Both the position numbers and the translations under genes were made by a program. Below, piece by piece: positions 1-43,767 of a stretch of 43,767 nt of DNA (positions are counted from its first letter, which is position 1; the number at the start of each line of letters is the position of its first letter). The notes below the pieces were generated by a model. That model ran no database searches. It saw nothing but the letters and a program-made list of their open reading frames with translations, and was not told where the DNA came from. Source of the stretch: Bacteroidales bacterium (GTDB lineage: Bacteria; Bacteroidota; Bacteroidia; Bacteroidales; UBA932); contig JABUTT010000067.1 of the NCBI GenBank assembly GCA_021443515.1, forward strand, positions 1 through 43,767, in the 5' to 3' direction.

Positions 1-330
1 GGTAAGAACAAACCAAGTTTTACTCCTCACGTTGACTGTGGTGACAATGTCATCATCATCAACGCTGACAAGATTAAACTCACAGGCAAGAAGATGACTG
101 ACAAGATTTACGTTCGTCACACAGGTTATCCTGGTGGACAGCGTTTCTCTACACCGAAGGAAGTTCTCGCAAAGAAACCAACCGAGGTGGTCAGAATGGC
201 AGTCAGGGGTATGCTCCCTAAGAATCGTCTTAGCGAGAAGATCATGAACAACCTCTACCTCTATCAGGGTGCAGAGCATCCACATCAGGCACAACAGCCT
301 AAAACCCTTAAGTTAAACGAAATTTTATAA
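1..330 (+). CDS. rplM: 50S ribosomal protein L13 (5' truncated by window edge)
   Basis: Frame 1 is open from base 1: [15 protein letters not shown]...HTGYPGG...[10 protein letters not shown]...HPHQAQQP; directly upstream of S9. Confidence 0.98.
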
Positions 331-339
331 AAGCAGAGC

Positions 340-729
340 ATGGAAAAAGTAAACGCCCTTGGAAGACGTAAATCAGCAGTTGCTCGCGTTTATGTAACAC
401 CTGGAAAAGGTAACATCGTTGTAAACGGCAGGGAAGTGAACGAGTATTTCTCAGAAGGCTCACTCCTCTACATCGTTAACCAGCCATTTGAAGTTACCAA
501 CACCGCAGGCCAGTTCGACGTTAAGGCTAACATCGACGGTGGCGGAGTCAAAGGACAGGCAGAAGCTCTTCGTCTCGGTATTTCTCGCGCACTTTGCGAG
601 ATTGATAAAGAGGCTTACAGAGCAGCCCTCAAGTCTAACGGCTTCCTCACAAGAGATGCACGCGAAGTCGAGAGAAAGAAACCGGGCCAGCCAGGTGCAC
701 GCAGACGCTTCCAATTCTCTAAACGTTAA
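340..729 (+). CDS. rpsI: 30S ribosomal protein S9
   Basis: [21 protein letters not shown]-terminal ERKKPG...[10 protein letters not shown]. Confidence 0.98.
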
Positions 730-928
730 TCCAACACTGATTACAAAATCTGCAGTCCGGTTATTAAATCACACTGCGCGGCGTGAAGCCGAAGACAGGA
801 TTGCCGAGATTGCATAAAATCCGGAAGACTTTGAAAACTACTTCCAGATTGTCGTAAAAAAAGCCCGAGGGGCAAAAGACAAGACCCCGAAAGGCAACGA
901 GTAAAAAACCTATTATTTTATTTTAAAA
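730..928 (+). promoter_or_regulatory. Structured rpsB 5' leader (candidate S2 autoregulatory RNA)
   Basis: 199-nt spacer with several stems: GCAGT/ACTGC, CGGC-GTGAA-GCCG, AATC(C)GGAAG/CTTCC(A)GATT, GCCC-GAG-GGGC, TTGCC/GGCAA; position matches known rpsB leaders. Confidence 0.55.
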
Positions 929-1723
929 ATGTCAAGAACAAATTTCCAAGAATTACTTGATGCAGGTGCACACTTCGGTCACTTGGCAAGGAAGTGGAAT
1001 CCTAAGATGGCTCCATACATCTTCGACCAGAAGAATGGAATCCACATTATCGATCTGCATAAAAGTATAGCAAAAGTCGACGAGGCTGCAGCTGTTATGA
1101 AGCAGCTCGCACGCAGCGGAAAGAAAATCCTCTTCGTCGCAACAAAGAAACAGGCTAAGGAAGTCGTAGCCGAGAAGGCAACTTCCATCGCAATGCCTTT
1201 CGTAACTGAAAGATGGCCGGGCGGAATGCTTACAAACTTCCCAACCATCCGTAAGGCAATCAAGAAAATGAACACCATCGACAAGATGATTGAAGATGGC
1301 ACATTCGCAACTCTCGCAAAGAGAGAGCGTCTTCAGGTAACCCGTCAGAGAGCAAAACTCGAGAAGAACCTCGGTTCAATCAAGGATATGAGCCGTCTTC
1401 CATCCGCTCTCTTCGTAGTTGACGTTCAGAAAGAGGCCAATGCCGTTAAAGAGGCAAACCGTCTTAACATTCCGGTTATCGCAATAGTTGATACTTGCTG
1501 CGATCCAACCCCAATTGATTACGTGATTCCGGCAAACGACGATGCATCAAAGAGTGTAGAGGTTATCCTCGCTGCTCTCTGCGCTGCCGTTAACGAGGGT
1601 CTCGAAGAGCGCAAACTCGAGAAGGAAAAAGAAGACCAGCCAGCAGAAGGCGCTGAGGCTCCTGCAAAGAAGCTCCGCCCACGCAAAGCAAAAGAAGTTA
1701 AACCAGAAGAATCAGCCGAATAA
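929..1723 (+). CDS. rpsB: 30S ribosomal protein S2
   Basis: LLDAGAHFGH...WNPKMAPYIF, RWPGGMLTNF, IPANDDA. Confidence 0.98.
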   Translation: MSRTNFQELLDAGAHFGHLARKWNPKMAPYIFDQKNGIHIIDLHKSIAKVDEAAAVMKQLARSGKKILFVATKKQAKEVVAEKATSIAMPFVTERWPGGMLTNFPTIRKAIKKMNTIDKMIEDGTFATLAKRERLQVTRQRAKLEKNLGSIKDMSRLPSALFVVDVQKEANAVKEANRLNIPVIAIVDTCCDPTPIDYVIPANDDASKSVEVILAALCAAVNEGLEERKLEKEKEDQPAEGAEAPAKKLRPRKAKEVKPEESAE

Positions 1724-1726
1724 GCT

Positions 1727-2722
1727 ATGGAAATCAAAGCATTAGATGTAAAGAAACTCCGTGACATGACCGGTGCCGGTATGATGGATTGCAAGAACGC
1801 ACTTGTACAGGCAGAAGGCAATTTCGAACGCGCACAGGAAATCATCCGTGAGAAAGGCAAGCTTGTTGCCGCAAAGAGAGCAGACCGTGAAACTACTGAG
1901 GGTGCTGTTATCACACGTATTGAAGGTAACAAGGGTATCATCGTATGCCTCGGTTGCGAGACCGACTTCGTATCTAAGAACGAGGAATTCCAGACTTTGG
2001 CAAACACCATCGCTGACGCTGCAATCAAGGCTTTCCCTGCTGACATCGAAGGTCTCAAGGCCGTTACCCTTCCAAGCGGTGACACCGTAGAGACTGCCGT
2101 TACTCTTCAGACAGGTAAGACCGGTGAAAAGCACACACTCGCTTTCTATGCAGCTGTTGAGGCTCCTTACATTGCAGCCTATATGCACAAGATTACCGGC
2201 AAGCTCGCCGCTATCGTAGGCTTCAGCAAGGCTCTTAACGAGGAAGATGCAAAAGGTATCGCCATTCAGGTTGCTACAATGAATCCAGTCGCTGTAGATA
2301 AGGATTCTGTGCCTCAGTCAGTTATTGACAATGAGCTCACAGTCGCTATCCAGAAGACTAAAGAGGAACTTATAGGAAAGGCTGTGGATGCAGCTCTCAA
2401 GAAAGCCGGCATCAACCCTGCACACGTTGACAGCGAAGACCATATCCAAAGCAACACTGCAAAAGGATGGCTCACTCCTGAGCAGGCAGACCAGGCTCGC
2501 AGCATTAAGGAAACTGTTGCTGCTGAAAAGGCTGCAAACCTCAATGAGGATATGATTAAGAACATCGCCAATGGTCGTCTCTCTAAGTTCTTCAAAGAGC
2601 AGACTCTTGTTGAGCAGGAGTATCAGATGGGTGACGGCAAGCAGAGTGTAAGGGAATTCCTTGCAGGCATCGACAAAGAAATCAAAGTTGTTGCTTTCAA
2701 GCGTTTCTCACTCGCTGACTAA
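1727..2722 (+). CDS. tsf: Translation elongation factor Ts
   Basis: VKKLRDMTGAGMMDCKNAL, CETDFV; follows rpsB; ~330 aa Bacteroidales-length form. Confidence 0.97.
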   Translation: MEIKALDVKKLRDMTGAGMMDCKNALVQAEGNFERAQEIIREKGKLVAAKRADRETTEGAVITRIEGNKGIIVCLGCETDFVSKNEEFQTLANTIADAAIKAFPADIEGLKAVTLPSGDTVETAVTLQTGKTGEKHTLAFYAAVEAPYIAAYMHKITGKLAAIVGFSKALNEEDAKGIAIQVATMNPVAVDKDSVPQSVIDNELTVAIQKTKEELIGKAVDAALKKAGINPAHVDSEDHIQSNTAKGWLTPEQADQARSIKETVAAEKAANLNEDMIKNIANGRLSKFFKEQTLVEQEYQMGDGKQSVREFLAGIDKEIKVVAFKRFSLAD

Positions 2723-2760
2723 GAATCTGTTAAATAGATTCTATAAAAATACCAAAATCA

Positions 2761-2796
2761 AAAAGGAGGCCCCAAGTGGAGTCTCCTTTTCTTTTT
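2761..2796. terminator. Bidirectional intrinsic terminator between convergent tsf and sdhC
   Basis: AAAAGGAGGCCCC-AAGT-GGAGTCTCCTTTT stem flanked by A and T runs. Confidence 0.8.
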
Positions 2797-2871
2797 ATAA
2801 TAATTAAGGTTAGAAAATTCTTAATTAGTATTTATTTTTTTTCTATACGTTTTCTCTACAATACGGTTTAA

Positions 2872-3558
2872 TTAGAATGCTGCTTGATAGTAACCATTTA
2901 TTGCTACAACAGCAAATATAAGAACGATAAGTGTAGCGAAAATAATTCCGAGAACTTTAAGACGCTTCATCCAAATCTCGTTGCTCCAACCGATAGTCTG
3001 GAATGCACTCCAGAAACCATGAGTAAGGTGGAACCAGATTACAAAGAACCAGATAAGATAAAGAACGAGGAATTCTATATTTCCAAATGTTGTTGTGAGA
3101 AGAACATAAGGATTTTCCTCTTCGCCGCCAATGAATGACTGAAGCTGCATGTGCTGCCAGAAGTCAAGAAGGTGGAGAGCAATACCGAGGAGAACGATGA
3201 GACCAAGAATAATCATATTCTTTGAAGCCCAAGATTCAGCTTTGCCTTTTGAACCGCCCTTGTAACGGAAGAAACCGCCACGAGCCTTGATATTGCCATA
3301 TTCAAGCCACATAGCCCAAAGGATGTGAACCGCAAAGCCAAGGGCGAGAACAGGTACCATAATTGTAACGATAGGAAGCGCCATGAATTCACAACCCTTC
3401 ATAAACAAACCGTCTGCTGCGCCAAACTTGCCGGTAAAGGTGTCAATAACGCTGAAGAAGTTAATTGTTCCGTGAAGAAGAAGAAATAAAATCAGGAAAA
3501 GTCCCGAAATACTCATGAACAATTTCTTACCGATAGATGATTTAAAGATTGTTGCCAT
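2872..3558 (-). CDS. sdhC: Succinate dehydrogenase/fumarate reductase cytochrome b subunit
   Basis: SSIGKKLFMSISGLFLILFLLLH, HIL, HLLDFW, WFHLTHGFWSAFQTIG (heme-ligand His residues, ~5 TM); start taken at MATIFK. Confidence 0.9.
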   Translation of the reverse strand: MATIFKSSIGKKLFMSISGLFLILFLLLHGTINFFSVIDTFTGKFGAADGLFMKGCEFMALPIVTIMVPVLALGFAVHILWAMWLEYGNIKARGGFFRYKGGSKGKAESWASKNMIILGLIVLLGIALHLLDFWQHMQLQSFIGGEEENPYVLLTTTFGNIEFLVLYLIWFFVIWFHLTHGFWSAFQTIGWSNEIWMKRLKVLGIIFATLIVLIFAVVAINGYYQAAF

Positions 3559-3593
3559 TATATTAAATTTAATTATCTGCTTTTTTTGCCACA

Positions 3594-3660
3594 CAAAGAT
3601 AGGGATTTTTTGTTAAATGCCCTATATAATTGCAAACAAGTTTATTTTTAAGTAGATTTG
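3594..3660. promoter_or_regulatory. Divergent Bacteroidota sigma70 -7 boxes for sdhC and pyrH
   Basis: Minus strand TATCTTTG (3594-3601); plus strand TAGATTTG (3653-3660); both match TAnnTTTG. Confidence 0.65.
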
Positions 3661-3726
3661 CACAAGATTCGGAAGAGGTTTGGATTTTAAGTAAAAAGTC
3701 AAAACATCTTCACAAAATTAGACACT

Positions 3727-4431
3727 ATGTATAAAAGAGTATTATTAAAACTTAGCGGAGAAATGCTTGGAGGAGAAACAGGTGTAGGTCTGGACGCTCC
3801 TTCCATTCAGAAATTCGCAAAGTTAATAGCCTCAGCCGCTTCAAAAGGCCTTCAGGTCGGAGTAGTAATTGGCGGAGGAAATATTTTCAGAGGTCTTACA
3901 GCAGAAGGCAAGGGCTTTGAAAGGGTTACATCGGATAAAATGGGTATGCTTGCTACCGTAATCAATGCCCTCGGACTTAAAATGGCAATCCGTAGCGAAG
4001 GTGTGGAGGCTGAGGTGTTCACAGCAACCCCAATGATGCCTATAGCGCACCAATATCATAATGAAGATGTCATAGCATTCCTTGATAAAGGTGGAGTGGC
4101 AATCTTCGGCGGAGGCACAGGCAATCCTTATTTCTCAACAGATTCGGGAGCAGCCCTCAGAGCAAGAGAAATAAAAGCCGATGTTCTTCTGAAAGCCACA
4201 AAGGTCGATGGAGTATATACAGCCGACCCTAAGAAAGACCCTACGGCAACACGCTACGATGAAATTACATTCGACAAGGTTATGGCAGATCACCTGAAGG
4301 TTATGGACCAGACTGCCTTTGCCCTCTGTCAGGATGGAAATCTCCCTATCATCGTATTTGATGTAAATATACCGGGTGCCCTCGACAATCTTCTTGAAGG
4401 GAAAAAAGTCGGCACTCTTGTTCATGCTTAA
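3727..4431 (+). CDS. pyrH: UMP kinase
   Basis: YKRVLLKLSGE, GGGNIFRG, GTGNPYFSTD, KATKVDGVY. Confidence 0.97.
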   Translation: MYKRVLLKLSGEMLGGETGVGLDAPSIQKFAKLIASAASKGLQVGVVIGGGNIFRGLTAEGKGFERVTSDKMGMLATVINALGLKMAIRSEGVEAEVFTATPMMPIAHQYHNEDVIAFLDKGGVAIFGGGTGNPYFSTDSGAALRAREIKADVLLKATKVDGVYTADPKKDPTATRYDEITFDKVMADHLKVMDQTAFALCQDGNLPIIVFDVNIPGALDNLLEGKKVGTLVHA

Positions 4432-4449
4432 ACACTAAAAACAGATATT

Positions 4450-5013
4450 ATGGTTGAAAAAGCTAAAGGCATTGTTGAAAATGCCAAATCAAAAATGCAG
4501 GACGCAGTAGATTTCCTCGAGGAAGATCTCAAGTCATACAGAGCAGGCAAAGCCTCTCCTTCCATTCTAAACGGCATTACTGTCGATTACTACGGTTCAC
4601 CTATGCCCATCTCACAGGTTGCCAGCATTACAGTGCCGGATGCCAAAACCATTGCCATCCAGCCTTGGGAAAAGACTATGATTGCAAAGATTGAAAAGGC
4701 AATTCTCGTTGCAAACATCGGTCTCACCCCTCAGAATAACGGCGAAACCGTCCGCCTCAACTTCCCGCCTCTTACCGAAGAAAGGCGTAAGGAACTTATC
4801 AAGAAAGCAAAAGCAGCAGGTGAAAATGCAAAGGTCGTTGTCCGCAATGCACGCCGCGATGCTATTGAGGCCCTTAAGAAAATCCAGAAGGAAGGACTTC
4901 CTGAGGATACCGAGAAGGATTTTGAGGATATTACTCAAAAGCACACAGACGAATTCAACAAGAAAATCGACACTCTCATTGCAGATAAGGAGAAAGATAT
5001 CCTGACAGTGTAA
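4450..5013 (+). CDS. frr: Ribosome recycling factor
   Basis: RAGKASP, VDYYGS, PPLTEERRKEL, VRNARRDA. Confidence 0.97.
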   Translation: MVEKAKGIVENAKSKMQDAVDFLEEDLKSYRAGKASPSILNGITVDYYGSPMPISQVASITVPDAKTIAIQPWEKTMIAKIEKAILVANIGLTPQNNGETVRLNFPPLTEERRKELIKKAKAAGENAKVVVRNARRDAIEALKKIQKEGLPEDTEKDFEDITQKHTDEFNKKIDTLIADKEKDILTV

Positions 5014-5063
5014 GAGACTGTTTCAACGTTGAAGATATTATCTTCCTAAAGTTTAGGACAAAC

Positions 5064-5102
5064 AAAAAAGGAGACCTCAAAACCGGGGTCTCCTGAATTT
5101 TT
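5064..5102. terminator. Intrinsic terminator between convergent frr and the secA operon
   Basis: AGGAGACCTC-AAAACC-GGGGTCTCCT stem; A6 at 5064-5069 is a U-tract on the minus strand. Confidence 0.75.
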
Positions 5103-5117
5103 ATGTATTTGTGTGAA

Positions 5118-5516
5118 TTACTTCACTTCTTGTGAAGCGACTGCTGCAGCTTTCTTCTCGGTTATCATCTTGCAGGTACCGTTGAATGAAACTCCGAGTT
5201 CAACAAGGAACTTCTTAACATTGAGATTTCCTTCAACCTGGCAACCATCCTTGAGAGAAAGAATGTTTGTTGCGGTGATATCACCCTTGAATTTGCCCCA
5301 AAGGTCGAGGTCTGCACATTCAATAGAACCTCCAACCTGAGCGCCTGAACCGACGATAACCTTGCTCTGGCACTTGATATTGCCTTCATAGTTACCATCA
5401 ATACGTACGTCATAAGGAGTGATGAGGTCGCCTTTGAAGGTCGAGCCTGCACTGATTCGTGACACTGCATTAGCCTTCGCAGTATCGTTTAAGGTTTCTG
5501 GTTTTGACATATTCAT
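5118..5516 (-). CDS. Bactofilin (polymer-forming cytoskeletal protein, CcmA family)
   Basis: ISAGSTFKGDL...VRIDGNYEGNI...GKFKGDI...VEGNL...GVSFNGTCKM beta-helix repeats. Confidence 0.9.
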   Translation of the reverse strand: MNMSKPETLNDTAKANAVSRISAGSTFKGDLITPYDVRIDGNYEGNIKCQSKVIVGSGAQVGGSIECADLDLWGKFKGDITATNILSLKDGCQVEGNLNVKKFLVELGVSFNGTCKMITEKKAAAVASQEVK

Positions 5517-5549
5517 AATTATTTCTGTTTATTGTTTCTCTTTTATTAA

Positions 5550-8500
5550 CTATATATCTCTGCCGTGGCAGTTTTTGTATTTTTTTCCGCTCCCGCAAGG
5601 GCAAGGATCATTCCTTCCAACCGTTTTTTCAACTTTTACAGGGGCTTTTGATTTCTCCTGTCCTCCGTTTGTAACCAAGTCTGGACGGGAAGTCTGGAGA
5701 TGGTTCATCTGGCGACGCTGCTGGCGAGACTCCTGAACCTCGGATGAGTCGCGAAGTGCGATACCACTACGAAGGATGAATGAAATTATTGCCTTTGAAA
5801 GCGACTCAATCATATTCTTGAAGAGGTCGTAACTTTCAAGTTTATAGATGAGGAGAGGGTCTTTCTGCTCGTAAGTTGCATTCTGAACACTCTGCTTGAG
5901 GTCATCCATCTCCCTAAGATGCTCCATCCAGTGGTTGTCAATCTCGTGAAGGGTTATGCTCTTGCACAATGCCTTTGCAATCTCCTTACCCTGGCTCTCG
6001 TATGCTCTCTTGAGATTTACCGAGATCGTTGCCATCTTTCTTCCATCCGTAATAGGAATGGCGATATTTGTGTAAATCTGGCTCTGAGTCTCATAAACCT
6101 GCTTGATAATAGGATAGGCTTTCTCCATCATAGTGTTCATACGGCGCTCGTAGGTCTCGAACATACTATTATATAAAGCGTTCGCAAGAGCATCCTGACG
6201 GGCAGAAGAATAGAACTTCTCGTCAAAGCCCGGTTCAATGGAGAGGTTTGCCATAAGATATTCGCAGAAACCTTCATAATCGAGACCATCCTTCTCTGCC
6301 GCATAAATATCGGCAAGGTCCTGCATCATATTGAGTACATCAATCTCAACCCTGTCTCCGTAAAGCGCATTGCGACGACGGGTATAGACGACCTCACGCT
6401 GTGAGTTCATAACGTCATCATATTCGAGAAGACGCTTACGGGTACCGAAGTTTATTTCCTCTACCTTCTTCTGGGCACGCTCTATACTTGAAGAAAGCAT
6501 TGAACTTTCAAGCGCATCACTTTCAGTCATACCGAGACGGTCAACCACGCCTGCAATCTTTTCAGAGCCGAAGATACGCATAAGTTTATCTTCGAGAGAG
6601 ATGTAGAAAGTTGAACTACCTGGGTCACCCTGACGTCCTGCACGACCTCTCAACTGACGGTCAACTCGGCGTGAATCGTGACGTTCCGTACCGATGATGG
6701 CAAGACCGCCAGCCGCCCTGACCTCAGGAGAAAGCTTAATATCCGTACCACGGCCCGCCATATTGGTCGCAATGGTAACCGTACTCTTTTCGCCTGCGTG
6801 CGCAACTACCTCAGCCTCACGCGCATGCTCCTTTGCATTGAGCAACTGAGCCTGTATGCCCTTCATCTTGAGCATACGGTGGAGGAGTTCGGAAGTCTCA
6901 ACGTCGGTTGTACCCACGAGCACAGGCCTACCCTCTTTCGTAAGAGTCTGTATTCTCGCTATGACAGCATCGAATTTTGCCTTCTTGGTCTTGTAGATGA
7001 GATCCTGCTGGTCGTCACGAATTACCGGACGATTGGTAGGAATCACAACTACATCAAGTTTATATATGCTCCAGAACTCGCCTGCCTCCGTTTCCGCAGT
7101 ACCCGTCATACCCGAGAGTTTGTGGTACATACGGAAGTAGTTCTGAAGGGTAATTGTGGCGAAGGTCTGGGTTGCAGCCTCAATCTTCACATTTTCCTTT
7201 GCCTCAACAGCCTGGTGGAGACCATCGCTCCAACGGCGGCCTTCCATAATACGACCTGTCTGCTCATCTACAATTTTTACCTTATTGTCGATGATGACAT
7301 AGTCGATATCCTTCTCAAACATGGCGTATGCCTTGAGAAGCTGGATGACGGTGTGAACTCGTTCGCTCTTGAGGGCAAAGTCTGCCATAATCTCATCCTT
7401 CCTGGCTGCCTTTTCCGCAGGTGTAAGGTCGTTCTTCTCAACCTCTGCAATAGCCGAGCCCACATCCGGAAGCACGAAGAAGTTTGAATCTTCGACTGTG
7501 GATGCGATGAGTTCATTACCCTTGTCGGTCATGTCCACAGAGTGGTGCATCTCGGAAATAACGAAGTAGAGAGGGTCTGTGACGATGTGCATCTCCCTTT
7601 CGTTATCTTGGATATAATAGTTCTCCACATTCTGGAGAAGTTGCTTCATACCCGGCTCTGAAAGGAACTTGATGAGAGGTTTGTACTTTGGAAGTCCCTT
7701 GTGGGCACGGAAAAGGAGAAGTCCGCCACCATCCGGCTTGCCTGCCTCCGGTTTGAACGAAGTGTCTCCCTCGGAAATGCGTTTCTTCGCGTCATTGAGG
7801 AGTTGGTTCACAAGTTGGCGCTGGGCTGAATAGAGGCGCTCCACGTATGGTTTGTATTGCTCAAACTGCTGGTCATCACCCTTTTCCACAGGTCCTGAAA
7901 TGATGAGAGGGGTACGGGCATCGTCAATGAGCACTGAATCGACCTCATCGACTATGGCAAAATGGTGTTTCCTCTGCACAAGATCTTCAGGACGAGAACA
8001 CATATTGTCTCTCAGGTAGTCAAAACCGAATTCGTTGTTGGTACCGAAGGTAATGTCGCTGTTATATGCCACGCGGCGTTTGTCTTTCTCTGAATTTGCA
8101 TCATACTTGTCGATGCAATCCACGCTGAGTCCGTGGAACATATAGAGAGGACCCATCCACTCGCAGTCACGCTTTGAAAGATAATCATTGACTGTGACTA
8201 CGTGAACGCCCTTGCCTGTGAGCGCATTAAGGAAGACAGGAAGCGTAGCCACGAGTGTTTTACCTTCACCCGTCGCCATCTCGGCAATTTTACCCTGATG
8301 AAGGACGATACCGCCGATGAGCTGGACATCGTAGTGAACCATATCCCAGGTCATATCGTTACCGCCTGCGCTCCAATGGTTGTTCCATATCGCCTTGTCG
8401 CCCTCTATGCGAACAAAGTCCTTCGTTGTGGCAAGTGTACGGTCAAAGTCTGTGGCGGTAACCGATATTTCAGGATTTTGGGCAAACCTTCTGGCCGTGC

Positions 8501-8849
8501 TTTTCATTATTGAAAATGCCTCAGGAAGCACTTCTGTGAGGATAACCTCGAGCTTTTCATCGATTTTCTTGATGAGTTTGTCGCTTTCTGTGGCAAGAGC
8601 TTCCTTTTCCTTAAGATTCACATCTCCTTCAAGGATGATCTTGATTTCCGCAACTCTCGCCTCTTCCTCAGCCACGTATGCGGCAATTTTAGCCTTAAGG
8701 GCAGCAGAAGCGGCGCGAATTTCATCATCAGAAAGTGAATCTATGCTCTTATATGCTTCGAGTATCTTCGCCAACATAGGCTTCAAGGCCTTGAGATCCC
8801 TATCTGCCTTTGTTCCGAAGAGAGCTTTGAATATTGAAGTTAATGACAT
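5550..8849 (-). CDS. secA: Preprotein translocase subunit SecA
   Basis: [44 protein letters not shown]-terminal [23 protein letters not shown]. Confidence 0.99.
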
Positions 8850-8850
8850 A

Positions 8851-9816
8851 TCAGACTAATGTGTTGTTTAAAAGTTTGTTGTAAATAACCCTCGTAGGCA
8901 CTATCATAAGATAAAGGGTTGCCCTGAGATTGCCCCTGAATTTCTTTGCGAGAGAACTAAAGTAGCGTATATATTCGACACTCTCCTCATAAGAGTGGTG
9001 ACGCACAAAGTGCTGGAGGGCGACCGAGTACCAGTAAAGCACCTCCGGAAGGTGAATTGTCTTATTCGGATCTTCTCCCACAATTTCATAAATCTTGTCG
9101 ATGATTTTATGAAACTGAATAAGGTTCACATCCCTGTATTTCACCTGATAGTTCTCAGGAAGGTTGTATGAATAGGAATAATCCGAAGTAACTATCACTA
9201 TATCGACATACTTCAGGTAAGTAAGCACAAATAGTTCATCCTCAAACACGTTGAGAAGTTTGTCGAAATGGATGTTATACTTGCGAATTATGTCGAGATT
9301 GAAGAGTTTATTCCAGACATTTGCGAAGAGTTTCTTCTTTACGAGGTCAGAGATGAGATGAATTTTATCTACAAAGACATCGTCTTCGACAATACCCGCA
9401 TAGCGTGTTTTCGGTCCTGAAGCAGTCTTTATCACCGTCTTATAGCCGCTGATGAGGAGATTTGCGCTTTCCCTGTGTTCGGCAAGGCGGCTGAGCCATT
9501 CGGGATCGGCAGTGTCATCTGCATCACAAAATGCCACCCACTCTCCCGTAGCCCTGTCGAGAGCATTATTCCTCGCCGCAGACACACCCTGGTTAGGCTG
9601 ATAGAAAACCATTACACGAGGGTCTTCGTAAGAATACTCGCTGCAAATTTCAAAGGTGCCGTCAGTTGAGCCGTCGTCTATGATTATAAGTTCAAAATCC
9701 GCAAATTTCTGAGACAAAATACTGTCAATGCAGGCACGTATCGAACCTGCCGCATTAAATGCGGGAACAATGACCGTGATTTCCGGATTCTCTTTCAGTC
9801 TGTCAATAAATTCCAT
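8851..9816 (-). CDS. Glycosyltransferase family 2
   Basis: [34 protein letters not shown] motif. Confidence 0.92.
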
Positions 9817-10307
9817 TCTTCTTTTTGATTCTCAAAATAAACATCGTGGTCTGCAGTGGCCGGATTTGACATTGCAAGAGCCGTACCTGCTGTGGCCAAA
9901 GCATCACATCTTTCATTTTCGGGATGTCCTGCGTGTCCTTTTACCCAGGTGAACCTGACATTATGTCGGCGATAGACCTTCAGAAACCTAACCCACAAGT
10001 CCGGATTCTTTTTCTTGGCAAATCCTTTCTTTTCCCATTCAAAGACCCAGCCCTTGGTGACGGAATCACAGACATATTTGGAGTCCGTGGTCACAATGAC
10101 ATCCGCATTATCCCATTTGATGGCTTCCAAACCTGTAATCACGGCAAGGAGTTCCATCCTGTTATTTGTCGTGAGGATATAGCCCCCACTGATTTCTTTT
10201 TCCAAGTCGCAACATCTAAGCACCACTCCAAAACCTCCGGGACCGGGATTTCCCGAAGCGGAACCGTCTGTGTAAAGCCGTATTACGGGACGTTGCTCTG
10301 CTGCCAT
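9795..10307 (-). CDS. rnhA: Ribonuclease HI
   Basis: YTDGSASGNPGPGG, TTNNRMEL, TDSKYV, WVKGHAGHPENERCD. Confidence 0.96.
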   Translation of the reverse strand: MAAEQRPVIRLYTDGSASGNPGPGGFGVVLRCCDLEKEISGGYILTTNNRMELLAVITGLEAIKWDNADVIVTTDSKYVCDSVTKGWVFEWEKKGFAKKKNPDLWVRFLKVYRRHNVRFTWVKGHAGHPENERCDALATAGTALAMSNPATADHDVYFENQKEEWNLLTD

Positions 10308-10308
10308 A

Positions 10309-11400
10309 CTATTCTATGGTTGGACGATGGCGATCCTTTGGTTCCCAAGGTTTTTCTTCCGGTTCAATCATCTTGCCGGCATCCAATGCCTTGTATTCTT
10401 CACGGCTCTTGTAGATATCCACTGCCGCGTAAATTGCGCTTCTCATACTGTATGGACTGGCCTCGTCGCGACCTGCCATATCGTAGGCAGTACCATGGTC
10501 CGGAGAAGTTCTGATTATCGGCAGACCGGCTGTAAAGTTGACTCCCTCGTCGAAGGCAAGAACCTTGAAAGGAATAAGTCCCTGGTCGTGATACATTGCA
10601 AGAACTGCGTCAAACTTATGATAACTGCCGAGGCCGAAGAAGCCGTCCGGAGAATATGGGCCGTATGCGTGAATACCCTCTGCAATCGCCTCTCTAACTG
10701 CAGGTATGATAATATCCTGTTCCTCCTTGCCGAGAAGCCCGCCATCACCGCAGTGAGGATTGAGACCGAGAACAGCAATACGAGGAGACGATATTCTGAA
10801 ATCTTGTTTGAGAGTCTGGTTGAGGATACGAAGCTTACCCACTATTCTTTCTGTTGTGATTGTCGAAGCAACCTTGGCCACAGGAATATGGTCGGTGACC
10901 ACGCCTATCTTGATTACGGACGAAACCATAACCATAAGCACCTCACTTGCTCCGAATTTCGACTGAAGATAGTCCGTGTGGCCACTGAAAGGGAAGCCCG
11001 CCTCCGACATTGCGTGTTTATTGAAAGGAGCGGTCACAAGCACATCTATCTTACCTGCGTGAAGGTCCTCCACAGCTTTTTCAAGACAGATAAGCGAACC
11101 CTTGGCGCTTTCGAGCGTTGATATACCCGGTTCCACGCTCACATTCTCATCCAGGCAGTTAATAATATTCACTCTCTTCGGATGAGCCTCAGACGGATCT
11201 TTTATGTTGTTGGTATTGATTACTTCAAGTTCGTGAAGCTGATTTTTGTAGAAACCGAATATCTTGGAAGAACCATACACGATAGGTGTGCAGCAATCAA
11301 AAACCCTCTCATCACTGAGAGCCTTTATTATGACTTCGTAGCTGATACCATTGGCATCGCCTTGAGAAATTCCTACTTTTAGTTTATTGTTTGATGACAT
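10309..11400 (-). CDS. pdxA: 4-hydroxythreonine-4-phosphate dehydrogenase
   Basis: GDANGISYE, TAPFNK, GHTDYL, LNPHCGD, AMYHDQG, RTSPDHGTAYD; start taken at MSSNNK. Confidence 0.94.
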   Translation of the reverse strand: MSSNNKLKVGISQGDANGISYEVIIKALSDERVFDCCTPIVYGSSKIFGFYKNQLHELEVINTNNIKDPSEAHPKRVNIINCLDENVSVEPGISTLESAKGSLICLEKAVEDLHAGKIDVLVTAPFNKHAMSEAGFPFSGHTDYLQSKFGASEVLMVMVSSVIKIGVVTDHIPVAKVASTITTERIVGKLRILNQTLKQDFRISSPRIAVLGLNPHCGDGGLLGKEEQDIIIPAVREAIAEGIHAYGPYSPDGFFGLGSYHKFDAVLAMYHDQGLIPFKVLAFDEGVNFTAGLPIIRTSPDHGTAYDMAGRDEASPYSMRSAIYAAVDIYKSREEYKALDAGKMIEPEEKPWEPKDRHRPTIE

Positions 11401-11440
11401 AATTTTCTTGTTTTTTGCTTGATAAAGCAACACTGAAATA

Positions 11441-11478
11441 CAAAAATAGTCAAATTCCGTTAAAAAACACTAATTTTG
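11441..11478. promoter_or_regulatory. Back-to-back -7 boxes for the pdxA operon and recG
   Basis: Minus strand TATTTTTG (11441-11448); plus strand TAATTTTG (11471-11478). Confidence 0.65.
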
Positions 11479-11502
11479 CATTGTTTATTTACTGCGTTCC
11501 CT

Positions 11503-13683
11503 ATGGACAGGCAAGTTCCCGAAATAATGTATCTCAAGGGTGTGGGACCGAAAAGGGCGGAAGTTCTCAAAAAGGAACTCGGAGTCGAATCGGTTTTGGA
11601 TCTTGTTCAAATATACCCTTTCAGATACATTGACCGCAGTAATTTCATAAAAATAAAGGACATCTCCTCCTCCAACTCCTACATCCAGGTGAAAGCCTCA
11701 GTTCAGGGCATAGAACTCTTCGGCGACAAGGGAGCGATATTCACCCAAGTCTTTAATTCGGACAGTCCGATGATTTCTCCTGTGCCCGGCGATTTCAAGT
11801 GGCACACAGTAAAGAGAATGAGGGTAATGATTGCGGACGAGACAGGCTCCTTCGAGACGGTTTTCTTCAAAGGAATCAAGTGGACCTATCTCAAACTGAG
11901 TCGTGGAGGAGAATTCATATTCTTCGGCAAGCCAACCATCTTCGGAGGCTCCTACAATATGGTTCATCCTGATGTGGAACAGTCAAATAACAGTTCCACG
12001 GAAGGAGAAGGCAAAATGGTGGGTATATATCCAAGCACCGAAAGACTTAAAAACGCAGGCATAACAAACAATGTCTTCGGAAAGATTATGACAGCGGCGT
12101 GGGAGCAGATTTCCCCTCTCATTCAGGAAACTCTCCCGGAGTATATCCTGAAAGATATCGGGTTGATGGGTCTCAAGGCTGCCCTTTTCAATATACATTT
12201 CCCTAAAAATCCCTCAATCGCAGACTCGGCAGCCTACAGATTGAAGTTTGAGGAACTTTTCTTCCTTCAATTAAGCCTCCTGAAGCAGAAATATGTCAAT
12301 ACAAGACTTTCCGAGGGCATTGTTCTGAATCGCGTGGGAGACGGTTTCAACAAATGCTATAACTCCCTTCCATACTCCCTGACAGGCGCACAGAAAAGGG
12401 TAATCAAAGAAATCCGCGAGGATTTGATGAGCGGAAAGCAGATGAACAGACTGCTTCAGGGAGATGTCGGCAGCGGGAAGACAATGGTGGCAGTTCTCAG
12501 CAGCCTGCTTGCCATAGACAGTGGTTATCAGGCCTGCATAATGGCTCCCACCGAGGTTCTCGCCCAGCAACACTATCGCAACATCTGCAAATATCTCGCT
12601 CCGACAGGCATACGTGCAGCCCTTCTCACCGGCTCATCCAAAACAAAAGAGCGCCGAGAAATCCACGAAGGTCTTGAAAACGGAAGTATCGGAATTATCG
12701 TGGGTACACACGCGCTGATTGAGGATAATGTGATTTTCAAGAATCTGGCTCTCGCAATCATAGATGAGCAGCATCGCTTCGGAGTTAATCAAAGAAGCAA
12801 ACTCTGGGCTAAAGGCGCTGACGGGATGGCTCCGCACATACTTGTAATGACGGCCACACCTATTCCGAGGACTCTTGCAATGACGCTTTACGGTGACCTC
12901 GACGTTTCTGTGATAGACGAAATGCCCCCGGGACGACAACCTGTGCAGACCATACACGCAACCGAGACAAAGCGTACTGCAATGTTCAACTTTCTCAAAG
13001 ACCAGATTCGCAGCGGAAGACAGGTTTTCATTGTCTATCCCCTGATATATGAGAGCGAAACCCTGGATTTGCAGAATCTGGAAGCAGGTTATGATGTCAT
13101 CACCCAAAACTTCCCGTGGCCCGAATTTTCCACAGGCATTGTTCACGGAAAAATGACAAATGAGGACAAGAACCGAAATATGGAAGCCTTCGCAAAAGGA
13201 CATACAAACATTCTCGTCGCAACCAGTGTGATTGAGGTGGGAGTGGATGTGCCAAATGCCAGCGTTATGGTGATTGAAAGTGCTGAAAGGTTCGGTCTTG
13301 CCCAACTCCACCAGTTAAGAGGGCGTGTGGGACGAGGCAGTGCAAAAAGTTACTGTATCCTTATGAGCGGGGTGAAACTTTCAACGGATGCAAGGAAGAA
13401 ACTCGAAATAATGTGCAAGACGGAAAACGGATTCATAATTGCGGAGGAGGATATGAAACTCAGAGGTCCGGGCGACCTTGAAGGCACAGCCCAGAGCGGA
13501 CTTCCGGTGGAACTTAAAATTGCCTCGCTTGCAAAAGACGGAGATATTCTCTCGAGAGCAAGAACCTACGCCGAGAGAATTCTCAATGCAGACCCCACCC
13601 TTTCGGCCTCTGTGAACCTTGGACTCGCGCAAGAACTTCGCAAAGACAAATATAACGTAAGAAATTACAGTAAAATAAGTTAA
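11503..13683 (+). CDS. recG: ATP-dependent DNA helicase RecG
   Basis: YLKGVGPKRA, LLQGDVGSGKT, DEQHRFG, MTATPIPRTL, QLHQLRGRVGRG; ATG 11503 lies downstream of the promoter. Confidence 0.97.
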   Translation: MDRQVPEIMYLKGVGPKRAEVLKKELGVESVLDLVQIYPFRYIDRSNFIKIKDISSSNSYIQVKASVQGIELFGDKGAIFTQVFNSDSPMISPVPGDFKWHTVKRMRVMIADETGSFETVFFKGIKWTYLKLSRGGEFIFFGKPTIFGGSYNMVHPDVEQSNNSSTEGEGKMVGIYPSTERLKNAGITNNVFGKIMTAAWEQISPLIQETLPEYILKDIGLMGLKAALFNIHFPKNPSIADSAAYRLKFEELFFLQLSLLKQKYVNTRLSEGIVLNRVGDGFNKCYNSLPYSLTGAQKRVIKEIREDLMSGKQMNRLLQGDVGSGKTMVAVLSSLLAIDSGYQACIMAPTEVLAQQHYRNICKYLAPTGIRAALLTGSSKTKERREIHEGLENGSIGIIVGTHALIEDNVIFKNLALAIIDEQHRFGVNQRSKLWAKGADGMAPHILVMTATPIPRTLAMTLYGDLDVSVIDEMPPGRQPVQTIHATETKRTAMFNFLKDQIRSGRQVFIVYPLIYESETLDLQNLEAGYDVITQNFPWPEFSTGIVHGKMTNEDKNRNMEAFAKGHTNILVATSVIEVGVDVPNASVMVIESAERFGLAQLHQLRGRVGRGSAKSYCILMSGVKLSTDARKKLEIMCKTENGFIIAEEDMKLRGPGDLEGTAQSGLPVELKIASLAKDGDILSRARTYAERILNADPTLSASVNLGLAQELRKDKYNVRNYSKIS

Positions 13684-13690
13684 AAACAAT

Positions 13691-15859
13691 ATGCGTAAAA
13701 TCCTTTTGGCAGCTGCACTCTTGACAGCCATTTCCTGTAACATGACTAAAGACAAAAACTACATCGCACCTTCATCCCAGACACCTTCAGGCGTTCTTAC
13801 TGAGGATATTCTACTCCAACTTGGAAGACTCGGAGACCCACAAATTTCTCCAGATAGTACAAAAATTCTCTACGGAGTATCTTATACCTGCATAGAACAG
13901 AACCGCTCCTGCAGAAACCTTTTCACTCTCGAAATGGCCACCGGAGATAAAAAGCAGATTTCTTTTGAAGGGAAGAGCATTGCTAACGCAAGATGGTTCG
14001 AAGATGGCATAATCTACCTTCAGGGAGGACAGATCAAGTGGGCTCCACTCTCGAGAAAAGGCCTGCTCAACACTAAAAAGGCAGTAACAATAAGCAATGT
14101 TCCGGAAGGAGTTGAAGAGTTCTCGATAAGCCCCGACCACTCAAAACTTATGTATATTTCAAGGGTAAAGAGCCACGTTGACACTCCAAAGGATGTATAT
14201 GCAGACCTTCCTCTTGCAAAGGCCTACTCGACCGAAGACCTGATGTATCGTCATTGGGACCATTTCGTGGAACAGATTCCGCATACCTTCGTTTCAGCTT
14301 TCGAGATTGCCGAAAATTCAGTGACTGAGGAGTCTTCAACGGACATTCTCTCTGAGGAGGAAAAATTCTATGAACTTCCTTACGAACCATTCGGAGGCCT
14401 GGAGCAACTCTGTTGGAGTCCCGACAGCAAAAGCATAGCCTATTCCTGCAAGAAAAAGATGGGTCGCGACTATGCCTTCTCAACAAACACTGAGATTTTT
14501 CTCTATGACATTGAGTCAGCCTCAACACGCAACATATCCAAGGGTGGCGGTTATGACACCTGTCCTGTATTCTCTCCTGACGGAAACAGCCTCATTTATC
14601 TAAGTATGAGAAGGGATGGTTATGAAGCCGACCAGGTTCGACTCATCCTCGTGAATATGACCGATTCCTCTAAAAAAGACCTTACTGCCGACTTTGACTA
14701 TAATGTAAACAGCGCAATATGGACTGCTGACGGGGAGAACATCATTTTCAGTTCGCTCAAGGATGGCCTTCAGGGCATATTCTCCTGCAATGTGGCAAGC
14801 GGAGAGATCATAAGACTCACAAAAGATGACCTCTGGTACGATTTCGAAACTCCTTTCTTCGTGGAAGGTAACAACCTCTACACCACTTATTGCAGTATGA
14901 GTTTCCCTGCCGAAATCTGCAAATATGATGTGGAAACGGGAGAGATTGTAAATCTTTCAAAAGAGAACGACCACCTGCTCTCGGGCCTGAAAGATGTCAC
15001 ATACGAGCAGTGGTATCTCAAGACTGTGGATGACAAGGATATGCTCACCTGGGTAGTCTTCCCTCCTGAGTTTGACACCGTAAACAAATATCCTTCGATA
15101 GTAATTCTTCTCGGAGGGCCACAGGGAACGCTTTCACAAGGATGGAGTTACCGGTGGAACTATCGCCTTATGGCTTCTCACGGCTATGTGGTAGTTCTTC
15201 CTAACAGGAGAGGCACAACTGCTTTCGGTCAGGAATGGTGCGAGCAGATTTCGGGTGACTATCCGGGCCTCAACATGCAGGATTATCTTACCGCCGCGCG
15301 CGAAATCAAACAGCAGAACTACATCGGCAAGGTGGCGGGCTGTGGTGCAAGTTACGGCGGCTATTCGGTATTCAATCTTGCGGGCACTCACGAGGATGTG
15401 TTTGACTGTTTCATTGCCCACGCAGGCATATTCAATCAGGAGCAGATGTATATGACTACCGAAGAAATGTGGTTCCCGAACTTCGACAACGGAGGGCTTG
15501 CCGAATTCCGAAAGGACAGCAAGGCAACCATAGGTCCTAAGGGGGACGGACGCACTTTCGGAGGCATACGTCAGGGAGGAAGTCCTTGGTCAAACAAGCC
15601 TGAAGCTGTACGCCACTATGCAAACTCTCCTCACAAGAAGGTCACAAAATGGCATACTCCTATTCTCGTAATTCACGGAGGTTCAGACTACAGGGTTCCG
15701 GTAGAGCAGGGTATGGCAGCCTTCAACGCAGCCCAAATGATGGGAGTCGAAAGCAAACTCATTATCTTCCCTGAAGAGAATCACTGGATATTGAAACCTC
15801 AAAATGCCCTATATTGGCATCGCGAATACTTTGACTGGCTCGACAAACACTGCAAGTAA
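13691..15859 (+). CDS. S9 family serine peptidase (DPP5-like dipeptidyl peptidase), lipoprotein
   Basis: Lipobox AISC; beta-propeller WSPD/FSPDG repeats; catalytic GASYGG, DYRV, ENHW. Confidence 0.9.
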   Translation: MRKILLAAALLTAISCNMTKDKNYIAPSSQTPSGVLTEDILLQLGRLGDPQISPDSTKILYGVSYTCIEQNRSCRNLFTLEMATGDKKQISFEGKSIANARWFEDGIIYLQGGQIKWAPLSRKGLLNTKKAVTISNVPEGVEEFSISPDHSKLMYISRVKSHVDTPKDVYADLPLAKAYSTEDLMYRHWDHFVEQIPHTFVSAFEIAENSVTEESSTDILSEEEKFYELPYEPFGGLEQLCWSPDSKSIAYSCKKKMGRDYAFSTNTEIFLYDIESASTRNISKGGGYDTCPVFSPDGNSLIYLSMRRDGYEADQVRLILVNMTDSSKKDLTADFDYNVNSAIWTADGENIIFSSLKDGLQGIFSCNVASGEIIRLTKDDLWYDFETPFFVEGNNLYTTYCSMSFPAEICKYDVETGEIVNLSKENDHLLSGLKDVTYEQWYLKTVDDKDMLTWVVFPPEFDTVNKYPSIVILLGGPQGTLSQGWSYRWNYRLMASHGYVVVLPNRRGTTAFGQEWCEQISGDYPGLNMQDYLTAAREIKQQNYIGKVAGCGASYGGYSVFNLAGTHEDVFDCFIAHAGIFNQEQMYMTTEEMWFPNFDNGGLAEFRKDSKATIGPKGDGRTFGGIRQGGSPWSNKPEAVRHYANSPHKKVTKWHTPILVIHGGSDYRVPVEQGMAAFNAAQMMGVESKLIIFPEENHWILKPQNALYWHREYFDWLDKHCK

Positions 15860-15861
15860 AT

Positions 15862-15893
15862 AAAAAAGCATACAGCCTGCGTGACTGTATGCT
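15862..15893 (-). terminator. Intrinsic terminator ending the long minus-strand run
   Basis: AGCATACAG...CTGTATGCT stem (11 bp on the minus strand with one GU pair), followed by U6 on the minus strand. Confidence 0.75.
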
Positions 15894-15917
15894 ATAATTA
15901 TTTGCCTCTGTGACGAA

Positions 15918-17018
15918 TTATTTTATGCCATAGCGACGGAAGATTTTGAGAAGAGGTTTGCGAATGCTCTCTGCCCAAAGCAAGTAACCGCCTGAATCAG
16001 GATGCACGCCATCTGCCGATGTCTCGTGATTAGGGAGTGTGGCATTTGATTTCACATAGTAAACATCCTTGTATTTTTTGCAGGCAATTCTCATAAGGCT
16101 GTCTGCCATCTGTTCTTTTGCCGCCTCCTGTGCCTCCTTTGAAGGAATGAAGTTGCGATATTCCCTGTAAATACTGCTTATGAAGATGAGAGGCACACCA
16201 GGATGCGCCTGCTGCAGACCTTCGATGAATGGGAAAAGACGAGCCTCGATAGTCTCTGCAAGAGGATTTGAGAATGCGTCGAACACAAAAGCCTCAGCAT
16301 CGACATCCTTGAGAGCAGCAAGGAACTGCGGCTGCATCTCACAGTCTCCACTTACGGCAAGACTGTTGAATTGAAGACCTGTGGCGCGGGTAAGGAAGCC
16401 CGGAACTGTGGCACCTGCCCTGATAGACGACACTCCGTGCATATAACTTGATCCGTGAATGCAGATATTGTGACGGAATGGAGGGTCAATAGGCTCTATC
16501 ACACTGCCTTCCTGAACGCCGATTTTAATTGATTTCTCCCAACTGTAGATAGGGAAATACACGAGACATTCGTGCATTGTGCCGTCCATCTTGTCGATAA
16601 GTTTAAGGTTAGGGCTTTCGTCAGCTGAAGCGGGAGCATAGACATCGTAGGCCCAAAGCCATTCTCCGTCCTTCTTTATGTAGAGGTCATAGCCACGATA
16701 GGCCCAGGCAGGTTTGCCCGAATTGTCGGCCTTGTAGAATTCCGTCTTTACAGTGATGATAGGGCTGTCTGTGCGGAAACAAACCGCCATACCTGTGGAC
16801 ATCTTGAGCAGGCGTATATCCTTAGAAGTCCAGCCTCCATACTTGTTGAAATCAATTCTCTGATATGGCTCGGGAGTGTTTGGGAACACCTTGCCGATAA
16901 TGGTGAGATCCTTTGCCTCGGTAAATTTGATGCCCTCGTCGCTGCAATGACGGTCGGTCTGACCAAAAGCAGTAAAGCCAAGAGAAAGAGAAATAAGAAT
17001 GGTTACAATCTTTTTCAT
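15918..17018 (-). CDS. Secreted SGNH/GDSL hydrolase with N-terminal GxDLY domain
   Basis: Signal peptide; GYDLY motif; block I HGSSY; block V DGVHP intact. Confidence 0.85.
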   Translation of the reverse strand: MKKIVTILISLSLGFTAFGQTDRHCSDEGIKFTEAKDLTIIGKVFPNTPEPYQRIDFNKYGGWTSKDIRLLKMSTGMAVCFRTDSPIITVKTEFYKADNSGKPAWAYRGYDLYIKKDGEWLWAYDVYAPASADESPNLKLIDKMDGTMHECLVYFPIYSWEKSIKIGVQEGSVIEPIDPPFRHNICIHGSSYMHGVSSIRAGATVPGFLTRATGLQFNSLAVSGDCEMQPQFLAALKDVDAEAFVFDAFSNPLAETIEARLFPFIEGLQQAHPGVPLIFISSIYREYRNFIPSKEAQEAAKEQMADSLMRIACKKYKDVYYVKSNATLPNHETSADGVHPDSGGYLLWAESIRKPLLKIFRRYGIK

Positions 17019-17025
17019 AAGGATG

Positions 17026-18078
17026 TTATTTCTTGAGAACTGATGCTATGGTAGATTCAATGGTATTTCCACGAAGGTCACGCTTGAAAATTGTTCCATC
17101 CGGAGCAAAGAGAATAATCTGAGGAATGCCCTCAATTCCGTATTTCTCGGTAGGAGTCCTGTCGTCACCCACGAAAATCTGGTCGTACTTGATACCGAGT
17201 TGCTCTATTGCCTTGTCAGTTTCAGGACGCTGATCCCAAACAGGAACGCCGAGCACAACTATCTGTGAACCATATTTTTCGTGAACCTTTATAAGGTTAG
17301 GAATTTCCCTGCGGCAAGGACCACACCAGGAAGCCCAGAAATCCACGAGGACATATTTGCCTTGACCCACATAATCTGAAAGGGAGATGAAGTTTCCTGC
17401 CGCATCCTGTCCGCTGAAATCCACGAACATCTTGCCTTCTGAGGTCAATTCAGTGGCATTGAAGAACTCGATTTTATCAACTACGAGCGGATCTGTGAGA
17501 ATGAGTTCTCCGGCGCCCTCGAGGAAGGCATTGAGCTGGGCAGAATCTTCAATGTTATAGTACATTTCACGGAAGATGTAACTGCCTACAGGATTGTTGT
17601 TGTTATTCTTGAAAGCCTCATTGAAATACTCAACAAGTTCTGCATTGTACTGGTCGCTGAGTGCCTGCAACTGCTCGTCTGTTGTGATATTTTCGAGAAG
17701 GGCACCATATTTCGTGTTAGTGGCATTTTCCCAGGCAATGACTTCCTGAAGAGCCCCATTTAGAGGACCTGACCCCTCAAAGAAGTCGGTCGAGTCAAGG
17801 TTTACCAAGATCTTTCCTTCCTCAGGGATGATGTAGCAGGTGTTGGGAACACGGCGCCCTGCAATAAGACGCACCTGACAGAGAGTTTGGTTTGAAGCAG
17901 GTCCCGAGAAGGTGAACTTGCCTTCTTTTACGATGCAGGTGTCAGCCTGACCGGTAATCACATTCTGAAGGAGAACCTTGTCTCCATCGTGGTCTGAGAC
18001 TATTCCTTCAACAACATACTTTGGCCCGCAGGAAAATGCAAGCGCAGAAGCAAGAATTAGAATTGCAAACTTTTTCAT
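17026..18078 (-). CDS. TlpA-type disulfide reductase lipoprotein (DUF4369-like + thioredoxin domain)
   Basis: Lipobox AFSC; VLVDFWASWCGPC; YGIEGIP cis-Pro loop. Confidence 0.9.
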   Translation of the reverse strand: MKKFAILILASALAFSCGPKYVVEGIVSDHDGDKVLLQNVITGQADTCIVKEGKFTFSGPASNQTLCQVRLIAGRRVPNTCYIIPEEGKILVNLDSTDFFEGSGPLNGALQEVIAWENATNTKYGALLENITTDEQLQALSDQYNAELVEYFNEAFKNNNNNPVGSYIFREMYYNIEDSAQLNAFLEGAGELILTDPLVVDKIEFFNATELTSEGKMFVDFSGQDAAGNFISLSDYVGQGKYVLVDFWASWCGPCRREIPNLIKVHEKYGSQIVVLGVPVWDQRPETDKAIEQLGIKYDQIFVGDDRTPTEKYGIEGIPQIILFAPDGTIFKRDLRGNTIESTIASVLKK

Positions 18079-19424
18079 CTTGTATAATTTAGATATTCAC
18101 GTTTTTTAAGAGCATAGGCTATGAGGGCGTCACACCTTTCCGAATCGATTTTCTGGAGCATGAGTTGGGCTTCGAGAAGTTCTGCCGTGGTTGCATAGCC
18201 TGCATTGTACTTGGAAAGCACATTGCGGTAATTTGCCTCAACATCTTCAATGACCTCATTCTTAAGTTCAAGGTCTCTCCACGCCTTCAGAAGTTCGTTC
18301 CACACCTTTAGCGTTTGTAAAGATAAGAGTTTTTCCGTATCCGATAATGTATTTTGCGCCTTTTGAATGGCTATATTGGATTTTTTAATTCTGTGAGAGT
18401 TCTCCCACCAGGCAGTGATAGGCACCTTAACGACGAAGAACGCAATGGCATTATGGTCGTTCCTCTCAAGCAGATTTATATAGGCAAAGCTTCCTCCAAC
18501 GGCAACAGTAGGCAGGGCAGCGCCCGTAGTCATTCTCTTCTGGAGAGTCTGTGCCTTGACATTTAGATTGAGAAGTTGTGTCTCCGGTCGGCTATTCACA
18601 GCCTGTTCCTCCGAAACATAAAGGTCGTAAGGAGGCTCAGGAGAAAGCAGCAAGGTGTCGGATAGAGTCAGAGATGGATCATAGTCTATGCCCGTGATCC
18701 TGCAAAGAGCCTGCATGGCAAGAGCAATTCCGTCATCGAGAGATTCGAGATTTGAGGACATCTCTTTGCGGCGAACCTTTACCTTCAAAGCATCAGAAGA
18801 AGTCGCAACACCCGCCTTTACTGCAGTGCTGACGCACCTTTCAACAGTGTCTATGAGCGCGAGGGCAGACACTACCGTCTGCCTCTTAGACTGAAGCGAA
18901 TTTACGAGAAAATAACTCTCTTCCACCTCAAGAAGAAGGTCTCTGCGGGCCATTACTTCCTTAAGTTCGGCTGCTTCTATACCCACCTTTGACAAGGCAT
19001 TGCCTGCGACTATCTGACCTCCGGCGAACACCGGCTGAACGGCAGACACACCTACAATCGCACCCTTTTCTATAGCCGTAAAGTTCTTCGGCAGGTTCAA
19101 GGTCTGGCCTTCGTTGTACCAAAGATTGTAGATTTCGTTGCGAAGCCCCGCATCCTTGATGTCGCTTATTCCGTAGCGGATAATGGGATTCATAGCCATA
19201 AAACCGAAAGACATTAGATTTACCTGAGGGAAGTACTTCGAAAAGGCTATCATCCTGTCGTTTCGTGCAGATTCGGTGTCAAGTCTTGCGTTTTCCACGG
19301 ACACACTTGAAGAAAGGGCTCTGTCTATGCACTCTTCAAGCGACAGTGTCTTCTCGGGAGCATATTGTCCGAAAGAAGAAATGCAGACAAGTAAAGCTAT
19401 AATTATTGTAACTATCCTATTCAT
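18075..19424 (-). CDS. TolC family outer membrane efflux protein
   Basis: Signal peptide, LSLEECIDRAL, QPVFAGG, duplicated helical halves, ELLEAQ; adjacent to RND and MFP genes. Confidence 0.9.
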   Translation of the reverse strand: MNRIVTIIIALLVCISSFGQYAPEKTLSLEECIDRALSSSVSVENARLDTESARNDRMIAFSKYFPQVNLMSFGFMAMNPIIRYGISDIKDAGLRNEIYNLWYNEGQTLNLPKNFTAIEKGAIVGVSAVQPVFAGGQIVAGNALSKVGIEAAELKEVMARRDLLLEVEESYFLVNSLQSKRQTVVSALALIDTVERCVSTAVKAGVATSSDALKVKVRRKEMSSNLESLDDGIALAMQALCRITGIDYDPSLTLSDTLLLSPEPPYDLYVSEEQAVNSRPETQLLNLNVKAQTLQKRMTTGAALPTVAVGGSFAYINLLERNDHNAIAFFVVKVPITAWWENSHRIKKSNIAIQKAQNTLSDTEKLLSLQTLKVWNELLKAWRDLELKNEVIEDVEANYRNVLSKYNAGYATTAELLEAQLMLQKIDSERCDALIAYALKKREYLNYTR

Positions 19425-22400
19425 GTTTGTCTGCTGATTTGAAGATTCGATAATAGGCCACAGGCATTACTGCAAGGATGATAATCATAGAAAGCACGAC
19501 TCCGAAGCAGATTACCACACCCATAGGCATCCAAAGAGGATTATGGGAAATTATCATAGGAAGCACACCGAGAGCGGTTGTGGCAGACGTGAGAAAGATA
19601 GGTCTCATTCGCCTGCTACCCGCCGCCTTTGCTGCATCAAACACAGAATATCCTTCCTTGAAACGGAGTTCTTCGGCATATTCATACATAACTATACCGT
19701 TTCGCACGATGATACCGATGAGACTCACTATACCCAAGACGGATGTCATACCGAAGTCAAGTCCGAATATCCATTCTCCGAAGAAGGCTCCGAATAGACA
19801 GAGCGTACTTACTCCGAGTGTAAGGAGAGATATGCTCGCTTTGCGGAAGTAGGCAAGAAGGAAGGCGAAAAGCACAAGCACGGCAACCACGAAACTTATG
19901 AAAATCTCAGGAATCACATCCGAGTTTATGCTCGAAAGTCCTCCATATTTTATTTCCACGCCTTCAGGCAGGGTTGGATTGATTTCTTCTTTTATGAACT
20001 TGTCTATCTGGGACATTGCCACCGTCTGAGGTTTCCAGAATATCATATCCGCGGCAATGGTTATGCACTCCTGATTGAAACGGCGGTCAATCACTGCTCT
20101 TGTCCAGTCCGGTTTGACTTTAGCCACCTGACGCAAAGGCACCCAGGAATTTGGCATAGCCGTGGGAATCAACTGGTTTTCAAGAGATTCCGCACCATCT
20201 ATATTGTCCCAGTAAAGCCTGATAGGAACATTTGTTCCATCCTCCCACAAAGATGCAATCGTGGTTCCTCCAAGCATCGCCGATAAATTGAGCGAGAGGG
20301 CGGCACGATTTACTCCCAGGCGGGCGCATTCCTGCTCGTCAATATCCAAAGACACTCCAGGGATATATTCATCGTTTGTTGCGTGAACCCAGCGGAGTTG
20401 GTCTGTCATCGTAGCCATATATTCCTTTATGCGGCGCGCAACAGGGGCTGTCGCAGAATAATCGTCTCCAAGCACATAAATCTCCACAGGAGTACTTGCC
20501 GCCTGATAGTCTAATTGACGTATTCTGACGTGGGCATTAGGGAAATAGTGCGAGTACTTCCTGTCAAACTCGGGGAGAAGTTTTTCTGTCATTGCAGAGG
20601 ACTCCGTGCACACAATAAGTTGGCAAAGATTGCTGGAAGGCATACTCGGGGAGTAGGTCACATGGAAGCGTGGGGCAGGGTCGCCTATGAATGCCGTTAC
20701 ACTCTTCACACCCTCCTCTTTCAAGAGAACCTGCTGGAGAGAGTCGCTGACAACCTTAGTCTGGTCTGCACTGCTTCCTTCAGGCAGACGTATTTCTATC
20801 GCAAAACTGTCTCTTTCCGCCATAGGCATCATCTGGATGTTCATATTTGTAAACATCCATATACCTGCCGCAATGGACACTCCTCCAAGGGCTATGGTAA
20901 GACGAGGATACTTGAAGCAAACATCCTCCATCTTGTCGTAGGCTCCCTGAAGGAAGTTGAAGAATTTCATCTGTCCTTTTTCAAAGAGAGACAGTTTTCT
21001 CTCGTCGGTGTCGAGATGTATGAACCTAATCTCAAGCGCAGGAATAATAATCATGGCATATACCAGTGACGCGGCAAGAGAGAAGGCTATTGTCCAAGGG
21101 AAAAGCTGCACAAAGTCGCCGAGAGGTCCCGTGATAAGCACCTTGATTGGGAAGAACATCGCCGAAATTGCCGTTGTCGCAATGAACATAGGCATAAAAA
21201 GTTCCCTCGCCGAAGATATTGCCGCCTCACGAGGCTCGTACCCTTGCTGGAGTTTGGCTATGTAGCCGTCTATGTTTATTATGGAGTCATCCACTATCAT
21301 TCCGAGTACCACAATGAGCGCCGCAAGAGTGACGGTGTTCAACTCTATTCCTGTGATATACATTATGGCAATGGATATGGCGGTACATATCGGAAGGCCG
21401 CTGCTTGCCACAAGAGCCGTCCTTATAGGGAAGAGAAGCAGCATCACGAATATCACAACGAGCATCGATATGAGGAGGTCTCTCAGGAAGGAATAGACCG
21501 AATTGCGCACCACCTTAGGCTGGTCGGTAACCTTATATACCTTTACATCCTCAGGCGTTTTTCCCTCAAATGCGGCAAGCACCTTATCCACTTCCTGCCC
21601 AAACTGGGTGATGTCGTAGCCTTTGCGCATAGACACTGACAAGATGATAGCGTTGTTTCCGTTGTAGTTCACGTCTTTCGACAAAGCGCCATAATGTCTT
21701 TCAAGCGTGGCAACATCCCTGAGGCGGACCAAACTTCCATCCGCAGAAGAGGCAATTACCGTATTGAGAAGTTCTTCCTCCGAAGAAACCATATCGCTGA
21801 TATGAAGAGGATAGACAAGGCCGTCAGAGGATAGCGAACCCGTAGGAACAGTGTTAGTCTGAGTGAAATAGTTCAACATCAGGGCAGAAGGGGCAAGACC
21901 ATAATGAGAAACCCTGTCCTGAGATATTTTAACGGCTATTTCCTCCTGTCTTTCACCATAAATCTTGACTGACCCCATAGTAGGGATTTCATTGAGGGCG
22001 ACCTTCAGGTCCTCAGTAAACTTGTTCAGTTCCCTGTAACTTTTCTGGTTGCTTTCAATGGCAATCAGCAGGCTTGAAGATGAAGAAAAATCATCAACCA
22101 CCACAACTCCAAGCACACCTGGAGGAAACATCTGAGACTTGACGTCCGCTATCTTTCCCCTTATTTTACCCCATACGATGGCATCGTTCTTTACATTGCG
22201 CTGCAAGGTTACATAAATATAGGCTATGCCGTCCCTTGTCACCGACAATGTGCTCTGACGATTGACCTCAGGGAACTCGAAAAGCAGTTGCTCGAGAGGC
22301 TTGGTGAATTCAGCGGCCACCTGCTCTGCCGGAGCTCCCGGATAGATACCTGCAACTATGCCGAGACCATAAGTGAAAGAAGGAAACTCGTCTTTGCTTA

Positions 22401-22530
22401 TATTCTTCATCGAGAAGATACCGAAACCCGCTATCGCAAGGATAACAAGTTGGACGAGGGCGGCATTGTCTATGCACCCCGCAATAAAACCTCCCGGCTT
22501 GAATATCTTCTTTTCTTTATTACTTGACAT
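19417..22530 (-). CDS. RND efflux permease (AcrB/AcrD/AcrF family)
   Basis: 1037 aa; YPGA, GMIVDDSII (TM4 Asp pair), VRNGIV, RRMRPIFLTSATTALG. Confidence 0.95.
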   Translation of the reverse strand: MSSNKEKKIFKPGGFIAGCIDNAALVQLVILAIAGFGIFSMKNISKDEFPSFTYGLGIVAGIYPGAPAEQVAAEFTKPLEQLLFEFPEVNRQSTLSVTRDGIAYIYVTLQRNVKNDAIVWGKIRGKIADVKSQMFPPGVLGVVVVDDFSSSSSLLIAIESNQKSYRELNKFTEDLKVALNEIPTMGSVKIYGERQEEIAVKISQDRVSHYGLAPSALMLNYFTQTNTVPTGSLSSDGLVYPLHISDMVSSEEELLNTVIASSADGSLVRLRDVATLERHYGALSKDVNYNGNNAIILSVSMRKGYDITQFGQEVDKVLAAFEGKTPEDVKVYKVTDQPKVVRNSVYSFLRDLLISMLVVIFVMLLLFPIRTALVASSGLPICTAISIAIMYITGIELNTVTLAALIVVLGMIVDDSIINIDGYIAKLQQGYEPREAAISSARELFMPMFIATTAISAMFFPIKVLITGPLGDFVQLFPWTIAFSLAASLVYAMIIIPALEIRFIHLDTDERKLSLFEKGQMKFFNFLQGAYDKMEDVCFKYPRLTIALGGVSIAAGIWMFTNMNIQMMPMAERDSFAIEIRLPEGSSADQTKVVSDSLQQVLLKEEGVKSVTAFIGDPAPRFHVTYSPSMPSSNLCQLIVCTESSAMTEKLLPEFDRKYSHYFPNAHVRIRQLDYQAASTPVEIYVLGDDYSATAPVARRIKEYMATMTDQLRWVHATNDEYIPGVSLDIDEQECARLGVNRAALSLNLSAMLGGTTIASLWEDGTNVPIRLYWDNIDGAESLENQLIPTAMPNSWVPLRQVAKVKPDWTRAVIDRRFNQECITIAADMIFWKPQTVAMSQIDKFIKEEINPTLPEGVEIKYGGLSSINSDVIPEIFISFVVAVLVLFAFLLAYFRKASISLLTLGVSTLCLFGAFFGEWIFGLDFGMTSVLGIVSLIGIIVRNGIVMYEYAEELRFKEGYSVFDAAKAAGSRRMRPIFLTSATTALGVLPMIISHNPLWMPMGVVICFGVVLSMIIILAVMPVAYYRIFKSADKHE

Positions 22531-23554
22531 TACGAACTTCTATATTCATTCCTTCGCTCACCTTCTGATAACCTTCAATTATCACTTCGTCCCCTTCGTT
22601 CAAACCCGAGAGCACGACGATACCGCCCTTTGTAAAGTCACCGACAGTGATTTTGCGGCGGACAGCCTTTCCGTCTTCGTTAATCCACACGAACTTTGAT
22701 GAATCCATATCAAGTATAACCGCATTGGAAGGTAGGACAGTGGCTTTTGACACCCCGTTGCCATCCTCCACCTTAATCTCACAAAGCATACCCGGACGAA
22801 GAAGGTTTCCCGGATTAGGCATATCCACGGTCAAAGAATAGGTATGGTTGAACATATTTGCCTTGAGGGCAACCTCTTTTACAGTTCCCGATATTACCTG
22901 ATTGGTTGAGGCCACGCTCACCTTGGCTCTCTGTCCCGGCCTGAACAGGGTTATCTCCCTTTCGGGCACAGAAAATCTTGCAATGAGCCTGTCGGTCTGG
23001 AGAAGGACAACTGCACTCATTCCGGGGCCTATATTTGTTCCCGCCTTTGCATTGACGGTTCCGGCCCAGCCATCCGCAGGAGAGACCAGGGTGCAGTTTT
23101 CAAGACTCTTTTTTGCCAATGTGTATAATGACCTTGCCTTTGCAAGATCGGTCTGCATCTCAATCCACTTGACTTCGGTCACGGCTCCCTCCTTATAGAC
23201 CTGTTCCATCCTTCTATAACCGTCCTCAGCCTGTTTCAACACCGCTTCGGCACTCTCAAAAGAGGCCTGTGCAGAGGTCTTGTCGAGAGTTGCAAGCACA
23301 TCCCCTTTGGATATTTTCGCACCTTCACGGACAAAGACCTGCTCAATTGTTCCTGCAGTGGCAAAACTAAGTGAAAGAGATGTCGACTCCTCGAGGATTC
23401 CACTGTATGAAAAGTCCTTGGAGGCGCGGTCAAAGGCAATCTTTTGGACCGTCACTGGAATAGGGTCGGTAACGGCAGTCTCCGTCTTAGCCCTCCCACC
23501 ACCACACGAGGTAGCGGCAAGAACGACAGTGGTAATTATTATCCAACGTTTCAT
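22520..23554 (-). CDS. RND periplasmic adaptor (membrane fusion protein)
   Basis: Lipobox ATSC; LSFATAGTI...VREG; coiled-coil hairpin; SPADG; LRPGM; GLNEGDEVI. Confidence 0.93.
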   Translation of the reverse strand: MKRWIIITTVVLAATSCGGGRAKTETAVTDPIPVTVQKIAFDRASKDFSYSGILEESTSLSLSFATAGTIEQVFVREGAKISKGDVLATLDKTSAQASFESAEAVLKQAEDGYRRMEQVYKEGAVTEVKWIEMQTDLAKARSLYTLAKKSLENCTLVSPADGWAGTVNAKAGTNIGPGMSAVVLLQTDRLIARFSVPEREITLFRPGQRAKVSVASTNQVISGTVKEVALKANMFNHTYSLTVDMPNPGNLLRPGMLCEIKVEDGNGVSKATVLPSNAVILDMDSSKFVWINEDGKAVRRKITVGDFTKGGIVVLSGLNEGDEVIIEGYQKVSEGMNIEVRNVK

Positions 23555-23556
23555 TA

Positions 23557-24108
23557 CTATTTATTTTTTTCTGCGGCTGTGGTGATGTTATCGCCACTGA
23601 CAAGGATTTTTCGGTATTCGTTGTCTCCAAATACCAGAGGTATTTCTGTGGTTATCCTGAAATCCTTGTTAAATACCTCGTAGGCAAGTGTGTCTGCAGG
23701 GGTAACGCCGCGATAACTCTCGTTGATTACAAGTGTGGAACTTCTGTAAAGACGACCTTTGCCGCTTACAACTACATCAACAGTTGCATTCACTGTCTCG
23801 GTGATATAGGCTGCCACCTTCCTGTTGTAAGTATAGAAGAGAGAGTCTCCCGAAATGCTGGCAGGAATCACAATGACGGTTCCGCCTGAGACATTCTTCA
23901 CCAGGGAAACCTTATCATCAGATTCCTTGACAATGTTTATCCAGCCGGTCTCTGTCTGCAAAGGACGATAGACCGAAAGGGTGTCCTCCGTTGCCATAGT
24001 GAGTCCGCCGCTCGTCTTGAATGAATAGACTGCGGTAAAATCCCCGATGGAGGTCTTTGTGCAGGCTGCAAGGGCAAGCACTGCAACAAACGATAATATC
24101 TTCTTCAT
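23557..24108 (-). CDS. Hypothetical lipoprotein
   Basis: MKK signal with lipobox LAAC; beta-rich; 1-2 nt gaps to both neighbours. Confidence 0.75.
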   Translation of the reverse strand: MKKILSFVAVLALAACTKTSIGDFTAVYSFKTSGGLTMATEDTLSVYRPLQTETGWINIVKESDDKVSLVKNVSGGTVIVIPASISGDSLFYTYNRKVAAYITETVNATVDVVVSGKGRLYRSSTLVINESYRGVTPADTLAYEVFNKDFRITTEIPLVFGDNEYRKILVSGDNITTAAEKNK

Positions 24109-24109
24109 G

Positions 24110-26176
24110 TTATTTCAATCCACGTGCTTTAAGAAGGGCGTCAGGATTAGGGTCTGAGCCACGGAAATTATGATAAAGTATCATAGGTTCCTCTGAACTT
24201 CCCTTTTCGAGAATGTTCTTGCGGAATGACTGTGCAGACTCCTGGTCGAAGATACCTTTCTGCTTGAACACTTCGAAGGCGTCCTTGTCGAGAACTTCTG
24301 CCCAGAGATAAGAGTAGTAACCTGCACTGTAACCATTGTTGAAAATATGGTTGAAGTAGGTTGAACGATAGCGAGGTATTATTTCGCAAATGAGACCCGC
24401 CTCGGTCATTGCATTTGCTTCAAAAGCCTCAACAAAGGCCTTAGCCTCTTCTGCGCTCACATTTTCGTACTTTGGAGCCTCAGAGATTTCGTGCCACTTC
24501 ATATCAAGGATGGACGCGGCAGTGAGTTCTGTGGTTGCAAAACCCTGGAAGAAGTTTGAAGAAGCCTTGATTTTCTCAACGAGTTCGTCAGGAATTACCT
24601 CGCCTGTCTCATAGTGGAAAGCGTAAGTTGAAAGAACCTCTTTCTGGAAAGCCCAGTTTTCATTGAACTGAGAAGGGAGTTCCACAAAGTCACGCTTTAC
24701 TGAAGTGCCGGCATCGCTGCGGTAGGTAGTCTTCGTAAGAAGGCCATGAAGGGCGTGGCCGAACTCGTGGAACATGGTCGAAACCTCATCGATTGTAAGA
24801 AGCGACGGCTTGGTAGCAGTAGGTTTTGTGAAATTGCCTACATTCACAATCACAGGACGGAGACCTTCATAGCCGCAAGCCTGTGCAAATTCAGTCATCC
24901 ACGCGCCACCACGCTTCGTTGCACGAGGATAGTAATCGGTGAGAATGATACCCAGGAGGCTACCGTCAGAGTCCACAACCTTGAAAGCCTCAACCTCAGG
25001 ATAGTATTTAGGAGCATTCTCCACAGGTTCAAAAGAGATGCCGTAGAGTTTGCTTGCTGTGGCAAATACGCCATTGCGCACATTCTCCATCTTGAAATAT
25101 GGCTTGGTGTCGTCTTCAGAAAGGGCATAATCTCTTTGACGGATTTTCTCGGCGTAGTAGAAAAGATCCCAAGGCTGAATTTTCTCGGAAGAAAGTTCCT
25201 GCATCTTTGCAATTTCCTCCTTTGCAACTTTCACTGCAGGCTTCATTATGCTCTCAAGGAAGGTGTCAACTGCCTCAGGAGTTCCTGCCATAGTGTTTGT
25301 GAGTATCATCTGGGCAGGTGTTTCAAAGCCGAGAAGATGAGCCTTCTCAACTCTGAGAGCCATTATCTCGAGGATGTTGCGATTGTTGTCGAACTCGTCT
25401 CCGTTGCAACGATTGCTGTAAGCCCTAAACATCTTCTCCCTAAGGTCACGATTGTCAGCAAAAGTCATAAAGGCAGTGTAAGAAGCATTTGTAAGGTGGA
25501 AGTGATATTTTCCGTCCTCTCCCTTAGCTCCTTCGAGAGCCGCCTCAGGCAGACCTGCTATTTCTTCAGGCTCGCTGACCACAAGGTCAAAAGCATTGTT
25601 GGCTGAAAGAATGTTGTCGCCAAACTTCTGCTGGAGTTCGCTAAGGCGTGCATTTATCTCCTTCATCCTTTCCTTAGCCTCGCCCTCGAGACCTACGCCG
25701 CCCATAATGAAGCCTCTGTAGGAATCTTTCACTATCATCTGCTGCTCACGAGTAAGTCCTTCCATATTGTTATAAACAGCCTCAACTCTTTTGAAAAGAG
25801 CCTCGTTGGTGGAAATCTCGCTGGAATGGATTGACACAAGACCCATAGCCTCAATCACGATGTCCTTGAGTGTTGGGGTTGCATCAGACTCTGAAAGATT
25901 GAAGAGAACCATAGCCGTCTTATTGAGAAGCAGACCAGATTTATCGAGAGCCAAAAGGGTATTTTCGAAAGTCGGAGCTTCAGGGTTTGAAATAATAGCC
26001 TCAATCTCCTGTTTGTTCTGCTTGATACCCTCCTTGATTGCAGGAAGATAGTGGGCTTCCTTGATTTTCTCGAAAGGAGGTATTCCATAAGGGGTGTCCC
26101 ATTCCTCAAAGAACGGATTGGTGGAACAAGATACTAAAGAAGCAAGCGCTGCTGCCATAATGATGATTTTTTTCAT
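24110..26176 (-). CDS. dcp: M3A metallopeptidase (peptidyl-dipeptidase Dcp-like), lipoprotein
   Basis: NPFF...TPYGIPPF, KRGGAW, FHEFGHALH, DFVELPSQFNE, YSAGYYSYLWAEVLD; lipobox LVSC. Confidence 0.9.
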   Translation of the reverse strand: MKKIIIMAAALASLVSCSTNPFFEEWDTPYGIPPFEKIKEAHYLPAIKEGIKQNKQEIEAIISNPEAPTFENTLLALDKSGLLLNKTAMVLFNLSESDATPTLKDIVIEAMGLVSIHSSEISTNEALFKRVEAVYNNMEGLTREQQMIVKDSYRGFIMGGVGLEGEAKERMKEINARLSELQQKFGDNILSANNAFDLVVSEPEEIAGLPEAALEGAKGEDGKYHFHLTNASYTAFMTFADNRDLREKMFRAYSNRCNGDEFDNNRNILEIMALRVEKAHLLGFETPAQMILTNTMAGTPEAVDTFLESIMKPAVKVAKEEIAKMQELSSEKIQPWDLFYYAEKIRQRDYALSEDDTKPYFKMENVRNGVFATASKLYGISFEPVENAPKYYPEVEAFKVVDSDGSLLGIILTDYYPRATKRGGAWMTEFAQACGYEGLRPVIVNVGNFTKPTATKPSLLTIDEVSTMFHEFGHALHGLLTKTTYRSDAGTSVKRDFVELPSQFNENWAFQKEVLSTYAFHYETGEVIPDELVEKIKASSNFFQGFATTELTAASILDMKWHEISEAPKYENVSAEEAKAFVEAFEANAMTEAGLICEIIPRYRSTYFNHIFNNGYSAGYYSYLWAEVLDKDAFEVFKQKGIFDQESAQSFRKNILEKGSSEEPMILYHNFRGSDPNPDALLKARGLK

Positions 26177-26237
26177 TGTATTTGATATTTATAATTATTT
26201 GTCTATTGGTGATTCCTTGAAAATATAGTAGTCTGTT

Positions 26238-27062
26238 TTATAATAATGAACTCAATGTGTCGTAATAGCGTTTTGTGACAGGAACCTTGGTGCTTGCAAG
26301 ATCATCCATCTGGGCGAATATCATTCCCTCCTTGTCCTTGCTGAGCACACTTATGCGATTCACTTTCACGAAGTATGAACGATGACATCTGAGAAGACCT
26401 GCATTACGACATATATCCTCAATCGCCGCCATTGAAGAGCGAAGCACATATTGTTTGAGAGCATGCTTCTCGGTGTAATGAATACATATATAGTTATCCT
26501 GTGCCTCGATGTAGAGCAGGTCGCTCGAAGAAACGATGAGTTTCAGATTGCGGGAGGCATCATAAAACTTAACCCTTTCCTGCTGATTGTCCTTGTAGGA
26601 AGCAGAGTCCTCATTCTTTCCTATTATAAAGAAAATGGTAGTAATGATAAAATATGGAAAGATTACTATTGAGAGAAAATATCCGATAGTATTGAGAAGA
26701 ATGGAAAAATAGTGGGAATTGCTGTCCTGCTTTACAAGACTCAAAAAGAGGGCTATGAAACAGCAAGTTACCATGACCTCAAGAAAAACCCAAGTAAAAT
26801 ACTGAAGCCACCCCGTCTGTCTCACAGTCCTCGTGAAGAAGAATATCAATCGGCAGATAAGATAGACGAGGGTTGTGATTGCAAGGGATATGGATATGTT
26901 GAATGTGAACGACGTCCTGTTGTACTCCAATACTTCCTGAAGGTTGAAAGGATTATACAGTAGGACAAAGGCCATAGTGAATATAGGTATGCCGAGAAAG
27001 TGGGCTACCTGAAATCCCATACGGTTGAAAATCTTTGGAAAATACTTTTCTACAGTTGCCAT
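26238..27062 (-). CDS. Membrane-anchored LytTR family transcriptional regulator
   Basis: About 4 N-terminal TM segments; C-terminal LLYIEAQDNY...LLRCHRSYFV...VPVTKRY LytTR domain. Confidence 0.92.
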   Translation of the reverse strand: MATVEKYFPKIFNRMGFQVAHFLGIPIFTMAFVLLYNPFNLQEVLEYNRTSFTFNISISLAITTLVYLICRLIFFFTRTVRQTGWLQYFTWVFLEVMVTCCFIALFLSLVKQDSNSHYFSILLNTIGYFLSIVIFPYFIITTIFFIIGKNEDSASYKDNQQERVKFYDASRNLKLIVSSSDLLYIEAQDNYICIHYTEKHALKQYVLRSSMAAIEDICRNAGLLRCHRSYFVKVNRISVLSKDKEGMIFAQMDDLASTKVPVTKRYYDTLSSLL

Positions 27063-27116
27063 TTTAGTTGAAAATTTACCCCATACACATAGGGGCGAAA
27101 ATCAAAATATATTTTA

Positions 27117-27187
27117 TTTCGCCACAAATATAGCATTTTTATCACAAAATACAGCGGTTTAGCCACATTTTCAATTCTCTTATCACA
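27117..27187. promoter_or_regulatory. Four phased 10-bp direct repeats (putative LytTR operator array)
   Basis: TTTCGCCACA 27117, TTTTATCACA 27137, TTTAGCCACA 27158, TCTTATCACA 27178 (periods 20/21/20); repeat 1 overlaps the minus-strand TATATTTG box at 27125-27132. Confidence 0.75.
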
Positions 27188-27191
27188 CTTG

Positions 27192-27223
27192 TTTGACAAG
27201 GGCCCACCGCATATATAACTTTG
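27192..27223 (+). promoter_or_regulatory. Bacteroidota sigma70 promoter (-33/-7)
   Basis: TTTG 27192-27195, 20-nt spacer, TAACTTTG 27216-27223. Confidence 0.75.
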
Positions 27224-27244
27224 CATTGCAAACAAACTAAAACT

Positions 27245-27847
27245 ATGATTGTTATGACAACGATTGCATACAACAGAATGACAAAGGCGTTTTTCGAAAG
27301 AACGGGCGCTGTTACTATAAACCTAACCAAATTACTAACAAGACGTTCCCGTCTCGAGAAGGAACTTGCACAGATACACGCAGGTGCGAAGGTGATTATC
27401 GAATTCGGAGGAGACAACTGTCGCTTCGACTGGAAGAACATCGCCAGGAATGTCAACGGTATCCACCTCCCCAAAACCTCCATCGAGGAATTTCACTCAA
27501 CCTACAAGAAAGTGATTGACGTGGTAAAAGAGAAAGGAGCCGTGCCTGTCCTTCTCGGCCTTGCGCCTATCGACAGCGAGAAGTATTTCAGCTTCATCAA
27601 GGACGCAAAGCGCAGAGAGCAGATTACAAGTTGGTTGGGCGGCAACTACCTTTACCTTGCGAACATTCACGAAAAGTATGTTCAGGAGGTTAAGCGCATT
27701 GCCAAGCAGGAGGAAGCAGAGTATGTAGATGTGGCGAGCATCTTCCGCACAAGCGCAGACTTTGACAAGTACCTCGAGAAAGATGGCATTTCCCTGAATA
27801 AGGCCGGATACCTCAGGGTTCAAGGTCTTGTTCAAGACATAATGTAA
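27245..27847 (+). CDS. SGNH/GDSL-fold protein with degenerate active site
   Basis: IIEFGGDNCRFDW, HLPKT, PIDSEKYF, WLGG, DGISLN resemble the GDSL-2 fold; no GDS block; ATG after an A-rich tract downstream of the promoter. Confidence 0.75.
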   Translation: MIVMTTIAYNRMTKAFFERTGAVTINLTKLLTRRSRLEKELAQIHAGAKVIIEFGGDNCRFDWKNIARNVNGIHLPKTSIEEFHSTYKKVIDVVKEKGAVPVLLGLAPIDSEKYFSFIKDAKRREQITSWLGGNYLYLANIHEKYVQEVKRIAKQEEAEYVDVASIFRTSADFDKYLEKDGISLNKAGYLRVQGLVQDIM

Positions 27848-27871
27848 TTACAGTTTCTTTTTTAGTTTTTG

Positions 27872-27907
27872 AAAAAAGTGGGACCCCCTGTGAAGGAAGT
27901 CCCACTT
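27872..27907 (-). terminator. Intrinsic terminator of the TBDT-lipoprotein operon
   Basis: Minus strand AAGTGGGACTTCCT-TCAC-AGGGGGTCCCACTT followed by a U run. Confidence 0.8.
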
Positions 27908-27930
27908 AATTATTTATGTAGATAGGTTAA

Positions 27931-29619
27931 TTATTTCACATAAACACCTACGTAGAAAGCATTGGTTGCCTGAGGAGCTTCTTTGTAAGAACCCTTATGA
28001 CAAACAATCTTGATGTCATCTCCGGCTGCAATTTCAAGCGTTCCAAACATTTTAGCAGGACCACCCCAACCATAAGTACAGCCATAGACATAAACTGCAC
28101 CTGTTTCGTCAACCAAGTCAAAGTTACCATAAGTGGTAAGATCCCATTTATGACCGCTTGGTGAACCGTCAGTAACTGTACCTGATACGCGATACCAAGT
28201 TTCAGTATCGTCTGCAAGAGCATTGAATGCGGCAGCAGTGATATCTGTAACCTTCTTGTGAGAAACAACGGTTACGCTCACCATCTGAGGATCTCCCTTG
28301 TAAGAACCCTTGACACCCTGAACTGTTACGATATCGCCTTCAGAAATTCCAAGAGTATCGAATTTTCCTTTTGCTCCTTCACCATCAAGGACACCATATA
28401 CATATACTGTGTCAGTATGGTCAACAATGTAGATGTTACCAGCGGTTGGATTGGCAACCTTGCAGATATAACCGGTGAGGCGATACTGGACAGCGTTATC
28501 ATCCGGAGCAGCGTTGATTTCAGCAGCAGTCTTGTCTTCAACTGCACCTTCCTGCTCGATTGTAATCACACCTGTAGAAGTGAATTCACCGAGAGAAGCC
28601 TCAATATTTACTTTTGCAGAGCGTCCGGCCTTGTCATTTGCATCGCAAGAGAAGTAGATGCTATCCTTGTCAAAACCTACATAGTGAATCCAAGATTCTT
28701 CAGGAAGAGCTTTGAATGTATCTACGTTAATAACTGCTGCAGCTGCGACTGCACCACCATCCTTACCAATGGTAATAGTAGGAGTCTTGATTGTGAGAAC
28801 TTCTGGAGCAGGGTCCTTTGCAGGTACGAGATATGGAAGAACGCCGCCTGTCTGAGGAGTGTTATATGCTCCGTATGAGCTGTAGCCTGTAGAGTACTGC
28901 ATCCACTTGCCCTGACCGCTTGTGATTTCGAAAGCATAGTCATCAACCTGCTTAACAGTCCAAACAAAAGCATTTGAAGTCTTGCTTGTCTGATAGAAGT
29001 TGTTGTACTTGCCTGCGCTATCCATATAGAGATATCCACCTGCTGAATCCTTGATATAGAAACCGCCTGTAGTTGCCTCAAATGTGAAGATATTTGCCTC
29101 AGTGCTTGTAAGACCTTTCTCAAGATCACCCTTTGCATCGTCAACGTAGATGTAGCCATAGCTGCTACTGTCATCGATTGTAAGACCAAGAGGTTTTGCT
29201 ACCTTCCAAACACCGTCAGCCTGCGCCATAATCCAATAATTACCGGCCTCAAATTCAGGATATGGTGAAGGAGTAGCAAGTTTCTTGAAAAGAACGAACT
29301 GAGCGTTTGTACCACAGATAATCTGGATATTTACTGTGAGTTCCTTAGAAACCGCATCAGGATAAGAGAATGTCACGGTAGTTTCACCAGCCTTTCCGCT
29401 CGTTGGAGTAACAGTAAGGCCTTCAGGGATTGATGACGCAACAACTTCCCAATCCTCGGTTGCTGTAACCTTGATAGAGCCTTCAGTTGCATCTTGTGCC
29501 AAGATAACTTGAGTTTTGTCAACCTTAATATTGTCAAAACTTCTGGCAATCTGCTTTGGAGTACAAGCCACGAGAAGAGCGGCTGCAGCAAAGCCTGTCA
29601 ATATTTTTGTAATTTTCAT
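27931..29619 (-). CDS. Surface lipoprotein with BACON/Ig-like domains and two tandem OB-fold-like repeats
   Basis: Lipobox LVAC; BACON-like VTATEDW...TPTSG and SWI...CDAN...RSA segments; two 97-aa C-terminal repeats YRxxG...GNxxxVDxT..VYVYG...GD...KGSYK..PQ. Confidence 0.75.
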   Translation of the reverse strand: MKITKILTGFAAAALLVACTPKQIARSFDNIKVDKTQVILAQDATEGSIKVTATEDWEVVASSIPEGLTVTPTSGKAGETTVTFSYPDAVSKELTVNIQIICGTNAQFVLFKKLATPSPYPEFEAGNYWIMAQADGVWKVAKPLGLTIDDSSSYGYIYVDDAKGDLEKGLTSTEANIFTFEATTGGFYIKDSAGGYLYMDSAGKYNNFYQTSKTSNAFVWTVKQVDDYAFEITSGQGKWMQYSTGYSSYGAYNTPQTGGVLPYLVPAKDPAPEVLTIKTPTITIGKDGGAVAAAAVINVDTFKALPEESWIHYVGFDKDSIYFSCDANDKAGRSAKVNIEASLGEFTSTGVITIEQEGAVEDKTAAEINAAPDDNAVQYRLTGYICKVANPTAGNIYIVDHTDTVYVYGVLDGEGAKGKFDTLGISEGDIVTVQGVKGSYKGDPQMVSVTVVSHKKVTDITAAAFNALADDTETWYRVSGTVTDGSPSGHKWDLTTYGNFDLVDETGAVYVYGCTYGWGGPAKMFGTLEIAAGDDIKIVCHKGSYKEAPQATNAFYVGVYVK

Positions 29620-29637
29620 AATTATCTTCTTCTAAGA

Positions 29638-32600
29638 TTAGTTGAACATATACTTGATACCTACAGAAGCATACCAGCACTGTCCGATAGTGTGGCTGAG
29701 CACGAATGTCTCAGTGTTTGCACTGATTGCCTTAGGAGTAGAGAATACAGGATAACCTTCTTGGTCTGTTCCTTCATATTTGAGGATACGAGCCTCTGAA
29801 CCAATCTCAGGGTTGAGGTATTTGCTGACACCCCACTTAGAGTTGAAGAGGTTGAGGACGTTCTTAACGTTTACGCTAATCTGGATAGTGTTGACTGAGT
29901 TGCCGGCTTTGATTCTGAAATCCTTGCTGTAGGCGAAGTCAAGTCTGTGAGTCCAAGGAGAATATACGCTGTAAGCTTCAGCATACTGTCCCTGGTGTTT
30001 GCTGAGATAGCTGTCCTTGTGAACATAGTCCATGAAACGCTTCTGGCTGTCTTCGTCAATGAAACGGAACTCGCCGTTAGCGACCTGCTTGTCGGTAGGA
30101 ATATAGATTGCATCGTAAGCATAACCGTCACCGTTCATATCGTTGGTAGTCATATAAGAGTAGTTGTAACCACCTCTCCAAGCCTCATAGATGAGACTGA
30201 AACGGTTGTAAGCCTTGTCTGTGAATGTAAGAGATGAGATTACACGGTCAGGAGTTACATACTGTGAGTTGTGGAGAGGAATGTTGTTAGGACCCTCAGA
30301 AGTTGCCACGTATGTGAATGCTGACTCAGCGGCGCTACCAGGCATACCGGTAATTTCCTTGTTTGCAGTGTGGGTGTAGGCAGCCATGATGTCGAGACCC
30401 TGAACAGGGCTGATCTTCATTGTTACGTTTGCAGTCCAACCATAACCCTGGTTAGTGTTCTCAAGCACGAATGCTGCAGTACCTGTACGGAAGTTTGAAG
30501 GATAGATAGAACGGTTGTCAGCACCATTGAACTTAGCGAAACCGGCTACTGGAAGAATACTCCAGTCAGAGATGCTTACTGCGTTGAGAGTCTTGTTGTA
30601 GATACCCTCGGCAGTGATACTGAATGGGAATGAAGTTGGGAACTGGTAGTCGATTGCGAGAGAAGTCTTCCAAACCTGAGGCATCTTGAAGTTAGGGTCA
30701 ACTGCAGAGATAGTAGCAGGTTTTGTACCCTTTGCAGGATCGTATGCTGAAGGGAAGCCCATTGAAACGAGTTTTGCGCGAAGGTCTGAGATAGAAGTAA
30801 GCATATCACCCTTGAACTCGTTGAGGATAGATGCCATGTCAGGATATTTAGCCTTAACCTCATCAGGAAGGTTAGCATATTTCACGCTTGGACCAAGCTG
30901 TGCCTGATACTGAACGGTACCTGCGTTGGTTGGCATATTGGTGAAGAACACGAGTGGAAGACGACCTGAGAAGAGACCTGTACCACCACGGAGTTTGAGG
31001 CTCTTGTTACCAAGGATATCCCAAGTGAAACCGATACGAGGAGAGAAGGTTACAGAAGCGTTTGGCCATTTGCCAGTGTCGATGTGACGACCTGTTACGC
31101 AACCTTTACCACCGTCGATAAATTCGCCTGCTGCATTCTTGCAGTCACCTGTGTGATAAGGAATAGCGAGGATGGCGTTATTGGTCCTAAGGTCTGCGTT
31201 ATTGAAGAAGAGACCGTCGATACGGAGGCCGTAAGTAAGTTTGAATCTCTCGTGAATAGTCCACTCATCCTGAGCGTAAATGCTTGGACGATAGAAACGA
31301 ACACGTGCTGCAGGAGGGTTTGAACCACCGTCATAGCCGTATGTGAGGCAGACAACCTCAGGAGTTTCACCTGCGAAGAAGTCGTCCAAAGACTTGTAAC
31401 GATAGTAACCTGTACCATTACGGAGGTAAGCGTTGTCAGCCATCTGGTATTCGAAGCTGATACCTCCGGTTACCTTATGGTTGTCGCCGTACCATACGAG
31501 GTCATCCTTTACATTTACGACATCGTTGTGGACACCATTATAATATGTAAAGAGCTCGTAACCGAGAGCCATATAGTTCTGACCTGAACCATCAAGGATG
31601 TCGATGAATGGGAACTCCTTAGAGTTTGTACCACGAACGTCATCGAGTTTAGAGTAAGTGAAGAGGAGCTGGTTTGAAAGGTTGCTTGTAAGGCGGCTGT
31701 TGAGGTCGACAGATACAGAGTTTGCAACATTCTGCTGTGAGTACATAGAATTTGCAAAAGACATTGAATACTGTGAAGTACGAGCGCCAGAAGCACGAGT
31801 ACCACCGTCCATTGAAGTTGCGTTAGGACCAACCCACTTGTTGTTTACAGTGTTGTTGTAACGAACTGTGAGGTGATGGTTATCGGTAATGTTCCAGTCA
31901 ATCTTGGCAAGAATTTTTCTGCAGTTGACATTTGCAGGGAAACTTGTCCAAGAACCTGTGTCATAACCGTATTTGCTCTTAACGAACTCAGAAACCTTTG
32001 CAAGGTCAGCGTTGGTTGTACGAGAAATATAGTTGTTTGCATCAGCTTTGCCATCCTCTGAACCTCTCCAGCGTACAGGAACGTTAGGAGACTGCTCAAA
32101 CTCAGCATTCACATAGAAGAAGAGTTTGTTCTTGAGGATAGGACCGCCGAGAGAGAAACCAAAAGTAGTTGTACGGTCTTTGTCGCGAGCTCCGTTGATT
32201 TGTGTACCATCAACTGTATCACCTCTCATGTTCTCGTTCTGATGAGTAACGAAAGCTGTAGCCCTGAAGGTGTTGGTACCTGACTTGGTAACAGCGTTCA
32301 CACCACCACCGATGAAGTTGCTCTGACGAACATCGTAAGGAGAAATTACAACCTGCATTTCCTCGAGAGCGTCGATAGAGATAGGACTACCGCCACCAGG
32401 GAGACCGTCGCTAAGACCAAAGTTGTTGTTGAAGTTCGCACCATCGACTGTGAAGTTACCAAGACGACCGTCAGTACCGGCGAAACTCATACCGTTACCT
32501 CCGTAAGGAGAAAGTCTTGTAATGTCGGTGATTGAGCGGTCAACTGTAGGCACGCTTGCGATTTCCTTGCCGGAAATTGTGGTAGCGGCACCGGTTCTCT

Positions 32601-32997
32601 CAGTTGCAAACTTGGAAGATGCTGTAGAAATCACCTTTGCTTCAGCGAGAAGCTCAGAGTCATCAGCAAGGGTCGCGTTAAGACCAAAAGACTCACCAAG
32701 TTCAAGAGTTACATCGGTGTAAGTTACAGTAGCGTAACCAAGACAACTAATCTCCACCTTGTAAGGACCGCCGACACGCATACCGTTGATAGCATACTGT
32801 CCGTTTGCGTTGGTGACAGAATAGTAAGTAGTACCAGAAGGAGTGTGAACCGCAACGACGGTTGCTCCTACAACAGAAACTCCGCTTCCATCGGCTACAC
32901 GGCCATTGAGAGCGGAGGTGGTTACCTGTGCTTGTGCAGAGATAACACAAAGCATTGCTGCGAAAGACAGCAACAGAACTTTGATTGTTTTGTTCAT
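29638..32997 (-). CDS. TonB-dependent receptor (Oar-like, N-terminal carboxypeptidase-regulatory-like domain)
   Basis: Signal peptide; GATVVAVHTPSGT; plug motif SPYDVRQSNFIGGGVNAVTKSGTN; YAQDEW, SPRIGFTWD; C-terminal beta signal GIKYMFN; start taken at MNKTIK. Confidence 0.92.
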   Translation of the reverse strand: MNKTIKVLLLSFAAMLCVISAQAQVTTSALNGRVADGSGVSVVGATVVAVHTPSGTTYYSVTNANGQYAINGMRVGGPYKVEISCLGYATVTYTDVTLELGESFGLNATLADDSELLAEAKVISTASSKFATERTGAATTISGKEIASVPTVDRSITDITRLSPYGGNGMSFAGTDGRLGNFTVDGANFNNNFGLSDGLPGGGSPISIDALEEMQVVISPYDVRQSNFIGGGVNAVTKSGTNTFRATAFVTHQNENMRGDTVDGTQINGARDKDRTTTFGFSLGGPILKNKLFFYVNAEFEQSPNVPVRWRGSEDGKADANNYISRTTNADLAKVSEFVKSKYGYDTGSWTSFPANVNCRKILAKIDWNITDNHHLTVRYNNTVNNKWVGPNATSMDGGTRASGARTSQYSMSFANSMYSQQNVANSVSVDLNSRLTSNLSNQLLFTYSKLDDVRGTNSKEFPFIDILDGSGQNYMALGYELFTYYNGVHNDVVNVKDDLVWYGDNHKVTGGISFEYQMADNAYLRNGTGYYRYKSLDDFFAGETPEVVCLTYGYDGGSNPPAARVRFYRPSIYAQDEWTIHERFKLTYGLRIDGLFFNNADLRTNNAILAIPYHTGDCKNAAGEFIDGGKGCVTGRHIDTGKWPNASVTFSPRIGFTWDILGNKSLKLRGGTGLFSGRLPLVFFTNMPTNAGTVQYQAQLGPSVKYANLPDEVKAKYPDMASILNEFKGDMLTSISDLRAKLVSMGFPSAYDPAKGTKPATISAVDPNFKMPQVWKTSLAIDYQFPTSFPFSITAEGIYNKTLNAVSISDWSILPVAGFAKFNGADNRSIYPSNFRTGTAAFVLENTNQGYGWTANVTMKISPVQGLDIMAAYTHTANKEITGMPGSAAESAFTYVATSEGPNNIPLHNSQYVTPDRVISSLTFTDKAYNRFSLIYEAWRGGYNYSYMTTNDMNGDGYAYDAIYIPTDKQVANGEFRFIDEDSQKRFMDYVHKDSYLSKHQGQYAEAYSVYSPWTHRLDFAYSKDFRIKAGNSVNTIQISVNVKNVLNLFNSKWGVSKYLNPEIGSEARILKYEGTDQEGYPVFSTPKAISANTETFVLSHTIGQCWYASVGIKYMFN

Positions 32998-33047
32998 AAA
33001 GGTTTTATTGAAAAGAATTGATTGATTCATTCCCTACTAAACTGACG

Positions 33048-33085
33048 CAAAGGTACAAAAAATTTAAGATTTGTGACTATATTTG
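33048..33085. promoter_or_regulatory. Divergent -7 boxes for the TBDT operon and the 33108 gene
   Basis: Minus strand TACCTTTG 33048-33055; plus strand TATATTTG 33078-33085. Confidence 0.7.
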
Positions 33086-33107
33086 CATCGTCAAATTTTA
33101 AGAAAAT

Positions 33108-33755
33108 ATGAAAAATTTATTAACAATTTTATCCACATTCGTTCTAAGTGCTTCTATTGCATCTGCAGCCCCATTTTATGTTGCACAGAAGGGACTTACA
33201 GGTAAATTTGTAAATACGGATGCCGATGGCAAAGTCATAGGATATTACACCCAAAGCGCAAATTCCGTATCAAACGGAGGAATGGAACTTTCCACAACCC
33301 TTGAGTTTATGGACGAAAATGGCAAAAGTGTACTCAGCGAACCATTCACAATGACAGTCAAGTATGTGGATGAATCCAGAACAGACGCTTCAATCAGCAG
33401 TCTTAAAGGCGCAATGAAGAGCAGTCCTTACATGCCAAAGGGCAATGTCATCGCCTTCCCTTCTGAAATCAAAGTAGGCGACACCTTCCCAGACCACAAG
33501 GTCAATATTAAAATTGGAGTCATAAAAACCAACAACCGCATCACCGAAAGAAAAGTCACCGGAAAAGAAACAATCACTGTTCCTGCCGGCACATTCGAAT
33601 GTTATGTTGTAGAAGAAAAGGAGTACTACCAGGGTGGCCCGAAACCTTTCTCGCTGAAAACATGGATAACCAAAGAAGAAGGCGTTATCCGTCAAGACTG
33701 TTGGAACAGTGATGGAAAGTTCTACAAGAAGATGGAACTCATCAGCATCAAGTAA
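33108..33755 (+). CDS. Secreted hypothetical protein (DUF3108-like beta-rich)
   Basis: Signal peptide ending ASA-A; ETITVPAGTFECY motif; terminal ELISIK. Confidence 0.7.
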   Translation: MKNLLTILSTFVLSASIASAAPFYVAQKGLTGKFVNTDADGKVIGYYTQSANSVSNGGMELSTTLEFMDENGKSVLSEPFTMTVKYVDESRTDASISSLKGAMKSSPYMPKGNVIAFPSEIKVGDTFPDHKVNIKIGVIKTNNRITERKVTGKETITVPAGTFECYVVEEKEYYQGGPKPFSLKTWITKEEGVIRQDCWNSDGKFYKKMELISIK

Positions 33756-33768
33756 AAGGTTTCTTAAT

Positions 33769-33808
33769 AAAAAAGAAGTTGTTCGGTTTGAACAGCTTCT
33801 TATTTTTT
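33769..33808. terminator. Bidirectional terminator between convergent genes
   Basis: AAGAAGTTGTTC-GGTTT-GAACAGCTTCTT with flanking A and T runs. Confidence 0.75.
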
Positions 33809-34078
33809 GTTGCCACGACCTTCTATCCAGCACCAGAGTTTATACATAAGGAAACCCCAGGCAAGGAAAAGCAGGATGTGAACCCACATCGGGACTTTGG
33901 AAATAAAATTCGCTTTTGAGGACAATTTTTCATATTCCGGAATGTCCGCATAATAGTAAGCTCCTGCTCCGAAGTCAAGGTCTTCCACAAGCCCCAAATG
34001 GTTTACCATTATATAAACAGAAGTAGCCAAGACCGCTATAGTCACGACTATCAAAGCGATTTTGGCTACTTTTTTCAT
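33800..34078 (-). CDS. Small two-TM hypothetical membrane protein
   Basis: Two hydrophobic segments flanking the loop DLDFGAGAYYYADIP; 13 nt downstream of the YeiH-family gene. Confidence 0.7.
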   Translation of the reverse strand: MKKVAKIALIVVTIAVLATSVYIMVNHLGLVEDLDFGAGAYYYADIPEYEKLSSKANFISKVPMWVHILLFLAWGFLMYKLWCWIEGRGNKK

Positions 34079-34091
34079 ATTCTATATGTTC

Positions 34092-35435
34092 TTATCCGAG
34101 AACAGGTATTGGGAAGAACTTGCCTGAGAGGACGAACCAAACCATTGCAAAAGTAAGCACGATGTTGAAGGTCTGTCCGAGGACGTAAAGCCAAAGCACC
34201 TTGCCTCCCTGCATACGGCTGAGTATGCTCTTGAAGTTGGTGTCAAGACCTATGCTTGTAAAGGCAAGCACGAATGCCCAGTTCTTATACTGATCGAGGA
34301 CTTTGTTTATAGCACCCACCTTGTCTGAACCTGCGAGAGGAACGAAGATGAAAGATGCCACCAGAGAAGCCACGAAGAAGCCGATAATGAACTTAGGGAA
34401 GCGGTTCCAGATTTCGATAGGACCAACCTTTGAGTCACCTGTCTTGTTCACTCTTGTTGCAAAGAAGAAGGCAACGAAGAATGCTATGAAGCCTATAAGA
34501 ATATTCTGGATAGACTTAACGAGGACTGCTGCCTGCTGCGCGGTTTCTCCGAGAGCAGTACCTGCCACCACAACAGCGCCTGTCGAATCCACCGTACCTC
34601 CGATGAGAGAGCCACCCATAATCTGACTCATACCGCAAGCCTTGATTATCATTGGTTCAAACACCATCATAAGAATAGTGAAGATAATCGAAATGGACAC
34701 TGCCATTGAAAGGTCCTCTTTCTTTGCACCCGAAGCTGCGCCTGTTGCGATTGCCGCAGAAGTTCCGCAGACACTTGTGGCAGCCGAAAGGGTGATTACG
34801 AGAGGCTTGTTGTCCATCTTGAACACCTTTGTTCCGAGCCAGTACATAAAGATAATGACAATCGGAGTCACAACCCAGGCAATTGCAAGGCCGTAGAGAC
34901 CGAACTTTGCAATGTTTGAGAAGAGTACCGAGAAACCCATGATAACAAGGCCTGTCTTTACATAGAACTCAGTCTTGATTGCAGGTTTCATCCAGTCGGG
35001 AACTCCTATTACATTTGAGATGAAAAGACCTACGAGCAATGCCCAGAAAGCCCATTCAAGATATCTGTTAAGCGTGAATTCTGCGCTGATGAGACGAACG
35101 ATGACCGCTACTGCAAAAAGAGCGATGAATGCAGGCACGAATTTCTTTACCTTTTCTCCAAGAAGACCTGCACCTGCGGTAAACAAAACGCCTGTCACTG
35201 CGAGAGTGAGAAGGAGTTTCCCCCAGAATGCCCAAGAAGCGATTTGTTCGCCGAGTGGAGTTACCTTTGAAGATTCATTGAGAGCAGAGCCCAAAGCCCA
35301 AGTCTTGAACTTGAGAGCAGAAAAGTCAAACCAACCGGTAAGAACTGCCACTACTGAAATGGCGATAACGATGAAGCCGATCCAACAAGCGATCCAGTCT
35401 TCGGTTTTCCAGAGTTTTGAAATGTTTTTATTCAT
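34092..35435 (-). CDS. YeiH/putative sulfate exporter family transporter
   Basis: EDW N-terminus, TEFYVKTGLV, SVCGTSAAIA, IGGTVDSTGAV, RFPKFIIGF, AFTSIGL; start MNKNIS lies downstream of TACCTTTG at 35460-35467. Confidence 0.88.
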   Translation of the reverse strand: MNKNISKLWKTEDWIACWIGFIVIAISVVAVLTGWFDFSALKFKTWALGSALNESSKVTPLGEQIASWAFWGKLLLTLAVTGVLFTAGAGLLGEKVKKFVPAFIALFAVAVIVRLISAEFTLNRYLEWAFWALLVGLFISNVIGVPDWMKPAIKTEFYVKTGLVIMGFSVLFSNIAKFGLYGLAIAWVVTPIVIIFMYWLGTKVFKMDNKPLVITLSAATSVCGTSAAIATGAASGAKKEDLSMAVSISIIFTILMMVFEPMIIKACGMSQIMGGSLIGGTVDSTGAVVVAGTALGETAQQAAVLVKSIQNILIGFIAFFVAFFFATRVNKTGDSKVGPIEIWNRFPKFIIGFFVASLVASFIFVPLAGSDKVGAINKVLDQYKNWAFVLAFTSIGLDTNFKSILSRMQGGKVLWLYVLGQTFNIVLTFAMVWFVLSGKFFPIPVLG

Positions 35436-35603
35436 TTTGGTCTGTGATTTTAGAACATGCAAAGGTAAAAAATGCACATTCGACAAAAGTCACTTTTTCA
35501 ATCTAAAATGTAAGTATTCGTAAAAAATAACACGGGAACAACCACCAAAAAACTCCACAAAGAAAGAATCCCTCCTTTTTCATGAAGATTTTTTTGAATT
35601 ATT

Positions 35604-35634
35604 TTTGGATATTTAGAAAAAGGTTGTATCTTTG
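35604..35634 (+). promoter_or_regulatory. tRNA operon promoter
   Basis: TTTG 35604-35607, 19-nt spacer, TATCTTTG 35627-35634. Confidence 0.8.
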
Positions 35635-35691
35635 CAGTCCCGATAAACGGGAACGCGTGTTCATCAAATTGGCAGAACACAACCTAAAAAT

Positions 35692-35767
35692 GCGGAAATA
35701 GCTCAGTTGGTAGAGCACAACCTTGCCAAGGTTGGGGTCGCGAGTCCGAGTCTCGTTTTCCGCTCCA
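35692..35767 (+). tRNA. tRNA-Gly (GCC)
   Basis: Acceptor GCGGAAA/TTTCCGC; D arm GCTC-AGTTGGTA-GAGC; anticodon arm CAACC-TTGCCAA-GGTTG; CCA encoded. Confidence 0.96.
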
Positions 35768-35822
35768 AGACGGTCGCTAAATGGCGGCCGTTTTATCCTA
35801 AGAAAAGAGTTTAAGACTCCCT

Positions 35823-35909
35823 GGTGAGATGGGTGAGTGGCTTAAACCAGCAGTTTGCTAAACTGCCGTACGGGTAACCGTACCAGGAGTTCGAATCTCC
35901 TTCTCACCG
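35823..35909 (+). tRNA. tRNA-Ser (GCT)
   Basis: Acceptor GGTGAGA/TCTCACC; anticodon arm GCAGT-TTGCTAA-ACTGC; long variable arm GTACGG-GTAA-CCGTAC; TTCGAAT; discriminator G; no encoded CCA. Confidence 0.96.
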
Positions 35910-35910
35910 C

Positions 35911-35951
35911 AAAAAGTGACCTACAGAAATGTAAGTCACTTTTTCTTTTTT
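35911..35951. terminator. Bidirectional terminator shared by the tRNA operon and the convergent nuclease-TBDT operon
   Basis: AAAAAGTGAC-CTACA-GAAA-TGTAA-GTCACTTTTT. Confidence 0.85.
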
Positions 35952-35987
35952 ATCGGTTTTATCGGATCGGTTCGGCTATCTAATTTT

Positions 35988-36866
35988 CTACTGCCTTTGA
36001 ACCAACTCCACCGAAGCAATTATAATCACCACTCCGATGAGTTTCGCTATTGTAAACGACTCCATTCCCATTGAAAAGGCAACCAAGGCGCTCACGACAG
36101 GTATTATTGTATTGAATATTGCCGTTTTCGTCATTCCTATGGCCCCCACTCCATTCACAAAGAAGGCGAAGGCAGCGCAAGAACACAGCACTGCAAGACA
36201 AAGCAGAGGAACGATGACCTCCGCATTGAGCAGCAATTTCATACCCGAAAGTCCCATTGGCTCTATGAAAATGCAAGGGAAAAGGAATATTGAACCAAAG
36301 ACAAACTGATAAGTGGTAATTGTCCAGGCGTTATATTTAGACGAGTTCTTCTGCACGATGGTATTGTAGCCAACGGATGCTATAAGACAGCCAAAAAGCA
36401 GAGCAAAACCCCACCAATACTTGCTCGAAACCTCTCCCTTGCCAAGGTTCATTAAGACAATGCCCACTATCGACAATACCGCTCCGGCAAAACCTTTCCA
36501 AGTGATTTTGGTCTTAAAAAATACAAGGGCAGCTATCATCACGAACACAGGCACCAGAGAAGAAAACAGGGCGCAAAGAGTAGGCGACCCTGTGGCTTTC
36601 AGGGAAAATGTCTCACAGATATAATATAGGAACGGATGAAGGAGGGCGCAAAGAAGGAAAGAAGGGATATCTTTTCTGTCTATCCTCTGCAACACTCCGA
36701 AACTCTTGCAAAGAACGAGCATCACGAGGGCCGCAATGAACATTCTTGAGAAAGTGAAGACAAAGACCGGTATTTCAAGATTTATGAGGACTTTCGTCCA
36801 AATGAACGATAGTCCCCAAAAAATCTCGGCTATAATTATCAGTATGTATGGTAGCGCCTTTTTCAC
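35988..36866 (-). CDS. DMT/EamA family transporter
   Basis: IFWGLSFIWTK, about 10 TM segments in two EamA halves; GTG start overlaps the upstream stop (GTGA). Confidence 0.9.
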   Translation of the reverse strand: MKKALPYILIIIAEIFWGLSFIWTKVLINLEIPVFVFTFSRMFIAALVMLVLCKSFGVLQRIDRKDIPSFLLCALLHPFLYYICETFSLKATGSPTLCALFSSLVPVFVMIAALVFFKTKITWKGFAGAVLSIVGIVLMNLGKGEVSSKYWWGFALLFGCLIASVGYNTIVQKNSSKYNAWTITTYQFVFGSIFLFPCIFIEPMGLSGMKLLLNAEVIVPLLCLAVLCSCAAFAFFVNGVGAIGMTKTAIFNTIIPVVSALVAFSMGMESFTIAKLIGVVIIIASVELVQRQ

Positions 36867-37444
36867 AGAGCCTCAAGCCACGAAACAAAACAACGGAAAT
36901 CGGTGTGAGAATGTGAAAATTCCATAAATGACTGGAGATTCTCGGCACCTTTTCCCATAGTATCAGAAATGTACTTCAAAACAGCAACGGGAGTATTGTG
37001 TTTCTGCGCAATCTGACAGATGGCACATCCTTCCATATCGAACATAACATTGTGGCCATATTTCGCAAACAGAGCCTCTGCTTTGTCGCCGGTCATAAAT
37101 GCATCTCCTGAAAGGAGAAGACAGTCATCCTTGCCTATAAGTTTAAACTCCTGAGTCAGCTCGGGAACAATCTCGGCAGGACAGTCTGCATCGTGGTAGC
37201 GTGCGGCCGACGGGCAAAGAAAGTCTCCCTGATGGTAGGAAGAACTTGCCCCCGCATAACCCACGAGAACCACAAGGTCATATTTTTCCTTGGAGAGTTC
37301 AACCGCAGTGCATGCTGCAGCAAATGCCTTGCCCACATCGCAAGTCACAGCCTTGTAAGAATGTTTGAGCTTATCAAAGGTGGAAAGGGCCGCGTTAAAA
37401 TTAACAAGTTCCCTCTCCATTGGCGCTATTACAAGTATTTTCAT
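36863..37444 (-). CDS. Short nucleosidase of the MTA/SAH nucleosidase / PNP_UDP_1 superfamily
   Basis: APMERE, DVGK, VGYAG, HDAD, SGDAF, DMEG, KYISD; no signal peptide. Confidence 0.85.
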   Translation of the reverse strand: MKILVIAPMERELVNFNAALSTFDKLKHSYKAVTCDVGKAFAAACTAVELSKEKYDLVVLVGYAGASSSYHQGDFLCPSAARYHDADCPAEIVPELTQEFKLIGKDDCLLLSGDAFMTGDKAEALFAKYGHNVMFDMEGCAICQIAQKHNTPVAVLKYISDTMGKGAENLQSFMEFSHSHTDFRCFVSWLEAL

Positions 37445-37462
37445 AGTAGGTTGTTCTGAAAG

Positions 37463-38569
37463 TTACTGAATCTTGATGTCGTCAATATTGTTCACTACCA
37501 TCTGGATATTGCCCTGATAGAGGCAGAGGATACCCGTAACGGATATCTTCTTCGTGCCTGCAAGGACGGCAGGGTCAATCTCAGTATCAGAGAACTTGCA
37601 GAAACCGCTTGTACGAATCTGAACGCACTTGCCTGAAGGAGTGTGGAAGTATTGACTCACAGAGCCTGCGGCCTTTTCAATTGTAGGATAGGTTCCATCT
37701 CCCTTGCGGTCGCCCACTGTACCATAGTTGTAATCCTTGGCATTGCCGATATAGACATTATCCCAAATACCCGAATAAAGATACTCGGTCATCTTTGCCT
37801 TGGACATAGCCCAAGTGGTGATACCTGTGCCTGAACCCGAAATGAAAATACGGTTTGAAGAAGCCTTCTTGTCTTTGTTTGAATCAAGATAAAGAAGAAC
37901 AAAGGCTTCATTATGGTCACCGTACTTAGGGTCATCCCAGCCGTAAGTAAGATCGGTTATTGTTACGAGGCGTCCTACATTCTTATTGGTCTTCTGGGTG
38001 TCGGATGAGCCGGGAAGTTCAGATTCTTTAAGGACAACAGGGGTAACAGGGTTTCCTTTTTCTCCTGTAAACACATGGGTATTGATTATGATTGGAGACT
38101 CAAGATATGATGTCTCATAACTGCCTGAAGGGTCTGAGAAACCAATTTGAATCATACCGTTGCCGTTTGAACCCAAACCATATTGTCCGACACTGAGGTC
38201 TTGACAGAGGACATAAAGTTTCTGGCCCGGAAGATAATCGTTATAGAGGGCGTTCTTACCTATCTTGACCTCAATACCGCCGGTCTCATCTTGAATATAA
38301 AGACTCTTGTAGAAGTTGCCAGGCTGGTCTGTTGTCGAAACCACACCGCTCACTACAATATAATCCTTAACCCTATAATATTCCGATGCTTTGAAAGTAC
38401 CGTTTGTGTACATTTGAGCAACATCTGCAATAGTGTGAGTCGCTGTCATCTCTACCGGCTTGGCAGGAGACGGATTCTCGTAATCAACCGTGAATACCGG
38501 CTGGAATTCCTCGCAGGAAACAAAAAGGGTAATGGCTGCAAGAGCCGCAAAAATTTTATTTGTTTTCAT
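37463..38569 (-). CDS. DUF5689-like OB-fold surface lipoprotein
   Basis: Lipobox FVSC followed by acidic EE; ATHTIA, SGVVSTTDQPGNFYKSLYIQDETGGI, RTSGFCKFS, VTGILCLY. Confidence 0.8.
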   Translation of the reverse strand: MKTNKIFAALAAITLFVSCEEFQPVFTVDYENPSPAKPVEMTATHTIADVAQMYTNGTFKASEYYRVKDYIVVSGVVSTTDQPGNFYKSLYIQDETGGIEVKIGKNALYNDYLPGQKLYVLCQDLSVGQYGLGSNGNGMIQIGFSDPSGSYETSYLESPIIINTHVFTGEKGNPVTPVVLKESELPGSSDTQKTNKNVGRLVTITDLTYGWDDPKYGDHNEAFVLLYLDSNKDKKASSNRIFISGSGTGITTWAMSKAKMTEYLYSGIWDNVYIGNAKDYNYGTVGDRKGDGTYPTIEKAAGSVSQYFHTPSGKCVQIRTSGFCKFSDTEIDPAVLAGTKKISVTGILCLYQGNIQMVVNNIDDIKIQ

Positions 38570-38573
38570 ACGC

Positions 38574-41519
38574 TTAGAATCTGAAATAGATGTTCAACAT
38601 ATAGTTAATGCCCTGCATATAGAAATACTTAGGGTCGAAACGATAATAACGGTCCTTGCCCTGAGAAGAGATGAGACGAGTCTGTTCGTAGCCTCCTGTC
38701 TTGACATTCTTGTTGTTGAGGAGGTTCTTTCCTTCGAGAGAGAAACCGATATTATACTTGCGGTTGATATACCAACTCTTGCCCACGCTGAGATTGAGGA
38801 GGAAGGCAGGATCAAATTTTTCCTGACTTGTCATATAGATAATTTCGGCAGGAGTTTCAACGCCGTCGCCACCTCCACAAGCAAAGTGTGTACGATAGAG
38901 AGGGTTCATATCGAGATAAGAGTTTGTAAAGAACTGTCCGTTAAGTTCGAAGAACCAGTATGAAGAAGTTCTGTAGTTGAGAGCGAGGGCGGTTGCAAGT
39001 TGAGGAGTTGAAGGCACATAGTGCTTCTGATAACCCTGAATGATAGGATTTCCTTCTGCATCTTCATCATAAACAGGAACGCCGTCAACATAGCCTGCAA
39101 TCTTGAAAATAGGGTGTTTAGACCAGTAAGGCACATCTTCGTTACGAATGATTGAAGAGTTGTTGTCCACGGTCTGCACCATGTGAGGAGTGCTTGTGTA
39201 GATGTACTCGCCGAAACTTACAACTGCGCTGAGGCTAAGTCCCTGCACTCCGAGAGGAACCTTCACACCTGCTTCAAGACCGAGGTGACGCTGGTCGATT
39301 CCTGTCATCGCAAAGTTGGTGAAAGACTGCTGTGAATCATCGTAGAAACTCATCACATCGGTCTGATTGTAAATCTTCGTGAAGAAACCTGTGAGGCGAA
39401 CGCTGAAGCCGTTGTTGTTGTACTGGTAGTTGACGTCGGCGGACACCGTCTTCTTGTCCTTGAGACCTGCAACGAGAGAGTTTCTTGTGCGGGCAGAAAT
39501 AAAGGACTGATTGAATGTAGGGGCATCGGCAAAGAAACCTGCATTGGCGCTGATACGGTGACCTCCGATGAAGTCGTATGCGATACCTACCTTTGCAGAA
39601 CCTACAAGGAAGGTGCTTGTTGCCGATTTACCCTTTGAAGATATCACATTGCCCTCAGCATCGTATGTAGTGAGGACTTTGCCTTGGTATATAATCTCCT
39701 TACCTTCGTCATCGAGACCTGCAAAGAGACCCTTTCTCACAAGACCTTCCCTCCAGAATGCATCCACTCCGATAGAGCCGGCAGCGTATGCAGTGAGGAA
39801 ATTCTTCTTATAAGTGAGGTTGAACCAAGCCTTTCCGCGACGAATCTGAGCATAATAGTCATAACCATATTTGCCGTTCTTTGTGATCTTCTCGGCAGAA
39901 CCGTTCTTGAGGAAGTAGTCGAGATCATTCTGGATAAGCGCTTCGTTGGAAGCAAAATCACGCTCGGCAAACGAGTCTATATTAAGATAGTATGTACCTC
40001 CGAGAAGGTCATTCATAATTTTGTAGTTCTCGGTGCGGTTGATGCGGCCGTTGAGACCGGCGTTGAGTGTGAGATAATCGAGTGGAGACCACTTGACATT
40101 AAGAGCTATGTTCAAGTCGTTCTGGTCAACGCGACGCTCTTCAAGAGCATATTTGCTTCGGCCGTCAGGATTGTTGTAGTTGACATTGTAGAGGCGATCC
40201 CAGTTGAGGTGCTGGTAGTTGTTGTATTCCTTGCCCCTGTGAGTCCAGGCATATTGCGACCACGCAGCCTTTTCCTCATTTGTCCTGTTGTAGTCCTCGT
40301 CCTCGATGTAGGCGTAAGAAGGCAGGTTGCGGTAGTAATCAGGTCTTGGGTCTGAAGCGTCATACCAATCAAGCGCAGTATAACCATTGTAACCTGTTCT
40401 GTAAAGAACTGTAGCCTCTGCCTTCAAAGCCGAAGAAGGATTGAAAGCATATTTAAGGATGATGACCGGCTCACAGGTGATACGCACCCTCGAGTTACGC
40501 ACCTTGCCATTCTGGTAACCCCAGTTGGAGTTGTACATATTGTCGCCCATAAGGTTATAAACCTCCTGAGTGGAAGCATTCTGCGCACCTCTCTGTCCCG
40601 GAGTGGCAAATGCCACAATCGAAAATCTGTGAGCATCGGCGAACTTCTTGCTCAAACCTGCATAGAAGGCAAAAGACCTGTAGTAAACACCCTTTACCCA
40701 ATCATTTCCACCAAGGCGGGCGGAAACATTAAATGCGAAAGACCATCCGTTGTCGAGTTGGCCTGATGCATAGTTTGCCATAAGGCGAAGACGGTAGAGG
40801 GCAGAGTTTGTCAAAGCGGAGAATCTCCAGCCCGGACGCACATTCTCAGGCATGGCGTTGATGTTGGTCACACCATTGAAACCGCCTACTCCCACATCCG
40901 AAGTACTCAGACCGAGGGTGGTGTCCTTAGACCTCATAGCCTCGTTAAGACCGCTCCAGAGAGAGAAAGGAGAATAACCTGTGATTGCGTCGTTGATTGG
41001 AACGCCTGCAAGATAAACATCCTGACTTTCTGAATCGTATCCACGGTTTTTGAACCTTATTGCACTGAAACCATAGCCGGCAACGCTTGTAAAGACGTCA
41101 TTGCTACCGAAAAGGATAGTAGGAGCGTCAGTATAACCGCTGTCATCAAGGTCAAACTCTGCAAAGTTCGAGTCATCGAGGTCGTTGTTGCTTTGTTGAG
41201 GAGTAAGGGTTACGAACATAAGGTTTCTTACATTTCCCTTCTCAATCAACACGTTGATCTGAATAGGAGTGTATTCCTCTGCATCCACAGAAAGAGAATA
41301 CGGGCCGTCCGGAAGATCCTTGAAATAGAATGAACCGTCCTCGGCTGTGATTGCCGTTGTGAGAGTAATTCCATCCTTCTGAAGTGCAACTTTTGCATTA
41401 GAAACAGGAACCTTGTCACCACGAGACACCACAGAGGCCTTGATTCCTCCTGTAGGAGACTGCGCCCAAGCCATAAAGGACAATGCAAGCGCCAAAATCA
41501 TTGAAATAGTCTTTTTCAT
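38574..41519 (-). CDS. TonB-dependent receptor (non-SusC type)
   Basis: Signal peptide; carboxypeptidase-regulatory-like N-domain; plug RFKNRGYDS...WSGLN; YNSNWGYQNGK; C-terminal YFRF. Confidence 0.88.
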   Translation of the reverse strand: MKKTISMILALALSFMAWAQSPTGGIKASVVSRGDKVPVSNAKVALQKDGITLTTAITAEDGSFYFKDLPDGPYSLSVDAEEYTPIQINVLIEKGNVRNLMFVTLTPQQSNNDLDDSNFAEFDLDDSGYTDAPTILFGSNDVFTSVAGYGFSAIRFKNRGYDSESQDVYLAGVPINDAITGYSPFSLWSGLNEAMRSKDTTLGLSTSDVGVGGFNGVTNINAMPENVRPGWRFSALTNSALYRLRLMANYASGQLDNGWSFAFNVSARLGGNDWVKGVYYRSFAFYAGLSKKFADAHRFSIVAFATPGQRGAQNASTQEVYNLMGDNMYNSNWGYQNGKVRNSRVRITCEPVIILKYAFNPSSALKAEATVLYRTGYNGYTALDWYDASDPRPDYYRNLPSYAYIEDEDYNRTNEEKAAWSQYAWTHRGKEYNNYQHLNWDRLYNVNYNNPDGRSKYALEERRVDQNDLNIALNVKWSPLDYLTLNAGLNGRINRTENYKIMNDLLGGTYYLNIDSFAERDFASNEALIQNDLDYFLKNGSAEKITKNGKYGYDYYAQIRRGKAWFNLTYKKNFLTAYAAGSIGVDAFWREGLVRKGLFAGLDDEGKEIIYQGKVLTTYDAEGNVISSKGKSATSTFLVGSAKVGIAYDFIGGHRISANAGFFADAPTFNQSFISARTRNSLVAGLKDKKTVSADVNYQYNNNGFSVRLTGFFTKIYNQTDVMSFYDDSQQSFTNFAMTGIDQRHLGLEAGVKVPLGVQGLSLSAVVSFGEYIYTSTPHMVQTVDNNSSIIRNEDVPYWSKHPIFKIAGYVDGVPVYDEDAEGNPIIQGYQKHYVPSTPQLATALALNYRTSSYWFFELNGQFFTNSYLDMNPLYRTHFACGGGDGVETPAEIIYMTSQEKFDPAFLLNLSVGKSWYINRKYNIGFSLEGKNLLNNKNVKTGGYEQTRLISSQGKDRYYRFDPKYFYMQGINYMLNIYFRF

Positions 41520-42592
41520 TATTTGCCTATTACGATGTAAGTTGGATAATGGTCAGAATAACCGCCGATGAAAGAGCCGTTGGAGAAAGTACGGAAAGGA
41601 GTGTCCTTGTACTGTCCGCTCTGGTTGGTCATAAACGGTTTTTTGAATATACGGCCATAATAGCCTTTCTTGTTGATTTTCTGAATACGGAAAGTACCAT
41701 CCTCCGGAGTGGCGAGAGCCTTGTTGCAAAGGATGATGTCATAAATGTTCCAGGTGCCCTGATATGCGAGAGAGCCATAGCCGTCGGCAAGCATCTTGGT
41801 GAATGGAGAGAAGAAATCGCCTTCCTTCACATCTTCAATTTTTGCCTTGCCGTGCATATAGGTAACCATACTCTCATCCGTAGGGTTGTCGTTCATATCT
41901 CCCATGGCAACTATTTTGATTCCCGGGAACTCTTTCTCGAGTTCTGCCGCCCTCTGGTACATGATTTCAGCTCCTCTCGGACGAAGATCCTGGCCTTTTC
42001 CACCAATTCTTGAAGGGAGGTGGGCAACGAAGAAGGCAAACATCTGACCCTCGATAGTACCGCGAACCATAAGGATGTCACGGGTCTTGAAGCGACTCTT
42101 TTCCTCGTCTGTCCAAGCAGAAAAATCTATCGAAGAAGGCTCGAAAGTGAAAGGGATGGACTCGCTTGCAAGAAGTTTGAACTGACTTGGACGATAGAGA
42201 AGAGCCACATCCACGCCACGACTGTCAGGACCGTCATAATGAACAATCTGATAGTTGGCTGCGGCTATTTCAGGCTGGCTTACAAGGTCTTCTATCACGA
42301 GGCGGTTCTCAATCTCTGATATACCGAGAATCGTGTGAAAAACCTTGTTGTCATTCTTCATCTCCGCAATGACGTGAGCCATGTTTGCCTGCTTCTTGTC
42401 GTACTTTGCCTGTGTCCACTGGTTCTTGCCCTCAGGAAGGAATTCGTAGTCATTCTTTCCTTCTTCGTGGTAGATGTCGAAAAGGTTTTCAAGATTGTAG
42501 AAGCCTATCACATACTTCTGCTGCTTCTGGGCAAGGCAATTAATGCTCACAAAAAGCATTACCGCTGTAATCTGGAATAGTTTTTTCATCAT
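41519..42592 (-). CDS. Endonuclease/exonuclease/phosphatase (EEP) family secreted protein
   Basis: FYNLENLFD, GISEIEN, DSRGVDVALLY, HLPSR, MGDMND, GYSDHYP; signal peptide; start at MMKKLF. Confidence 0.92.
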   Translation of the reverse strand: MMKKLFQITAVMLFVSINCLAQKQQKYVIGFYNLENLFDIYHEEGKNDYEFLPEGKNQWTQAKYDKKQANMAHVIAEMKNDNKVFHTILGISEIENRLVIEDLVSQPEIAAANYQIVHYDGPDSRGVDVALLYRPSQFKLLASESIPFTFEPSSIDFSAWTDEEKSRFKTRDILMVRGTIEGQMFAFFVAHLPSRIGGKGQDLRPRGAEIMYQRAAELEKEFPGIKIVAMGDMNDNPTDESMVTYMHGKAKIEDVKEGDFFSPFTKMLADGYGSLAYQGTWNIYDIILCNKALATPEDGTFRIQKINKKGYYGRIFKKPFMTNQSGQYKDTPFRTFSNGSFIGGYSDHYPTYIVIGK

Positions 42593-42597
42593 TATTC

Positions 42598-43752
42598 TTA
42601 GTTTTTCGTCCACCAGGCATCTATCTTGGACTCAACCTGTGCGGATAAAGTTTCTCCAATTTTGTCGGACAGATTCACGAAGAAATCCATTCCGAGTTTA
42701 CTCTCAAGTTCATCTATCGTCATATACTGATCGGACATCGTACTTGAGTAATTGTAATGGTCGTAATAAATGCCGAGGGCGATATAACCTCCGGTAGTGT
42801 TTCCCACCGTACCCGGCTTGTAACCGAGAAGAGCCTTGAAGTAGCCCACAGGAACGGTCACGGCCTTATTATTGTTGTCGTAAGCATAAGACTTTGAACC
42901 CTTGATGTTAGCTCCCGTAACCACATAAAGCGTATCCAATGAACCTGCCCAGGTACGGACCTTGCTTTCAAGGGAGGCCCACTCATTCTGATTCAGGGCA
43001 GCCTTCTGCGGAGTCATATTGGTAAAATAGAACGTCTGCTCATTCGCTCCGCTTGCAAGGCGATCTGCCGAAGGAAGCTGGTGGCCTCGGTCATATCCTC
43101 CTCTATATGCAGATGATAAGCACTGTTGCCTGTCTCTTGGCAACTTAGGGTCATAACCCCAGGCATCCGTACGACTTCCATTACCTATAAGTCCCTTATT
43201 CAGCGGATAGGCAACCCAAACGGAAATAAGGGCATCGGGGTCATAGTAGAAAGAATAGTTACGGACCGTCTTTGAACCAAGATTCATATCGTGGAAGAAG
43301 AAATATCTTCCGTCATTATCCGGCATCGCAGGCAGTTCGAGCCATTTTCTCGGCTCGTCTGGAATGAGTTCCGAGATAATCGGAACCCTTGCACTCTGAG
43401 TAAATACCGCTTCGGTCTTCTTGGCTCCGGAAGTCAGAGTTATTATGCAGATCCTGGTATTTTCTCCACCATTTGCCTGCCATGTCATAACGACGGCGGC
43501 AGACTTGTCTCCCGAAGACTTATCTATCGTGAGCCAAGGTTGCACTCCTTCCCCAAAATCGAGATCAAGCGACCATTCTCCTGATGCCTTAACGGTTAAA
43601 AACTGGCTGCCGGAAATATAGGTTGCAGTAGGAGAAGGAAGGCTCAGTTCAAATTCCTCTTCAGGGATGACAGGAGCGGGCTTAGTGCAGGAAAGCGCTG
43701 TGAGGACAGCCATCCCCACAGCGATAATCCCAACTAAGTGTCTTGATTGCAT
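42598..43752 (-). CDS. DNA/RNA non-specific endonuclease (NucA/EndoG-type) lipoprotein with BACON domain
   Basis: Lipobox ALSC; BACON-like VKASGEW...PWL...R segment; WVAYPL, YDRGHQLPSAD, TFYFTNMTPQ, LNQNEWASLE active-site motifs intact. Confidence 0.93.
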   Translation of the reverse strand: MQSRHLVGIIAVGMAVLTALSCTKPAPVIPEEEFELSLPSPTATYISGSQFLTVKASGEWSLDLDFGEGVQPWLTIDKSSGDKSAAVVMTWQANGGENTRICIITLTSGAKKTEAVFTQSARVPIISELIPDEPRKWLELPAMPDNDGRYFFFHDMNLGSKTVRNYSFYYDPDALISVWVAYPLNKGLIGNGSRTDAWGYDPKLPRDRQQCLSSAYRGGYDRGHQLPSADRLASGANEQTFYFTNMTPQKAALNQNEWASLESKVRTWAGSLDTLYVVTGANIKGSKSYAYDNNNKAVTVPVGYFKALLGYKPGTVGNTTGGYIALGIYYDHYNYSSTMSDQYMTIDELESKLGMDFFVNLSDKIGETLSAQVESKIDAWWTKN

Positions 43753-43767
43753 TATTCAGCCTTGGTG
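43752..43767 (-). CDS. Probable 3' end of an upstream gene (...TKAE*)
   Basis: Minus strand ACC AAG GCT GAA TAATG: the stop overlaps the nuclease ATG; only 16 nt visible. Confidence 0.35.

What the first reader, a model, noticed from the sequence alone, without database searches (positions are those of the whole stretch)
35988..43752. Complete PUL-like nucleic-acid utilisation operon (cut, import, trim, salvage)
Seen: six co-directional genes with gaps of 5, -1, 4, 18 and -4 nt that end at one terminator. In order they encode a lipoprotein DRGH endonuclease on a BACON stalk, a signal-peptide EEP nuclease/phosphatase, a TonB-dependent receptor, an OB-fold DUF5689-like lipoprotein, a cytoplasmic nucleosidase and an inner-membrane DMT transporter. 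Established: Bacteroidota PULs follow the same logic of surface endo-enzyme, binding lipoprotein, TBDT, periplasmic exo-enzyme and inner-membrane permease, and OB folds commonly bind single-stranded nucleic acid. Inference: this is the DNA/RNA equivalent, with an OB-fold lipoprotein replacing SusD. From memory and unverified, B. thetaiotaomicron BT3558-BT3563 has a similar nuclease/EEP/TBDT/DUF5689 core linked to extracellular DNA breakdown. The core may therefore be known; the attached nucleosidase + DMT module that would complete the pathway is the potentially new part.
Basis: partly seen in the sequence, partly recalled or inferred. Interest (0 to 1): 0.88.

Follow-up and report, generated by a model that had tools for sequence, protein, structure and literature searches.

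The report
Known DNA-uptake locus with passenger tail
Four of these six genes match the already published 'ddb' system, which likely cuts outside DNA and imports the pieces; the two extra genes are missing from almost all related clusters and are likely a housekeeping enzyme and an unrelated transporter, although this bacterium seems unable to build its own nucleotides and so would depend on such scavenging.

Summary
The six genes, gaps and terminator are real. The first four are a Bt-type ddbABCD DNA-utilisation locus (Sharan 2025, PMC12478041), which already makes the PUL analogy; this scan also found such loci before on other DNA. The proposed new part mostly fails. None of 89 related loci has an EamA hit, and one has a nucleosidase-family gene 8 kb away; in 32 of 41 close loci a peptidase M3 follows DdbD instead. 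The nucleosidase is MTA/SAH-nucleosidase-like (Pfs) by sequence and fold, and its relatives often follow luxS. NupG, purine nucleoside phosphorylase, Hpt, Upp and Udk lie elsewhere in the genome. New here: 0 of 15 de novo purine/pyrimidine genes were found in this 93.6% complete genome, so the locus likely feeds a nucleotide auxotroph. The operon is cut by the contig end and is probably not complete. Verdict: new member of a known kind, interest 0.3.

The parts
42598..43752 (-). DdbA-like lipoprotein: BACON domain + DNA/RNA non-specific endonuclease (DRGH motif); lipobox Cys22 read by eye
   Evidence: Pfam PF01223 E 1e-39, PF13004; motifs DRGH 221, TNMTPQ 244, NQNEWASLE 254; found in 38 of 46 related loci
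41519..42592 (-). DdbB-like EEP nuclease with an N-terminal signal-like stretch (predicted periplasmic)
   Evidence: Pfam PF19580 E 1e-87; GDMND 231, SDHYP 346; 42 of 46 related loci
38574..41519 (-). DdbC-like TonB-dependent outer-membrane transporter, Bt type
   Evidence: PF13620; 43-44% identical over aligned positions to two Bt2-like transporters (Bt2 likeness read by eye against Dataset S4); family in 143 of 301 genomes of the order
37463..38569 (-). DdbD-like DUF5689 lipoprotein with OB folds; Cys19 invariant in 11 aligned relatives
   Evidence: PF18942 E 2e-37; alignment; model pLDDT 76.8, best Foldseek hits p204 HIN-dsDNA and archaeal RPA, E 2e-5 to 8e-4, low TM-scores
36863..37444 (-). 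Short, divergent MTA/SAH nucleosidase-like enzyme (Pfs/MtnN); lineage-specific tail gene
   Evidence: All 33 PDB sequence hits are MTA/SAH or aminodeoxyfutalosine nucleosidases; model pLDDT 92.5, all listed fold hits MTAN-family, TM 0.73-0.83; luxS directly upstream of 18 of 52 relatives
35988..36866 (-). EamA/DMT inner-membrane transporter, about 10 hydrophobic segments; lineage-specific tail gene, substrate unknown
   Evidence: PF00892 twice; hydropathy; genus homologues at 30-41% lie next to pyrC in 54 of 100 rows
35911..35944 (.). Bidirectional terminator-like hairpin between the EamA gene and tRNA-Ser

Best explanation
The first four genes are a Bt-type ddb locus that likely cuts extracellular DNA at the cell surface, imports fragments through the TonB-dependent transporter with its OB-fold lipoprotein and trims them in the periplasm, while the last two genes are likely passengers, a Pfs-type nucleosidase and an EamA transporter, picked up by one small lineage. 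Steps: (1) the BACON-stalked endonuclease cuts DNA outside (shown for DdbA of B. thetaiotaomicron, inferred here); (2) DdbD binds and DdbC imports oligonucleotides (inferred in the paper and here); (3) the EEP enzyme degrades them in the periplasm (nuclease activity shown for DdbB, location predicted); (4) nucleosides would cross the inner membrane through the NupG-family permease encoded elsewhere and be salvaged by PNP, Hpt, Upp and Udk (genes found, flux inferred); (5) the tail nucleosidase most likely clears SAH, MTA and 5'-deoxyadenosine, the housekeeping job of Pfs. The genome appears to lack de novo purine and pyrimidine synthesis (my odds about 0.7), so here the locus would supply nucleotides rather than carbon, nitrogen or phosphorus.
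For: Same four gene types as ddbABCD; same order as two Bt2-like loci, L225 and L226. Core conserved at 35-73% in 46 loci, tail found in 0 of 46; peptidase M3 within 400 nt of DdbD in 32 of 41 loci with room. In 89 loci a nucleosidase profile hit 1 (8 kb away) and an EamA profile 0; none of 44 hydrophobic ORFs scanned was EamA. Reciprocal tests: no ddb gene in 29 EamA loci, 29 genus nucleosidase loci (flanks 1.5 kb) or 52 metagenome nucleosidase loci. Pfs identity; it is the only hit of the MTAN profile in the genome and no SAH hydrolase motif was found (motif recalled). Salvage genes elsewhere. De novo genes: 0 of 15 queries with an orthologue.
Against: No Bacteroidetes -7 promoter motif on the minus strand from 36000 to the contig end (motif recalled), so the tail is probably co-transcribed. 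Matching contig lengths place nucleosidase and EamA together in two sister lineages (5 of 5 and 1 of 1 lengths) and the best DdbD homologue on one of those lengths (3339), so the join is older than this strain. EamA homologues lie beside pyrC in 54 of 100 rows, a nucleotide-related hint. The enzyme is about 35 residues shorter than solved MTANs, scores below every NCBIfam cut-off and has no luxS in this genome, so its specificity may have shifted. On auxotrophy: the assembly has 251 contigs; no apt was found either, leaving no visible route to AMP, which points to missing sequence or an unseen route; the 8 genomes with the closest DdbC all have purC and pyrF.
Confidence: 0.7

Rival explanations
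1. One reading: all six genes are one pathway. The tail enzyme is a Pfs-derived general nucleosidase and the EamA imports nucleosides or bases, both recruited because this lineage cannot make nucleotides.
For: Tight gaps, one terminator, no internal promoter motif; tail kept in two sister lineages by contig-length match; EamA homologues beside pyrC in 54 of 100 rows; apparent auxotrophy; divergent, shortened enzyme without luxS.
Against: EamA in 0 and nucleosidase in 1 of 89 loci; enzyme keeps the MTAN fold and motifs; NupG, PNP and a uridine-phosphorylase-like gene already exist; other EamA homologues have unrelated neighbours; the DdbC of other genomes lacking purC and pyrF was not shown to carry such a tail (EamA contexts of several of them hold no ddb gene).
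Confidence: 0.12
2. The tail is a small module of its own: Pfs splits SAM by-products and the EamA exports the leftover sugars (S-ribosylhomocysteine, methylthioribose, 5-deoxyribose), which this genome cannot recycle without LuxS. It only borrows the ddb promoter.
For: The two genes overlap by 4 nt and travel together in two sister lineages; no luxS found; E. coli excretes these sugars after Pfs action (PMC10986504 passages).
Against: No EamA beside 52 metagenome or 29 genus nucleosidase relatives; the EamA's usual neighbour is pyrC. No substrate data.
Confidence: 0.1
3. The core mainly clears extracellular DNA around cells (biofilm role as for BT3563) or takes up DNA for transformation (as the Riemerella DdbCD homologues), not for nutrition.
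For: BT3560-3563 is needed for bile-dependent biofilm (PMC8851478 passages); RA0C_RS04915/04920 are essential for transformation (PMC8459023 passages); DNA was a poor sole C, N or P source in B. thetaiotaomicron.
Against: Two co-encoded nucleases fit degradation; Sharan et al. report inconsistent DNA uptake results in gut Bacteroidales; apparent auxotrophy favours supply. Competence genes were not searched here.
Confidence: 0.08

Closest known systems
ddbABCDEF DNA-utilisation locus of Bacteroides thetaiotaomicron, Bt type, nearest subtype Bt2 (Sharan et al. 2025, PMC12478041)
   Same: Lipoprotein nuclease, EEP nuclease, TonB-dependent transporter and DUF5689 lipoprotein in one run; PUL-like logic and DdbD as the SusD stand-in are already proposed there, with a p202-like fold match.
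   Different: Transporter only 43-44% identical to Bt2-like proteins (paper's subtype cut is 50%); no DdbE/DdbF downstream; Pfs-like and EamA genes follow DdbD; host appears to lack de novo nucleotide synthesis.
BT3560-BT3563 operon (Bechon et al. 2022, PMC8851478)
   Same: TonB-dependent receptor with nuclease lipoproteins; a variant with a BACON protein is described.
   Different: Phenotype studied is biofilm; no BT3563-like gene downstream of DdbD in this window.
Riemerella anatipestifer RA0C_RS04915/04920 (PMC8459023)
   Same: Carboxypeptidase-regulatory-domain outer-membrane protein next to a DUF5689 protein.
   Different: Needed for natural transformation; not compared by sequence here.
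MTA/SAH nucleosidase (Pfs/MtnN, EC 3.2.2.9)
   Same: Fold, GK, GDAF, xME and SD motifs, an N-terminal Glu12, relatives behind luxS.
   Different: 193 aa, 17-26% identical to solved members, below NCBIfam cut-offs, Lys157 where solved members have Arg, no luxS in this genome.

Membership tests
ddb DNA-utilisation locus (Bt type) | Anchored by a DdbC-type TonB-dependent transporter | tested here: met
   43-44% to L225/L226 transporters, whose termini match Bt2 DdbC by eye; by-eye count 34 of 60 identical to Bt2 DdbC in one ungapped stretch. No computed alignment to the paper's own sequences.
ddb DNA-utilisation locus (Bt type) | DUF5689 lipoprotein (DdbD) directly after the transporter, OB/HIN-like fold | tested here: met
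ddb DNA-utilisation locus (Bt type) | Secreted nucleases: lipoprotein nuclease (DdbA) and SPI EEP nuclease (DdbB) | tested here: met
   Pfam and motifs; signal types read by eye, SignalP not available
ddb DNA-utilisation locus (Bt type) | DdbE and DdbF (present in Bt1) | tested here: inconclusive
   Absent downstream of DdbD; the contig ends upstream, where 46 flanking ORFs of relatives form one BACON-type family; a homologue lies on contig C200, join not shown
ddb subtype Bt2 | >50% identity and >75% coverage to Bt2 DdbC | tested here: inconclusive
   Against Bt2-like stand-ins 43-44% at 91-92% coverage, below the cut; the reference sequence itself was not aligned
ddb DNA-utilisation locus (Bt type) | Locus required for DNA depletion | not testable with these tools
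   needs culture or heterologous assay
MTA/SAH nucleosidase (Pfs) | NP-I fold with MTAN as nearest structures | tested here: met
MTA/SAH nucleosidase (Pfs) | Catalytic Glu12 and Asp197, ribose-binding M173/E174 | tested here: met
   E12, M137, E138, S160, D161 invariant or nearly so in relatives. D161 and ME aligned to solved MTANs; E12 matched by position only; roles of 12 and 197 from PDB mutant titles, 173/174 recalled
MTA/SAH nucleosidase (Pfs) | Score above curated NCBIfam cut-off | tested here: not met
   TIGR01704 50.3 vs 73.8 bits; PRK05584 69.6 vs 169
MTA/SAH nucleosidase (Pfs) | Substrate specificity for MTA/SAH/5'-deoxyadenosine | not testable with these tools
   indirect only: luxS upstream in 18 of 52 relatives
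Classical PUL (SusC/SusD) | SusC/SusD pair with carbohydrate-active enzymes | tested here: not met
   No SusD or glycoside hydrolase family among the six proteins
Nucleoside permeases (NupC/NupG) | Tail transporter belongs to a nucleoside permease family | tested here: not met
   It is EamA only; a NupG-family gene is on C122; no NupC found

The most novel reading that the evidence does not exclude
A gut Bacteroidales lineage that has lost all de novo purine and pyrimidine synthesis lives on scavenged DNA and RNA, and has extended its ddb operon with a Pfs-derived nucleosidase of widened specificity and a pyrC-associated EamA transporter, giving the first single-operon route from outside DNA to cytoplasmic bases and naming downstream steps that the ddb paper left unidentified.
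Probability: 0.12. Interest if true: 0.65.

Novelty: new member of a known kind. Interest (0 to 1): 0.3.

Why it matters
The system is published, so the core adds range rather than concept: DdbC is in 106 of 131 good genomes of this genus. The useful new point is physiological. Sharan et al. found DNA a poor sole C, N or P source and left the purpose of ddb open. Here 23 of 131 genomes lack both purC and pyrF, and 22 of them keep DdbC. If such species are nucleotide auxotrophs fed by ddb, that gives the locus a testable purpose and a simple culture lead (add DNA or nucleosides) for a mostly MAG-only group. The enrichment itself is not significant (76 of 95 prototrophs also keep it; Fisher p 0.12, kin not independent).

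Tried and rejected
RNA evidence: 3 runs of one study, contigs only, short low-depth pieces over the locus, none listed bridging a gene junction by 31 letters on both sides (24 of 88 pieces shown); not shown to be transcripts, so not used. Joining contig C200 to the window end: no overlap of 15 nt or more; left open. Sigma-70 scan uninformative for this phylum. No solved structure related to the transporter by sequence. The pyrC neighbour was first suspected to be a purine or MTA deaminase; it is dihydroorotase. Auxotrophy-ddb enrichment not significant. Thymidine auxotrophy rejected: a ThyA motif is present (motif recalled). EamA profile sensitivity is limited (it found 1 of 3 other EamA genes of this genome), so a hydrophobic-ORF screen was added: 61 candidates, 17 dropped as antisense shadows of ddb genes, 44 scanned, none EamA, 17 without a family at 1e-5. 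No complex prediction was run, as the paper already models DdbC-DdbD. Literature searches that gave nothing on the tail or on auxotrophy in this genus.
Full report
Observation. The six minus-strand genes exist at the stated places with gaps of 5, -1, 4, 18 and -4 nt, taking the ATG at 42592 as the EEP start. Pfam gives BACON + Endonuclease_NS, Exo_endo_phos_3, CarboxypepD_reg, DUF5689, PNP_UDP_1 and EamA. A hairpin at about 35911-35944 is far more stable than shuffles on both strands (z -5.7 and -5.1) and is shared with the convergent tRNA-Ser. The window is a whole contig and ends 15 nt before the first gene, so 'complete' cannot be claimed. Directly upstream in relatives lies a BACON lipoprotein, often with OB-fold hits; a homologue is on contig C200 of this genome and runs off its end, but the join was not shown. 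The nearest named relatives include Candidatus Cryptobacteroides MAGs at 63-70% transporter identity, so the host likely belongs to that genus.

The core is known. Sharan et al. 2025 (PMC12478041; I read parts 1-4 of 5 of the text, which cover results, discussion and methods, plus Datasets S2 and S4; the SI appendix and Datasets S1, S3, S5 were not read and could show further locus layouts) describe ddbABCDEF of B. thetaiotaomicron. They show nuclease activity for DdbA, B and F, show that the locus is required for DNA depletion, model DdbC-DdbD, note a p202-like fold for DdbD and draw the PUL comparison. They state that downstream enzymes are unidentified and that DNA was a poor sole C, N or P source. 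Bechon 2022 (PMC8851478, passages) and the Riemerella paper (PMC8459023, passages) cover homologous genes. My DdbD model (pLDDT 76.8) matches p204 HIN-dsDNA and RPA best, with low TM-scores. Two order-level loci, L225 and L226, have transporter termini that match Bt2 DdbC by eye and the same gene order as the window; the window transporter is 44% and 43% identical to them and 49% to L224, under the paper's 50% subtype cut. So this is a Bt-type locus nearest Bt2, possibly its own subtype. The transporter family is in 143 of 301 genomes of the order and 106 of 131 good genomes of the genus. Earlier notes of this scan reached the same reading on other DNA.

The tail is not part of the conserved system. 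In 46 close loci the nuclease was found in 38, EEP in 42 and DUF5689 in 45, with misses at contig ends; nucleosidase and EamA were found in 0. In 32 of 41 loci with at least 1.6 kb downstream, a peptidase M3 starts within 400 nt of DdbD; in the window that gene lies 11 kb further on at 24110-26176, so the region was rearranged. Adding 43 loci (3 genus, 40 picked from the best order-wide hits) gave 89: a nucleosidase profile hit one gene 8 kb away, an EamA profile none. As that profile finds only 1 of 3 other EamA genes in this genome, I screened hydrophobic ORFs: 61 candidates, 17 dropped as antisense shadows, 44 scanned, none EamA, 17 without a family. Reciprocally, no ddb gene lay beside 29 EamA homologues or 29 genus nucleosidase homologues (1.5-kb flanks) or 52 metagenome nucleosidase relatives, many on short contigs.

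The nucleosidase looks like Pfs. All 33 PDB sequence hits and all listed fold hits are MTA/SAH-type nucleosidases (model pLDDT 92.5). E12, GK, GDAF, ME and SD are kept. luxS lies directly upstream in 18 of 52 relatives (cluster; 5 members checked by Pfam, all LuxS). It is the only MTAN-profile hit in the genome. Pfs cleaves SAH, MTA and 5'-deoxyadenosine for detoxification and adenine salvage (PMC10986504, passages); these are SAM by-products, not DNA breakdown products. Against a plain Pfs label: it is short, below NCBIfam cut-offs, only 24-38% identical to genus homologues, has just 5 non-self homologues in the word-indexed search, and luxS was not found in this genome.

No TAnnTTTG element (Bacteroidetes -7 motif, recalled) occurs on the minus strand between 36000 and the contig end, while it sits just ahead of six neighbouring genes or units, so the tail is probably on the ddb transcript. 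The 72% nucleosidase cluster and the 63% EamA cluster have the same five contig lengths (2002, 3339, 4117, 7634, 7635), a second pair shares 2782, and the best DdbD homologue (66%) is on a 3339-nt contig. This is inference from lengths, not from reading the contigs, but it implies the tail is kept in a narrow clade. EamA homologues lie within 1.2 kb of pyrC in 54 of 100 listed rows, 54 of 64 where that pyrC type is present; of 13 other contexts fetched, 11 had a called EamA ORF, with varied neighbours and no ddb gene. A pyrimidine-related substrate is therefore possible, but kin share synteny.

Likely auxotrophy. None of 15 de novo queries taken from relatives (purD, H, C twice, L, E, F, M, A, B; pyrB, C, D, E, F; names checked) has an orthologue here; the weak hits are FolD, a dihydroorotate-dehydrogenase-like protein at 27%, N-acetylornithine carbamoyltransferase and a lyase beside it that I read as ArgH by eye. 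Family searches for pyrF, purC and purH, which ring in 12-14 of 14 controls, also fail. Salvage genes are present: NupG-family permease, PNP, a uridine-phosphorylase-like gene, Hpt, Upp, Udk. In the genus, 23 of 131 genomes at least 90% complete lack both purC and pyrF; 22 keep DdbC, against 76 of 95 with both (p 0.12). Cautions: 93.6% complete, 251 contigs; pur/pyr genes cluster in relatives, so few missing contigs could hide many; apt was not found, leaving no visible route to AMP; the 8 genomes with the closest DdbC are prototrophs. I put auxotrophy at about 0.7. Searches for this point in print found nothing relevant in the listings, and searches for DUF5689 and ddbABCDEF listed only the papers above; most subscription journals are outside the library.

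Mechanism and verdict. Most likely the surface nuclease cuts DNA, DdbD and DdbC bind and import fragments, the EEP enzyme trims them, and NupG plus the scattered salvage enzymes finish the job, with the tail riding on the transcript (0.7). The six-gene single-pathway model keeps 0.12. It works like, and by the tested features belongs to, the ddb family: new member of a known kind, interest 0.3.

Noticed in passing
window 27931-33030 (minus strand): A second TonB-dependent transporter (OMP_b-brl_4, about 1120 aa, no detectable likeness to DdbC) followed by a 562-aa BACON lipoprotein whose C-terminal part resembles OB-fold clusters. In 6 of the 25 related loci with 10 kb upstream this transporter sits just upstream of the ddb run at 33-64% identity, so it is better linked to ddb than the tail is; a candidate second nucleic-acid importer.
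   Followed up: partly
G000 contig C200 (L220:166-1992): BACON lipoprotein homologous to the gene found directly upstream of the nuclease in relatives, running off the contig end; probably the missing first gene of this operon. Join not shown.
   Followed up: partly
whole genome G000: No de novo purine or pyrimidine genes, no purA/purB and no apt found; no visible route to AMP. Either missing contigs or an unseen adenine route.
   Followed up: partly
L043, L044, L236, L238, L240, L242, L245, L251: One family of 300-326-aa membrane proteins (32-94% identical, weak bile-acid-symporter hit for one member) lies a few kb upstream of the ddb genes in 8 of 89 loci and was not found in this genome; a possible ddb-linked inner-membrane transporter.
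   Followed up: partly
G000 contigs C156 and C222: Two further Endonuclease_NS-like genes, 28-30% identical to the DdbA-like catalytic domain.
   Followed up: no
L159, L185, L184: luxS plus this nucleosidase subfamily in low-GC contigs among short unannotated genes and an HD protein (L159, L185); in L184 the nucleosidase lies between a weak terminase-like ORF and a TET-associated glycosyltransferase. Possibly phage-borne.
   Followed up: no
L279:35-2146: PurD fused in one frame to FolD in a genus relative.
   Followed up: no
window 27221-27847 (plus strand): A 208-aa ORF without an NCBIfam match that has the deepest protein-gene cover in two RNA-library assemblies; contig depth cannot rank expression.
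   Followed up: no
window 35692-35910: tRNA-Gly and tRNA-Ser converge on the tail and share its terminator; the rearranged stretch between DdbD and peptidase M3 contains them.
   Followed up: no
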